Shown here: in pieces, positions 1-42,112 of the stretch | Layout of the letters: the number at the start of each line of letters is the position of its first letter | Numbering within the stretch: position 1 is the stretch's first letter | Origin: Burkholderiales bacterium | Lineage (GTDB): Bacteria > Pseudomonadota > Gammaproteobacteria > Burkholderiales > CAIKXV01 | Direction of reading: 5' to 3' | Assembly: GCA_014379045.1 (NCBI GenBank) | Contig: JACMMK010000321.1 | Span: 1 to 42,112, forward strand | DNA: 42,112 bases | Position numbers and translations under genes: made by a program | Notes under the pieces: model-generated | The model's database searches: none | Told to the model about the DNA's origin: nothing | The model's input: only the letters and a program-made list of their open reading frames with translations

Positions 1-138
1 GGGGGCGTGTTGCTGCTTGCCGCAGACGTCGCCGCCCGACTCGTGATCGCCCCGCAGGAGCTTCCGGTCGGCGTGTTGACCGCGGTGCTCGGCGGCATCT
101 ATCTGCTCGCCCTGCTGCGGCGACGCCGGGCGCTCTAG
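1..138 (+). CDS. C-terminal end of a FecCD-family ABC importer permease (5' part outside window)
   Basis: Frame 1 reads GGVLLLAADVAARLVIAPQELPVGVLTAVLGGIYLLALLRRRRAL and stops at TAG 136-138. This tail is typical of iron-siderophore/hemin/B12 permeases. The ATPase gene starts 3 nt later. Confidence 0.7.
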   Translation, partial: GGVLLLAADVAARLVIAPQELPVGVLTAVLGGIYLLALLRRRRAL

Positions 139-140
139 CG

Positions 141-959
141 ATGTCGACAAACGCTGTGGCGTTCCCGCTCGCCCCGCAGATCGCGCTCAGTGCGCGCGAA
201 GTGAGCGTGACGCTGGGTCGGACGCAGGCACTCGATCGCGTGTCGCTCGACCTGCCTGCAGGTCAGTGGACCGCGATTGTCGGCATGAACGGCGCGGGCA
301 AGAGCACGCTGCTCGCCGCCCTGGCCGGTTTGTGCAAACTCGACCGCGGCACCGTCACGCTGTGCGGTCAGTCGATCACGACGCTGTCCGAGCGCGAGCG
401 CGCGCGTCGTCTCGCGTGGCTCGCGCAGCAAGGCGATGCCGACAGCGAAGTCACCGTACGCGACATCGTGCGCCTCGGTCGATTGCCGCACCACGGCCTG
501 TTCGGCGCGCCCGATGGGCACGACGAGACCCTGGTCGAGGCGGCCATGCGCGATACCGAATGCACCTGCTTCGCCGAGCGCCGCCTGAGCGAATTGTCGG
601 GAGGAGAGCGGCAGCGCGTGCTGCTCGCGCGTGCCCTCGCAGTGAACGCGCCGGTGATGCTGCTCGATGAACCCACGACGCATCTCGATGCGCCGCATCA
701 GCGCGCGGTGATCCGATGCATCGTCGCTCTGGCGCGCGCCGGTACTGCGGTGGCCACGGTATTGCACGATCCCACGCTCGCGCTTGCCGCCGATCGGGTC
801 GTCGTGATGGCGCACGGAAAGATCCTTTTGGTCGGCGCGCCCGACGATCCGGCGTTGCGCACGACGTTGATCGACGCGTTCGACCACGCGTTCACCATCG
901 AGCGCCTGAACCTCGGGGGACGTGGACGCTGGGTGTCGGTGACGCGGCTGCACGACTGA
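141..959 (+). CDS. ABC transporter ATP-binding protein (iron-chelate/hemin/B12 importer type)
   Basis: Walker A GMNGAGKST, signature LSGGERQRV and Walker B MLLDEPTTHLD. It directly follows the FecCD-type permease. Confidence 0.9.
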   Translation: MSTNAVAFPLAPQIALSAREVSVTLGRTQALDRVSLDLPAGQWTAIVGMNGAGKSTLLAALAGLCKLDRGTVTLCGQSITTLSERERARRLAWLAQQGDADSEVTVRDIVRLGRLPHHGLFGAPDGHDETLVEAAMRDTECTCFAERRLSELSGGERQRVLLARALAVNAPVMLLDEPTTHLDAPHQRAVIRCIVALARAGTAVATVLHDPTLALAADRVVVMAHGKILLVGAPDDPALRTTLIDAFDHAFTIERLNLGGRGRWVSVTRLHD

Positions 960-983
960 CTGGTGGTGCGGACAGGCGGGCGA

Positions 984-1637
984 TTAACCGCGCATCAACG
1001 CCTTCACGTCAGCCGTCAGATCGTTCGTGTCGATCTCGTGCCGCGCCATCAGTCGCAACCGCCCCTGGGGGTCGTAAAGATAGGTGAAGGTCGAGTGATC
1101 GATCGTGTAGCTCTGCGCACCCGCCCCCTTCACCCGGTTGTAGTAGGCCTTGTACGACTTTGCGGTTTCGGCGATCTGCGCCGGCGTGCCGTACAGGCCG
1201 GTGAACGAGGGATCGAACGCCGGCACGTAGTTCTTCAACAGCTCGGGCGTGTCGCGCTCGGGGTCGAGCGTGATCATGACCACCTGCAGGTGCCCGGCGT
1301 CCGCGCCGAGCGCTTTCGACACTTCCGCCAGTTTCAGCATCGCAGTCGGACACGCATCGGGGCACTGGGTGAAGCCGAAGAACACCGCGACGACCTTGCC
1401 CTTGTAGTCGGCGAGCGTACGCGGCTGGCCGTTGAAGTCGGTCAGCGCAAAGCCTTGTCCGAAATTCGCTCCGGTGACATCGATCGAGCGAAACGCCGGC
1501 TTCTGCGCTTCACCGCAAGCGACCAGCATCGAGCCAGTGCCGGCCATGGCGAGGGCCGACAGCGCGAACTGCGCGCCGCGCACGAGCGCACGACGACGCT
1601 GCGTATCGATGACCGACCTGGGTAGCGTACGGCGCAC
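984..1637 (-). CDS. SCO1/SenC-family copper chaperone / thiol-disulfide protein
   Basis: Thioredoxin-fold CxxxC motif FGFTQCPDACP plus a downstream His (IDHSTF). N-terminal lipobox-like LVAC. Lies 5 nt downstream of the PCuAC gene. Confidence 0.9.
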   Translation of the reverse strand: MRRTLPRSVIDTQRRRALVRGAQFALSALAMAGTGSMLVACGEAQKPAFRSIDVTGANFGQGFALTDFNGQPRTLADYKGKVVAVFFGFTQCPDACPTAMLKLAEVSKALGADAGHLQVVMITLDPERDTPELLKNYVPAFDPSFTGLYGTPAQIAETAKSYKAYYNRVKGAGAQSYTIDHSTFTYLYDPQGRLRLMARHEIDTNDLTADVKALMRG

Positions 1638-1642
1638 GATGG

Positions 1643-2158
1643 CTAGCGCGGGTGACCCATCGCGCGATGGCTCTCGTGCGCTCCCTCGCGGCCACTTTTC
1701 TTCGCCTCAGCGGTCACCGGACGGACCTGCGCCTGCACGGCCACCTGTTCGCGCTTGCCGTCCTTGCCTTCGAAGGTCAGCGTGATCGGTATCGTGGCAC
1801 CCTTCTCGAGCGGCCCGGTCAGGTCGACAAGCATCATGTGGTAGCCGCCCGGGCGAAGCTCGAGCGGCCTACCCGGCGCGACCGGCACCGCGTCCACCGC
1901 GCGCATGCGCATCACGTTGTCGACTGTCGTCATCTGATGGATTTCGACGATCCGCGAAGCCGCTGACGAAGCCCCGACGAGGCGCGTCTGCGACGCGGAC
2001 GTGATGCGCATGAATGCGCCGGTCGAGCGCATGCCGGTCACCGTGCCCCGGACCCAGGGGTCATCGATCGTGACTTGCGCGAAGCCCGTCGTGGCAGCAC
2101 CGAGCATCGCGAGGCCGATCGCGGCACACGTCGCGCAGTGCATCCGCTGCGGCCGCAT
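1643..2158 (-). CDS. Copper chaperone PCu(A)C (DUF461 family)
   Basis: Signal peptide (AAIGLAMLGAATTGFA) and Cu-binding-type motifs IHQMT...MRMR...GGYHMMLVDL, with a His/Met-containing tail. Start chosen at ATG 2158; ATG 2143 is also possible. The track start at 2200 adds a non-signal N-extension. Confidence 0.85.
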   Translation of the reverse strand: MRPQRMHCATCAAIGLAMLGAATTGFAQVTIDDPWVRGTVTGMRSTGAFMRITSASQTRLVGASSAASRIVEIHQMTTVDNVMRMRAVDAVPVAPGRPLELRPGGYHMMLVDLTGPLEKGATIPITLTFEGKDGKREQVAVQAQVRPVTAEAKKSGREGAHESHRAMGHPR

Positions 2159-2264
2159 CGAAACCGAATGCGGCGCTTGAATGTCGCAGGAAGATTGCAT
2201 AGCGCGAGTATATTCGTCGCATGCCCCTGCCTGCTCACCCTACCGCGATGTCTGTGCGCGCACG

Positions 2265-2630
2265 ATGACTGCCGAGCCGCTCGTGCTGTTCGCCCACGGC
2301 GCGCGCGATGCACGCTGGGCAGAGCCGTTCGAGGCGATCCGCACCGCGCTCCAGGCGCAGCAGCCGACACGGCGCATCGAACTCGCGTTCCTCGAGTTCA
2401 TGCAGCCGTCGCTCGATGAAGTCGCCGCGGCGCTGCATGCCGACGGGGTCGAACGCGCGCTCGTCGTGCCGTTGTTTCTCGCCACCGGCGGTCATCTCCG
2501 ACGCGACCTGCCGGCGATGGTCGAAGCGATCGGCGTGCGCTTTCCCGGGCTCGAGTTCCGTATCGAAGCGCCGCTCGGCGAGTCGCCTGCGATGCGCCGG
2601 GCAATCGTCGACTGGCTCGCCGGCATGTAG
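2265..2630 (+). CDS. CbiX/SirB-type sirohydrochlorin chelatase-like protein
   Basis: LVLFAHGARDARW ... VVPLFLATGGHLRRDLP is the CbiX small-form pattern. ATG 2265 was chosen because the upstream part of the track ORF is low-complexity. Confidence 0.75.
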   Translation: MTAEPLVLFAHGARDARWAEPFEAIRTALQAQQPTRRIELAFLEFMQPSLDEVAAALHADGVERALVVPLFLATGGHLRRDLPAMVEAIGVRFPGLEFRIEAPLGESPAMRRAIVDWLAGM

Positions 2631-2702
2631 CGACCGGTAAAGTTCCCGCGCGGGGTGCGTGTTAAAATTTCGGGCTCGGTCGCGCCCCCAACTGGAGCCC
2701 CA

Positions 2703-3770
2703 ATGAGCACCCATCGCATCGCAGTCATTCCCGGCGACGGCATCGGCAAGGAAGTGATGCCGGAGGGGGTTCGCGTACTCGAAGTCGCCGCGCGCAAGTT
2801 CGGCCTGTCGCTTGCCTTCGACCATTTCGACTGGGGCTGCGATCAGTATGAAAAGTACGGGTCGTGGATGCCCGCCGACTGGAAGGCGCAGGTCGGGGGC
2901 CACGACTGCCTGTTCTTCGGCGCCTCGGGCTGGCCGGCAACGGTACCCGACCATGTCTCGCTGTGGGATTCGCTGATCAAGTTCCGCCGCGAGTTCGACC
3001 AGTACGTGAATCTGCGCCCGTGCCGGCTGATGCCCGGCATCAAGAGCCCGCTCGCCGATCGCAAGCCCGGCGACATCGATTTCTGGATCATCCGCGAGAA
3101 CACCGAGGGCGAGTACTCGTCGATCGGCGGGCGCGCGTTTCCGGGCACCGAGCGCGAAGTCGTGAGCCAGCAATCGACGTTCACCCGCATCGGCACCGAT
3201 CGCATCCTCAAGTTCGCGTTCGAGTTGGCGGCCAGGCGGCCGAAGCAACACCTGACCTCGGCGACCAAGTCGAACGGCATCTCGATCACGATGCCGTACT
3301 GGGACGAGCGGGTCGAGGCGATGGCGATCAACTATCCGCAGGTGAAGTGGGACAAGTATCACATCGACATCCTGTCAGCGAACTTCGTGCTCCACCCTGA
3401 CTGGTTCGACGTCGTCGTCGCCTCGAACCTGTTCGGCGACATCCTGTCCGATCTCGGCCCGGCCTGCACCGGCACGATCGGCATCGCACCATCGGGCAAC
3501 ATCAATGCCGATCGCAAGTTCCCGTCGCTGTTCGAGCCGGTGCACGGCTCCGCCCCCGACATCGCCGGCCGCGGCGTCGCGAACCCGATCGGCGCGATCT
3601 GGTCGGGCGCGATGATGCTCGATCATCTCGGGCATCCCGAGGCGGGCGCGGCGATCGTGAAGGCGATCGAGAAGGTGCTCGAACCCGGCAGCGGCGCCCC
3701 GCGCACGCGCGACATCGGCGGCACGGCAGGGACGGTCGACCTGGGCAAGGCGATCGCCGAAGCGCTCTGA
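2703..3770 (+). CDS. ttuC: Tartrate dehydrogenase/decarboxylase / D-malate dehydrogenase (isocitrate/isopropylmalate DH family)
   Basis: Near-collinear similarity, from memory, to E. coli DmlA/YeaU and TtuC: RIAVIPGDGIGKEV, LIKFRREFDQYVNLRP, IRENTEGEYS, TSATKSNG, MPYWDERV, VVASNLFGDILSDLGPACTGTIGIAPS, FEPVHGSAPDI. GGAG lies upstream of ATG 2703. Confidence 0.9.
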   Translation: MSTHRIAVIPGDGIGKEVMPEGVRVLEVAARKFGLSLAFDHFDWGCDQYEKYGSWMPADWKAQVGGHDCLFFGASGWPATVPDHVSLWDSLIKFRREFDQYVNLRPCRLMPGIKSPLADRKPGDIDFWIIRENTEGEYSSIGGRAFPGTEREVVSQQSTFTRIGTDRILKFAFELAARRPKQHLTSATKSNGISITMPYWDERVEAMAINYPQVKWDKYHIDILSANFVLHPDWFDVVVASNLFGDILSDLGPACTGTIGIAPSGNINADRKFPSLFEPVHGSAPDIAGRGVANPIGAIWSGAMMLDHLGHPEAGAAIVKAIEKVLEPGSGAPRTRDIGGTAGTVDLGKAIAEAL

Positions 3771-3774
3771 GGTC

Positions 3775-4998
3775 GTGCCGCCGGCCCCCTCCTTTCCCTG
3801 GCAGACCCGACCGCTGACCGTCCTCGGCATCACCACGCTGGTGCAGATCGTCACCGTGATGATCGCGCACAGCATGGTGGTGATCGCGCCGGCGATGGCC
3901 GGCGTGCTCGCCGTCGATCCGGCACTGATCGGCTTCCAGGTGAGCCTGGTCTACGGCGGGGCGATGATCGCGGTGATCTTCGGCGGGCGCCTGGTGCAGC
4001 GTTTCGGCGCGTGTCGCACGCAGCAGTACTGCCTCGCGCTGTCGGCGCTTGGCGCGTTCGGCGCGATGGTACCGAACGTCGCCGTCGTCGCGCTCGCCTC
4101 GTTGCTGATGGGCATCGGCACCGGACCGACGACGCCGGCATCGAGCCACGCGCTGAACCGCTTCACCGACCCGGCGAACCGCAATCTGCTGTTTTCGCTG
4201 AAGCAGACCGGCGTGCCGCTCGGCGTCGTCTCGGCGGCGTTCCTGATGCCCTCGACGACGCTCGCCGTCGGTCCGCAATGGGCGTTCGCCACCGTGGCGA
4301 CGATTGCACTGCTCTCGATCGCCGTGCTGGCTCCCGCGCGCGCGACCTGGGACGACGATCGCACGCCGGGCGTGCGCCTGGTGCAGGACCCGCTCGGCGG
4401 GCTACCGGTCGTCTGGCGCCACCCAGTACTGCGTGGCCTCTCGCTCGCCGCATTCTTCTATGCGTTCACGCAACTGTGCGTGACGTCGTTCACGGTCACG
4501 ATGCTGGTGACCGAGTTCGGTGTGGGACTGGTCCAGGCGGGGCTGCTGCTCTCGCTCGTGCAGTTGTCGGGCGTCGTCTCGCGCGTGTTGTTCGGCATCT
4601 ACGCCGATCGCCTGGGCAGCGCGCTGAAGCCGCTCGCGCTGATCGGTTGCGCGACCGCGGTGATGTGCGCGATCACCGCGCTGCTCGGCCCCGGGTGGCC
4701 GCGCACCGGGCTCTATCTGTTGCTCGTCTGTCTGGGCGCCTCGGCCGTCGGCTGGACCGGCATGTTCATCGCCGAAGTCGCACGCGTCGCCCCGAAGGGG
4801 CAGGTCGGCATCGCGACCAGCGGCGCCATCGCGTTCAACTTTCTCGGCATCCTGTGCGGGCCGGCACTGTTCGCGGTCGCCTACGGGTTCGTCGGCAGCT
4901 ACGCGCAGACGTTCGGACTGCTGACGCTCGTGGCGTTGATCGGTGTCGCGATCCTTCTAAAGACGCGTCGGGTCGAAAGCTCGACGTTACAGTGCTAG
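3775..4998 (+). CDS. MFS transporter
   Basis: About 12 hydrophobic segments over 407 aa. GTG start lies 5 nt after the ttuC stop. Confidence 0.8.
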   Translation: MPPAPSFPWQTRPLTVLGITTLVQIVTVMIAHSMVVIAPAMAGVLAVDPALIGFQVSLVYGGAMIAVIFGGRLVQRFGACRTQQYCLALSALGAFGAMVPNVAVVALASLLMGIGTGPTTPASSHALNRFTDPANRNLLFSLKQTGVPLGVVSAAFLMPSTTLAVGPQWAFATVATIALLSIAVLAPARATWDDDRTPGVRLVQDPLGGLPVVWRHPVLRGLSLAAFFYAFTQLCVTSFTVTMLVTEFGVGLVQAGLLLSLVQLSGVVSRVLFGIYADRLGSALKPLALIGCATAVMCAITALLGPGWPRTGLYLLLVCLGASAVGWTGMFIAEVARVAPKGQVGIATSGAIAFNFLGILCGPALFAVAYGFVGSYAQTFGLLTLVALIGVAILLKTRRVESSTLQC

Positions 4999-5081
4999 AA
5001 CGAGCCGCCAAGCGCAGCGGCGCATCGGCGGATTCCGCTCGACAGCGGCGTCAGGCGAACGCTCATGAGCGCCGTCTACGA

Positions 5082-5357
5082 TCAGCGATCTTCACGCGTA
5101 TGCCACAGCCTCAGCACTATCACCAGATCGTCCGCCACCTCGTATCGAAGCTCGTAGTCGTCCACGAGCATGCGCCGCACCTCCCGAGGAGCGAACTCCA
5201 GCAGCGATGCGCCGAGCCGCGGTTCGACTTGCAGCATTTTCGGAGCTTGCTTCAGTCTCCCCATCAGGCGCGTGGCCGCGGTCGGATTCACCGGCGCCAG
5301 GAAAGCATGAAGTCGCGCCAAATCCCCGATCGCAGAACGCGACCATTTAAGCCTCAC
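5082..5357 (-). CDS. parE: ParE/RelE-family type II toxin
   Basis: VRLKWSRSAIGDLARLHAFL...YELRYEVADDLVIVLRLWHTRE matches the ParE pattern (W-S-x-A-x-DL ... VxILRVxH-REDR). GTG 5357 overlaps the antitoxin stop (GTGA). Confidence 0.8.
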   Translation of the reverse strand: MRLKWSRSAIGDLARLHAFLAPVNPTAATRLMGRLKQAPKMLQVEPRLGASLLEFAPREVRRMLVDDYELRYEVADDLVIVLRLWHTREDR

Positions 5358-5629
5358 GCGGGCGGCGGCAGCGGCTTCTTCGTCCCCAGGCTGTCGATCC
5401 AAAGGTCGACATCGGTGTGGTCGACGACTCGCCCGGCGTCCACGTCCGTTATCGCATCGAGCGTCATCCTATGCCGCCGCTCTTCAAGCGCGATGAAGTC
5501 TGCGAGCGCCTGCTTGACAATCCAACCGCGTGGGCGGTCGAGCCGCGCCGCGAGAACGTCGACCTGATCGGCCATCGAAGTCGGTACGTGGGAGGTTATG
5601 ACGCGGGTTTCAGAGTTGGCGTTGCGCAT
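5354..5629 (-). CDS. Ribbon-helix-helix (CopG/ParD-like) antitoxin
   Basis: RVITSHVPTSMADQVDVLAARLDRPRGWIVKQALADFI has an RHH beta-strand plus two helices. Lies immediately upstream of, and 4-nt overlapped with, the ParE gene. ATG 5629 chosen as start. Confidence 0.7.
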   Translation of the reverse strand: MRNANSETRVITSHVPTSMADQVDVLAARLDRPRGWIVKQALADFIALEERRHRMTLDAITDVDAGRVVDHTDVDLWIDSLGTKKPLPPPA

Positions 5630-5716
5630 TCGATTGCTCGTTAATCGGAACCAATCATTATACGTCAGTGGTACCACGTACTTGGCGCGCACGTCTTAAG
5701 GCAAGCTTTGCGAATT

Positions 5717-7426
5717 TCAATGCACCGTCGGCGCCCAGCGTCCGTCCACTTCGACCGCACGTCCGTCCCCCGCCAGCTTCAGCAGGTGCGCATGCAGCGA
5801 CCGTCGCGCCACCGGGTGCAGCGTTTCGGGCGTATCGGCGTAGACGGTTGCAACCAGCGCGTCGAGCGTCGCGCCACCCTCGGCGCCGAGCGTAGCCAGA
5901 CCCGCGACGACCTTCGCCTCGCGCTTGAGCCGGTGCGCGATCAGCTGTCGCACCGCCTCATGAGGGCGCGTGATCAGATAGCCGTGTCCCGGTGCGAGCG
6001 CTTCGAGTTCCATCGACAGCAGACGCTCGAGCGACGCGAGATACGCCGACATGTCGCCGTCGGGCGGCGAGATCACCACCGTCGACCCCTGCATGATGTG
6101 ATCGCCGGTGAACAGCACGCGCTCCTGCTCGAGCAGCCAGCACAGATGATTCGACGCATGCCCGGGCGTGTGGACCGCGCGCAGCGTACAGCCGCCGACC
6201 TGCAGACGTTCACCGTCGGCGAACACGCGCTCGGGCACGAACGATTGATCCTGATTGGGATACGGCGGCGGCGGCATGCCGATCGTCGTTGCCCCCGTGG
6301 CCGCCTTCAGCGCCGCGACGCCCGGCGAATGATCGAGATGGGTATGCGTGCAGACGATCCAGCGCAACCGGGTGCCGACCAGAGCAAGCAGTGCCTCGAG
6401 GTGCGGTGCGCTGACCGGACCGGGATCGAGCACCGCCAGATCGCCGACGTCGAGGTCGCCGATCAGGTAGGTGTTGGTGCCCGGCCCTGTCATCACGCCT
6501 GGGTTGGGCGCGACGACGCGCCGCACGCGACGCGACAACGCCGTCACGGCACCCGGCGTGGTCTCGCTCGTGATGTGCTCGGACCCGAACGGATTCACCC
6601 GTTGCGCCTCGTCGTACCCCGGCTCGTCGGGAAGGATGCGCTCGACCTGTCCGCGCCGCCGCACGATCCACGGCAGCCGCGGGCGCACCTCACCCGCATT
6701 GCGTACCCACGCCAGTGCTTCGGCGGTCGATGCGAACGGCGCCAGCGTCTCCAGTGTCTTCAGCGTCGGAAAGCGCAGCAGCAGTTCACCGCGCGCCTGC
6801 AGCGCGAGCGCGTCGGCGGGCCGGATCCAGACCTGACTCACGCTTTCGATATCGTCGTGCAGGCTCGCCTGGTTCTCCGGCACCGCAGCGACGAAGAAGC
6901 GGGTGTCGTACCGCTTCTTCTCCGACACCGGCGTGATCCAGTGACTCAGATAGGCGATGCGATCGGTCGCGAGCTGCAGCGATTCGGCCGCGCACACCTC
7001 GGCCAGCGTGCGCCCTCTCCCATGCACCACGCGCCGATGCTCGGCAAAACGCTTTTCCTCCGCCGCCGGTTGCAGGTCGAGCAGATGTCCCGCAGGCTCG
7101 TAGCCCAGCAACAGGCCCGCCTCTTCGAACGTCTCGCGGATCGCCGCGACGAAGTATGCGAGCCCGCCCTGCTCGAGCCCGAGCACGGCGCTCGCGCGGG
7201 TATCGTCGAGTCCGACACAGCGCGCGCCGATGTCGGCTGCGCGATCGGTGTCGTCGACGCCCCCGCCCGGAAAGACGAATGCGCCGGCCATGAAATCCAG
7301 GTGCGGGCTGCGTTGCAACAGCAGCACCTCGGGTCCGTGGTCGGCGTCGCGCAGCAGCACCAGGGTCGCTGCCGGGCGTGGCACCACCGGCGCCTTCATC
7401 GGGTTCTGGTGTCCCTCTGCAGGCAT
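5717..7426 (-). CDS. NUDIX hydrolase / MBL-fold metallo-hydrolase fusion protein
   Basis: N-terminal Nudix-like segment (LLLQRS...FPGGGVDD...AIRETFEEAGLLL). C-terminal metallo-beta-lactamase motif CTHTHLDHSPG and later HTPGHASNH. Confidence 0.85.
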   Translation of the reverse strand: MPAEGHQNPMKAPVVPRPAATLVLLRDADHGPEVLLLQRSPHLDFMAGAFVFPGGGVDDTDRAADIGARCVGLDDTRASAVLGLEQGGLAYFVAAIRETFEEAGLLLGYEPAGHLLDLQPAAEEKRFAEHRRVVHGRGRTLAEVCAAESLQLATDRIAYLSHWITPVSEKKRYDTRFFVAAVPENQASLHDDIESVSQVWIRPADALALQARGELLLRFPTLKTLETLAPFASTAEALAWVRNAGEVRPRLPWIVRRRGQVERILPDEPGYDEAQRVNPFGSEHITSETTPGAVTALSRRVRRVVAPNPGVMTGPGTNTYLIGDLDVGDLAVLDPGPVSAPHLEALLALVGTRLRWIVCTHTHLDHSPGVAALKAATGATTIGMPPPPYPNQDQSFVPERVFADGERLQVGGCTLRAVHTPGHASNHLCWLLEQERVLFTGDHIMQGSTVVISPPDGDMSAYLASLERLLSMELEALAPGHGYLITRPHEAVRQLIAHRLKREAKVVAGLATLGAEGGATLDALVATVYADTPETLHPVARRSLHAHLLKLAGDGRAVEVDGRWAPTVH

Positions 7427-7429
7427 CGC

Positions 7430-8416
7430 TCACTCGCCCTTGATCTTCGCCGCCTTCACCACCTGCTGCCACTTCGGAATCTCGCGCGCGATGTAGGCGG
7501 CGAGCTGTTCCGGCGTGCCCCCGCCCGGCTCGGCACCGAGCGCGAGCAGACGTTCGCGCGCTGCGGGTTCGGCAACGATCCGCGCGACCTCGCCGTTCAG
7601 GCGCTGAACCACCTCGCGCGGCGTTGCCGCAGGCCCGATCAGCGCGTAGATCGTCGTGACATCGTACCCCGGCAGCGCGTCGCCGACGGGCGCGTACTCG
7701 GGCAGCGACGCCGAACGGCGGCTACCGGAGAGCCCTAGAGCGCGCAGCTTGCCCGCGCGCACGAACGGCAGCGCCGCCGAGGCACCGGTGAACATCATGT
7801 CGACCTGTCCGCCGACCAGATCGGCGAGCGCCGGCGCACTGCCCTTGTACGGAATGTGCACGATGCTCGCCCCGGTCATCACCGCGAACAACTCGCTCGC
7901 CAGATGCGCGGTCGATCCCGCACCCGACGAGGCGAAGTTGAGCTTTCCGGGTTGGGCACGCACCAGCGCGACCAGCGACTTCACGTCCTGCGCCGGTACC
8001 CGCGGGTTGACCACCAGCAGCAAGGGGCTCGATGCGATCAGGCTGATCGCCGCGAAATCCTTGACCGGGTTGTACGCGAGCGCGGGATAGATGCTCGGCG
8101 CGATCGTGAGTTCGCCGCCGCCACCGACCAGCAGCGTATAACCGTCGGGCGCCGCGCGCACCACGGTCTCGGTCGCGATGGTGGCGCCTGCGCCCGGTCG
8201 ATTGTCGACGATCACCTGTTGCCCGAGCGTCTCCGCGAGGCGTCCGGCGGTGAGCCGCGCCACGATGTCGACGGGCCCGCCGGGGGCATATCCGACCAGT
8301 GCGCGCACCGGCTTCACCGGCCACGTTTGCGCAACGGCGACGGGCGTTGCCATCGTACTCGCCAGCGCGGCTCCTACGATCATGCAGAACTGATTCGTGA
8401 AGCGCGTCGCGCTCAT
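7430..8416 (-). CDS. Bug/TctC-family tripartite tricarboxylate transporter substrate-binding protein
   Basis: Signal peptide MSATRFTNQFCMIVGAALASTMATPVAVA, then WPVKPVRALVGYAPGGPVD...DNRPGAGATI. ATG 8416 overlaps the stop of the upstream TPP enzyme gene (ATGA). The 963-aa track ORF is an off-frame extension. Confidence 0.9.
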   Translation of the reverse strand: MSATRFTNQFCMIVGAALASTMATPVAVAQTWPVKPVRALVGYAPGGPVDIVARLTAGRLAETLGQQVIVDNRPGAGATIATETVVRAAPDGYTLLVGGGGELTIAPSIYPALAYNPVKDFAAISLIASSPLLLVVNPRVPAQDVKSLVALVRAQPGKLNFASSGAGSTAHLASELFAVMTGASIVHIPYKGSAPALADLVGGQVDMMFTGASAALPFVRAGKLRALGLSGSRRSASLPEYAPVGDALPGYDVTTIYALIGPAATPREVVQRLNGEVARIVAEPAARERLLALGAEPGGGTPEQLAAYIAREIPKWQQVVKAAKIKGE

Positions 8417-10074
8417 TTCATCTCCATCGTGTAGAACGCCGACAGCCGCTGCAGACTGGTATGCACATGCACCACCGCCGCGGTGTCGACGGCGAGCGCT
8501 TCGGCCACCACCGCGTCGACCCGCTCGGACGTGTCGAGCGTGAATGCCGCGGCACCGAACGACTGCGCCCAGCGCGCGAAGTCGGGGTTCGACAAGCGCG
8601 TCCCGGACACGCGACCCGGGAAGCGTTTTTCCTGATGCAGCCGAATCGTGCCATACGACCCATTGTCGGCAACGAAGATCTTCGGTGCCGCGCCGTATTG
8701 CCTCACCGTCGCGAGCTCGTTGCCGGTCATCATCAGACAGCCGTCGCCGATCAGTGCCACGACCTGACGTTTCGGGAAACGCAACGACCACGCGAGCGCG
8801 CCGGGCATGCCCATGCCCATCGCGCCGGCCTGCGTCCCCGACATCCGGCGCTCGCCGCGGAACAGAAAGTGTCGCTGCGTCCAGGTGTTGAAATTGCCGG
8901 CGTCGACCACCAGGACCGCGTCCTCGTTCATTCGCCGATCGAGTGCCTCGACCACATGGCCGAACGAGACCCCGTCGGGCGCGGGGGACGCGTCGAACCG
9001 CCGGATCTCGCGCTGGTAACGCTGCAGCGATTCGACCCAGTCCGCGCGCGTCGGCGGTACCGGCGGCGCGCATCCGGCGAGCGCCTCGAGGAAACCCACG
9101 GGATCGACGATGCATCGCATCTGCGGGCGATAGACCCGTGCCGCCTCCTCCTCGCTCGGATAGACATGCACCATCCATTGTCGCGGCACCGGCGCCTGCG
9201 GGAAGGTGAAACCCTGGGTCGGCACATCGCCCAGATCGGTGCCGACGGCAAGCAGCAGGTCGGCACTGGCGAGCACGTCGATCTGCGCGCGCGGAATCTT
9301 GAACCCGAGCTGGGCGGCGTACAGCCGATCGTCGTTCGGAAACACGTCCTGCTGACGGAACTCGGCTGCGACCGGCACACCGAAGCCGTGCACGACGCGC
9401 GCGAGCGCTGCGCGGCCGCGTTCGGTGTTGACGAGATTGCCGGCGATCAGCAGCGGGCGCTCGGCGCCCAGGAGTCGGCTTGCCACCGCACGCACCGTCT
9501 CGGGCTCGAGCGCGAACCCCGAACGGATGCTCGGCGCACCGTCGTTCGACGCGGCGACAGTCGCCTCGAACACGTCTTCCGGGATCGCGATCACCACTGG
9601 CCCGGGACGCCCCGACGTCGCGATGTCGAGCGCGCGCGCGACCGTATCGAGCAGGCGGTCGGGATCGTCCACCTGCACCACCCACTTGGCCAGGTCGCCG
9701 AAGGTCTTGCGATAGTCGACTTCCTGGAAGGCGTGGCGGCCCAACTCGCTGCGCGCCACCTGCCCGCAGATCATCACCAGCGGCGCCGCATCGTGCATCG
9801 CCGAGTGGATCGCGATCGAGCCATTGGTCGCGCCAGGGCCCCGGCTGACGAGAAACAAGCCTGGCCGGCGCGTCGCCTGGGCGTCGGCGAGCGCGGCGAA
9901 TCCCGCGCCGGACTCGTGCCGACACACGATGAGATCGATCGGCGAATCGAGCAGCGCATCGAGCAACGGAAGATAGCTTTCGCCGGGGACGCAGAATGCA
10001 CGGTCGATGCCGCGTGTAGCGAGCAGCTCGACCAGCGCGCGTGCCACCGGCACCGGCGGAATTTCTGCAGACAT
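8413..10074 (-). CDS. Thiamine pyrophosphate-dependent enzyme (acetolactate synthase-like family)
   Basis: N-terminal TPP-enzyme pyrimidine-binding pattern (VELLATRGIDRAFCVPGESYLPLLDAL...CRHESGAGFAA...SRGPGATN). C-terminal TPP-binding GDGCLMMTGNELAT. Confidence 0.9.
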   Translation of the reverse strand: MSAEIPPVPVARALVELLATRGIDRAFCVPGESYLPLLDALLDSPIDLIVCRHESGAGFAALADAQATRRPGLFLVSRGPGATNGSIAIHSAMHDAAPLVMICGQVARSELGRHAFQEVDYRKTFGDLAKWVVQVDDPDRLLDTVARALDIATSGRPGPVVIAIPEDVFEATVAASNDGAPSIRSGFALEPETVRAVASRLLGAERPLLIAGNLVNTERGRAALARVVHGFGVPVAAEFRQQDVFPNDDRLYAAQLGFKIPRAQIDVLASADLLLAVGTDLGDVPTQGFTFPQAPVPRQWMVHVYPSEEEAARVYRPQMRCIVDPVGFLEALAGCAPPVPPTRADWVESLQRYQREIRRFDASPAPDGVSFGHVVEALDRRMNEDAVLVVDAGNFNTWTQRHFLFRGERRMSGTQAGAMGMGMPGALAWSLRFPKRQVVALIGDGCLMMTGNELATVRQYGAAPKIFVADNGSYGTIRLHQEKRFPGRVSGTRLSNPDFARWAQSFGAAAFTLDTSERVDAVVAEALAVDTAAVVHVHTSLQRLSAFYTMEMK

Positions 10075-10319
10075 CGATCCACTCCCGTGCAGGGACCGGG
10101 TGAACGCAGCACCTTCGATGCGCGACGTCTACCCGGACCAGAGCCGAAAGTCTACGATGGGGGCGCGGTCCGTGCTCATCAGGGCGCGCTCCGGGGCGGC
10201 GCGGGGTGTATTGCGCGCACGCGAGGGGTCTGCGCCCGAACCCTCGTATCGCGTTACCCTGCCGGCGTGACCGCAGACCAGCGCTGCGACCCGACCCTTT
10301 ACGTGACTGACGACCCTCC

Positions 10320-11627
10320 ATGCCGCCCTACGACAACGAACTCGGCGCCCTGGCCACACACCTCGCGAGCCGCCGCAAGGCGATCCTCAGCGCGTGGCGC
10401 GCGGCGGTGACCTCGGACCCTACGCTGACCACCGGTGCGTCACTGCCGCGTGCGCAGTTGCACGACCATATTCCGGCCCTGTTGATCGATCTCGAACGCA
10501 GACTCGCAACAACTGAAGCAGCGGGCTCCGGCGAAGTTCAGCAAATGCAGCGCGGCGACGCCGCCGCGCATGGCTTGCATCGCTGGCAGCAGGGGTTCGA
10601 CCTGGCCGAAGTCACCCGCGAAATGGGACGGCTCAACGAGTGCGTGGTGGCTGAACTCGACCAATACGATCAGGACAACGCACGGCTGGACCGCGGCGTC
10701 ATGGCCTGCGCACGAAGGTTGTGGGCGCAGCAGTACGGCACTGCGATCAGTGCCAGCACGTCGCAATACTTCCGTCTGCAACAGCTCGAGGCCAATGGTC
10801 ACATCGCCGAGATGGAACGTGCTCTCGGCACGCTGCGTGAGCTGGAGCAACAACGCGCCCAGCTTTGGCAGCAGGCAGCCCACGATCTGCGCGGCAATCT
10901 GGGCGTCGTCGCCAATGCGACCGCCGGCCTGTTCTCGTCAAGCGCTTCGGACGGGGTACGGGGAAGGTTTCTGCGCCTGCTCGATCGCAACGTCGATGCA
11001 CTCCATGATCTGCTGGACGACGTGACGAGCCTCGCGCGCCTGCAGGGCGGTCTCGAACAGCGCACGGTGGAGCCGATCGACATCACGCCGTTGCTGCGCG
11101 ATCTTTGCGAAGGATTGCGAGTCCAGGCACAGCAGCGACGATTGACGTTCGAATTCAGCGGCCCGCCGGCGTTGCTGGTGCAAGGCGATGCCGTGAAGAT
11201 CCGACGCATCACGCAGAATCTCGTGCTGAACGCGGTCAGATATACCGAACACGGCAGCGTCAGCGTGAGCTGGGGCGATAGCGACGCCGACGATCCGGAG
11301 CGCTGGCAGCTGCAGATTGTCGACACCGGACCCGGGCTGGGCGCCGGCGCGAACTCGGAGATCGCCGGGGCGCTCGAAGCCGCGACCGATCAGGCGCGCC
11401 AGGTCACCGCCGACAGCGATGCGGGCGCAGTCAGCCCGGTCGAAAGCGAGATCGAGATCGCGCGGTCGCCGCGCCCGGCGCAACCCTCACTGAAAGCCGG
11501 CGAAGGCATCGGGCTATCGATCGTCAAGCGTCTGTGCGATCTGCTCGATGCCACCGTCGAGCTTCGGTCCGAGCAGGGTGTGGGAACGTCGTTCCGCATT
11601 CTGCTGCCGCGTCGCTACGGCGGGTGA
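10320..11627 (+). CDS. Soluble sensor histidine kinase (RsbRD-N-like N-terminus, HisKA + HATPase_c)
   Basis: H-box AAHDLRGNLGVV, N-box QNLVLNAVRYT, G1 VDTGPGL and G2 GEGIGLSIVKRL. No TM segments and no adjacent response regulator. Confidence 0.85.
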   Translation: MPPYDNELGALATHLASRRKAILSAWRAAVTSDPTLTTGASLPRAQLHDHIPALLIDLERRLATTEAAGSGEVQQMQRGDAAAHGLHRWQQGFDLAEVTREMGRLNECVVAELDQYDQDNARLDRGVMACARRLWAQQYGTAISASTSQYFRLQQLEANGHIAEMERALGTLRELEQQRAQLWQQAAHDLRGNLGVVANATAGLFSSSASDGVRGRFLRLLDRNVDALHDLLDDVTSLARLQGGLEQRTVEPIDITPLLRDLCEGLRVQAQQRRLTFEFSGPPALLVQGDAVKIRRITQNLVLNAVRYTEHGSVSVSWGDSDADDPERWQLQIVDTGPGLGAGANSEIAGALEAATDQARQVTADSDAGAVSPVESEIEIARSPRPAQPSLKAGEGIGLSIVKRLCDLLDATVELRSEQGVGTSFRILLPRRYGG

Positions 11628-11711
11628 CACGAACCCAGGCGCGACTTCACCGGCACTGGGCGTTGTCGTTGCGTGGGTCCCACCACCACCCAACCCTGAA
11701 GGGCTATTTCG

Positions 11712-12533
11712 ATGAGCCACGTCAAGACGAGCGACCACACCGAACTTTATGTGAAGGACTGGGGCAGCGGCAGCGCAGTGATCTTTCTCCACGGGTGGCC
11801 GCTGTCGGCGGACACCTGGGACGATCAAGCCATGGCGGTGGCGGCAGCGGGCCATCGCGCGATCGCCTACGATCGTCGCGGTTTCGGACGTTCGTCGCAG
11901 CCCTGGAGCGGCTACGATTACGACACGCTCGCCGATGACCTCGCCGCCGTGATCGAGCAGACCGGCGCGCAGGACGTCACGCTGGTCGGCTTCTCGATGG
12001 GCGGCGGCGAGGTCGCACGCTACATGTCTCGCCACGAAGGCAAGTCAGTACGCAAGGCAGTGCTCGTCGCCTCGGTCGTCCCGTACATGCTGAAAACGGG
12101 AGACAACCCCGACGGGGTCGACGCGAGCGTGTTCGACGGCATGACCAGCGCAATGAAGGCGGACCGCGCCAAGTTCTTCGCGGGCTTCGTCAAGGATTTC
12201 TTCGGCGTATCCCTGATTTCACACCCGGTCAGCGACGCGGTTCTCGACTGGGCCTGGGGTCTGGCGATGCAGGCGAGTCTTAAAGCGACGCTCGAATGCG
12301 CGAAGTCGTTCGCGACCACCGATTTCCGTCCCGATCTTCCGGCGTTCCGGGTGCCGACGGTGGTGATCCACGGCACCGACGACAAGACCGTGCCGATCGA
12401 CGCTGCCGGGCGTGCGGCGGCGCGCGGTATCGCCGGCTCGACGCTGATCGAGTACGACGGTGCGCCGCACGGACTGTTCGCGACCGAAAAGGACCGGTTG
12501 ACCAAGGACCTGCTAGAGTTCCTGCGCGGATAA
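11712..12533 (+). CDS. Alpha/beta hydrolase, non-heme (cofactor-free) chloroperoxidase / aryl esterase family
   Basis: Collinear with the Pseudomonas fluorescens esterase/CPO-F pattern: YVKDWGSG..FLHGWPL, YDRRGFGRSSQPW, nucleophile elbow GFSMGGG, ETDFRPDL, VIHGTDD, APHG. Confidence 0.9.
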   Translation: MSHVKTSDHTELYVKDWGSGSAVIFLHGWPLSADTWDDQAMAVAAAGHRAIAYDRRGFGRSSQPWSGYDYDTLADDLAAVIEQTGAQDVTLVGFSMGGGEVARYMSRHEGKSVRKAVLVASVVPYMLKTGDNPDGVDASVFDGMTSAMKADRAKFFAGFVKDFFGVSLISHPVSDAVLDWAWGLAMQASLKATLECAKSFATTDFRPDLPAFRVPTVVIHGTDDKTVPIDAAGRAAARGIAGSTLIEYDGAPHGLFATEKDRLTKDLLEFLRG

Positions 12534-12728
12534 CTTCGAACCGGCTCGAGAGGGACGGCACCCGCAGGCGTCGTTCCGCTACCGACAGTTCGGGCTCGAA
12601 TCAGCACCGGCGATGGGGCTGGATTGTTCGGCCTTCTTCGTGCCCTTCCAGTTGAATCGCGCGCGACGACCTGAATGCTCCCGCTTTGGTATCGTCACAT
12701 TCGACCGCCACCAGTGGAAGGATAGGGA

Positions 12729-13484
12729 ATGTCCGTCGACTCCGCCGTCGAAGAAGCCCGCTTCGACCTCGTATGCGCGCTGCGCTGGGCCGCACGCTAT
12801 GCGCTGCACGAGGGTGTCTGCAACCACTTCAGCGTCGCCGTGCCAGGATACGACGACCGATTTCTGATCAATCCCCAGGGGCTGCACTGGCTCGAAGTGA
12901 TGCCCGATGACGTCGTGACGGTCGACGTCGACGGTCACGTGATCGAGGGTCGCCACCGGGTCGAGCCGACCGCGTTCTACATCCACTCGCGCATCCATCG
13001 CGCCAGACCCTCGGCGCGGTGTGTGCTGCACACGCATATGCCGTACGCCACCACGCTGACCGGCATCGTGCCAGGGCGGCTCGAATGGGTCAGCCAGCAG
13101 AGTACGAAGTTCCATGGACGTGTCGCCTACGAAGACGCCTACAACGGACTCGCCACCGAGGTCGCCGAAGGCGATCGCATGGCTGCGGCGTTCCAGGAAG
13201 CGGACATCCTGTTTCTTGCCAATCATGGTGTGATCGTCTGCGGTGAGTCGGTTGCGACGGCCTTCGATGACCTCTACTACCTCGAACGCGCGTGCATGCT
13301 CCAGGTGCTGGGACGCGGCACGGGCCAGATGCCGCGCACGATACCGCGCGAGATCGTCGAACTGACGGCCGCGCAGATGCGACAGGATTCGTCTCAGGCG
13401 CTGCTGCACTTCGCTTCGCTGCGCCGCCTGCTCGATCGGGACGAGCCCGGGTGGCGGTCAACGGGCAATGCACGTCCGCGTTAG
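12729..13484 (+). CDS. Class II aldolase/adducin-family protein
   Basis: NHFSVAV..., CVLHTHMPYATTL and ANHGVIVCGESVATAF are the metal-binding His cluster and fold signature of class II aldolase/adducin N-terminal domains. Confidence 0.85.
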   Translation: MSVDSAVEEARFDLVCALRWAARYALHEGVCNHFSVAVPGYDDRFLINPQGLHWLEVMPDDVVTVDVDGHVIEGRHRVEPTAFYIHSRIHRARPSARCVLHTHMPYATTLTGIVPGRLEWVSQQSTKFHGRVAYEDAYNGLATEVAEGDRMAAAFQEADILFLANHGVIVCGESVATAFDDLYYLERACMLQVLGRGTGQMPRTIPREIVELTAAQMRQDSSQALLHFASLRRLLDRDEPGWRSTGNARPR

Positions 13485-13563
13485 TTGAGTTCTCGTGTCC
13501 TTGCATCCGGGCACGTCGATTGCGGCCTACCGGTCGTAACGCATCTCTCGAAGGAGAACTCAC

Positions 13564-13782
13564 ATGACCAGATCAACAAGAACCCTGTCGCTCGCTATCG
13601 CCGCCTCGATGTCCTTGATGGTGGGTTGCTCGAGCCTGACGTCCGAACAGAAAGGCGCCGCGGTCGGCGCCGCCGCTGGTGGCGTGTTGGGCAATGTGCT
13701 GACTAATGGAAGCACGCTGGGTACGGTAGGCGGGGCTGCAGTCGGCGGTGTCGTTGGACACGAAGTGCAGCGCCGGAAGTGA
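13564..13782 (+). CDS. Small glycine-zipper lipoprotein (OsmB/YMGG-like)
   Basis: AAGGAG RBS, lipobox LMVGC and G/A-rich zipper GAAVGAAAGGVLGNVL...GGAAVGGVVG. Confidence 0.75.
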   Translation: MTRSTRTLSLAIAASMSLMVGCSSLTSEQKGAAVGAAAGGVLGNVLTNGSTLGTVGGAAVGGVVGHEVQRRK

Positions 13783-13793
13783 TGCTACGCGTT

Positions 13794-13818
13794 CAACCGG
13801 CCGTCATTCGGTCGGTTG
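13794..13818. terminator. 10-bp stem hairpin between convergent genes (possible bidirectional terminator)
   Basis: caaccggccg-tcatt-cggtcggttg with one G-U pair. No U-tract on either strand. Confidence 0.35.
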
Positions 13819-13885
13819 GGCCCGCCGCACGTGCGTGAAACAAAGGTTGAGGCAGGGGCGAGCGGGCGCGCGAGCGCACTCGGTC

Positions 13886-14083
13886 TCAGTCGCCCGTCTG
13901 ATAAACGTAAGGTTTTTGACGCACCTCGCTCCGCGATGAAGGGGTGACGTCGCCCGTTTCGGGTTTCCTGTCCCACCAGCGCGCGCGTGCCTTGCGCTGT
14001 TCCTCGACAATGTGTGGATGTTTGTCAAGCAGTTCGCGGACGAACCGCGTCGCATCGGAGACGTATCCCGGTTGAATCGACAT
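13886..14083 (-). CDS. DUF3460-like small protein
   Basis: YVSDATRFVRELLDKHPHIVEEQRKARARWWDR...KPYVYQ resembles, from memory, the conserved beta-proteobacterial DUF3460 pattern. Confidence 0.6.
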   Translation of the reverse strand: MSIQPGYVSDATRFVRELLDKHPHIVEEQRKARARWWDRKPETGDVTPSSRSEVRQKPYVYQTGD

Positions 14084-14146
14084 GCGAAGGCCTGTTGTGG
14101 GGGAGGAAGCGTCGAGTATCCACGCATCGGCGCCTCTGTGGGCTTC

Positions 14147-14917
14147 TCACGGCGCAACCCATTTTATTTCGCGCGCCGTCTTCGGGCCGATCGCCATTTG
14201 GGCGAGGCTGTCGGGCTGCTCCGCGCGCACGGGGCTGAGCGGGATGCGGCCCGCCATGATTTCACCGATTCGCTGCGGCAGGCGAGGAACGAGGTCGGGC
14301 TCGGCATACCCGTCAGGGAACAGCGGCTGATTGGTCGCGAGGTCGTATTTGTCGGTCGCGCCAAGGGTGTGGAGCAATTCGTGCGCGATGACTACGTTGT
14401 TCGCTCCGCTCATCGCCGGATTGGCGAACACGTTGACGATGCCGATCAGCCCGCTTTCCAACCCGGTCGAGTGCGCAAGACGCGGCGTCAGCCGATCGTC
14501 GTGATGTAGCAGGAACAGACGCACGTTCGCCCGCGCACCCTGATAAGTGTCGTTTCGCCATGCCCAGAGGCGCAGCCGCAGACTCCACCAGATCACCTCG
14601 GGCGCACTCGCGTTCGACGGTATCGGTGGCGGGAGTGCAACGATTCCGGGGGCCAGTCTCAGCTCGATCGGATCGTTCAGTGAAACGCCGTGGCCTCGCG
14701 CCTGCGCCTGCATGAACTCGGTGATCGGCCGGAAGCGATCCAGGTCCCCGCTAGCGATATAGCGCGCCGCCGTCTCGCTCGCGTCCGCATTGATCGGATA
14801 GAGGACGACGATGACTGGATTCTTCCAGTCGGTCGCATCTCGCTTCGCGAGCCAGGTTGCCTGCGCGACGGTGGCAAGAATGAACAGCAGAATCACTATC
14901 CGCAGCGTTTTCCACAT
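14147..14917 (-). CDS. Membrane-anchored hypothetical protein with HExxH zinc-metallopeptidase-like motif
   Basis: N-terminal anchor MWKTLRIVILLFILATVAQATW, motif VVIAHELLHTLGATDKYD and a GGGGAG RBS. No family recognised. Confidence 0.7.
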   Translation of the reverse strand: MWKTLRIVILLFILATVAQATWLAKRDATDWKNPVIVVLYPINADASETAARYIASGDLDRFRPITEFMQAQARGHGVSLNDPIELRLAPGIVALPPPIPSNASAPEVIWWSLRLRLWAWRNDTYQGARANVRLFLLHHDDRLTPRLAHSTGLESGLIGIVNVFANPAMSGANNVVIAHELLHTLGATDKYDLATNQPLFPDGYAEPDLVPRLPQRIGEIMAGRIPLSPVRAEQPDSLAQMAIGPKTAREIKWVAP

Positions 14918-15060
14918 CGTGTGCTCCCCTGATGCGTCGACGCGCGCGTGGCACGCCGCCGCTGCGTTCGCCCGACGTCATACACTATGCGGATGTTCGG
15001 GCGCCGACTTGAACGTTATCGGGGCATTGATCGTGGTATTTCCGGTACGAGGAGAACTGC

Positions 15061-16038
15061 ATGTCCACGTCTGATGCAGCGACGATCGGGCCGTCTGCGC
15101 CCCCCGCGCGCGCGTCCACGCGCTTTCGCCAGCTCCTCGCCGGCGGGCGCACCGTATTCGTCCCGGGCTGCTTCAACGCGGTCAGCGCGCGGGTGATCGA
15201 AGTCACCGGGTTCCCTGCGGCATACATGACCGGCTATGGCACATCCGTCGCGCAACTGGGCATGCCCGACGTGGGCTTCGCGACGATGTCGGAGATGCAC
15301 ACCAATGCACGCTGGGTCGCCAATGCGGTTTCGATCCCGGTGATCGCCGACGCCGACAACGGCTACGGCAATGCGATCAATGTGACGCGTACCGTGCGTG
15401 AGTACATCCAGACCGGTGTCGCCGGCATCCATCTCGAGGATCAGTCGCTGCCCAAGCGTTGCGGTCATGTCGCCGGGCGCGAGGTGATTCCGCTCGCCGA
15501 AGCGGTGGGAAAGATTCGCGCAGCCGATGCGGTCCGGCGTGCGACCGACCCCGACTTCGTGCTGATCGCGCGCACCGATGCGCGCGGCGCGGTCGGTGGG
15601 TCGCTCGACGAGGCGATCGCCCGCGTCAACGCCTATCTCGACGCGGGGGCCGACCTCGGTTTCGTCGAAGGTCCGACCTCGGTCGCCGAGGTCGAACGGA
15701 TCTGCCGCGAGACCCGGGGGCCGGTGTTCTACAACATGACCGGCGTGTCACCGCGCTTCACGCTCGACGAGATGAACGCGCTCGGCATCGCGGTCACGAT
15801 CACCGCGAACACGATGTTGCGCGCGGCGCTGACCGCGATGTACGACGTCGCGATCGCGTTGCGTGACGACGGGCCGATGGCCGAGGCCGCGCTGATGGCG
15901 CGGATCGCGACGCATCCGGTCGGCGACCTCCACCGGTTCTCGGGTCTCGATGCAGTCCGTCGACTGGAGGAAGCCTACCTTCCCGCCGAGGAGCTGGCGA
16001 AATACGAGGGGACGATCGGCTACCGACCGCTGCCCTGA
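15061..16038 (+). CDS. Isocitrate lyase/PEP mutase-family enzyme (methylisocitrate lyase / carboxyvinyl-carboxyphosphonate phosphorylmutase-like)
   Basis: VPGCFNAVSARV, ADADNGYGN, AGIHLEDQ..PKRCGH and ARTDA are the characteristic ICL/PEPM family motifs. AGGAGA RBS. Confidence 0.9.
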   Translation: MSTSDAATIGPSAPPARASTRFRQLLAGGRTVFVPGCFNAVSARVIEVTGFPAAYMTGYGTSVAQLGMPDVGFATMSEMHTNARWVANAVSIPVIADADNGYGNAINVTRTVREYIQTGVAGIHLEDQSLPKRCGHVAGREVIPLAEAVGKIRAADAVRRATDPDFVLIARTDARGAVGGSLDEAIARVNAYLDAGADLGFVEGPTSVAEVERICRETRGPVFYNMTGVSPRFTLDEMNALGIAVTITANTMLRAALTAMYDVAIALRDDGPMAEAALMARIATHPVGDLHRFSGLDAVRRLEEAYLPAEELAKYEGTIGYRPLP

Positions 16039-16203
16039 GCGCGTCGGACGCGGCGTCGATACGTCGGCGAAACAAATCGCCTACAAACCCTTACATCTCG
16101 AAGTGTGCTTCGCGCGTTTCCGGTCGTTATTCTCCCTGCAACAGAGCATCGACCGAAACCTGTTCTTACGCGAATCACACTCAACCCCTCGATGGAGAAT
16201 GCC

Positions 16204-16608
16204 ATGCATCCTTTCAAGCAAGCCCTGCTCGCCGTGGCGACCGCGTTGACGATGCCGCTCGCCTGGGCGCAAAGCACCGATGTGACCTCGACGCGTACGC
16301 AGGCGAGCACCGAACAACGCGAAGACCGGCGCGAAATACGTGAGGACAGACGTGAAGTCCGCGACGGCAAAGGCGAAGTCCGCCAGGACCGTCGCGACAT
16401 CTACCAGGATAGCCGCGATCTCTACCAGGCGCGCCGCGAAGGCGACAAGGCAGGCGTTCAGGCGGAGCGCAGAGAGATCCATGACGGCAAGACCGAGCTG
16501 CGCGAAGACCGGCGCAACGTGCGCGACGACAAGCGCGATCTGTTTCAGTCGCGTCGGGAGTATCGCAGCGAGTATGGCAAACCCGGCCCGCGGGCGCGCG
16601 CGAACTGA
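16204..16608 (+). CDS. Secreted, highly charged heptad-repeat protein (hypothetical)
   Basis: GGAGA RBS 7 nt before ATG 16204. Signal peptide MHPFKQALLAVATALTMPLAWA|QS. The mature part is about 12 consecutive R/E/D-rich heptads. Confidence 0.65.
   Translation: MHPFKQALLAVATALTMPLAWAQSTDVTSTRTQASTEQREDRREIREDRREVRDGKGEVRQDRRDIYQDSRDLYQARREGDKAGVQAERREIHDGKTELREDRRNVRDDKRDLFQSRREYRSEYGKPGPRARAN
16318..16569 (+). repeat. 21-bp (heptad) periodic coding repeat, 12 units
   Basis: The units are REDRREI/REDRREV/RDGKGEV/RQDRRDI/YQDSRDL/YQARREG/DKAGVQA/ERREIHD/GKTELRE/DRRNVRD/DKRDLFQ/SRREYRS. There is one hydrophobic residue per 7: position 7 in units 1-5 and position 5 in units 7-12. Unit 6 (YQARREG) has none and marks the register shift. 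Confidence 0.6.
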
Positions 16609-16625
16609 GCCGTAGGGCACCGCAA

Positions 16626-16659
16626 GCAGGCCGAGCGCTCACGAGTTCGCTCTGCCTGC
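16626..16659. terminator. 12-bp stem hairpin between convergent genes (possible bidirectional terminator)
   Basis: gcaggccgagcg-ctcacgagtt-cgctctgcctgc with one G-U pair. Lies between the stop at 16608 (+) and the stop at 16678 (-). Confidence 0.4.
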
Positions 16660-16677
16660 GTCTCGGACATACATGAC

Positions 16678-17913
16678 TCAGCGTTCTTCCGGCGGCTTCA
16701 CCGAACGGAACATTCGCAGCAGCAGCAGGTCGTAGCCGATCTTTATCGTCCCCGCGATCACCAGCGGCCAGCCGAAGCTCGACACGCTCAGCAGCCAGCC
16801 TGCGGCGAATGGACTGATACCGGCGGCCAGGCTGCGCGGTACCGCGGTGAAGCTCGCCGCCGCCGCGCGCTCGTGTGCAGGCACGACCGCCATCACGAAT
16901 GAAGTACGGGCAGGAATATCCATGCTCGACATCGCGTAGCGCAGCAGCAGCATCGTCACCGCCAGTTCGAGCGTCGGCATGAGCGGCGCCAGGATCAGGA
17001 ACACGTTCGCCGGCAGATGCGTGAATACCATCGTGTTGATCAGGCCGATGCGGCGCGCAACCCACGACGACAGCAGATAAGAGCCGGCCGCGAACAACCC
17101 GGCCCAGAAAAAGATCTGCCCGGCGGTGGCGATCGAGAGGTCGAAGCGCTGGAACAGCCAGAGCGCCACCAGCGACTGTACGGCGAAGCCACCGCCGAAA
17201 GCATCGAGGCTGAACACCGCCGCCAGACGCATGACGATCGGACGCGATTCGACCAGCGGCGCATTGGGCGCGTGGCCGGGAGGTTCGACCGAGCCCGTCA
17301 AGGTGCGATAGACGAAAAACGTCAGCACGCCGAACACGCCGTATATCGCGAACATCGCCTGCAGGGCGGTGATCAGTCCGACCTGCGTTTGCGCATCGAT
17401 CCATTCCGGCACGGCGGCGAACAGCGACCCGGCCGCCCCCGCGAGCGAACCGAGGAGGCTGTAGCGCGCGAATACCGCGGTGCGATCGCGCGCTGCGACC
17501 GTCTGCGTGACCATCGCCTGTTCCAGCGGCGAAAACACCGTGACATCTCCGGTCGTGGGGTTGAGCGTACCGACGAGTGCGATGACGAACAGCGGCCAGA
17601 ACGCCCCTGTCAGCGAGAACGCGAACCCGCTTACGGTCATCAACACCGCCGCGCCGAGCACGAGCTGGCGCTGTGAAAACCGGTGCGCGAACAATCCGAG
17701 GCCGAATACCATCGCCCCGGAACCGAGCAGCGTGGCCGTAGCAATTGCGCCCACCGCGACCGGTGAGAATCCAAGCGCGAGCAGGTAGACCGGCAGCAAT
17801 AAACTCACATAGCCATCACCGAAGGCGCGCACTGTACGCATCGCCAGCAGCTTCGGCAGGTCGGTCCCGGTGTCAGGCGGGACGAACCACCAGCGGGCCT
17901 CGCGCCCCATCAT
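16678..17913 (-). CDS. MFS transporter
   Basis: 411 aa with about 12 hydrophobic helices. Confidence 0.85.
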   Translation of the reverse strand: MMGREARWWFVPPDTGTDLPKLLAMRTVRAFGDGYVSLLLPVYLLALGFSPVAVGAIATATLLGSGAMVFGLGLFAHRFSQRQLVLGAAVLMTVSGFAFSLTGAFWPLFVIALVGTLNPTTGDVTVFSPLEQAMVTQTVAARDRTAVFARYSLLGSLAGAAGSLFAAVPEWIDAQTQVGLITALQAMFAIYGVFGVLTFFVYRTLTGSVEPPGHAPNAPLVESRPIVMRLAAVFSLDAFGGGFAVQSLVALWLFQRFDLSIATAGQIFFWAGLFAAGSYLLSSWVARRIGLINTMVFTHLPANVFLILAPLMPTLELAVTMLLLRYAMSSMDIPARTSFVMAVVPAHERAAAASFTAVPRSLAAGISPFAAGWLLSVSSFGWPLVIAGTIKIGYDLLLLRMFRSVKPPEER

Positions 17914-18046
17914 ATTTTTGCGCTAACCTATCGTCGCGGGTATGCGGTGCCTGGCGTGGCGCTAGGCGTCGTGATGTGCGTTCAGTTTATCAGTCCCGCA
18001 TGCCACCGCCATCCCCCTCCCGCAGCACGACACTATGAGGCTCCAT

Positions 18047-18739
18047 ATGATCGATCTCTACACCTGGCCGACCCCGAACGGTCACAAGCTCCATATCGCG
18101 CTCGAAGAGATGGGATTGGCGTACACGGTGCATGCGGTCAACATTCGTACTGGCGAACAATTCCAGCCTGAGTTTCTTGCGATCAGTCCGAACAACCGGA
18201 TTCCGGCGCTAGTCGATACCGACGGCCCCGACGGCAAACCGATTTCGCTGTTCGAATCCGGCGCGATGCTGATCTATCTGGCCGAGAAGAGCGGCAAACT
18301 GCTGCCGAAGGCCGCACGCGAACGCTATGCGACGTTGCAGTGGCTGATGTGGCAGATGGGCGGCGTCGGGCCGATGTTCGGCCAGGCGAACCATTTTCGT
18401 GCGTATGCGAAGGACCCGCAGCCGTACCCGATCGAGCGCTATACCAACGAGTCGAACCGGCTCGCGCGTGTGCTCGACAAGCAACTTGCGCAGCACGCGT
18501 TCGTGACCGGCAACGACTACACGATCGCCGACATCGCCATCTTCCCGTGGATTCGCGGTTCTGAAAAACGGGGGGTGGACATCGCGACCTATCCGAACCT
18601 GCAACGCTGGTTCGATACGATCAATGCGCGACCTGCGGTCGAGCGCGCGCTGAAGGTGCTCGCCGATGCGGTCAATCCGCCGATCGACGACAAGCAGCGC
18701 GACATCATGTTCGGTGCCGCGCAGTTCGCGCAGCGCTGA
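18047..18739 (+). CDS. yfcG: Nu-class glutathione S-transferase / GSH-disulfide reductase (YfcG-like)
   Basis: Collinear with E. coli YfcG from memory: MIDLY..PTPNGHK, QFQPEFLAISPNNRIPA, SLFESGAMLIYLAEK, ATLQWLMWQMGGVGPM and YPIERY. GAGG RBS before ATG 18047. Confidence 0.9.
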   Translation: MIDLYTWPTPNGHKLHIALEEMGLAYTVHAVNIRTGEQFQPEFLAISPNNRIPALVDTDGPDGKPISLFESGAMLIYLAEKSGKLLPKAARERYATLQWLMWQMGGVGPMFGQANHFRAYAKDPQPYPIERYTNESNRLARVLDKQLAQHAFVTGNDYTIADIAIFPWIRGSEKRGVDIATYPNLQRWFDTINARPAVERALKVLADAVNPPIDDKQRDIMFGAAQFAQR

Positions 18740-18827
18740 GTCACGCCTCGTCCGTCGCTGCAGCCATCATCGGAGTCTCCCCGTGCCTGAAACGAAAAGG
18801 TCAGTGTCGATTCGAAAGCGTGGGCGG

Positions 18828-19310
18828 ATGCATCGCTGCGCCGTGACTGTTGCAGCCATCGCCATGGTGTCGCTCGCATTGGGTGTCGCCATACCGTTGC
18901 TCCCGCGCATCGCCCATGCGGTAGACACCGAGCCCGCACCGACCCAGCGCATTCACCCCGATCTGACCGCAGCACGCGCTGCGATAAAGGCGAAGGACTT
19001 CAAACGCGCCGTCACGTTGCTCGAACGGGTCGCCCGGGATGAACCGAAAAACGCCGATGCTTTCAACCTGCTCGGTTATGCGCACCGCAACCTGGGCAAT
19101 TTCGACGTTGCCATCAAGCACTATGAAACGGCGCTCACGCTCGACCCGAAGCATCTTGCGGCGCATGAGTACATCGGCGAGGCCTATCTGCAGATGAACA
19201 ACCCGGCCAAGGCCGAAGAGCATCTCACCCGTCTCGAACAACTGTGCCGGCGAGGGTGCGAGGAACTCGCCGATCTGCGTGCAAGCCTGGTGGCCTACCG
19301 TAAGAAGTGA
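18828..19310 (+). CDS. Secreted TPR-repeat protein
   Basis: Signal peptide (VTVAAIAMVSLALGVAIPLLPRIAHA) and TPR units (ADAFNLLGYAHRNLGNFDVAIKHYETALTLDPKH, AAHEYIGEAYLQMNNPAKAEEHL). ATG 18828 chosen as start; GTG 18783 is also possible. Confidence 0.75.
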   Translation: MHRCAVTVAAIAMVSLALGVAIPLLPRIAHAVDTEPAPTQRIHPDLTAARAAIKAKDFKRAVTLLERVARDEPKNADAFNLLGYAHRNLGNFDVAIKHYETALTLDPKHLAAHEYIGEAYLQMNNPAKAEEHLTRLEQLCRRGCEELADLRASLVAYRKK

Positions 19311-19319
19311 CACACGAAC

Positions 19320-20177
19320 GTGGCGGATGAACGCCTGATCGAGCGCGTGATCCCCAAGTCGGGCGAACCCGTGCCGATCATGGGTTTGGGAACGTTCCGT
19401 GCGTTCGATATCGATTCGCATTCGATGCAGTTCGAAGGTCTGACGCGGGTTCTCGCACTGTTCGGTGCACGGGGCGGACGTGTCGTAGACTGTTCACCGA
19501 TGTATGGCAAGGCCGAGGCCGTGCTGGGCGATCTTCGCGCCGGTGCCGGGGCGCCGTCCGTCCACGACATGTTCGTGGCGACGAAGGTTTGGACACAGGG
19601 CAGGGCTGAAGGGGTCGCGCAGATGGAACGCTCGATGCAGCGCCTTCGCGCACCGCGCATCGATCTGATGCAGGTGCACAACCTCGTCGACGTCACCACG
19701 CATCTGGACACGCTTGCTGCGTGGAAAGACGAAGGCCGCATCCGCTACGTCGGCATCACGCACTATCATGGCGGCGCGTTTGCCGCACTGGAGAAACTGA
19801 TGCGCACCCGCTCGATCGATTTCGTTCAGTTCAACTACAACGCGCTCGATCGCGAGGCCGAGCGGAGCCTGTTTCCCGCAGCGGCGGAGACCGGTACGGC
19901 GGTGCTCGTGAACCGCCCGCTGGGTCAAGGCGACCTCGTTGCGTCGACGCGCGGCAAGCCGGTTCCGGGCTGGGCGTCCGATGCCGGTTATCGAAGCTGG
20001 GCGCAACTCGCACTCGGCTTCGTGATCGCGAATCCGGCGGTGACCTGCGTGATCCCGGCCACCGGCGACGCCGAGCACCTTGCGGACAATCTCGATGCCT
20101 CGACGCTCAGCGACGTCCGACCCATACCCGATGCCGCGTTCGCACGACGCGTGGTGGCAGCGCTGGAGGCATTGTGA
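19320..20177 (+). CDS. Aldo/keto reductase
   Basis: LGTFRAF...DCSPMYG...ATKVW...DLMQVHN...GITHY...VLVNRPLGQG follows the AKR fold pattern. GTG start lies 9 nt after the TPR gene stop. Confidence 0.85.
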   Translation: MADERLIERVIPKSGEPVPIMGLGTFRAFDIDSHSMQFEGLTRVLALFGARGGRVVDCSPMYGKAEAVLGDLRAGAGAPSVHDMFVATKVWTQGRAEGVAQMERSMQRLRAPRIDLMQVHNLVDVTTHLDTLAAWKDEGRIRYVGITHYHGGAFAALEKLMRTRSIDFVQFNYNALDREAERSLFPAAAETGTAVLVNRPLGQGDLVASTRGKPVPGWASDAGYRSWAQLALGFVIANPAVTCVIPATGDAEHLADNLDASTLSDVRPIPDAAFARRVVAALEAL

Positions 20178-21142
20178 GCTGTGCGACCCTGATTCAGCCC
20201 TCGCCGCGTTCGACCGCTGCCCGAAGCGGCGCGGCGCACGGAAACACGCGCACATCCGCGCTGCGTGCCCTGTTCATCATTGGCCTCATTGTCATCGTAG
20301 GCGGGTGCGCGACGAGCATGCGCCTGGGCTATAACCAGGCCGAAACGCTCGTGAACTGGATGGTCTCGGATTACGTCGATTTCGACCCACAGCAGCGCGA
20401 TCTGTTCGGACAGAAGTTTCGCGCGCTCCATGCCTGGCACCGGCGCGATCAGCTTCCCGAGTACGTGCGCCTGCTGCGCGAGACGCGCAGTCGTGCCGAA
20501 GACGGGCTCAGCCGGGAAGACGTGATGTGGGTGATGGCGCGTGGGCGCGGACGACTGGACGCGATGGTCCAGCAGGGCGCGGACGACGCCGCCGAGGTGC
20601 TGTCGACCTTGACTGCCGCTCAGGTGAAGGAACTCGACGCGTCGTTCATCCGCGCCAATCGCAAGTTCATGCGCGACTGGGCGGTGGGTCGACCCGCCGC
20701 CGAGCAGCAGCGCGTGCGCGCCGAGCGCACGATCACGCAGGTCGAACGGTTCACCGGCCGTCTCAGCCGGGAGCAGAACGAACGGGTCGTCGCACTGTCC
20801 AATGCGCTGCCCCTGACCACCGACCAGCGCTTCGCGGAGCGGCAACGCCGCCAGCGCGAATTGACCGCGGCCCTGCAGTCGGGCCGCAGCCGTGACGAAC
20901 TCGCCGGTTGGTTCAGACAGTGGGCGCCGAACTGGGAACGGGGACGCGATGAGGCGTACGCGCGGACGGCCAAGATCGCGCTCGAACAGCGCACGCAGAT
21001 GTACGTCGAGATCGATCAGATGTTGACGCCCGCGCAGCGCCGGGTCGCGCTTGACCGGCTGCAGGGATATATCGACGATTTCGTGGCCCTGATTGGGAGC
21101 GACGCCGCGCAAAGGCGCGCGGCGAACCAGGCGACGAAGTAA
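20174..21142 (+). CDS. Lipoprotein (DUF6279-like, hypothetical)
   Basis: LRALFIIGLIVIVGGCATS is a lipobox, followed by MRLGYNQAETLVNWMVSDYVDFDPQQ. GTG 20174 overlaps the AKR stop (GTGA). The upstream 151 aa of the track ORF is off-frame AKR sequence. The exact start is uncertain. Confidence 0.65.
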   Translation: MSCATLIQPSPRSTAARSGAAHGNTRTSALRALFIIGLIVIVGGCATSMRLGYNQAETLVNWMVSDYVDFDPQQRDLFGQKFRALHAWHRRDQLPEYVRLLRETRSRAEDGLSREDVMWVMARGRGRLDAMVQQGADDAAEVLSTLTAAQVKELDASFIRANRKFMRDWAVGRPAAEQQRVRAERTITQVERFTGRLSREQNERVVALSNALPLTTDQRFAERQRRQRELTAALQSGRSRDELAGWFRQWAPNWERGRDEAYARTAKIALEQRTQMYVEIDQMLTPAQRRVALDRLQGYIDDFVALIGSDAAQRRAANQATK

Positions 21143-21231
21143 CGGCGGAACCCACGATCCCGGCCCCGGCGCGCGTCAAGCGTCGCGCGTCACGACCTCG
21201 TCGTGCGCCGGGGAGCACGAAGCGGCGGTGT

Positions 21232-22860
21232 ATGATTTCCTCCCCGATTCGACCGCCGGAGCTTCTCTTGGGCCATATCGACGTCTCTCTCCCGTACGCC
21301 TCGCAACGCAGTCCGGTGTTCGCGCGCAATATCGTGTCGACCTCGCAACCTCTCGCGGCGCAGGCGGGGGCGCAGATGCTGGCGCGCGGCGGCAACGCGA
21401 TCGACGCGATACTCGCGACCGCAATGACACTCACCGTAGTCGAGCCGTGCAGCAACGGTCTCGGATCCGACGCCTTCGCGCTGGTCTGGGACGGCACGAA
21501 ACTGCACGGACTCAACGCGTCGGGGCGCGCGCCGGCGGCGTGGACGCCCAAGTACTTCGAGAAGTATCAGGGCAAGATGCCCGATCGAGGCGTCGACTCG
21601 ATCACCGTGCCGGGCTGCGTATCGGCGTGGAAGATGATGTCCGAGCGCTGGGGCAAGCTGCCTTTTGCCGATCTGTTCGAACCCGCGATCCGCTACGCGC
21701 GCGATGGCTACCTGGTGTCGCCGACGATCGCCAGGCTCTGGGCGCAATCGGTCGAGGAACTCAAGAACTACCCGGGCTGGAAAGACGGGTTCATGCCGAA
21801 CGGGCGCGCGCCCAGGGCCGGCGAACTGTTCAAGTACCCCGACCAGGCGAAGACGCTCGAGGCGATTGCGGAGACCGGCGGCGAGGCCCATTACCGCGGT
21901 GAGTTGGCCGAGAAGATCGTCGCCTGGGTCAGGCAGAACGGCGGCGTGATGGATGTGGCCGACCTGGCCCGGCACGAAGCGAACTGGGTCGAACCGATCC
22001 ATGTCGATTACAACGGTTATCGGCTGCATGAGATTCCGCCGAACGGGCAAGGCATCGGCGCGCTGATCTCGCTCGGCATCCTCGCTCATTTGAATCCCGG
22101 CCAGTACGCCTGCGACTCCGCCGATCACCTGCATCTGCAAATCGAGGCAATGAAGCTCGCGTTCGCCGACATGTACGAGCACGCCGCCGACCCGGCAGCG
22201 ATGCAGGTGACATCGGTGCAGATGCTCGACTCCAATTACCTGAAGGAACGCGGGCGGGCGATCGACATGAAGCAGGCGCGCGACCCGGGGCATGGCGACT
22301 TGCCGCGCGGGGGCACGGTCTACCTCACGGCCGCCGACCAGTCCGGCATGATGGTCTCGTTCATCCAGTCGAACTTCAAGGGCTTCGGCTCAGGCGTGGT
22401 GGTACCCGGCACCGGCATCAGCCTGCAGAACCGCGGTTGGGGGTTCAAGCTGATCAAGGGGCATGCGAACGAAGTGGGTCCGCGCAAACGTCCGTTCCAC
22501 ACGATCATCCCCGGCTTCATCACGCGTGACGGCAAGCCCGTGATGAGCTTCGGCGTGATGGGTGGCTCGATGCAGGCACAAGGGCATTCGCAGATGATGC
22601 TGCGACTCGCCGACTACGCGCAGAATCCGCAGGCGATGGCCGACGGACCGCGGTGGCGCATCGACGAAGGGCTCAAGGTAGCGCTCGAACACACGTTTCC
22701 CGCCGAGGTGATCGAAGACCTCAAACGTCGCGGGCACCAGATCACGGTCACGGAACGCGGCTCGACCGATTACGGCCGGGCCCAGCTGATCCAGAAGCTC
22801 GATGACGGGTACTGCGCAGGCTCCGAACCGCGCGCCGACGGCCAAGCGGTCGGGTTCTAA
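21232..22860 (+). CDS. Gamma-glutamyltransferase-family protein (no signal peptide)
   Basis: VSTSQPLAAQAGAQMLARGGNAIDA..., the autoprocessing/nucleophile region GGTVYLTAAD, and FGVMGGSMQAQG. Confidence 0.9.
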   Translation: MISSPIRPPELLLGHIDVSLPYASQRSPVFARNIVSTSQPLAAQAGAQMLARGGNAIDAILATAMTLTVVEPCSNGLGSDAFALVWDGTKLHGLNASGRAPAAWTPKYFEKYQGKMPDRGVDSITVPGCVSAWKMMSERWGKLPFADLFEPAIRYARDGYLVSPTIARLWAQSVEELKNYPGWKDGFMPNGRAPRAGELFKYPDQAKTLEAIAETGGEAHYRGELAEKIVAWVRQNGGVMDVADLARHEANWVEPIHVDYNGYRLHEIPPNGQGIGALISLGILAHLNPGQYACDSADHLHLQIEAMKLAFADMYEHAADPAAMQVTSVQMLDSNYLKERGRAIDMKQARDPGHGDLPRGGTVYLTAADQSGMMVSFIQSNFKGFGSGVVVPGTGISLQNRGWGFKLIKGHANEVGPRKRPFHTIIPGFITRDGKPVMSFGVMGGSMQAQGHSQMMLRLADYAQNPQAMADGPRWRIDEGLKVALEHTFPAEVIEDLKRRGHQITVTERGSTDYGRAQLIQKLDDGYCAGSEPRADGQAVGF

Positions 22861-22969
22861 TACGCATTGCCGTTGCGCCGGCGACCTCACGCCTCCCCGG
22901 CGGGAGGACGACCGGCCTGTCGCGCGAGGGGCGCGGCGCCTGTATGCGCGCCGAGTGCGCGCCGGGCTA

Positions 22970-23368
22970 TTACCTCAGTTCCGCCGGAATGTTGCCGCCG
23001 TTCTGGGCGAGCTTCTGCAGCACGGTCTTATGCAACCACATGTTCATCTGCGCCGAGTCGCCCATCTTGTCTGCCGGACAGTGGAGTTCTGTCGCGAGTT
23101 CCTTGCGCGCCGCGAGGCTGCTGTCCAGACCCAACAGCTTGAGCAGATCGACGATCGAAACCTTCCAGTTGAGTTTCTCGGAGCTCGCGCTGGCCATCTT
23201 CTCGAGGTTGCCAACGACATCCACTTCACTGATTGCCGCGGGAGGCGCAGAACCCTGAGTTGACGTGGTCGCACCACCGGAAGTCGGCGTCGTCGCGGGC
23301 GTGCTCGGAGCGGGTTTGGCGTCGGTGCGAAAACCGAGCTTGGCGAGAATGCTGCTGAAAATGCTCAT
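22970..23368 (-). CDS. DUF3597-domain protein
   Basis: MSIFSSILAKLGF + Ala/Pro/Thr linker + KLNWKVSIVDLLKLLGLDSSLAARKELATEL...MNMWLHKTVLQKLAQNGG matches the DUF3597 pattern from memory. AAGGAG RBS. Confidence 0.8.
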   Translation of the reverse strand: MSIFSSILAKLGFRTDAKPAPSTPATTPTSGGATTSTQGSAPPAAISEVDVVGNLEKMASASSEKLNWKVSIVDLLKLLGLDSSLAARKELATELHCPADKMGDSAQMNMWLHKTVLQKLAQNGGNIPAELR

Positions 23369-23577
23369 TGAAACTCCTTGGGTGAGGGGACCGGGCGACA
23401 GACGTCAGTACGCGCACCCCCAGGGCGCGCGTCACATGAGACAAGCACGCATCGCGCTGCTTTGACGCAATCGTCGTGCCCCTGCTCGCGGTCGCCTGTT
23501 CGTCCCAACTCGCGCCCGTGCCGCCGGGCGGGCCTACGGGAATCGGCTGAACCCTGGACCGGCCGCGTGCGGCCTGG

Positions 23578-24570
23578 CTACTCCGCCTTCGCCCCCGAGA
23601 CCTTCACCAGCTTCCCCCACTTGTCACGCTCGGTCTTCAGATACGCCGCGAACTCGTCCGGCGTGCTGTTGACGATCGTGAACCCCTGCGCCTCGATCTT
23701 TTCACGCGATCCGGGCTCCTTCAGCACCTTGGCAATCTCGGCATTCAGACGTTCGACGATCGGACGCGACACCCCTGCAGGGCCCACCACGCCGATCCAG
23801 TTGCCGAGATCGAATCCGGCGAAGCCCGACTCGATGAACGTCGGCACGTCGGGCAGCACCGACTCGCGCTTGCTCCCCGCGACCGCGAGCGCGCGCATCT
23901 TGCCTGCCTTCACGTGCGGGATCATCTCGGGCAGATTGATGAACAGCATCTCGACATTACCCGAGATCAGGTCGACGATCGCGGGCCCGCCTCCCTTGTG
24001 CGGAACATGCACGAGATCTTTCGCGCCGAATCCCGCGAGCATCTCGGCGGCGAGGTGCCCCGGCGTGCCGATCCCCGACGACGCGTACGCGAGCTTGCGC
24101 GACTGCGACAGTGCGACCAGTTCCTTCGGTCCTTTGGCGGGAACGCCCGGATGCACAGCTAGCAATAGCGCGATCTCGGTGATGCGGATGATCGCGGTGA
24201 AGTCGCGCAGCACGTCGTAGGACAGCTTCGGATACAGGCTCGCGTTGATCGCGTGCGTCGCGCTGATGTTGCCGACCGTGTAGCCGTCGGGTGACGCGCG
24301 CGCAATGGCCTCGGCGCCGATGTTGCCGCCGGCGCCGGGGCGGTTGTCGATCAGCACCGTCTGTCCCATCGACTCCTGCAGGCGCGCGCCCAGGATACGC
24401 GCGAGGATATCGTTCGAGCCTCCTGGGGCGAACGAGATGACATAGCGGATCGGCTTGACCGGGTAGGGCTGCGGCTGCGCCCGGACAGTTGCCGCGCCGA
24501 AACCGGCACCGATCAGCGCCAACAGCACCGCGCCGCACGAAACGCGTCCTCGACGGCATCCTATCGACAT
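23578..24570 (-). CDS. Bug/TctC-family substrate-binding protein
   Basis: Signal peptide, then YPVKPIRYVISFAPGGSNDILARILG...DNRPGAGGNIG. GAGGAGAG RBS before ATG 24570. The 641-aa track ORF is an off-frame extension. Confidence 0.9.
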   Translation of the reverse strand: MSIGCRRGRVSCGAVLLALIGAGFGAATVRAQPQPYPVKPIRYVISFAPGGSNDILARILGARLQESMGQTVLIDNRPGAGGNIGAEAIARASPDGYTVGNISATHAINASLYPKLSYDVLRDFTAIIRITEIALLLAVHPGVPAKGPKELVALSQSRKLAYASSGIGTPGHLAAEMLAGFGAKDLVHVPHKGGGPAIVDLISGNVEMLFINLPEMIPHVKAGKMRALAVAGSKRESVLPDVPTFIESGFAGFDLGNWIGVVGPAGVSRPIVERLNAEIAKVLKEPGSREKIEAQGFTIVNSTPDEFAAYLKTERDKWGKLVKVSGAKAE

Positions 24571-24650
24571 CGCGACTCTCCTCTGGTTGCTGTGGAACAG
24601 GCACCGTCTTGCACGCGGTGCTGCTGCGACCGTCCCGGCTTTGGACGGCG

Positions 24651-25427
24651 TCAACTGCAGTAATCGGGGTACAGCTTCTCGACCAGCGCCCGCCCGGCGA
24701 TCCAGTCGCGACTTGCGGCATCGTACAGCCCCGGTCGCCCGAACAGCCGCGCGCGTTCCGCGCACAGCGCTTCGGACGGTACGATCAAATCGGTCCCGCC
24801 TGCCAGTGCCCCGATCTGCGCGCGACACGCGAGTTCCAGAAAGTGATTCTGTATGTAGACCTCGGGCACGTTGTGGCCGGCGACGAGCGCGCCGTGGTTG
24901 TGCAGGATCATCAGCCAGCGGTCGCCCATCGCGCGCGCAAGCCGGGTCGCGCCTTCGCGCGACGCATCGTCGCCGTCGTACGGGTAGTAAGCGATCTGCC
25001 CGTGAAAGCGCATCGCCTGCTGGGTCAGCATCTGCAGACCGGCCTTCTGCGCCGACACCGCGAGATTGCCCGGTGAATGCGTGTGCAGCACCGCATCGAG
25101 ATCGGGGCGCTCGCGCAGGACCGCGCCATGAATGTTGTACGCGGACATCGCCGCCTTCCAGGGCGAGGGTGCGACCTGGTTGCCGTCGAGGTCGTACTTG
25201 ACGAGGTTGCTCGCGGTCACCTGCTCCATGAACACATCCTGTGCCTTGACCAGGAAATGGTTCGGATTGTCCGGGCACCTGACCGAAAGATGGTTGTAGG
25301 TGAGGTCGACGAACACGAAGTGCGCGACGAGACGATGCGCGCATGCGAGTTCGCACCGAAGCGCCCACTCCGCGTCGCTGACGCTCGCGCGAATCCGGCT
25401 GCCGATGTCTGCGTCGACCGAGCCCAT
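24651..25427 (-). CDS. Class II aldolase/adducin-family protein
   Basis: TYNHLSVR..., AVLHTHSPGNLAVS and HNHGALVAGHNVPE. GGAGGA RBS before ATG 25427. Confidence 0.85.
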   Translation of the reverse strand: MGSVDADIGSRIRASVSDAEWALRCELACAHRLVAHFVFVDLTYNHLSVRCPDNPNHFLVKAQDVFMEQVTASNLVKYDLDGNQVAPSPWKAAMSAYNIHGAVLRERPDLDAVLHTHSPGNLAVSAQKAGLQMLTQQAMRFHGQIAYYPYDGDDASREGATRLARAMGDRWLMILHNHGALVAGHNVPEVYIQNHFLELACRAQIGALAGGTDLIVPSEALCAERARLFGRPGLYDAASRDWIAGRALVEKLYPDYCS

Positions 25428-25542
25428 GGTGGTTCCTCCGTTGCGACACGCCGAGCTTACTGTACCCGCGCAGCGCCGCACACCGATCCGGCAGCCCTCG
25501 CAACGACGGTGCGCGCGGCGTCCACGTTCCTTCTACGAAACG

Positions 25543-26220
25543 CTAGTGCCTCAGACACTCCCCGAGCGAACGACGCTGCACGCCCGCGCCGTCGAAGTTC
25601 GCCGCGTCGAGCCAACGCTCGTAACCCGCCTTCAGCGCGGGCCACTCCCGATCGATCATCGCAAACCACGCGGTGTCGCGATTCATGCCCTTGATCACCA
25701 TGTGCTGCCGGAACACACCTTCGAAACGGAAACCGAAACGTAGCGCTGCGCGCCGGGACGGTTCGTTGAGCGCGTCGCACTTCCACTCGTATCGACGGTA
25801 CCCCAGCGTGTCGAAGACGTACTGTGCGAACAGGAACTGCGCTTCGGTCGCGACCCTGGAGCGTGAGATGCGCGGCCCCCAGTAGATGCTGCCGATCTCG
25901 ATCACCCCATGCTGCGGCGTGATCCGCATCAGCGACTGGCGCCCCTCGGCAAGCCCGCTCGCCGCATCGACGACCGCGAAACAGACCGGATCGGCGACCA
26001 GCGCGGTCTGCGCGATCCACGCGCGCAGCGCGGCGCGATCGGCGGGCGGCTGGTCGAACAGCCAGCGGAAGCGCACCTCGACGTCGGGCACCGAACTGGC
26101 CTCGAACAGCGCATCGCCGTGACACGCATCGTCGATCGGTTCGAGACGCGTGTAGTCGCCGATCAGCGCGACGCGTTCAGGCCAGGGGGGCGGCGCGAAT
26201 CCCGCCAGTTCGGACTTCAC
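25543..26220 (-). CDS. GNAT-family N-acetyltransferase (RimJ/RimL-like)
   Basis: IEIGSIYWGPRISRSRVATEAQFLFAQYVFDTLGYRRYEWKCDALNEPSRRAALRFGFRFEG is the acetyltransferase core. GTG 26220 overlaps the COG0523 stop (GTGA). Confidence 0.8.
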   Translation of the reverse strand: MKSELAGFAPPPWPERVALIGDYTRLEPIDDACHGDALFEASSVPDVEVRFRWLFDQPPADRAALRAWIAQTALVADPVCFAVVDAASGLAEGRQSLMRITPQHGVIEIGSIYWGPRISRSRVATEAQFLFAQYVFDTLGYRRYEWKCDALNEPSRRAALRFGFRFEGVFRQHMVIKGMNRDTAWFAMIDREWPALKAGYERWLDAANFDGAGVQRRSLGECLRH

Positions 26221-27344
26221 GGGCCGTTCGCGACGGCGGGGACAGCCTCGGGCGTGGGCAGAGGTGCCACCGGCGCGGTCGCGAAGATCGCACGGAGCAG
26301 GTTCTCGATCAGCGCGCGCGGAATATTCCGGGTGATGAACACCAGGCGCGAGCGATGGTCGTCGCTCGGCCATGCATAGAGCGTGACCGGCGGGTGAAAC
26401 AGATGCTGCACCCCCTGCACGACCACCGGTCCGCGCTCGCCTTCGATATCGACGAGCCCCTTGACGCGCAGCAGGTCGGGGCCACGCAGCGACGTCAACA
26501 CCTCCATCGCGATCGAAAACGTCTTCCAGGTAAACGACTTGTCGTAGTACAGACAGAACGAATCGACCCCGGCCGTGTGCTGCCCGCGCGGACGCGGTTT
26601 GTCTGGCCGCAACGCAAACCCCGGCGCGCCGGGCGCAACGGACCCGGACCCTGCCGCTTCGATCGGCACGAACGCCTGGCTGCCGAGCCAGCGTTCGATC
26701 GCCGCTTCCGAGGCGCGCGCGTTGCGCACACCGACATCGACCAGAAACGATGGATCGAGGTCACCCATCACGCAGCGCACGATCGCGGCATGCGGATTCA
26801 ATTCGCGCAGGCGCGCTTCCAGTAGCTCGACTTCTTCGGGTGAGGCCAGATCGGTCTTGGTAATCACCAGGCGGTCGGCGATCGCCGCCTGCTTGACCGG
26901 CTCTTCCAATGTATCGAGCTGCTCGTTGCCGTTGACCGCATCGACCAGCGTGATCACCGCGTCGAGCGCGTAGGTGTTGCACACCGAGGTGTCGGTGATC
27001 ATCGTGTGGATCACCGGCGCGGGGTCGGCGAGGCCGGTAGTCTCGATCACGACGCGGTTGAAATCGATCGTCTCGCCGTTGCGCCGCTTCATCCACAGAT
27101 CTACCAGCGTCTCCTGCAGATCGCCGCGCACGCGGCAGCACAGGCAGCCATTGTCGAGCACCACCATCTGTTCGCTCGAAGTCTGGACCAGATCGTGATC
27201 GATCGATTGTTCGCCGAACTCGTTGATGATGACGGCGACCCGGTTCATGCCGGGATGACGCAGCAGCTTCCCGAGCAGTGTCGTCTTGCCGCTGCCCAGG
27301 AAGCCGGTGATCACCGATACCGGGATCTTCGCTGCTGCGCTCAT
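26217..27344 (-). CDS. COG0523-family (CobW/YjiA/YeiR-like) metallochaperone GTPase
   Basis: P-loop GFLGSGKTTLL, metal-binding GCLCC motif, ETTGLADP switch, and a CobW C-terminal domain. Confidence 0.9.
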   Translation of the reverse strand: MSAAAKIPVSVITGFLGSGKTTLLGKLLRHPGMNRVAVIINEFGEQSIDHDLVQTSSEQMVVLDNGCLCCRVRGDLQETLVDLWMKRRNGETIDFNRVVIETTGLADPAPVIHTMITDTSVCNTYALDAVITLVDAVNGNEQLDTLEEPVKQAAIADRLVITKTDLASPEEVELLEARLRELNPHAAIVRCVMGDLDPSFLVDVGVRNARASEAAIERWLGSQAFVPIEAAGSGSVAPGAPGFALRPDKPRPRGQHTAGVDSFCLYYDKSFTWKTFSIAMEVLTSLRGPDLLRVKGLVDIEGERGPVVVQGVQHLFHPPVTLYAWPSDDHRSRLVFITRNIPRALIENLLRAIFATAPVAPLPTPEAVPAVANGP

Positions 27345-27381
27345 CGTCGCTCCCCGCCGTCCCGGATCGAAGGAGATGCCG

Positions 27382-28632
27382 CTAGAACGACGGCTCGATC
27401 ACGTAGATGCCGCCGGCAAGACGGTCGACCCCGTAGACGAGGCCCTTCTCGTCGACCCACACGTCGTTCATCTGCGCAGCCCCCGCCGGTGACAGCGCCG
27501 GCGCCGCAGGAACGTAGTAACCGATCTCCTGCGGCTGGTAGGGGTTCTTCGTGTCGTACACCCGGATCCCGCCATTGAACATCGCGCAGTAGATGATCTC
27601 GTCCGAGCACGACGAGGTCTCGACCGGGATGTTGTCATGCAGATTGTGCGCACCGAAGCGACCGCCACGCTGCCCGAAACTGTCGACCGAAGGCATCGGC
27701 ATCGTGCTGATCGACACCGGATACTTCTCGTTGGCGGTGTCGAGCATCCACACCAGCATCGGCCAATCCTTCGCGCCGTCCTGCGTGCTCTCGTCGCTCA
27801 CCACCATCAGGTTGCGACTCAGCAGAGGCATTACCGAGTGATGGAACGCCGGGCGATGCGTCCAGCGCGAGACCATCTTCGGGTTCGTGCGGTCGCTGAT
27901 GTCGAGCACCACCGCACCGTAGTCGATGTAGCCGAGGTAGGCCCGGTCAGGGCGCTTCGGCCAGACGCAGGGGTTGTGCACCCGGTAGCCGGTGCGGCCG
28001 AGTTCCTTGCCGCCCGGATCGGTGCGCCAGGTCTCCTTGTCGCCCTTCTTCGTGCCCGGCGCCCACCAGCGACCCACTTCGACCGGCTTGGAGAGGTTGC
28101 GCACATCGATGATCCGATAGATCTGGTCGTCGCGCGGGTCGTTCGGTTCGAAGTCTCCGGCGCCGGACGAAATGTGCACGGTCTCGCCGTCGACGAACCA
28201 CACCATGTGCACGCCGCGCGAATGCGGACCCGAACAGTCGAAGAAGCTGATCGACTTCGGTTCGTCGGGGTTGGCGATGTCGAACAGTTCGAAGCCGGCC
28301 GGCGTGCCCCCCAGATCGCGTGTCTGGTAGGCCACCGCCATCACGTCGCCGACGACGTCGAGCGAGTTGGAACGCACGCGCGAGTGCGGCAAGGCGGTCT
28401 GCACGACCACCTTCGGCGCACGCGGATCGGTCACATCGATGCCGGTGAAATTGGTCGGTGCGGACTCGTGCGCGACCCACAGGATGCGCCGTCCATCGCG
28501 CGCCTTCTGGATGCTGATGCCTTCACCGACGTTGCCGTTGCCGTTCAACTCGTGATGGCCCAACAACTTCATGTTGAACGCGAGTTCCTTGCTGGGCGAG
28601 GTGCCCCCTCCGAGATTGCCGCTGATCGCCAT
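27382..28632 (-). CDS. LVIVD-repeat-like beta-propeller protein (hypothetical, no signal peptide)
   Basis: Recurrent blade-edge motifs GIDVTDPRAPKVV, LFDIANPDEPKSI, IIDVRNLSKPVEV, VVLDISDRTNPKMV and VYDTKNPYQPQEI. First gene of the COG0523 operon (37-nt gap). Confidence 0.7.
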   Translation of the reverse strand: MAISGNLGGGTSPSKELAFNMKLLGHHELNGNGNVGEGISIQKARDGRRILWVAHESAPTNFTGIDVTDPRAPKVVVQTALPHSRVRSNSLDVVGDVMAVAYQTRDLGGTPAGFELFDIANPDEPKSISFFDCSGPHSRGVHMVWFVDGETVHISSGAGDFEPNDPRDDQIYRIIDVRNLSKPVEVGRWWAPGTKKGDKETWRTDPGGKELGRTGYRVHNPCVWPKRPDRAYLGYIDYGAVVLDISDRTNPKMVSRWTHRPAFHHSVMPLLSRNLMVVSDESTQDGAKDWPMLVWMLDTANEKYPVSISTMPMPSVDSFGQRGGRFGAHNLHDNIPVETSSCSDEIIYCAMFNGGIRVYDTKNPYQPQEIGYYVPAAPALSPAGAAQMNDVWVDEKGLVYGVDRLAGGIYVIEPSF

Positions 28633-28784
28633 TCGAACTACTCCCCCTTAGATCGTGTAAGAGGCGCCTAGTTTAGTCGATCACACGACGGCGGAACCGG
28701 CCACGCATCGCCGACTCGTGGAGCCGGGGTCGTCGTGCGCGGGGTCAGCACGACTGCGGCAGGCGGCGGCCGCCACAAACAACT

Positions 28785-28808
28785 CGGGGGGGCCTCTCGA
28801 CCCCCCCG
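28785..28808 (-). terminator. G7/C7 hairpin followed on the minus strand by AGUUGUUUGU (candidate intrinsic terminator about 360 nt downstream of ppa)
   Basis: cggggggg-cctctcga-cccccccg is an 8-bp GC stem. On the minus strand the 3' flank is agttgtttgtgg. Confidence 0.4.
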
Positions 28809-28899
28809 GATACCGTTTCACTCGCTTGGCGACGCTCGTGTCCCGGATTCTTTTTGTTACCGGACTGGAGCACTGGGCGCGCTGCGTATCACTTGTTTC

Positions 28900-28923
28900 G
28901 ACGCAACTGGCGTGCGTCTTTTT
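28900..28923 (+). terminator. Hairpin + T5 (candidate intrinsic terminator for an unannotated plus-strand transcript)
   Basis: gacgca-actggcg-tgcgtc followed by ttttt, then a CU-rich tract cctccaacaacctcctcctgc. No plus-strand gene lies upstream. Confidence 0.35.
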
Positions 28924-29165
28924 CCTCCAACAACCTCCTCCTGCTAATCAGTGCTTCGACTGTTCAGCGCTGCGCGTTTTCGCAACACCGCAGAATTGCG
29001 AAGCGGAGCGAATCGTACACGCGCGCCTGGACGAAAACAATCTGTTTCCATACGAAGTCTAATAGACCGGACGTTTTCCCTCAGCGCCCCGCGAAAACTT
29101 GCGCGCCGCGCTACGAATTGCCGCGCGGAAAAGTCGAGGCGTCGGTTTAATGCACTGCAGCAGCC

Positions 29166-29714
29166 TTAAAACAGGGGCTTGCTTTTTGCAGCGTTGTAGC
29201 GCGCGACCCCCGAAAGAATTTCGGCGCGGGCCTCATCGGGACCCTCCCAACCCTCGACCCGAACCCACTTGTTCGGCTCGAGGTCCTTGTAGTGTTCGAA
29301 GAAGTGCGCGAGTTGCGCCAGGATCATCGGCATCACGTCGGCCGGTGAATGCACGCTCGTGTAGAGATTGCACACCTTGTCGATCGGCACCGCGAGCAGT
29401 TTGGTGTCTTCGCCGGCTTCGTCGGTCATCCGCAACATGCCGACCGGGCGGCAGCGCACGACCACCCCGCTGATCAGCGGATACGGGCTCAGAACCAGCA
29501 CGTCCACCGGGTCGCCGTCTCCGCACAGCGTATGCGGGACATAGCCGTAGTTGCACGGATACCGCATCGAGGTCGACATGAACCGGTCGACGAACATCGC
29601 CCCGGTGTCCTTGTCGACCTCGTACTTGACGGGGTCGGCGTTCATCGGAATCTCGATGATCACGTTGAACTCTTCGGGCAGGTCGCGGCCTGAGGTGACC
29701 CGGTCCAGATTCAT
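29166..29714 (-). CDS. ppa: Inorganic pyrophosphatase
   Basis: Collinear with E. coli Ppa: [75 protein letters not shown] and [17 protein letters not shown]. Confidence 0.95.
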
Positions 29715-29766
29715 CGCGCGGTCCCCAATGGGCCAGCGAACTCGCTCGTGCGCGCACTCATCGCGT

Positions 29767-29955
29767 CTACTTCTTCGCGGCCAGGGTCGTGCCCGCCACG
29801 CCCCACTGCGTGCGCGGCACTTCCTGGATCGTCACCCAGACCGAATCGGCAGGGACGCCGACCGTTTCAGTGAACGCGCGTGTGACCTGTTCGATCAGCT
29901 TCGCCTTCTGTTCATCGGTGCGGCCAGGGGCCATGTAGAGTTGCGCGAGCGGCAT
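29767..29955 (-). CDS. 4-oxalocrotonate tautomerase-family protein
   Basis: 62 aa beginning MPLAQLYM (catalytic Pro1 after Met removal) ...[35 protein letters not shown] lies upstream of ATG 29955. Confidence 0.8.
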
Positions 29956-30049
29956 CGGAGGCTCCGGGGGGTGGCAGGAAAGAACCCCCATTATCGCTGC
30001 ACGCCGCTGCGCGCGCCCGCTCGAACTGCGGCCAGGCGCGCGGACGCGG

Positions 30050-31369
30050 TCAATCGAGCGTACGCAGTACCTCGCCGATGTGGCCGAACATCTCGTCGAT
30101 ATGCGCCTTCTGGACGATCAACGGCGGCGACAGCGCGATCGTGTCGCCGGTGATGCGCACCATGACGCCGCGCTCGAACAGCTTCACCATCGCCTCGTAG
30201 GCACGCGCGCCCGGTTTGCCGTCGCGGGCCTTCAGTTCCACCGCCGCGATCATGCCGATGTTGCGGATATCGATCACGTTGGGCAGTTCGCGCATGCCGT
30301 GCGCCGCATCGGCGAGATAGCCATGCAACGCGCGCGAAGATTCGAACAGGCCGGTGCTCTGATAAAGATCGAGTGTCGCGACCGCCGCCGCGGCCGCCAC
30401 CGGGTGTCCGGAATAGGTGTAGCCGTGGAACAGATCGATGACGTTCTCGGGACCGTGCATGAACGCGTCGAATACGTGATCTTTCACGATCACCGCACCC
30501 ATTGGAATGGTCGCGTTGGTGATGCCTTTCGCACAGCAGATCAGGTCGGGCGACACGTTGAAATACTGCGCTGCGAACGGCGTGCCCATCCGCCCGAACC
30601 CGGAGATCACCTCGTCGAAGATCAGCAGGATGCCGTGCTTGTCGCAGATCGCGCGCAGCGTTTCGAGATAGCCGACGGGCGGCGGCAACACCCCGGTCGA
30701 GCCGGCGACCGGCTCGACGATGACCGCCGCGATGTTCGATGCGTCGTGCAGCGAAACGAGGCGCTCCAGATCTTCGGCCAAGTGCGAACCCCATTTCGGC
30801 TGACCCCGCGAGAAAGCCGCCTCGCGGATGTTGTGCGTATGCGGCAGGTGATCGACCCCAGGCAGCATCTGCCCGCCGAAGATCTTGCGGTTGAGCGGAA
30901 TGCCGCCAACCGAGGTGCCGCCGAAGCCTACGCCGTGATACCCGCGCTCGCGGCCGATGAACTTCGTGCGCGTACCGTCACCGCGCGCGCGGTGATAGGC
31001 CAGGGCGATCTTCAACGCACTGTCGACCGACTCGGACCCGGAGTTCGCGAAGAACACATGGTTCATTCCCGCGGGCGCGAGACTCGCCACCTTCTCGGCC
31101 GCGCGAAACGCCATCGGATGACCCATCTGGAACGTCGGCGCGAAGTCGAGCGTGTCGAGCTGCTGCTTGATCGCGCTGATGATCTCGGCGCGGTTGTGGC
31201 CCGCGTTGACGCACCAAAGGCCGGCGCAGCCGTCCAGCACCTGGCGTCCGTCGTCCGACGTGTAGTGCATGTCCTTAGCCGACACCAGCATCCGCGGCTT
31301 CGCCTTGAATTGGCGATTGGCGGTAAACGGCATCCAGAAATGCTCGAGATTCAGATGCGGATCATTCAT
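30050..31369 (-). CDS. Class III PLP aminotransferase (omega-amino acid / beta-alanine:pyruvate type)
   Basis: HFWMPFTANRQFK, GLWCVNAGH, FFANSGSESVD, LIFDEVISGFGRMG and CCAKGITN (PLP Lys). Confidence 0.9.
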   Translation of the reverse strand: MNDPHLNLEHFWMPFTANRQFKAKPRMLVSAKDMHYTSDDGRQVLDGCAGLWCVNAGHNRAEIISAIKQQLDTLDFAPTFQMGHPMAFRAAEKVASLAPAGMNHVFFANSGSESVDSALKIALAYHRARGDGTRTKFIGRERGYHGVGFGGTSVGGIPLNRKIFGGQMLPGVDHLPHTHNIREAAFSRGQPKWGSHLAEDLERLVSLHDASNIAAVIVEPVAGSTGVLPPPVGYLETLRAICDKHGILLIFDEVISGFGRMGTPFAAQYFNVSPDLICCAKGITNATIPMGAVIVKDHVFDAFMHGPENVIDLFHGYTYSGHPVAAAAAVATLDLYQSTGLFESSRALHGYLADAAHGMRELPNVIDIRNIGMIAAVELKARDGKPGARAYEAMVKLFERGVMVRITGDTIALSPPLIVQKAHIDEMFGHIGEVLRTLD

Positions 31370-31494
31370 GACAGCCTCCGATGGGGCACGCAGACCGTGC
31401 GCGAGCGATGAAATGGTAGCGCCAAAAGCGCCGACCTCGCGTGAAGAACGCGATATTGCCCGCGCACCGGCATTCGTGCCGAGCGGCGCGCGCG

Positions 31495-32484
31495 CTACTC
31501 GAGCTTGATCCCGGTCTCCTTGATCAGTCGGGCGAGACGCTTGACGTCTTCGGCCATCAATTGGCCGAGTTGCTCGGGGGTGCTCGTTTCAATATCGACG
31601 CCCTGGCTCGAGAGCTTCTCCCTGATCTCCGGGGAATCGAGAATCTTGTTGAGCTCGGCATTCAAGCGCACGATGATCGGGCGCGGCGTGCCTGCCGGCG
31701 CGACGAACCCGAACCACGACTGGTAGTTGAAACCCGGTACCACCTCCCCGAGCGCAGGAATATCGGGCGCCGCACCGCTGCGCTTGGTGCCACTGACGCC
31801 GATCGCCTTGATCTTGCCCGCCTTCAGCTGCGGCAGCCCCGCCAGCAGCGGCAGCACGGCCACGGGCACTTCGCCGCCGATCAACGCCGGCAACGTCGCC
31901 CCCGCACCCTTGTAGGGGACATGGTTCAACTTCACCTTGGCCATCACCTGGAACAGTTCAGCGGCGAGGTGATTCGGCCCACCGTATCCCGACGACCCGT
32001 AGTCGATCGTGCCCGGCTTCGCGCGTGCAAGCGCGAGAAACTCTTTCGGCGTGCTCGCAGGAAAGCTCGGGTTGGCCGCGAGCAGCGTCATCGAAGCGCC
32101 GATCAGGCCGATCGGTGCGAATGCCTTGACCACATCCCATGAGTATTTGTTGATGGCGCCGGCGATCGACACCACCGGCTGAGCGAGATAGATCGTATGC
32201 CCGTCGGGATTCGCCTTCGCGGCGATCTCCATGCTGACCATGCCGCCGGCGCCGGGGCGTCCGTCGATCACTACGCGCTCGTTAAGGCGCTCACCGAGTC
32301 GCTCGCCGAGCACTCGTGCGATGACGTCGGACACGCCGCCCGGGAGAAAACCCGTGATCAGGCGCAGCGGACGGTCGGGGTACTTCTGAGACTGCGCCAG
32401 CGCCGGGGTCGAGACTGCCGCGGCAAGCAGCAACGCAACCGCGCCGAGAAGCGTGGAGCGGCGAAGAAAACAATGATCGATCAT
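31495..32484 (-). CDS. Bug/TctC-family substrate-binding protein
   Basis: Signal peptide STLLGAVALLLAAAVSTPALA, then YPDRPLRLITGFLPGGVSD...DGRPGAGGMV. Confidence 0.9.
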   Translation of the reverse strand: MIDHCFLRRSTLLGAVALLLAAAVSTPALAQSQKYPDRPLRLITGFLPGGVSDVIARVLGERLGERLNERVVIDGRPGAGGMVSMEIAAKANPDGHTIYLAQPVVSIAGAINKYSWDVVKAFAPIGLIGASMTLLAANPSFPASTPKEFLALARAKPGTIDYGSSGYGGPNHLAAELFQVMAKVKLNHVPYKGAGATLPALIGGEVPVAVLPLLAGLPQLKAGKIKAIGVSGTKRSGAAPDIPALGEVVPGFNYQSWFGFVAPAGTPRPIIVRLNAELNKILDSPEIREKLSSQGVDIETSTPEQLGQLMAEDVKRLARLIKETGIKLE

Positions 32485-32531
32485 CTATGACTCCTGAATG
32501 AACCCAATGAAAACCTGCGCTGCGAAACGCA

Positions 32532-33377
32532 TCACGCAGCCTTGAAGGGTGCACGCGCGTCGTACTCGTCCGCGGCCTGCGCCATCGTCACGAAGCGCGC
32601 TCCGCCGGCCGTCAACGCTGCAATCAGTCTTTCGAGCACGAGCATCCGGTGCCCGCGTCCGATCACGAACGGGTGGAAGGTGTAGGTCAGCACGCCCCAG
32701 TCGACGACCGCGCGCTGCATGTAGGTGAAGTCGGCTATCCAGTTGTCGACGACCAGATTCGCGTTCGAGTTGCCCGGCAGCAGCGTCTGCGGCGTGCGGA
32801 TGAACTCGAATACGGGATAGTCGTCGAGCGACCACGATATCGGCAGCTCGATCAGCCGCGTGGCAGGGCCGAACACCGCAGGTTGCTCGAGTTCGATCAC
32901 GTCGCCCTGGCGCACCCGATACGGCGTGTAGTCGTCGCCCATCATCGAACTGTCGTACTCAAACCCGTGCGCGAGCAGCAGCTCGACCGAATGCGGCGAC
33001 AGATCCCACGACGGCGAACGATAACCGCGTGCCGGGTGCCCGGTCAGCCGGCGGATCGCCTCGTTCGCCCGCGCGAGCCCCGCTTCTTCCTGGTCGCGCG
33101 TCAGCGCCGCCGGCGGCACATGCGTCCAGCCGTGATGCGCGATCTCGTGCCCGGCAGCAAACACCGCTTCGCATTGCCCCGGATACGTCTCGAGCGTGTG
33201 TCCAGGTATGCACCAGGTACTGCGCACGTCGTGCCGACGCAGCAACTCGAGGATCCGCGGTGCTGCCACCGGGCCGAACTCGCCGCGCGAGATCGGCGAC
33301 GGCGAGGTCATCCCACGCGAGATGAACCCCGACATCGCATCGAAGTCGAAGGTGATGCAGACGAGCAGGTCGGCCAT
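32532..33377 (-). CDS. Polysaccharide deacetylase (NodB-homology) family protein
   Basis: CITFDFD (Asp-Asp metal/catalytic motif), GHEIAHHGWTH and RGYRSPSW. ATG 33377 chosen as start. Confidence 0.85.
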   Translation of the reverse strand: MADLLVCITFDFDAMSGFISRGMTSPSPISRGEFGPVAAPRILELLRRHDVRSTWCIPGHTLETYPGQCEAVFAAGHEIAHHGWTHVPPAALTRDQEEAGLARANEAIRRLTGHPARGYRSPSWDLSPHSVELLLAHGFEYDSSMMGDDYTPYRVRQGDVIELEQPAVFGPATRLIELPISWSLDDYPVFEFIRTPQTLLPGNSNANLVVDNWIADFTYMQRAVVDWGVLTYTFHPFVIGRGHRMLVLERLIAALTAGGARFVTMAQAADEYDARAPFKAA

Positions 33378-33489
33378 GCGGCGGGCGCGACCGAGGTCGC
33401 GCGCTGAGGGAGAACCCCGATACTTACCACAAAGCAAGTGCAATGCCGGGCTGGAGTGTCCGGTAAAACGCTACTCGAGGGCTAGCCGC

Positions 33490-34485
33490 TTAGTCGACGC
33501 GGGCGCCGGTCAGCGCAATCAGCTTCCCGTACTTCTCGAAATCGGCCTTGAGGCGTGCACCGAACTCCTCCGGCGTACCGCCCCACGGATCGAGCGCCTG
33601 CCCCGACAGGGTCAGCGCAACGTCGGGCACCTTCAGCGCGCGGTTGACCTCGGTGTTGAGCCGGTCGACAACGGTACGCGGCGTCGCAGCGGGCGCGAGC
33701 AGGCCGATCCACGGGCTGAGCTCGTAGCCGGGCACGCCCGCCTCGGCGATCGTCGGCACCTCCGGCAACGTCGGCGAACGACGCGCCGACGCGACGCCCA
33801 GCGCGCGCAGACGCCCCGCCCTGATATGCGGGATCACCGAGGCGATCGTCGCGAGCGAGGCCTGCGTTTCACCCCCGAGCAACCCCACCACCTGGGGCCC
33901 ACCGCCCTTGTACGGGACGTGCACCAGCCGGGTGCCGGTGGTCGACGCGAGCAACGCCATCGACAGATGCGGAATGCTGCCGTTGCCCGCGGTCGAATAC
34001 ATCAGCTGTTCAGGGCGGCTGCGCACCAGCGCGATGAACTCCTTGACGCTCTTTACCGGCAGCGAGGGATGCACGACCAGTACCGCGGTCTGCGCCGTCA
34101 ACAGCGCGACCGGTGCGAAATCGCGCAGCGTCTCGTACGGCAGACTGCGGTACAGGTGCGCGTTCGCGACGTGCGTGACCGACTGCACCAGCAGCGTGTA
34201 ACCGTCGGGCAACGACTTGGCGACGTAGTCGGTACCGATGGTGCCGCCGGCACCGCCGCGATTGTCGATGATGAAGGTCTGCCCCGTCGCTTCACCGACC
34301 TTCTGCATCACGGTGCGTCCGGCGATGTCGTTGGCACCCCCGGGCGGCCAGGGGATCACGACGCGCACCGGCTTCGCCGGGTAGCCTTGGGCGTAGGTGA
34401 TGCCGTTGAGCATCCAGGGCAGCGCCGCACTCACGATCCCAGCCAGGATCTGCAGACACCTGCTCGTCGAGTCGTTCCAAGTCAT
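33490..34485 (-). CDS. Bug/TctC-family substrate-binding protein
   Basis: Signal peptide (CLQILAGIVSAALPWMLNGITYA), then YPAKPVRVVIPWPPGGAND...DNRGGAGGTIG. The 672-aa track ORF is an off-frame extension. Confidence 0.9.
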   Translation of the reverse strand: MTWNDSTSRCLQILAGIVSAALPWMLNGITYAQGYPAKPVRVVIPWPPGGANDIAGRTVMQKVGEATGQTFIIDNRGGAGGTIGTDYVAKSLPDGYTLLVQSVTHVANAHLYRSLPYETLRDFAPVALLTAQTAVLVVHPSLPVKSVKEFIALVRSRPEQLMYSTAGNGSIPHLSMALLASTTGTRLVHVPYKGGGPQVVGLLGGETQASLATIASVIPHIRAGRLRALGVASARRSPTLPEVPTIAEAGVPGYELSPWIGLLAPAATPRTVVDRLNTEVNRALKVPDVALTLSGQALDPWGGTPEEFGARLKADFEKYGKLIALTGARVD

Positions 34486-34505
34486 CGGGCACCTGTAAAA
34501 CGGGT

Positions 34506-35447
34506 TTATTTGCGCAGGCCGAGTCCAGTCGCGGTCGACAATGCGATCTCGAACTCTGCGGCGAGCGCCTGATGGAACGCGTGCGGACCCAGGTAGGCCG
34601 TGGCAGCACCCATGGCTTCGATGCGCGAGACTAACGCAGGGTCGGTGGTCGCGGCGCGAACTGCAGAATCCCAGGTGTCGACGATCGCCGCAGGCAAGCC
34701 GGGGGGACCGACGATACCCGTCCAACCCAGAAGATCGAAACTCGGGAAACCCGCCTCGGCCGCGGTTGGGATCTGCGGCCACGCATTCACACGCACCGTG
34801 CCGCTGAGTGCGAGCGCGCGCAGGCGCCCGTCCGCAAGTAACGCCCGCATCTCGGCCAGATACTGGCCGGCAAAGTCGGTACGCCCGTCGATCACTGCAT
34901 CGAGTATTGCAGCACCGCCGTGGAAGGTCAGCCGTTGCAATCGCGCGAGGTCGATGCCGGCGGAATCGAGCAGTCGTGCGAGCGCGAGGATCGACGCACC
35001 CCCGGTGCCGGAGGTGCCGATGCGGTAACTTTCGGGCGCGCTGCGCACCTGTTCGAACAATGCGCCGAGCGAATGCCACTCGGCTTCGCCGCGCACGACG
35101 AAGGCAAGCGCGCTTGCGCTGACCCGGGCGACGAACGTCGGCGCGTCCCATCGATACGGCAATGCACTGTCGATGGCCGGATTCTGGGTCGCCTGCCCGG
35201 TCGCGCTCACCATCATCGTGTTGCCGTCGGGCGCCGCCCCCAATATCTCGAGCGTGCCGGTCGTGCCGCCGGCACCGGCGACGTTGCGTACCGCGACCGG
35301 GCGGTGCCACGCGTGCTGCAGATGGTCGGCGAGTACGCGCGCGGTGAGGTCGGTCACGCCGTCGGGGGGGAACGGGACGATCAGGTCGATCGGGCGCTGG
35401 TCGGTTCCCGCATCGCTGATGTGCATAGGCATGGTGGCGGCAGTCAA
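34506..35447 (-). CDS. Bug/TctC-family paralog lacking any signal peptide (possibly 5'-truncated or decaying)
   Basis: The family core begins at residue about 18 (RPIDLIVPFPPDGVTD...RNVAGAGGT). An in-frame TAA lies 2 codons upstream of the TTG start, so no N-terminal extension is possible. Alternative ATG starts at 35432 and 35426. Confidence 0.7.
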   Translation of the reverse strand: MTAATMPMHISDAGTDQRPIDLIVPFPPDGVTDLTARVLADHLQHAWHRPVAVRNVAGAGGTTGTLEILGAAPDGNTMMVSATGQATQNPAIDSALPYRWDAPTFVARVSASALAFVVRGEAEWHSLGALFEQVRSAPESYRIGTSGTGGASILALARLLDSAGIDLARLQRLTFHGGAAILDAVIDGRTDFAGQYLAEMRALLADGRLRALALSGTVRVNAWPQIPTAAEAGFPSFDLLGWTGIVGPPGLPAAIVDTWDSAVRAATTDPALVSRIEAMGAATAYLGPHAFHQALAAEFEIALSTATGLGLRK

Positions 35448-35600
35448 TGGTTAGCTTGCGCGCCGATCTTCGCGAACGACGCGTTTCAAGCAACAGACCG
35501 CGGTGCACGCAGCGCGCCCACCATCAGGCCCGTTGCAGATGAGCCCGAACCGCCGTCATCGCGCTGCCCGAGCGAGGTCGCACAGACTCCTCACGCGGAA

Positions 35601-38600
35601 TTACAGCCCTTTCAACACCTCAGGCGTGAATGGATTACGACCCGCCTTGAGATCGGCTATCCACTCTTTACGCTGAGCTTTTTCGCGTTCGAACCTTGAA
35701 CCTGGATCGTTCATGAAAGCTTCGAAGTCCCGGATCGCATCGGCCCGTCGTCCGGTCAATGCGCGTGCCAGGCCACGACTGTCGACATACATCGCACGGC
35801 CGTCCGAAAGCTTGACTGCGCGTTCGCACGCGCCGTCGACGACCGCAGCGGCATAGCCGAAGCGACTGCTGAACCAGCAAAGGTCGTTCCACGTGTCGGC
35901 GTCGACCCGTTTGGGATTGATCGTGAAGACCTTGTTGTACAGCTCGATGGCTTCCCCGTACTTGCGCTCATCGAAGTACTTCCTTGCTTCCGCCGCTTCC
36001 AGCGCCCCTCTGCATTCGCCGCCGCTGATCTGAAATCGCAGGCATTCCTCGGTGCTGAATGCGCGGGTCACGCGCGCCCGCGCGATGTTCACAAGATCGG
36101 CATCGGTCTGCGGATGAGCTCGCACGGTCCTGTCTGCGCCCGCGGTAAGAACCACTTTCTGCGTGGGATGGACTGCTACATCCTGCACGTTACCGTTATG
36201 GCCCTTCAGTGCCCGTTCCTCCTTGCCACTCTTGAGGTCCCAGAGACGCGCCGTTCGATCGTCGCTATGAGTGGACAGATAGCTGTTCTTGCCGATCGTG
36301 ACGAACGCAACACCTCTGACCGATGCGCTGTGACCGACCATCCCGACCAAGTCCTTACCACTTTGCACGTCCCAGATCCTGGCGGTCCGGTCGTCACTGC
36401 CGGTCGCCAGACGTGCACCGTCGGCACTGAAGGCCACGGCGGTGACTGAATCCCTGTGCCCGACGAGCAAACGCATCTGCCTGCCATCGGCCGCGTCCCA
36501 CAATCTCGCCGTGTCATCCCAACTGCCCGTTGCCACGAACCTGCCGTCGGCGCTGAATTCGACGCTCAGCACAGCCCCCTCATGGCCAACCAGCAACAGC
36601 GGCTCCCTGCCCCCGTCCACATCCGAAATCTGCACCGTGTGGTTGTCCATGGCTACGGCGACTCGTTTTCCGTCACGACTGAACGCGATCGCGTTGATCT
36701 TGCTGATGTGAGGAGGAAGTTCGCGTCTGGGCTTTACGGCGTCGTCTACGCTCCAGACCTTGACGGTATTGCCACCCGCACTGGCGAGAACCTTCCCGTC
36801 TGCACTGAAGGCAACTGTTGCCACTTGCGGGTGCGCAAACCTTCTCAACTCGACGCCCTTGAACGCGTCCCAGATCACGGCCCACTCACCGCTCGCTGTC
36901 GCGACGCGTGAAACGTCCGGGCTGAACTTGGCCGCGGTCACCGTGGCGATGGCGGCGCTTCCGAAGTTCGCCATTGGCGCTTTGCCGCCGATCGCCCACA
37001 ATTTCGCGGTGCGATCCGCACTGCCGGTGACCAGATGCCTGCCGTCACCGCTGAAAGCGACGCCGTTGATGGGGCCTTGATGGGCCGTGAACGTGTTCAA
37101 TTCCTTGCCGGTGTCCGCATCCCATACCCGTGCCGTGTTATCGACGCTTCCTGAGGCGATGCGAGTACCGGATGCGTCGAATGCAACCGTGCGTACCGCA
37201 TTCGTATGCCCACGAAGAATGGCCGCGTCCTTGAGAGTCGACGCTTCCTTGCTCGCGCCCGGATCGCGCATCGCCTCCGTCCCCGGCTTCCTGTCCCAGA
37301 TCGCTTCCTTGCCCGTTTTCGTATCCCAGATCCTTACCATGCGGTCTTCGCCTGCCGTGGCGAGCTTCGTACCGTTAGGGTTGAAAGCGACTGCGGTGAC
37401 GACGCCGCTGTGGCCGCTCAGGGTTATCAGCTCTTTGCCGCTGTCGAGATCCCACAGCTTGGCAGTGCCATCGTCGCTCGCAGTGGCGAGGCGGCCGCTT
37501 TCCCGGCTGAGCGCGACCGCGCGGACCCGGCCGTTGTGACCGCGGAAGGTTTGGATCTCCTTGCCGGTGCCGACTTCCCAAAGTTTTGCAGTCCGGTCGT
37601 CACTGGCCGTCGCCAGCCGCGTTCCATCTTGCGTGAAGGCGACGCTATTGATGGTGTCCCGATGACCGGCAAACTTGCGCACCTCGGTACCGGTCGTCGC
37701 GTCCCACAATCTTGCGGTGTCGTCGTAGCTACCGCTCGCGATATACCGCCCATCTTCACTGAAGGCGACCCCCAGAACGCGGGCGCCATGGCCGCGCAGA
37801 GTAGCCACTTCTTTCCCGGTCGAGGTATCCCAGACCTTCACGGTGTTGTCTTCGCCTGCGGTCGCGAGTCGGTGCCTCGCGGAATCGAGGGCAACACCGA
37901 AGACGCTGCCTGTGTGCCCCGCGCCAGTGCTCGGCGTGAGCTGCACGCGGGTGGATTGCACCGCTTCGCCGAGGAGTGTCATCGCTTCCGGTGTCTTGGA
38001 TAACGAGAGCGCTTCCAAGGCAAGCAGCAATGTCAGGTCAAGATTGTCCTGCCCCACCTTCTCGCCCGCGTAGGTCAGCTTGAAGGATGAGGTCTGGTTG
38101 CGTGCCTCGACGGCCGCTGTCGCAGCGTCACGCGCGTTTCTCAGGGCGCCTTCAAGTCGTAGGTTTGTTTTCTTTTCCTTTTCCCTGGCATCGTTTGCCG
38201 CATTCGCGTTTGCGTTTGCCGTAGCCGCGAGATAGTCGGCCCTGACTGCATGGGCTTGCGCGGTGACCTCGTTCTGCATCGCCTTCTCGGCGTTTTTCCT
38301 CGCCTCTTCGGCCTTTTCCTCCGCCAGAGTCGCACTCTGGCTTGCCTGCACCTGCATACGGTCGGCGGTCTGCTTTAGGTTGAACATGGACACCGAGGCG
38401 ACCGTCGCGGCCAGGCCCACCCCGACGGCGAAGATCGTCACCATGCGACTACGCCTGGCATTGCTCTCGAGCGTGGCCGCGCGAATTTTTGCAGTTTCCG
38501 CCTCGGCCTCGAGCTGGCGGCGTTCGAGCTCTTTCGTACGAAGCTCCTCCGCCTGCGCCCGCTGCACTCGCGCGTCCTCAGCGGCGATCGAGGCTTCCAT

Positions 38601-40208
38601 AAAGCTCATCAGTTCGGCAGGCGCGACGCGGTAGCGCTCGCTGTCGTGCTTCAACTGAAGCAGCTGAAAGAGCCGCTCGCAGCTCGCGCGATCGCGCAAC
38701 GCTTCGTTCAGCGCCGACTCGCGCATACGTGCGAGCGGCTCGCCTTGTACGAGTCGGCGCTCGGAACGATCGCTCTGCAGCCAGCTCTGCGTGCCCTTGA
38801 GAAGCGTCACGAACTCTTCGAAGAGTTCCGCTTCGCGGTCGATCAGTTCCTGGAAATGTCTCCAGCCGCGGATGAAGGCTTCATGGAATACCTTGATGGT
38901 GACCTGCTCCGGGTTCTCGTCGTCCCAGAGGATGTAGTCGCACGGAGGCAGGAATCCGGCCACGAGCGGCCTGGGATCGGCTCCGCCGAGCAGGGCCGCA
39001 GCCTCCTCGCGTCTGAGCCGCTGCTGCGTATACATGCCGGTGTTCGGGTCTTTGAACGCGAGCCGCCGCAACAGCGAGTTGAAGCATTTCTTCTTTTCGC
39101 CGTCGAACCGGTCGAATATCGCTTGCGCCCAGTTTTCGAGGCACAAACGCAGCACGTTTCCCTGCGGCGGCAGCGGGGGCGCTGTTGCTTCCGATGTGGC
39201 GCTCACCGCGCGCTCGAGGTCGGCCATCGTGGCACGGTCGGGAACGTCCAGCCCCTCCGACCTCCCGCGCGCGCAAGCGGCTTCCCACAGCCGCGCGAGG
39301 AGGTGCTGCAGCAACGCCAGATGGTCAGGGTCGGAATGGATCTGCTCGACGTCGTGCTGTACCCGCGCCAACACCGCTTCGTCGAAGCCGAAGTTGGCGG
39401 GGACTTTTCGCTGGCCGGCGCCTGCCCGGGCAAGCATCCGCAGATATCGACGCGGCGGCTTCTCGATCGTTTCGTCGATTTCCGACGGGTCGAGCCGCCG
39501 CACGAGGTACGAGGCCTTGTTTATCGCGTCGGGTAGCCGAAGGAACGCCGCGCAGTCGTTCAGATGCTCGCTGCGCATCGTGATCACGAGATAGATGCGC
39601 GGGTGCGGTGAATAGTAGTGGTCCAGCACCCGCTCGACCAACGTGGTGCACTCAGGAACATCCTTGTTGCTCCAGTGGAACAGTTCCTCGAACTGGTCGA
39701 TCACGAGCATGAAGTTCGCACGTTCCGCACTCGGTCCAGCCGGCAGATCGAGCCGGTCGGCAAACGTGTTGATCAGCGTGCCGAATCCGCCGGACTTGTT
39801 GAGCGCCGCCACCGCCTCCGCCTGATAGCGAGTGCGTTCCTCGTCCGAGCTCACGCGCAGAAGGCGGACGAACTTGCGCGCCAGCCGGTCGATCGGCGTT
39901 TCACCTGTCCCGACAGGCGCGTCACGCTTAGCCATATTGGTGCCGGGCGTGGCCAGGATCGGCACCCAGAAATCGCCGGCTTCGGCGATACGATAGCCGC
40001 GCAATTCGGGGATGACGCCGGCGCGCACGAGCGACGACTTTCCGGAGCCGGAACCTCCGAGCAGCGCCACGAAGCGCGTCGCGCAAAGCCGAAGGATGAC
40101 TTCCTCGACCTGCGAACTGCGCCCGAAGAAGATCGAGGATTCCCTATCCTGGAACGGGCGCAGTCCCGGGTAGGGCGAACGAAATTCCAGAGTGCCGGAT
40201 TCAGCCAT
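35601..40208 (-). CDS. 1535-aa STAND-type P-loop NTPase (nSTAND-like N-terminus) - coiled coil/TM/coiled coil - 14 WD40 repeats - TPR-like C-terminal domain
   Basis: N-terminal SPYPGLRPFQDRESSIFFGR, Walker A LLGGSGSGKSS (K57 codon 40038-40040) and Walker B FMLVIDQFEELF (D171 codon 39696-39698). Hydrophobic 21-mer at aa 589-611. 14 GH...WD units. GAGAGAG RBS 6 nt before ATG 40208. Confidence 0.9.
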   Translation of the reverse strand: MAESGTLEFRSPYPGLRPFQDRESSIFFGRSSQVEEVILRLCATRFVALLGGSGSGKSSLVRAGVIPELRGYRIAEAGDFWVPILATPGTNMAKRDAPVGTGETPIDRLARKFVRLLRVSSDEERTRYQAEAVAALNKSGGFGTLINTFADRLDLPAGPSAERANFMLVIDQFEELFHWSNKDVPECTTLVERVLDHYYSPHPRIYLVITMRSEHLNDCAAFLRLPDAINKASYLVRRLDPSEIDETIEKPPRRYLRMLARAGAGQRKVPANFGFDEAVLARVQHDVEQIHSDPDHLALLQHLLARLWEAACARGRSEGLDVPDRATMADLERAVSATSEATAPPLPPQGNVLRLCLENWAQAIFDRFDGEKKKCFNSLLRRLAFKDPNTGMYTQQRLRREEAAALLGGADPRPLVAGFLPPCDYILWDDENPEQVTIKVFHEAFIRGWRHFQELIDREAELFEEFVTLLKGTQSWLQSDRSERRLVQGEPLARMRESALNEALRDRASCERLFQLLQLKHDSERYRVAPAELMSFMEASIAAEDARVQRAQAEELRTKELERRQLEAEAETAKIRAATLESNARRSRMVTIFAVGVGLAATVASVSMFNLKQTADRMQVQASQSATLAEEKAEEARKNAEKAMQNEVTAQAHAVRADYLAATANANANAANDAREKEKKTNLRLEGALRNARDAATAAVEARNQTSSFKLTYAGEKVGQDNLDLTLLLALEALSLSKTPEAMTLLGEAVQSTRVQLTPSTGAGHTGSVFGVALDSARHRLATAGEDNTVKVWDTSTGKEVATLRGHGARVLGVAFSEDGRYIASGSYDDTARLWDATTGTEVRKFAGHRDTINSVAFTQDGTRLATASDDRTAKLWEVGTGKEIQTFRGHNGRVRAVALSRESGRLATASDDGTAKLWDLDSGKELITLSGHSGVVTAVAFNPNGTKLATAGEDRMVRIWDTKTGKEAIWDRKPGTEAMRDPGASKEASTLKDAAILRGHTNAVRTVAFDASGTRIASGSVDNTARVWDADTGKELNTFTAHQGPINGVAFSGDGRHLVTGSADRTAKLWAIGGKAPMANFGSAAIATVTAAKFSPDVSRVATASGEWAVIWDAFKGVELRRFAHPQVATVAFSADGKVLASAGGNTVKVWSVDDAVKPRRELPPHISKINAIAFSRDGKRVAVAMDNHTVQISDVDGGREPLLLVGHEGAVLSVEFSADGRFVATGSWDDTARLWDAADGRQMRLLVGHRDSVTAVAFSADGARLATGSDDRTARIWDVQSGKDLVGMVGHSASVRGVAFVTIGKNSYLSTHSDDRTARLWDLKSGKEERALKGHNGNVQDVAVHPTQKVVLTAGADRTVRAHPQTDADLVNIARARVTRAFSTEECLRFQISGGECRGALEAAEARKYFDERKYGEAIELYNKVFTINPKRVDADTWNDLCWFSSRFGYAAAVVDGACERAVKLSDGRAMYVDSRGLARALTGRRADAIRDFEAFMNDPGSRFEREKAQRKEWIADLKAGRNPFTPEVLKGL
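35604..36113 (-). other. TPR-like helical C-terminal domain of the STAND protein (aa 1366-1535)
   Basis: KYFDERKYGEAIELYNKVFTINPK, SRGLARALTGRRADAIRDFEAFM, and a tail KEWIADLKAGRNPFTPEVLKGL. Contains the only 4 Cys residues C-terminal to the TM helix. Confidence 0.55.
36114..37925 (-). repeat. 14 tandem WD40 repeats (two predicted 7-bladed propellers), aa 762-1365
   Basis: Units of about 42-43 aa of the form GH..V..VAFS.DG..LAT.S.D.TA.LWD..(T/S)GKE. Blades 8-10 are degenerate. A roughly 25-aa insert sits after blade 5 (37224-37300). Confidence 0.85.
38376..38444 (-). other. Predicted single transmembrane helix inside the STAND protein (aa 589-611)
   Basis: NARRSR-MVTIFAVGVGLAATVASVSMF-NLKQ. 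Flanked on both sides by long E/A/R/K-rich helical (coiled-coil-like) segments. Confidence 0.6.
39219..40181 (-). other. STAND NTPase module of the 1535-aa protein (aa ~10-330)
   Basis: Walker A/B as above. The PY.GL..F...D...FFGR motif immediately before the P-loop is the signature I recall for the 'novel STAND' NTPases that are usually fused to WD40/TPR arrays. The extent of the module is approximate. Confidence 0.6.
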
Positions 40209-40239
40209 GGCGCGCTCTCTCAGCCGCAGGGCCCGCAGG

Positions 40240-41403
40240 TCAGGCAGCGGTGCGTTTCTCCAGGATGTCTTTCAGGAAGCTCCTGAGCTTCCTGGTCTCG
40301 CTCGGGTCTTCCTGCATCACCGGCTCGCAATTGTCGAATCCGACGACGCTCCATCCCAGCGCCTCAGCGGGCTTGCCCGGCTTCTGAGGGGGGCGCAGAC
40401 AGGCGACGAGTCCCGGGGCGATCACGTCGGTGGGCGGCAGCAGCTCTTCGATCTTGTCGATGTTTTTTCGCAACGCGTGCGAGTCTTTCTGGCCCCAGAG
40501 CAGAACGACCCCGTCGGCGTCACTCAGCTGGTTGTGGCGCGGATCGATTTCGTCGACCGGCAGACCGCGCACACGCATTCGCAGCGGGTGATCGTTCTGC
40601 GCTTCGGTATTCACATCCTTCCAGAGCTGCGCGATGCGTCGGCCGAGAGGCTTCCATTCGTCGAGCTCGAGCGGATTGCTTTCGATGTAGATCTGCACCG
40701 GACTCGACGGTTCGGGCGCCCGGTCGGCAACGGGCGCAGCTGCCGCATCGACCGGCTGCTCTCTAACGATCGGCGCGTTTCTGGCGACATTGGCGTTGTC
40801 GCACAGGAGTTCCGTCCCCTTGACTGCCGGCGGCATCTTCGCATCGAGGCTCTCTCGAATACTGCGCACGAGGTCGTCGGCGAGGGTCCCCACGAGGTCC
40901 TGGAACCTGGCCGTGAGCGCCCCCGTGTCGATGTACGGACGTATCGCCTTGTTCTGCTCGTTGTAACACGGCACCCAGACCTGATCCGGCAGCGCCAGGC
41001 GCTGCCATGCGGGGTTCAACTGGACTCTGGCACCGACGTCGTTTCGCAGCGCGAGTATGTACAGGCGGCGCTGCATGCCATCGGCGCCGAAATGGCTCTT
41101 GAAAAACTCGAGCTCTTCCACGCACCACTCGGAGCCGAGATAGTTGTCGCCCGCTACGACGATCAGCGCGAACGACTGCTGGATCCGGTTGCGAAGCTCG
41201 CTGCTCAGTCCGCCCCTGATCGGACCGTTCTCCTGACTCAGGTGCGATGGCTTGCCACCACCCGGCGCCCGCGCGAGGTCACCTTGCAGCTTCTTCTGGA
41301 GCTCGTTCCTGAAGTAGGTGACCCAGCTGAAGTTCGCGGGATCGTCGGCATGCGCGTAACTGATGAATGTGCTGTAGACACAATCGGCGTACCTTGTTGT
41401 CAT
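40240..41403 (-). CDS. TIR-domain protein with uncharacterised C-terminal domain
   Basis: ATG 41403 (GAGG RBS) gives MTTRYADCVYSTFISYAHADD (TIR beta-A). ALIVVAGDNYLGSEWCVEELEFF is the S.WC..EL motif, with putative catalytic Glu97 at codon 41113-41115. Stop lies 31 nt before the STAND gene start. Confidence 0.85.
   Translation of the reverse strand: MTTRYADCVYSTFISYAHADDPANFSWVTYFRNELQKKLQGDLARAPGGGKPSHLSQENGPIRGGLSSELRNRIQQSFALIVVAGDNYLGSEWCVEELEFFKSHFGADGMQRRLYILALRNDVGARVQLNPAWQRLALPDQVWVPCYNEQNKAIRPYIDTGALTARFQDLVGTLADDLVRSIRESLDAKMPPAVKGTELLCDNANVARNAPIVREQPVDAAAAPVADRAPEPSSPVQIYIESNPLELDEWKPLGRRIAQLWKDVNTEAQNDHPLRMRVRGLPVDEIDPRHNQLSDADGVVLLWGQKDSHALRKNIDKIEELLPPTDVIAPGLVACLRPPQKPGKPAEALGWSVVGFDNCEPVMQEDPSETRKLRSFLKDILEKRTAA
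40984..41379 (-). other. TIR domain (aa ~9-140)
   Basis: FISYAH strand, alpha-A WVTYFRNELQKKL, and the conserved SEWCVEEL segment. Boundaries are approximate. Confidence 0.75.
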
Positions 41404-41520
41404 GGCCTCACATGCTCCGTGATCACCGTCAGGTCGCACCGGCTAGTTGCGGCAGACGCGCACACTGACTTGCCTTCGCCTAGCGAGCAGATAGCATACG
41501 CCGGCATTGCCATTCGCTGC

Positions 41521-41560
41521 TAGTCCTTTCGGACTAACCGCGGTCGCGAGCGACCCGCGG
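41521..41560 (-). terminator. Tandem hairpins between the upstream ORF and the TIR gene (possible transcript boundary)
   Basis: ccgcggtcg-cgag-cgac(c)cgcgg (9 bp with 1 bulge, 41538-41560) and tagtcc-tttc-ggacta (6 bp, 41521-41536). No clear U-tract. Confidence 0.3.
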
Positions 41561-41585
41561 CTCGTCGCGAAGCACTACTCGTCGA

Positions 41586-42041
41586 TCAGGTATTTCTCGC
41601 TCCCGTTCCCAGCAGGCGAATGCCCGGAATCGCGCAGAACTCGACCAACCACGGCATCGGCGTTTCGATCGGCACGTGCACGCGATCACTTTGACCCCTG
41701 CGGGCCGCGCCTTGATCGAAGAGGCAATTCCACTCTGGAGCGCGGCGCAGGACGAAACGCGGCTGCGTCTCGCACCTGATCCTTCCTGGCGAGAAACTCC
41801 GCCGCACCCTGGACGGTCTTGGTGAAGAGTCGCTCACGGTATCCAGGTCCCGCAGATGAACACGATCGGAGAGTATCCAATCGTGCTCATTCCGATGATC
41901 GGCGTACCGCTCACCGGAGCCATTCACATCATGGCGATCGACAGCCTCTGGCGGCGCTGGCGCGCAGAGCGCAGGCCGCAGAACTTCAGACAGGCGACTG
42001 CGACTGGATAACGACCGCCAATACCGCTTGGTCGGCCGCAT
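41586..42041 (-). CDS. Hypothetical ORF, no recognisable family (possibly spurious or a gene remnant)
   Basis: Only an open frame of 151 aa. The C-terminal half has GC-rich third positions, while the N-terminal half is Arg/Ser-rich low complexity. No motif recognised in any of the three minus frames. Confidence 0.25.
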   Translation of the reverse strand: MRPTKRYWRSLSSRSRLSEVLRPALCAPAPPEAVDRHDVNGSGERYADHRNEHDWILSDRVHLRDLDTVSDSSPRPSRVRRSFSPGRIRCETQPRFVLRRAPEWNCLFDQGAARRGQSDRVHVPIETPMPWLVEFCAIPGIRLLGTGARNT

Positions 42042-42112
42042 CGGTTGTGGTTACTCTTGACGCCGATGGACTGGACCCGATCGATCGATGCCTACTGTGA
42101 GCGCCTCGACCC

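What the first reader, a model, noticed from the sequence alone, without database searches (positions are those of the whole stretch)
35601..41403. Two-gene TIR + STAND-NTPase/WD40 module: candidate conflict (anti-phage / programmed-death) system
Two co-directional genes, separated by 31 nt, sit in a lower-GC block among housekeeping and catabolic genes.

Gene 1 (387 aa) has a clear TIR domain: the FISYAHADD strand and an SEWCVEEL motif with a candidate catalytic Glu97.

Gene 2 (1535 aa) has, in order:
- the SPYPGLRPFQDRESSIFFGR motif
- Walker A GGSGSGKS and Walker B VIDQFEELF, a STAND-type switch
- a helical middle region
- 14 WD40 repeats
- a TPR-like tail

Sensor repeats plus a STAND switch plus a TIR effector is the logic of Apaf-1/NLR proteins and of bacterial Avs/NLR-like defence proteins. 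Bacterial TIR domains act as NADases or signal generators in Thoeris, CBASS and related systems. Here the effector is a separate polypeptide. I see no shared adaptor domain at the NTPase N-terminus, since the P-loop motif starts about 10 aa in. I cannot tell from sequence alone whether this exact pairing is already catalogued.
Basis: partly seen in the sequence, partly recalled or inferred. Interest (0 to 1): 0.9.

Follow-up and report, generated by a model that had tools for sequence, protein, structure and literature searches.

The report
Membrane-anchored STAND receptor with TIR partner
Two adjacent genes encode a TIR (NAD-cleaving type) enzyme and a large membrane-spanning ATPase switch whose WD40 sensor probably faces outside the cell; the pair is real and conserved, but it looks more like an outside-in death or signalling receptor, linked in most relatives to a secreted modified peptide, than a classic anti-phage system.

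Summary
On the minus strand, a 387-aa TIR protein (40240-41403) lies 31 nt upstream of a 1535-aa nSTAND1 NTPase with 14 WD40 blades (35601-40208).

- Gene 2 has one strongly hydrophobic helix (res 589-612) after an Arg cluster. This feature is near-universal in the family, so the NTPase is predicted cytoplasmic and the WD40 and tail extracytoplasmic.
- Gene 1 has a second, rare, invariant C-terminal flavodoxin-like domain, which is a candidate docking module.
- The pair belongs to a Burkholderiales-restricted family. In 60 of 61 loci the TIR gene is followed directly by nSTAND1. About 60% of loci also encode a Sec-exported W-x-N/K-repeat peptide, and most of those also encode an OscB/GrrM-type cyclophane radical SAM enzyme. 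The window's small clade lacks both and carries WD40 in place of the usual sensor domain.

The flanks are metabolic genes, not a defence island. PADLOC finds no system.

Best reading: an outside-in STAND receptor that activates a TIR NADase. A conflict or death function is plausible, but an anti-phage role is not specifically supported. It is a new variant of a known kind.

The parts
40240..41403 (-). Gene 1: 387-aa TIR + C-terminal-domain protein (the effector partner)
   Evidence: ORF. It is identical to P0001. It has 107 homologues with both ends conserved. The AF2 model has pLDDT 87.6.
40834..41379 (-). TIR domain (res ~9-190)
   Evidence: Pfam TIR and TIR_2 hits are borderline. Foldseek matches RUN1 TIR (E 8.5e-6, TMt 0.62), RPP1, SPARTA and AbTir (TMt 0.78). 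The family profile aligns to the plant TIR motif YAxSxWCLxEL.
41113..41115 (-). Codon of Glu97, the candidate catalytic residue
   Evidence: E97 is invariant in 107 homologues. It aligns with the E of WCLDEL in RUN1, RPV1, SNC1 and RPS4. The codon was read.
40243..40698 (-). Family-specific C-terminal domain (res 236-387), flavodoxin/receiver-like fold; candidate docking domain
   Evidence: Invariant residues include YIESN, DADGVVLLWG-K and PPQ. The AF2 model has pLDDT 80.7 and only weak, generic flavodoxin/receiver-like PDB matches. Pfam finds nothing. Only 135 clusters in 1.84 billion representatives carry it, always at the C-terminus, and some have CHAT and/or extra TIR domains upstream.
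40209..40239 (-). 31-nt intergenic spacer (operon junction)
   Evidence: In relatives the two genes overlap or lie 16 nt apart or less.
35601..40208 (-). Gene 2: 1535-aa single-pass membrane nSTAND1 NTPase with WD40 sensor
38760..40175 (-). nSTAND1 NTPase module (res 12-483), including Walker A (40035-40058, K57) and Walker B (39678-39704)
   Evidence: Pfam PF20703 at E 7.9e-54, 184 bits vs cutoff 27.1.
38373..38444 (-). Predicted transmembrane helix (res 589-612), preceded by RRSR
   Evidence: Kyte-Doolittle 19-mer mean reaches 1.97. An equivalent helix after an R/K cluster is present in 54 of 57 full-length partners at KD >= 1.6, and two more score 1.44-1.59. Only the distant L078 lacks it.
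37923..38372 (-). Ala/Glu/Lys-rich helical stalk after the TM helix (res 613-762)
   Evidence: Sequence. Pfam gives no match above its cutoff. The coiled-coil character is inferred from composition only.
36084..37922 (-). 14 WD40 blades (res 763-1375), enough for two 7-bladed propellers
   Evidence: Pfam WD40 at E 6.6e-127. A self-derived repeat HMM finds 14 units.
35604..36083 (-). C-terminal tail (res 1376-1535), weakly TPR-like, with four conserved Cys
   Evidence: TPR_2 scores 24.8 bits, below the 27 cutoff. Cys1389, 1399, 1444 and 1461 are all conserved in the L001 orthologue at about 54% identity.

Best explanation
The region is a two-gene operon for an outside-in STAND receptor and its TIR effector.

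Gene 2 is a single-pass inner-membrane protein. The nSTAND1 NTPase (Walker A K57, Walker B D171) is in the cytoplasm. One TM helix (res 589-612) crosses the membrane. A helical stalk, a double WD40 propeller and a Cys-containing TPR-like tail lie in the periplasm.

Gene 1 is a cytoplasmic protein. It has a plant-type TIR domain (catalytic Glu97) and a rare C-terminal flavodoxin-like domain, which I infer docks it onto the NTPase.

Proposed mechanism (inferred):
1. An extracytoplasmic ligand binds the WD40/tail sensor.
2. This drives NTP-dependent oligomerisation of the cytoplasmic NTPase modules.
3. Oligomerisation clusters the TIR protein and switches on NAD+ cleavage.
4. NAD+ depletion, or an ADPR-derived signal, causes growth arrest or death.

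The pair belongs to a Burkholderiales family whose typical members also encode a Sec-exported W-x-N/K-repeat peptide and an OscB/GrrM-type cyclophane-forming radical SAM enzyme. In those members the likely ligand is the secreted cyclophane peptide. The window's small clade has lost, or never had, the peptide genes and has exchanged the usual sensor domain for WD40 repeats, so its ligand is unknown.

Shown: domain identities, motif conservation, synteny, the hydrophobic helix, the peptide signal sequences and purifying selection.
Inferred: topology, docking, NADase activity, ligand and physiological outcome.
For: - Architecture: nSTAND1 and WD40; 14 blades; a single hydrophobic helix after RRSR, conserved in 54-56 of 57 partners despite low sequence identity within the helix.
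- TIR fold and catalytic motif. E97 is invariant.
- Tight coupling: in 60 of 61 loci the TIR gene is followed directly by nSTAND1, with gene overlaps or gaps of 31 nt or less.
- Purifying selection: dN/dS 0.22 for gene 1 and 0.19 for gene 2.
- C-terminal domain of gene 1: rare, always C-terminal, and also found on CHAT-TIR and CHAT effector proteins next to MoxR/VMAP conflict-system genes. This fits an effector-docking role.
- Extracytoplasmic sensor: 4 near-invariant Cys in the family-typical C-terminal domain, and 4 conserved Cys in the window's tail.
- Relatives: the radical SAM gene passes the curated cutoff of GrrM/OscB TIGR04261 (328 bits vs 310). W-x-N/K repeat precursors occur in about 35 loci, and all of the 22 examined have Sec-type signal peptides. 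OscB chemistry on W-x-N motifs is described in PMC11002830.
- Sensor swap: the window's NTPase is 42-48% identical to the partner lineage, while the WD40 and tail occur only in its own clade.
Against: - Topology rests on hydropathy and the positive-inside rule only. No dedicated TM predictor was run and there are no experimental data.
- Classical GH-WD-type WD40 arrays are usually cytoplasmic in bacteria. Exporting about 920 residues behind an internal signal-anchor is demanding.
- Conserved Cys also occur in the cytoplasmic NTPase part, so the Cys argument is weak.
- No enzymatic evidence exists for this TIR. Its Pfam scores are borderline.
- The window itself has no peptide or radical SAM gene, so the peptide-ligand idea is an extrapolation from relatives.
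- 19 of 46 well-flanked loci lack both the peptide and the radical SAM gene.
Confidence: 0.5

Rival explanations
1. Classical cytoplasmic anti-phage abortive-infection system. The WD40/TPR region would recognise a phage protein inside the cell, the STAND would oligomerise, and the TIR would deplete NAD+, as in Avs or bacterial NLR-like systems.
For: - The sensor-switch-effector domain logic fits.
- nSTAND1 is used in predicted counter-invader systems (PMC8195603).
- TIR and CHAT effectors carry the same C-terminal domain in MoxR/VMAP conflict loci.
- A distant locus (L078) has a separate TIR gene plus nSTAND1-WD40 without a TM helix.
- A phage protein family of unknown function (phrog_923) matches the NTPase region.
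Against: - A conserved single TM helix separates the NTPase from the sensor in essentially all close relatives.
- PADLOC finds no Avs, NLR or other system.
- Metabolic flanks and a conserved chromosomal position argue against a defence island.
- The family has a narrow taxonomic range.
- Most relatives are linked in an operon to a secreted peptide.
Confidence: 0.2
2. Accessory proteins of RiPP biosynthesis. The TIR protein would use NAD+ to tailor the cyclophane peptide (for example by ADP-ribosylation), and the STAND protein would regulate or export it. The window's copy would be an orphan left after loss of the peptide and radical SAM genes.
For: - 27 of 46 well-flanked relatives carry the precursor, and 24 of them also carry an OscB/GrrM-type radical SAM gene in the same operon.
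- An NAD+-dependent ADP-ribosyltransferase is a proven tailoring enzyme of a triceptide (MicD; PMC12912966).
- NCBIfam records a TIR-like protein (FxsC) in another cyclophane RiPP system.
Against: - The TIR-nSTAND1 pair is the invariant core (60 of 61 loci), whereas the peptide and radical SAM genes are dispensable (19 of 46 loci lack both).
- The window and its orthologue keep both genes intact under purifying selection without any peptide gene nearby.
- MicD is an ART fold, not a TIR.
- The same C-terminal domain is fused to CHAT proteases in MoxR/VMAP conflict loci.
- A 1,000-1,500-aa STAND NTPase is not a known RiPP tailoring or export component (my own knowledge).
Confidence: 0.1
3. The TIR acts as a non-enzymatic assembly scaffold or adaptor, as in animal TLR/MyD88 signalling. 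The output would then go through an unidentified downstream partner rather than NAD+ cleavage.
For: - Foldseek also matches MyD88, TRIF and TLR TIR assemblies.
- Pfam scores for the enzymatic TIR models are borderline.
Against: - The invariant Glu in the WCLxEL-type motif is typical of NADase TIRs.
- No third conserved gene accompanies the pair across loci.
Confidence: 0.1
4. Chance adjacency of unrelated genes, or a decaying remnant.
For: None beyond the absence of recognisable promoter or terminator signals.
Against: - In 60 of 61 loci the TIR gene is followed directly by nSTAND1.
- dN/dS is about 0.2 for both genes.
- All catalytic motifs are intact.
Confidence: 0.02

Closest known systems
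nSTAND1-centred predicted counter-invader systems (Kaur, Burroughs, Iyer & Aravind; eLife 2020 PMC7159879 and eLife 2021 PMC8195603)
   Same: Both have the same NTPase clade (Pfam PF20703), a repeat or lectin-type C-terminal sensor, and a TIR among the effectors. Both follow the logic of NTP-dependent oligomerisation driving a death-type effector.
   Different: In the described systems, effectors are fused to the NTPase or coupled through a shared EAD or bacterial Death-like domain on both proteins. Here the NTPase N-terminus has no adaptor. The TIR protein instead carries a distinct, rare C-terminal flavodoxin-like domain. A TM helix separates the NTPase from the sensor, and most relatives sit in a RiPP operon.
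Avs / bacterial NLR-like antiviral STAND proteins
   Same: STAND switch plus repeat sensor plus a death-type effector.
   Different: The NTPase clade is different and PADLOC finds no match. Avs proteins are single cytosolic polypeptides with N-terminal effectors that sense phage proteins in the cytoplasm (my own knowledge). Here the effector is a separate protein and the sensor is predicted to be extracytoplasmic.
FxSxx-COOH (Fxs) gene neighbourhood of Actinobacteria (NCBIfam: FxsB cyclophane radical SAM maturase, TIR-like protein FxsC)
   Same: Both combine a cyclophane-forming radical SAM enzyme and precursor peptide with a TIR-like protein. From memory, and not tested here, the Fxs neighbourhood also includes a large STAND/TPR protein. 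The relatives of the window's pair show the same combination.
   Different: FxsC_Nterm matches at only 24.5 bits against a cutoff of 130. The relatives' radical SAM enzyme is the GrrM/OscB type, not FxsB. The window itself has no peptide or radical SAM gene.
Triceptide (3-residue cyclophane) RiPP clusters of the OscB/GrrM type
   Same: The relatives encode an OscB/GrrM-family radical SAM enzyme above its curated cutoff, and W-x-N/K repeat precursors that match the known OscB substrate motif.
   Different: The papers I searched and read on triceptides did not mention a TIR or STAND partner. The window's locus lacks the RiPP genes altogether.
Apaf-1 and plant TNL immune receptors
   Same: Apaf-1 has a WD40 double propeller as the sensor of a STAND switch. 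Plant TNLs have a plant-type TIR catalytic motif that is activated by STAND oligomerisation.
   Different: The NTPase clade is nSTAND1, not an AP-ATPase/NB-ARC. The effector is a separate polypeptide. The protein is membrane-spanning.

Membership tests
Pfam nSTAND1 (PF20703) | Profile match above the gathering score, with intact Walker A and B | tested here: met
   184.2 bits vs cutoff 27.1, res 12-483. GGSGSGKS and VIDQFEE are present.
TIR domain superfamily | TIR fold | tested here: met
   The AF2 model has pLDDT 87.6. Foldseek matches plant, SPARTA, AbTir, TLR and MyD88 TIRs at probability 1.00. Pfam TIR scores 22.9 vs cutoff 21.3, while TIR_2 scores 26.1, below its cutoff of 28.
NADase-type TIR | Catalytic Glu in the conserved helix motif | tested here: met
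   E97 is invariant in 107 homologues and aligns with the E of WCLDEL in RUN1, RPV1, SNC1 and RPS4. Entry 7s2z, the RUN1 E100A mutant bound to NAD, appears in the Foldseek hit list.
NADase-type TIR | Measured NAD+ hydrolase or cyclase activity | not testable with these tools
   This needs an enzyme assay.
EAD / Death-like-domain-coupled STAND conflict systems (Kaur et al.) | The same adaptor domain on the NTPase N-terminus and on the effector protein | tested here: not met
   The nSTAND1 profile starts at residue 12 of gene 2, so there is no room for an N-terminal adaptor. Gene 1's extra domain is C-terminal and has no counterpart in gene 2.
Avs / PADLOC-catalogued STAND defence systems | Match to a system-specific HMM | tested here: not met
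   For gene 2, PADLOC gives only a 22-residue P-loop hit (mad3, E 0.004). For gene 1 it gives only 34-37-residue ThsB fragments. DefenseFinder was not available.
Thoeris | ThsB TIR together with ThsA (SIR2 or Macro/TM plus SLOG) | tested here: not met
   ThsB hits are weak and partial (E 1e-4). No ThsA-like gene is present; the partner is nSTAND1.
FxSxx-COOH system (FxsC) | FxsC_Nterm equivalog score, and the presence of FxsA and FxsB | tested here: not met
   24.5 bits vs cutoff 130. There is no radical SAM gene or precursor in the 42-kb window.
OscB/GrrM triceptide gene cluster | 3-CyFE radical SAM enzyme plus a W-x-N-type precursor in the locus | tested here: not met
   Both are absent from the window. 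In relatives the feature is met: TIGR04261 scores 328 bits vs 310, and precursors occur in about 35 loci.
Defence-island residency | Neighbouring known defence or mobile-element genes | tested here: not met
   The flanks are three TctC receptors, a deacetylase, an aminotransferase, pyrophosphatase, CobW and an aldolase. There are no tRNA genes. Relatives have a conserved nadA/MFS...TPP-enzyme context.
Single-pass (N-in, C-out) membrane receptor | One TM helix with a positive-inside flank; experimentally confirmed topology | tested here: inconclusive
   Hydropathy reaches 1.97 over res 589-612 after RRSR, and the helix is conserved in 54-56 of 57 partners. The topology itself was not measured.

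The most novel reading that the evidence does not exclude
This family is a transmembrane NLR-like receptor system for secreted cyclophane peptides. Triceptides of the W-x-N/K type are made in the cytoplasm and exported by Sec. The periplasmic domain of a membrane-spanning nSTAND1 NTPase reads them, and the NTPase then switches on a cytoplasmic TIR NADase. This would form a peptide-gated death, dormancy or kin-recognition circuit. The window's WD40 version would be a rewired receptor for a different extracellular cue. If true, this would give triceptide RiPPs a first biological role and would be a bacterial example of outside-in STAND-TIR signalling.
Probability: 0.3. Interest if true: 0.85.

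Novelty: new variant of a known kind. Interest (0 to 1): 0.6.

Why it matters
STAND-plus-TIR immunity is known from plants and from cytosolic bacterial defence proteins. A membrane-spanning STAND whose sensor faces outward, paired with a separate TIR through a previously undescribed docking-type domain, would extend that logic to outside-in signalling.

The family-wide link to Sec-exported W-x-N/K cyclophane peptides is the more valuable lead. The papers I read on triceptides cover their chemistry and do not assign them a function. This operon architecture offers a concrete, testable one: ligand or trigger of a TIR death/dormancy switch.

Two cultured carriers make experiments feasible: Pseudaquabacterium inlustre DXS22W (L058) and Piscinibacter koreensis ID0723 (L069).

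For the window itself the practical message is more modest. The pair is real and probably functional. It should not be annotated as an anti-phage system on present evidence.

Tried and rejected
- PADLOC on both proteins gave no system-level hit.
- PHROGs gave nothing for the TIR protein and one unknown-function family for the NTPase.
- GC content as evidence of horizontal transfer: the difference is only about 3 points and lies within the window's own variation.
- Upstream 700 nt of gene 1:
  - No frame shows a coding signal and there is no radical SAM remnant.
  - A stretch I first read as MarR-like has no Pfam support, nor does the 151-aa ORF at 41586-42041, so the idea was dropped.
  - No conservation with the orthologous upstream region.
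- Promoter and terminator scans were at or below shuffle expectation.
- Identity of the gene 1 C-terminal domain:
  - No Pfam family.
  - PDB fold search gives only generic flavodoxin/receiver-like matches with TM <= 0.55.
  - So no named family could be assigned.
- FxsC membership was rejected on score.
- MicD (PNAS 2026) was checked as a possible TIR homologue; it is an ART fold.
- L068 looked like an exception to the synteny. It is a CHAT-TIR-C-terminal-domain protein in what appears to be a MoxR/VMAP-type locus, judged by its architecture and the amidohydrolase neighbour it shares with L081.
- A literature search on FxsA/B/C returned only unrelated papers.

Full report
**1. The observation**

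The window is a complete 42,112-bp MAG contig. The gene 1 protein is in the database as P0001, [quoted passage not shown], with a longest contig of 42,112 bp.

On the minus strand, ORF 40240-41403 encodes 387 aa and ORF 35601-40208 encodes 1535 aa. They are separated by 31 nt.
- FISYAHADD at 13-21
- SEWCVEEL at 91-98 (E97)
- SPYPGLRPFQDRESSIFFGR at 11-30
- GGSGSGKS at 51-58 (K57)
- VIDQFEELF at 169-177

Pfam assigns gene 2 to nSTAND1 (PF20703, E 8e-54, res 12-483) plus WD40 (E 7e-127). A repeat HMM built from the protein itself finds 14 blades between res 763 and 1375. The tail gives only sub-threshold TPR hits.

The "lower-GC block" is weak. The module is 62.8% GC against 65.7% for the rest, and several other 1-kb bins are as low.

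**2. Gene 1 is a real TIR with a second domain**

Sequence profiles are borderline: Pfam TIR scores 22.9 vs 21.3, and TIR_2 scores 26.1 vs 28. An AlphaFold2 model built on 107 homologues has pLDDT 87.6. Its N-terminal half matches plant NLR TIRs (RUN1, RPP1, RPS4, L6), SPARTA TIR-APAZ, AbTir, TLRs and MyD88 at Foldseek probability 1.00.

The family profile aligns its Y-x-x-S-x-W-C-L-x-E-L block directly onto the YA-x-S-x-WCLDEL block of RUN1, RPV1, SNC1 and RPS4. E97 is invariant across all 107 homologues. From my own knowledge of the literature, that Glu is the catalytic residue of plant TIR NADases. The RUN1 E100A-NAD structure (7s2z) appears in the hit list.

Residues ~236-387 form a second, equally conserved domain, with YIESN, DADGVVLLWG-K and PPQ invariant. 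Modelled alone (pLDDT 80.7), it is a flavodoxin/receiver-like α/β sandwich with only generic PDB matches (TM <= 0.55) and no Pfam family.

An exhaustive profile search of 1.84 billion representative proteins finds this domain in only 135 clusters, always at the C-terminus. A few carriers are long proteins: CHAT-TIR-CTD, TIR-TIR-CTD, or CHAT...CTD (CTD = this C-terminal domain). One of them sits beside a MoxR-type AAA ATPase and a VMAP-C protein (L081). That is another NTPase-regulated conflict system of the kind predicted by Kaur et al. 2020.

**3. Gene 2 is predicted to span the membrane**

Between the NTPase and the WD40 array there is one strongly hydrophobic stretch, res 589-612, with a Kyte-Doolittle 19-mer mean up to 1.97. 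RRSR precedes it, and Ala/Glu/Lys-rich helical sequence flanks it on both sides.

In the partner proteins of related loci, an equivalent helix after an Arg/Lys cluster is present in 54 of 57 full-length sequences at KD >= 1.6. Two more score 1.44-1.59. Only the very distant L078 lacks it.

The NTPase and the signal-less TIR protein must be cytoplasmic. The positive-inside rule therefore places the C-terminal region outside the cytoplasm. This is an inference.

Two observations fit that placement without proving it. The four Cys of the window's tail are all conserved in the orthologue at about 54% identity. The family-typical C-terminal domain has four near-invariant Cys.

**4. Synteny and distribution**

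Gene 1 has about 100 relatives. A scan of species-representative genomes returned 74 loci, nearly all from Burkholderiales of the Rubrivivax, Rhizobacter and Piscinibacter type.

Where at least 1.5 kb of downstream DNA is available, 60 of 61 loci have an nSTAND1 gene starting within 500 nt on the same strand. The only exception, L068, is a CHAT-TIR-CTD protein in what appears to be a MoxR/VMAP-type locus, judged by its architecture and the amidohydrolase neighbour it shares with L081.

The reverse search with the NTPase module returns about 1,850 hits. The top 120 are all ~1,040-1,115-aa "hypothetical" nSTAND1 proteins.

The WD40 array and tail occur only in the window's own small clade. Its orthologue L001/L006 is 59-71% identical by domain; over the full proteins, gene 1 is 61% identical. 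All other close partners carry a different, unannotated C-terminal domain of about 430 aa.

The window's NTPase is 42-48% identical to these partners. It is only 28% identical to a second TM-nSTAND1-WD40 paralogue found upstream of the TIR gene in L058 and L065. So the WD40 array here is a sensor swap within the partner lineage.

Both genes are under purifying selection relative to L001: dN/dS is 0.22 and 0.19, with dS near saturation.

**5. Genomic context**

The window's flanks encode three TctC receptors, a polysaccharide deacetylase, an aminotransferase, inorganic pyrophosphatase, CobW and an aldolase. There are no tRNA genes. The 700 nt upstream of gene 1 show no coding signal.

In Rubrivivax-type genomes the module occupies a conserved chromosomal position: nadB/nadA/MFS upstream and a TPP enzyme downstream. 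This is not a defence-island pattern. PADLOC detects no known system.

**6. The unexpected link to a RiPP**

In many relatives the pair lies in one operon with a radical SAM/SPASM enzyme. That enzyme passes NCBIfam's curated cutoff for the cyclophane-forming maturase GrrM/OscB (TIGR04261, 328 bits vs 310).

The operon also holds a small ORF ending in (N/K)-W-x repeats, for example NWTNWPKWSKWSNWANK and WFNWGNWNNWNNWSNWGNWGNWPNHR. OscB crosslinks Trp-C7 to the Cβ of Asn/Asp in W-x-N motifs (PMC11002830), so these ORFs are typical triceptide precursors.

All 22 precursors I examined have a Sec-type signal peptide followed by a conserved helix.

Three gene orders occur:
- peptide, radical SAM, TIR, STAND
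- peptide, TIR, STAND
- TIR, STAND, peptide, radical SAM

Among 46 loci with sufficient flanks, 24 have both the peptide and the radical SAM gene, 3 have the peptide only, and 19 have neither. The window's clade is in the last group.

NCBIfam's weak FxsC_Nterm hit, together with its FxsB model, shows that a TIR-like protein is also recorded next to a different cyclophane RiPP system in Actinobacteria.

I found no paper describing a TIR or STAND partner for OscB/GrrM-type clusters. Related precedents do exist:
- a radical SAM enzyme plus a "peptide-effector" in one conflict system (PMC7159879)
- predicted periplasmic sensor domains for a few STAND proteins (PMC10907252)
- an ART-fold ADP-ribosyltransferase that tailors a triceptide (PMC12912966)

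**7. Interpretation**

The invariant core is the TIR-CTD protein plus the TM-nSTAND1 protein. The sensor domain and the peptide/radical SAM cassette are variable.

The most economical model is an outside-in STAND receptor. An extracytoplasmic cue is sensed by the C-terminal domain. In most relatives that cue is plausibly the exported cyclophane peptide. In the window it is an unknown ligand of the WD40/tail region. The cytoplasmic NTPase then oligomerises, and the TIR protein is recruited through its C-terminal domain and cleaves NAD+.

I put about 0.5 on this model. I put about 0.2 on a conventional cytosolic anti-phage reading and about 0.1 on a RiPP-tailoring role. Another 0.1 goes to a non-enzymatic scaffold TIR, and chance adjacency or decay is essentially excluded.

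**8. Verdict**

This is a new variant of a known kind, namely nSTAND1-effector systems. Its distinguishing features are the TM topology, a new C-terminal domain on the effector, and a family-level association with secreted triceptides. Interest is moderate to high (0.6), mainly because of the RiPP-STAND-TIR connection, which the window's own copy lacks.

Noticed in passing
L058 3941-7879; L065 182-4066 (also L066 70-1530): A second, distantly related (28% identity) TM-containing nSTAND1-WD40 gene lies directly upstream of the TIR gene, in the same operon as the peptide-linked system. Two different membrane STAND sensors may therefore share one TIR effector.
   Followed up: partly
L081 5036-12134; L068 23-4570: The gene 1 C-terminal domain also ends giant CHAT(-TIR) proteins. 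In L081 such a protein lies next to a MoxR-type AAA_5 ATPase and a VMAP-C protein. A similar amidohydrolase gene follows in both loci.
   Followed up: partly
L020, L021, L025, L030, L032, L039, L053: 4-16 nt upstream of the precursor-peptide start codons: A conserved CCTAGCAT motif sits immediately upstream of the predicted start of the W-x-N/K precursor ORFs. It could be a -10-like element or another regulatory site. It was not seen upstream of the window's gene 1.
   Followed up: no
Relatives of P0060 and Rubrivivax-type loci: The NAD biosynthesis genes nadA and nadB recur a few kb upstream of the TIR-nSTAND1 module. This may be lineage synteny only, but it is notable next to an NAD-consuming enzyme.
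   Followed up: no
window 31495-32484, 33490-34473, 34506-35447 (all minus strand): Three paralogous TctC/Bug-family periplasmic receptor genes lie directly downstream of the module. L001 and L002 also carry TctC genes nearby. This expansion is typical of Burkholderiales.
   Followed up: no
window 41404-42112: About 700 nt between gene 1 and the contig end have no frame with a coding-type GC3 signal. The longest ORF there (41586-42041, minus strand, 151 aa) has no Pfam hit. The region is not conserved with the orthologous locus.
   Followed up: yes
L078 7779-12783: A distant Pseudomonadota locus has a separate TIR gene overlapping an nSTAND1-WD40 gene that lacks the TM helix. A cytosolic version of the two-gene arrangement therefore exists outside Burkholderiales.
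   Followed up: partly
window 38289-40208 (gene 2 res 12-219): The NTPase region matches phage protein family phrog_923 (unknown function, E 1.4e-13), so some phages encode related STAND-like NTPases.
   Followed up: no
L001 4660-7749: A 1029-aa AAA_16-TPR-GerE (LuxR-type STAND regulator) gene lies about 2 kb upstream of the orthologous TIR-nSTAND1 pair. There is no counterpart in the window.
   Followed up: no

What the first reader, a model, noticed from the sequence alone, without database searches (positions are those of the whole stretch)
38109..38612. STAND NTPase and its WD40 sensor array appear to lie on opposite sides of the membrane
A 21-residue hydrophobic segment (MVTIFAVGVGLAATVASVSMF, aa 589-611) is embedded in a long charged helical region. 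The sequence before it is ...ELRTKELERRQLEAEAETAKIRAATLESNARRSR, and after it NLKQTADRMQ...EEKAEEARKNAEKAMQNE....

The positive-inside rule (ARRSR on the N side) places the NTPase in the cytoplasm. It places the two WD40 propellers and the TPR tail outside.

The cysteine distribution supports this. There are 8 Cys in the 588 aa before the helix. There are none in the roughly 770 aa after it, which covers the whole coiled coil and all 14 WD40 repeats. There are then exactly 4 in the C-terminal domain (EEC, GEC, DLC, GAC), which could form two disulfides.

Characterised STAND defence sensors detect cytoplasmic phage proteins. A periplasm-facing sensor coupled across the membrane to a cytoplasmic NTPase/TIR output would be a different sensing mode, for example envelope damage, phage adsorption or injection, or an extracellular cue.
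Basis: partly seen in the sequence, partly recalled or inferred. Interest (0 to 1): 0.7.

Follow-up and report, generated by a model that had tools for sequence, protein, structure and literature searches.

The report
Membrane-spanning STAND NTPase with periplasmic WD40 sensor
A bacterial NLR-like ATPase, paired with a TIR enzyme gene, is predicted to span the inner membrane so that its WD40 sensor faces the periplasm; hundreds of relatives keep this layout, which suggests an unstudied way of monitoring the cell envelope.

Summary
The 1535-aa ORF (35601-40208, minus strand) is made of:
- an nSTAND1 NTPase;
- a charged helix;
- one 21-residue hydrophobic segment (aa 589-609);
- an Ala/Glu/Lys-rich stalk;
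- 14 WD40 repeats (7+7);
- a 3-TPR tail with 4 Cys.

The helix is the hallmark of a large family, mostly from Burkholderiales. 117 of 120 full-length cluster representatives have exactly one such segment at the same place. K/R is richer on the N side in 109 of 117. Cys counts after the helix are even in 110 of 117, whereas counts before it have random parity. A TIR gene sits immediately upstream in nearly all loci.

N-in/C-out topology is therefore well supported by computation, though no experiment exists.

The "Cys-free propellers" argument is weak: 13 of 120 related WD40 arrays are Cys-free, regardless of whether they have a TM. The four tail Cys are invariant.

TM-plus-double-WD40 cassettes are common on kinases and sigma factors, so export of such arrays is not exotic.

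Most relatives carry a different ~480-aa Cys-paired domain of unknown fold. They also carry a secreted Trp-rich cyclophane peptide and its radical-SAM maturase. The window's variant lacks both.

The function is inferred: periplasmic surveillance coupled to TIR NADase activity. Verdict: a new variant of a known kind.

The parts
40240..41439 (-). TIR-domain protein gene. The ORF is 399 aa from a GTG start. NCBI's annotated start gives 387 aa, beginning at window 41403. The TIR domain is about aa 25-134 of the ORF. After a disordered linker comes a second alpha/beta (flavodoxin/REC-like) domain.
   Evidence: Pfam TIR PF01582 scores 22.8 bits against a cut-off of 21.3. TIR_2 scores 26 bits against 28. 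P0385 is 100% identical and is named a TIR protein by NCBI. The SxWCxxEL motif, including the Glu, is invariant in 24 homologs. The AF2 model has pLDDT 64.6 and Foldseek gives only generic flavodoxin-like matches. The gene ends 31 bp upstream of the STAND gene.
35601..40208 (-). The whole nSTAND1-TM-WD40-TPR gene (1535 aa plus stop codon).
38760..40175 (-). nSTAND1 NTPase module (aa 12-483). Walker A GGSGSGKS is aa 51-58 (40035..40058). Walker B LVIDQFEE is aa 168-175 (39684..39707).
   Evidence: PF20703 scores 184 bits against a cut-off of 27.1, E 8e-54.
38445..38759 (-). Cytoplasmic helical, highly charged linker (aa 484-588). It ends in the K/R-rich juxtamembrane stretch ARRSR.
   Evidence: Sequence; 5 K/R in the last 15 residues.
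38382..38444 (-). Predicted single transmembrane helix (aa 589-609, MVTIFAVGVGLAATVASVSMF). It is rich in small residues (G/A/S/T).
   Evidence: KD19 maximum is 1.97, unique in the protein. The segment is conserved at this position in 117/120 representatives and in 116 of the 120 listed closest homologs; the rest are short or just under the cut-off.
37920..38381 (-). Post-membrane stalk (aa 610-763). It is an Ala/Glu/Lys/Asn-rich helical segment followed by a helical cap (LDLTLLLALEAL...) before the propellers.
   Evidence: Composition. It has no Pfam match. A weakly homologous stalk is present in L001 and L005.
36996..37919 (-). WD40 propeller 1 (repeats 1-7, aa 764-1071). There is a 28-aa insertion between repeats 5 and 6.
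   Evidence: PF00400 scores 409 bits. Repeat map.
36084..36947 (-). WD40 propeller 2 (repeats 8-14, aa 1088-1375). Repeats 8-10 are degenerate.
35604..36083 (-). C-terminal 3-TPR domain (aa 1376-1535) with four invariant Cys (aa 1389, 1399, 1444, 1461), which may form two disulfides.
   Evidence: TPR_2 E 2e-5. PDB sequence matches to consensus TPR and to the RPAP3 and PP5 TPR domains. The Cys are invariant in the window, L005, P0241 and P0121.

Best explanation
**What it is.** This is a two-gene module. A TIR protein is the probable NAD+-cleaving output. The second protein is a single-pass (N-in, C-out) inner-membrane STAND NTPase.

The nSTAND1 NTPase and its charged helical linker sit in the cytoplasm. 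One helix (aa 589-609) crosses the membrane. A ~150-residue stalk then holds two seven-bladed WD40 propellers and a probably disulfide-stapled 3-TPR tail in the periplasm.

**Likely mechanism (inferred).**
1. A periplasmic ligand binds the propeller/TPR sensor. Candidates are an envelope-damage product, a phage or bacteriocin component in transit, or a delivered toxin.
2. The membrane separates sensor from NTPase, so the sensor cannot fold back on it as in soluble STANDs. Activation would instead come from ligand-driven clustering or re-packing of the stalk and the small-residue-rich TM helices.
3. This brings the cytoplasmic nSTAND1 modules together for NTP-dependent oligomerisation.
4. The oligomer scaffolds the TIR protein into its active assembly, which depletes NAD+ or makes a signal.

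**What is shown:** the domain content, the operon arrangement, the conservation of the TM helix, the charge bias, the Cys pattern and the TIR linkage.

**What is inferred:** actual membrane insertion, the ligand, oligomerisation, TIR activity and the biological role.

I put about 0.85 on the topology alone and about 0.5 on an immune or conflict role. The confidence given is for the whole statement.
For: - **Domains:**
- **Unique hydrophobic segment:**
- **Family-wide single TM at the same position:** 116 of the 120 listed closest homologs, 117/120 representatives less than 50% identical to each other, and genomic homologs down to 28% identity.
- **Positive-inside bias:** the N flank has more K/R than the C flank in 115/119 close homologs and 109/117 representatives.
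- **Cys parity:** counts after the TM are even in 117/118 and 110/117. Counts before it are 56 even and 62 odd.
- **Paired Cys in the main family:** the Cys in the PWSTCAL motif always occurs with a C-terminal partner (97 with both, 0 with the motif Cys alone, 33 with neither), which indicates a disulfide.
- **WD40 subgroup (window, L005, P0241, P0121, P0001):** the TM is conserved in character but not in sequence, the propellers are Cys-free, and the four tail Cys are invariant.
- **Related WD40 arrays:** 95 of the 120 nearest arrays follow exactly one TM helix, usually after a kinase. A kinase must be cytoplasmic, so these arrays are predicted to be exported.
- **TIR linkage:** a TIR gene lies immediately upstream in essentially every locus that has upstream DNA. 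The catalytic-type Glu is invariant.
- **Secreted partner in relatives:** many relatives co-encode a peptide with a Sec-signal-like N terminus. It is therefore predicted to be periplasmic, which fits a periplasmic receptor domain.
- **Host:** the organisms are Gram-negative Burkholderiales.
Against: - There are no experimental topology data, and no dedicated topology predictor could be run.
- The window's helix is only moderately hydrophobic (KD 1.97, Ala/Gly/Val/Ser-rich). My rough sum of the Hessa biological hydrophobicity scale, recalled from memory, is about +1 kcal/mol, which is marginal.
- TM-linked WD40 relatives show no even-Cys bias (49/98 even), so disulfide logic does not confirm export of the propellers themselves.
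- No PADLOC defence model matches.
- The five genomic contexts examined are housekeeping, not defence islands.
- The TIR assignment is marginal by Pfam score, and the AF2 model has low confidence.
Confidence: 0.6

Rival explanations
1. The topology is the same, but this is not an immune or abortive system. It would be a transmembrane receptor for an endogenous or environmental periplasmic cue, such as envelope stress, a kin signal, or (in relatives) the co-encoded secreted cyclophane peptide. The TIR protein would make a regulatory nucleotide rather than kill the cell.
For: The cassette sits among housekeeping genes in five contexts. It is concentrated in one bacterial order, which fits vertical inheritance. 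Most relatives carry their own secreted RiPP precursor and maturase, which looks like a ligand-receptor pair. The nearest WD40 arrays belong to signalling kinases and sigma factors.
Against: STAND-plus-TIR pairing is typical of conflict systems (PMC8195603, PMC7159879). The module's flanks differ between the window and L005/L001, as expected for a mobile cassette. The window's variant has no peptide or maturase gene.
Confidence: 0.27
2. The hydrophobic segment is not a constitutive membrane span. The protein would be cytosolic or peripheral. The helix would be buried in the resting state, or would insert only on activation as a latent membrane-disrupting element, leaving the WD40 sensor cytoplasmic as in Apaf-1 or Avs.
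For: The window's helix is only moderately hydrophobic and rich in small residues. Characterised STAND sensors are cytoplasmic. TM-linked WD40 relatives show no even-Cys bias.
Against: The sequence of the segment drifts freely while its hydrophobicity, its length of 19-26 uncharged residues and the K/R asymmetry are all kept. A buried packing helix would conserve specific residues instead. Even and co-varying Cys after the helix point to an oxidising compartment. The first 30 residues after the helix have a net negative charge, which is compatible with export (sequence).
Confidence: 0.08
3. Inverted or artefactual reading: the topology is N-out/C-in, or two genes have been fused by an assembly or frameshift error.
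For: None found.
Against: A P-loop NTPase would have no NTP supply outside the cell, and the K/R bias points the other way. The same uninterrupted architecture occurs in independent assemblies: L005 at 1506 aa, P0241 at 1543 aa and P0001 at 1242 aa.
Confidence: 0.01

Closest known systems
nSTAND1-clade STAND NTPases of prokaryotic conflict systems (Pfam PF20703; named in Kaur et al. 2021, PMC8195603)
   Same: The NTPase module is a clear member, at 184 bits with intact Walker A and B motifs. As in those systems, it is associated with a TIR effector and has a repeat-type C-terminal sensor.
   Different: The described nSTAND1 systems are treated as cytoplasmic and are coupled to effectors through EAD or Death-like adaptor domains. 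Here no N-terminal adaptor domain is recognisable, the TIR protein is a separate gene, and a conserved single TM helix separates the NTPase from the sensor. I found no paper describing this TIR plus nSTAND1-TM family.
Antiviral STANDs (Avs1-5 and newer clades, bNACHT)
   Same: The logic is the same three-part one: effector, NTPase and sensor. TIR is a known Avs/bNACHT effector. WD40 sensors are reported in some clades (PMC13581612).
   Different: Those proteins sense phage proteins in the cytoplasm with a sensor that contacts the NTPase. No PADLOC model matches this protein. [quoted passage not shown]
Bacterial Hanks-type Ser/Thr kinase-TM-WD40 and sigma-70-TM-WD40 proteins
   Same: These hold the nearest relatives of the window's WD40 array, at 30-45% identity. 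They have the same layout: a cytoplasmic signalling domain, one TM helix, a linker of about 64 aa, and a double propeller.
   Different: The output domain is a kinase or sigma factor, not a STAND NTPase with a TIR partner. The window's stalk is longer, about 155 aa.
Apaf-1 (apoptosome)
   Same: A STAND NTPase followed by two WD40 propellers that bind the activating ligand.
   Different: Apaf-1 is entirely cytosolic and its propellers clamp the ligand next to the NTPase. It has no membrane span, and its effector is recruited through a CARD domain.
Animal Toll-like receptors (analogy only)
   Same: A repeat-built extracytoplasmic sensor, a single TM helix and TIR-based cytoplasmic signalling triggered by receptor clustering.
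   Different: The sensor is not homologous (LRR versus WD40). TLRs have no NTPase and their TIR domain is fused. This is a similarity of logic, not of descent.
Cyclophane ('triceptide') RiPP cassettes: GrrM/OscB radical-SAM maturases and the FxsA/B/C system with the TIR-like FxsC
   Same: Relatives of the window's gene sit in cassettes with a GrrM/OscB-like maturase (TIGR04261, 328 bits) and a (W-x-N/K)n precursor. The TIR protein weakly matches FxsC_Nterm.
   Different: The window's own locus has neither the maturase nor the precursor. The FxsC match is far below the cut-off (24 bits against 130).

Membership tests
nSTAND1 STAND NTPase (PF20703) | Profile match above Pfam's gathering score | tested here: met
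   184.2 bits against a cut-off of 27.1; aa 12-483 cover profile positions 1-378 of 379.
nSTAND1 STAND NTPase (PF20703) | Intact P-loop Walker A and Walker B motifs | tested here: met
   GGSGSGKS at aa 51-58 and LVIDQFEE at aa 168-175. Both motifs contain columns that are invariant in alignment A1.
Single-pass N-in (type II) inner-membrane protein | One uncharged hydrophobic stretch of at least 19 residues, KD of 1.6 or more, and no other such segment | tested here: met
   aa 589-609, KD19 1.97; the next best window is 1.39. 115 of 117 representatives have no second segment.
Single-pass N-in (type II) inner-membrane protein | Positive-inside charge bias | tested here: met
   The window has 5 vs 2 K/R. 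Family means are 6.2 vs 1.9 and 5.2 vs 2.1.
Single-pass N-in (type II) inner-membrane protein | Experimentally demonstrated insertion and orientation | not testable with these tools
   This needs PhoA/LacZ/GFP fusions or protease accessibility assays. No DeepTMHMM or TOPCONS was available.
Exported, disulfide-bonded domain | Even, conserved and co-varying Cys beyond the membrane span | tested here: met
   The window has 4 tail Cys, invariant in 4 of 4 relatives with a tail. In the family, counts are even in 117/118 and 110/117, and the Cys pair is gained and lost together: 97 with both, 0 with the motif Cys alone, 33 with neither. The disulfides themselves were not observed.
WD40 beta-propeller | Tandem WD40 repeats sufficient for closed propellers | tested here: met
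   PF00400 scores 409 bits. There are 14 repeats arranged 7+7.
TIR domain (NADase type) | Profile match and a conserved catalytic-type Glu | tested here: met
   PF01582 scores 22.8 bits against 21.3. PF13676 scores 26 against 28, just below the cut-off. SxWCxxEL with the Glu is invariant in 24 homologs.
TIR domain (NADase type) | TIR fold confirmed by structure comparison | tested here: inconclusive
   The AF2 model has pLDDT 64.6. Foldseek returns only generic flavodoxin/REC/Rab-like hits with E of 1e-3 or weaker.
Avs / known anti-phage STAND systems | Match to a curated defence-system model | tested here: not met
   The only PADLOC hit is a spurious P-loop match (mad3, E 0.004, 21 residues).
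Thoeris | A ThsB-type TIR together with a ThsA-type (or other described) effector | tested here: not met
   The ThsB hits are weak (E 1e-4). No Thoeris effector gene is present; the neighbour is the STAND gene.
Cyclophane RiPP-linked TIR/STAND cassette (as in relatives) | A radical-SAM maturase and a (W-x-N/K)n precursor adjacent to the TIR and STAND genes | tested here: not met
   The window has no such motif in any frame and no rSAM similarity. The contig ends 673 bp upstream of the TIR gene, so a more distant copy cannot be excluded. L005 and L001 also lack both.

The most novel reading that the evidence does not exclude
These proteins form an unrecognised class of trans-envelope NLR-like receptors: a hybrid with the engine of an NLR and the layout of a Toll-like receptor. 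The sensor would survey the periplasm. In the window it is a WD40/TPR module. In most relatives it is a new Cys-stapled fold, possibly loaded with a co-encoded secreted Trp-cyclophane peptide that acts as bait or co-ligand. The signal would pass through one TM helix to a cytoplasmic nSTAND1 oligomer that switches on a TIR NADase. This would let bacteria respond to attack at the envelope (phage penetration, bacteriocins, T6SS effectors) before the cytoplasm is reached.
Probability: 0.4. Interest if true: 0.82.

Novelty: new variant of a known kind. Interest (0 to 1): 0.62.

Why it matters
All mechanistically studied bacterial STAND/NLR-like immune receptors bind their triggers in the cytoplasm, and their sensor domain directly gates the NTPase. 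A conserved family in which a membrane separates sensor and NTPase would have three consequences:
- It implies a different activation principle: clustering transmitted through a TM helix, as in receptor kinases or TLRs.
- It opens the periplasm as a surveillance compartment for NLR-type immunity.
- It offers a tractable system of two genes (four in most relatives) to test this.

The link in most relatives to a secreted radical-SAM cyclophane peptide would also give that RiPP class a candidate receptor and a biological role.

Tried and rejected
- **Cys-free propellers as evidence of export:** rejected as weak. 13 of 120 related WD40 arrays are Cys-free. Cys density and parity do not differ between TM-linked and TM-less arrays.
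- **PADLOC and NCBIfam scans of both proteins:** no informative family.
- **Fold of the main family's post-TM domain:** the AF2 model is confident (pLDDT 86.8). Foldseek against the PDB (best E 1e-3, TM-score 0.2 or less) and a profile search of PDB sequences found nothing significant.
- **AF2 and Foldseek of the TIR protein:** low confidence and only generic flavodoxin-like matches, so the TIR fold was not independently confirmed.
- **Search of the window for a radical-SAM gene or a (W-x-N/K)n precursor:** none found.
- **Promoter/terminator scan and tRNA scan around the locus:** nothing above background.
- **Synteny with the closest loci:** only the TIR-STAND pair is shared.
- **Defence-island context:** not seen in five loci.
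- **Literature searches for a described TM-anchored nSTAND1/TIR system:** only general remarks were found.
Full report
**1. What is at the coordinates**

The finding lies inside one long ORF on the minus strand, window 35601..40208, 1535 aa. Pfam assigns aa 12-483 to nSTAND1 (PF20703, 184 bits, E 8e-54). It assigns the region from about aa 760 to 1370 to WD40 (PF00400, 409 bits).

My own repeat profile finds 14 WD40 units at aa 764-1375, arranged 7+7. The last 160 residues match TPR models, and by sequence the 3-TPR modules of RPAP3 and PP5.

The segment MVTIFAVGVGLAATVASVSMF is aa 589-609 (window 38382..38444). It is the only 19-residue window in the protein with Kyte-Doolittle hydropathy of 1.6 or more: its maximum is 1.97 and the next best is 1.39.

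There are eight Cys up to aa 510, none from aa 511 to 1388, and four at aa 1389, 1399, 1444 and 1461.

Two small corrections apply:
- The helix ends at aa 609, not 611.
- The TIR domain is not part of this protein. It is encoded by the gene immediately upstream (40240..41439), which ends 31 bp before the STAND start codon, with a purine-rich stretch (GAGAGAG) upstream of the ATG.

**2. Is the hydrophobic helix more than chance?**

Yes. A search with aa 1-753 found 3039 proteins at E < 1e-5. 116 of the 120 listed best hits have a hydrophobic segment (KD 1.6 or more) at aa ~560-700, right after the NTPase. The other four are contig-truncated (593 and 586 aa) or fall just below the cut-off.

An index-free HMMER search of 1.84 billion cluster representatives found 758 hits at E < 1e-30. 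Of the 120 full-length proteins among the top 150, which are less than 50% identical to one another, 117 have the segment. The other three are marginal (KD 1.3-1.6). 115 of the 117 have no second segment.

Genomic homologs down to 28-38% identity also keep it.

Within the window's own WD40 subgroup, the helix is only 6/21 identical to the closest genomic homolog, L005. By contrast, the aligned NTPase-to-TM region (query residues 4-636) is 67% identical. Yet the helix stays uncharged and hydrophobic. Such drift is expected of a lipid-facing span, not of a buried packing helix.

**3. Orientation**

- In 119 close homologs, the 15 residues before the uncharged core carry 6.2 K/R on average, against 1.9 after it. 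The N side is richer in 115 and never poorer.
- In the diverse representatives the means are 5.2 vs 2.1. The N side is richer in 109, equal in 6 and poorer in 2.
- The window itself has 5 vs 2. The first 30 residues after the helix have a net negative charge, which is compatible with translocation.
- A P-loop NTPase needs cytoplasmic NTP.

Together these fix the topology as N-in/C-out.

**4. Cysteine evidence, with controls**

Family-wide, the number of Cys after the helix is even in 117/118 close homologs and 110/117 representatives (mostly 4, 6 or 8). The number before it is 56 even and 62 odd. An even-number bias is the known signature of exported, disulfide-bonded proteins; this rests on established knowledge and was not tested here.

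In the main family, the Cys of the PWSTCAL motif never occurs without a partner Cys near the C terminus: 97 proteins have both, 0 have the motif Cys alone, and 33 have neither. This co-variation points to a real disulfide.

For the window's subgroup, the four tail Cys are invariant in all four sequences that have the tail. The cytoplasmic Cys, by contrast, come and go.

Among the 120 nearest WD40 arrays, 13 are Cys-free. TM-linked arrays average 3.9 Cys and TM-less arrays 4.7. Parity in the TM-linked set is 49/98 even.

**5. The WD40 sensor module in context**

The nearest relatives of the window's double propeller are mostly not STAND proteins. 95 of 120 carry exactly one strong hydrophobic helix, a median of 64 residues upstream of the array. 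It typically follows a Ser/Thr kinase, a sigma-70-type domain or another AAA-like/nSTAND1 NTPase. Seven have only an N-terminal signal or anchor.

Because a kinase must be cytoplasmic, these arrays are predicted to be extracytoplasmic. A 'TM plus double WD40 propeller' is therefore a common, re-used sensor cassette. The window's protein is the case in which it has been joined to an nSTAND1 NTPase.

Some nSTAND1-WD40 proteins lack a TM (for example P0213), so the helix is not an obligatory part of the junction.

**6. The family and its cassette**

A scan of one genome per species returned 80 loci. Almost all are from Burkholderiales (Rubrivivax, Rhizobacter, Piscinibacter, Leptothrix and related MAGs). 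A few come from Rhodocyclales, Methylococcales and others.

A TIR gene lies immediately upstream of the STAND gene in essentially every locus that has upstream sequence.

In the TIR protein, PF01582 passes Pfam's cut-off marginally (22.8 bits against 21.3). NCBI names the identical protein a TIR-domain protein. The SxWCxxEL motif with its Glu is invariant. That Glu aligns with the catalytic Glu of TIR NADases by my reading, which I did not test.

The AF2 model of the TIR protein has low confidence (pLDDT 64.6) and Foldseek gives only generic flavodoxin-like hits. The fold is therefore not independently confirmed.

Only the window, L001/P0001, L005, P0121 and P0241 have the WD40 sensor.

All other relatives carry a ~480-aa domain with no Pfam match. 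AF2 models it confidently (pLDDT 86.8, pTM 0.88) as four helices plus a large beta-rich domain. It has no significant PDB neighbour.

About half of these relatives also encode two further genes:
- a GrrM/OscB-type cyclophane-forming radical-SAM/SPASM maturase (TIGR04261, 328 bits);
- a 65-135-aa precursor (as called) with a Sec-signal-like N terminus and C-terminal tandem W-x-N/K repeats.

A secreted modified peptide next to a receptor whose variable domain is predicted to be periplasmic is circumstantial support for the topology. It also suggests a ligand, bait or co-receptor relationship.

The window's variant has neither gene. Neither do L001 and L005, whose two-gene module sits in a different neighbourhood.

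**7. Genomic setting**

The window is a complete 42,112-bp MAG contig. The module is followed by three TctC/Bug-family receptor genes and ordinary metabolic genes. No tRNA, integrase or recognised defence gene is nearby.

The module's G+C is slightly lower than its surroundings: 62.7% against 65.2% for the whole window and about 68% for its neighbours.

Four other loci are also embedded in housekeeping genes. A defence role is thus suggested by the STAND-plus-TIR parts list, not by context.

**8. Mechanism**

Shown here:
- domain order;
- operon linkage;
- a conserved single span;
- orientation signals;
- paired Cys outside.

Inferred: the sensor cannot gate the NTPase by folding back on it. 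Activation must therefore pass through the helix. The most plausible route is ligand-driven clustering or re-packing of the Ala/Glu/Lys-rich stalk and the small-residue-rich TM helices. That would drive nSTAND1 oligomerisation and TIR assembly. The logic resembles receptor kinases and Toll-like receptors, with an NLR engine inserted.

I put about 0.85 on the topology and about 0.5 on an immune or conflict role. The overall confidence in the stated mechanism is 0.6.

**9. Prior knowledge**

- nSTAND1 was named by Kaur et al. 2021 (PMC8195603).
- The same group's 2020 survey notes membrane-proximal variants of other conflict systems (PMC7159879).
- Doré et al. 2024 predict periplasmic C-type-lectin (CLec) sensor domains for some STAND-type proteins targeted by diversity-generating retroelements (DGRs) (PMC10907252).
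- The 2026 survey of 589 STAND clades reports WD40 sensors but no periplasmic ones in the text I could search.

I found no description of this TIR plus nSTAND1-TM family or of its cyclophane-peptide linkage. The library searched is incomplete, so this is an absence of evidence only.

**10. Verdict**

One supporting argument (the Cys-free propellers) is discounted. The novelty is tempered, because TM-WD40 cassettes are common and periplasm-sensing STANDs have been mooted. This is best classed as a new variant of a known kind, with a testable and potentially important sensing mode. Interest 0.62.

Noticed in passing
Related loci, e.g. L002 2731-9222; L086 5833-12858; L087 5959-12225; precursors listed for about 30 loci: Most relatives carry a four-gene cassette. 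It consists of a precursor peptide (Sec-signal-like N terminus, a conserved 'ERxALEARV' helix and C-terminal tandem W-x-N/K repeats such as WNNWPNWSNWANW), a GrrM/OscB-type cyclophane radical-SAM maturase, a TIR protein and the nSTAND1-TM protein. In some loci the maturase lies downstream of the STAND gene instead. I found no description of this linkage in the papers searched.
   Followed up: partly
P0072 aa ~600-1073 (alignment A2, model m3162b4ac38fc): The ~480-aa post-membrane domain of the main family has no Pfam match. AF2 models it confidently (pLDDT 86.8, pTM 0.88) as four helices plus a beta-rich domain. It has no significant PDB neighbour and carries 4-8 positionally conserved, co-varying Cys. 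It appears to be an undescribed extracytoplasmic fold.
   Followed up: partly
Proteins P0121-P0240 (nearest WD40 arrays): 95 of 120 have exactly one strong TM helix, a median of 64 aa upstream of a double WD40 propeller. The helix follows Ser/Thr kinase, sigma-70 or AAA-like/nSTAND1 domains. A re-used 'TM plus double propeller' sensor cassette is therefore widespread in Acidobacteria/Planctomycetes-type metagenomic proteins.
   Followed up: partly
window 40240-41439 (-): The TIR protein has a second conserved C-terminal alpha/beta domain (about aa 236-387 in the 387-aa numbering, pLDDT 70-90, with the invariant motif DDADGVVLLWGRK). It resembles REC/flavodoxin-like folds (CpaE N-terminal domain, target TM-score about 0.55-0.59). 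It may be the docking domain for the NTPase. NCBI's start codon is 12 codons downstream of the first GTG.
   Followed up: partly
window 35604-36083 (-): By sequence the tail resembles three-TPR peptide-binding modules (RPAP3, PP5, CHIP). Two invariant Cys pairs are added (C1389/C1399 and C1444/C1461). It could bind a peptide terminus in the periplasm.
   Followed up: no
window 31495-35447 (-): Three paralogous TctC/Bug-family periplasmic receptor genes flank the module (31495-32484, 33490-34467, 34506-35447), with a polysaccharide deacetylase gene among them. This is typical of Burkholderiales. The surrounding genes are metabolic, and no mobile-element or defence genes were seen.
   Followed up: partly
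window 35601-41439 compared with the rest of the window: The TIR-STAND module has slightly lower G+C than its surroundings: 62.6-62.7% against 65.2% for the window and about 68% for the adjacent TctC genes. Its neighbours differ from those of the closest homologs (L001 and L005 have a BBE/FAD oxidase upstream). Both points are compatible with a transferable cassette.
   Followed up: partly
window 41440-42112: The 673 bp between the TIR gene and the contig end have no convincing ORF in any frame, and third-codon-position G+C (GC3) is only 0.64. The promoter and whatever lies upstream of the operon are not captured.
   Followed up: partly
main-family TM helices: Many main-family TM helices contain a conserved Pro or Pro-Pro in the outer half (for example LLPTALFSV, LAVPPLLFW). 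The WD40 subgroup instead has Gly/Ala/Ser-rich helices ending in MF(N/H). These may be different ways of transmitting a signal through the span.
   Followed up: no
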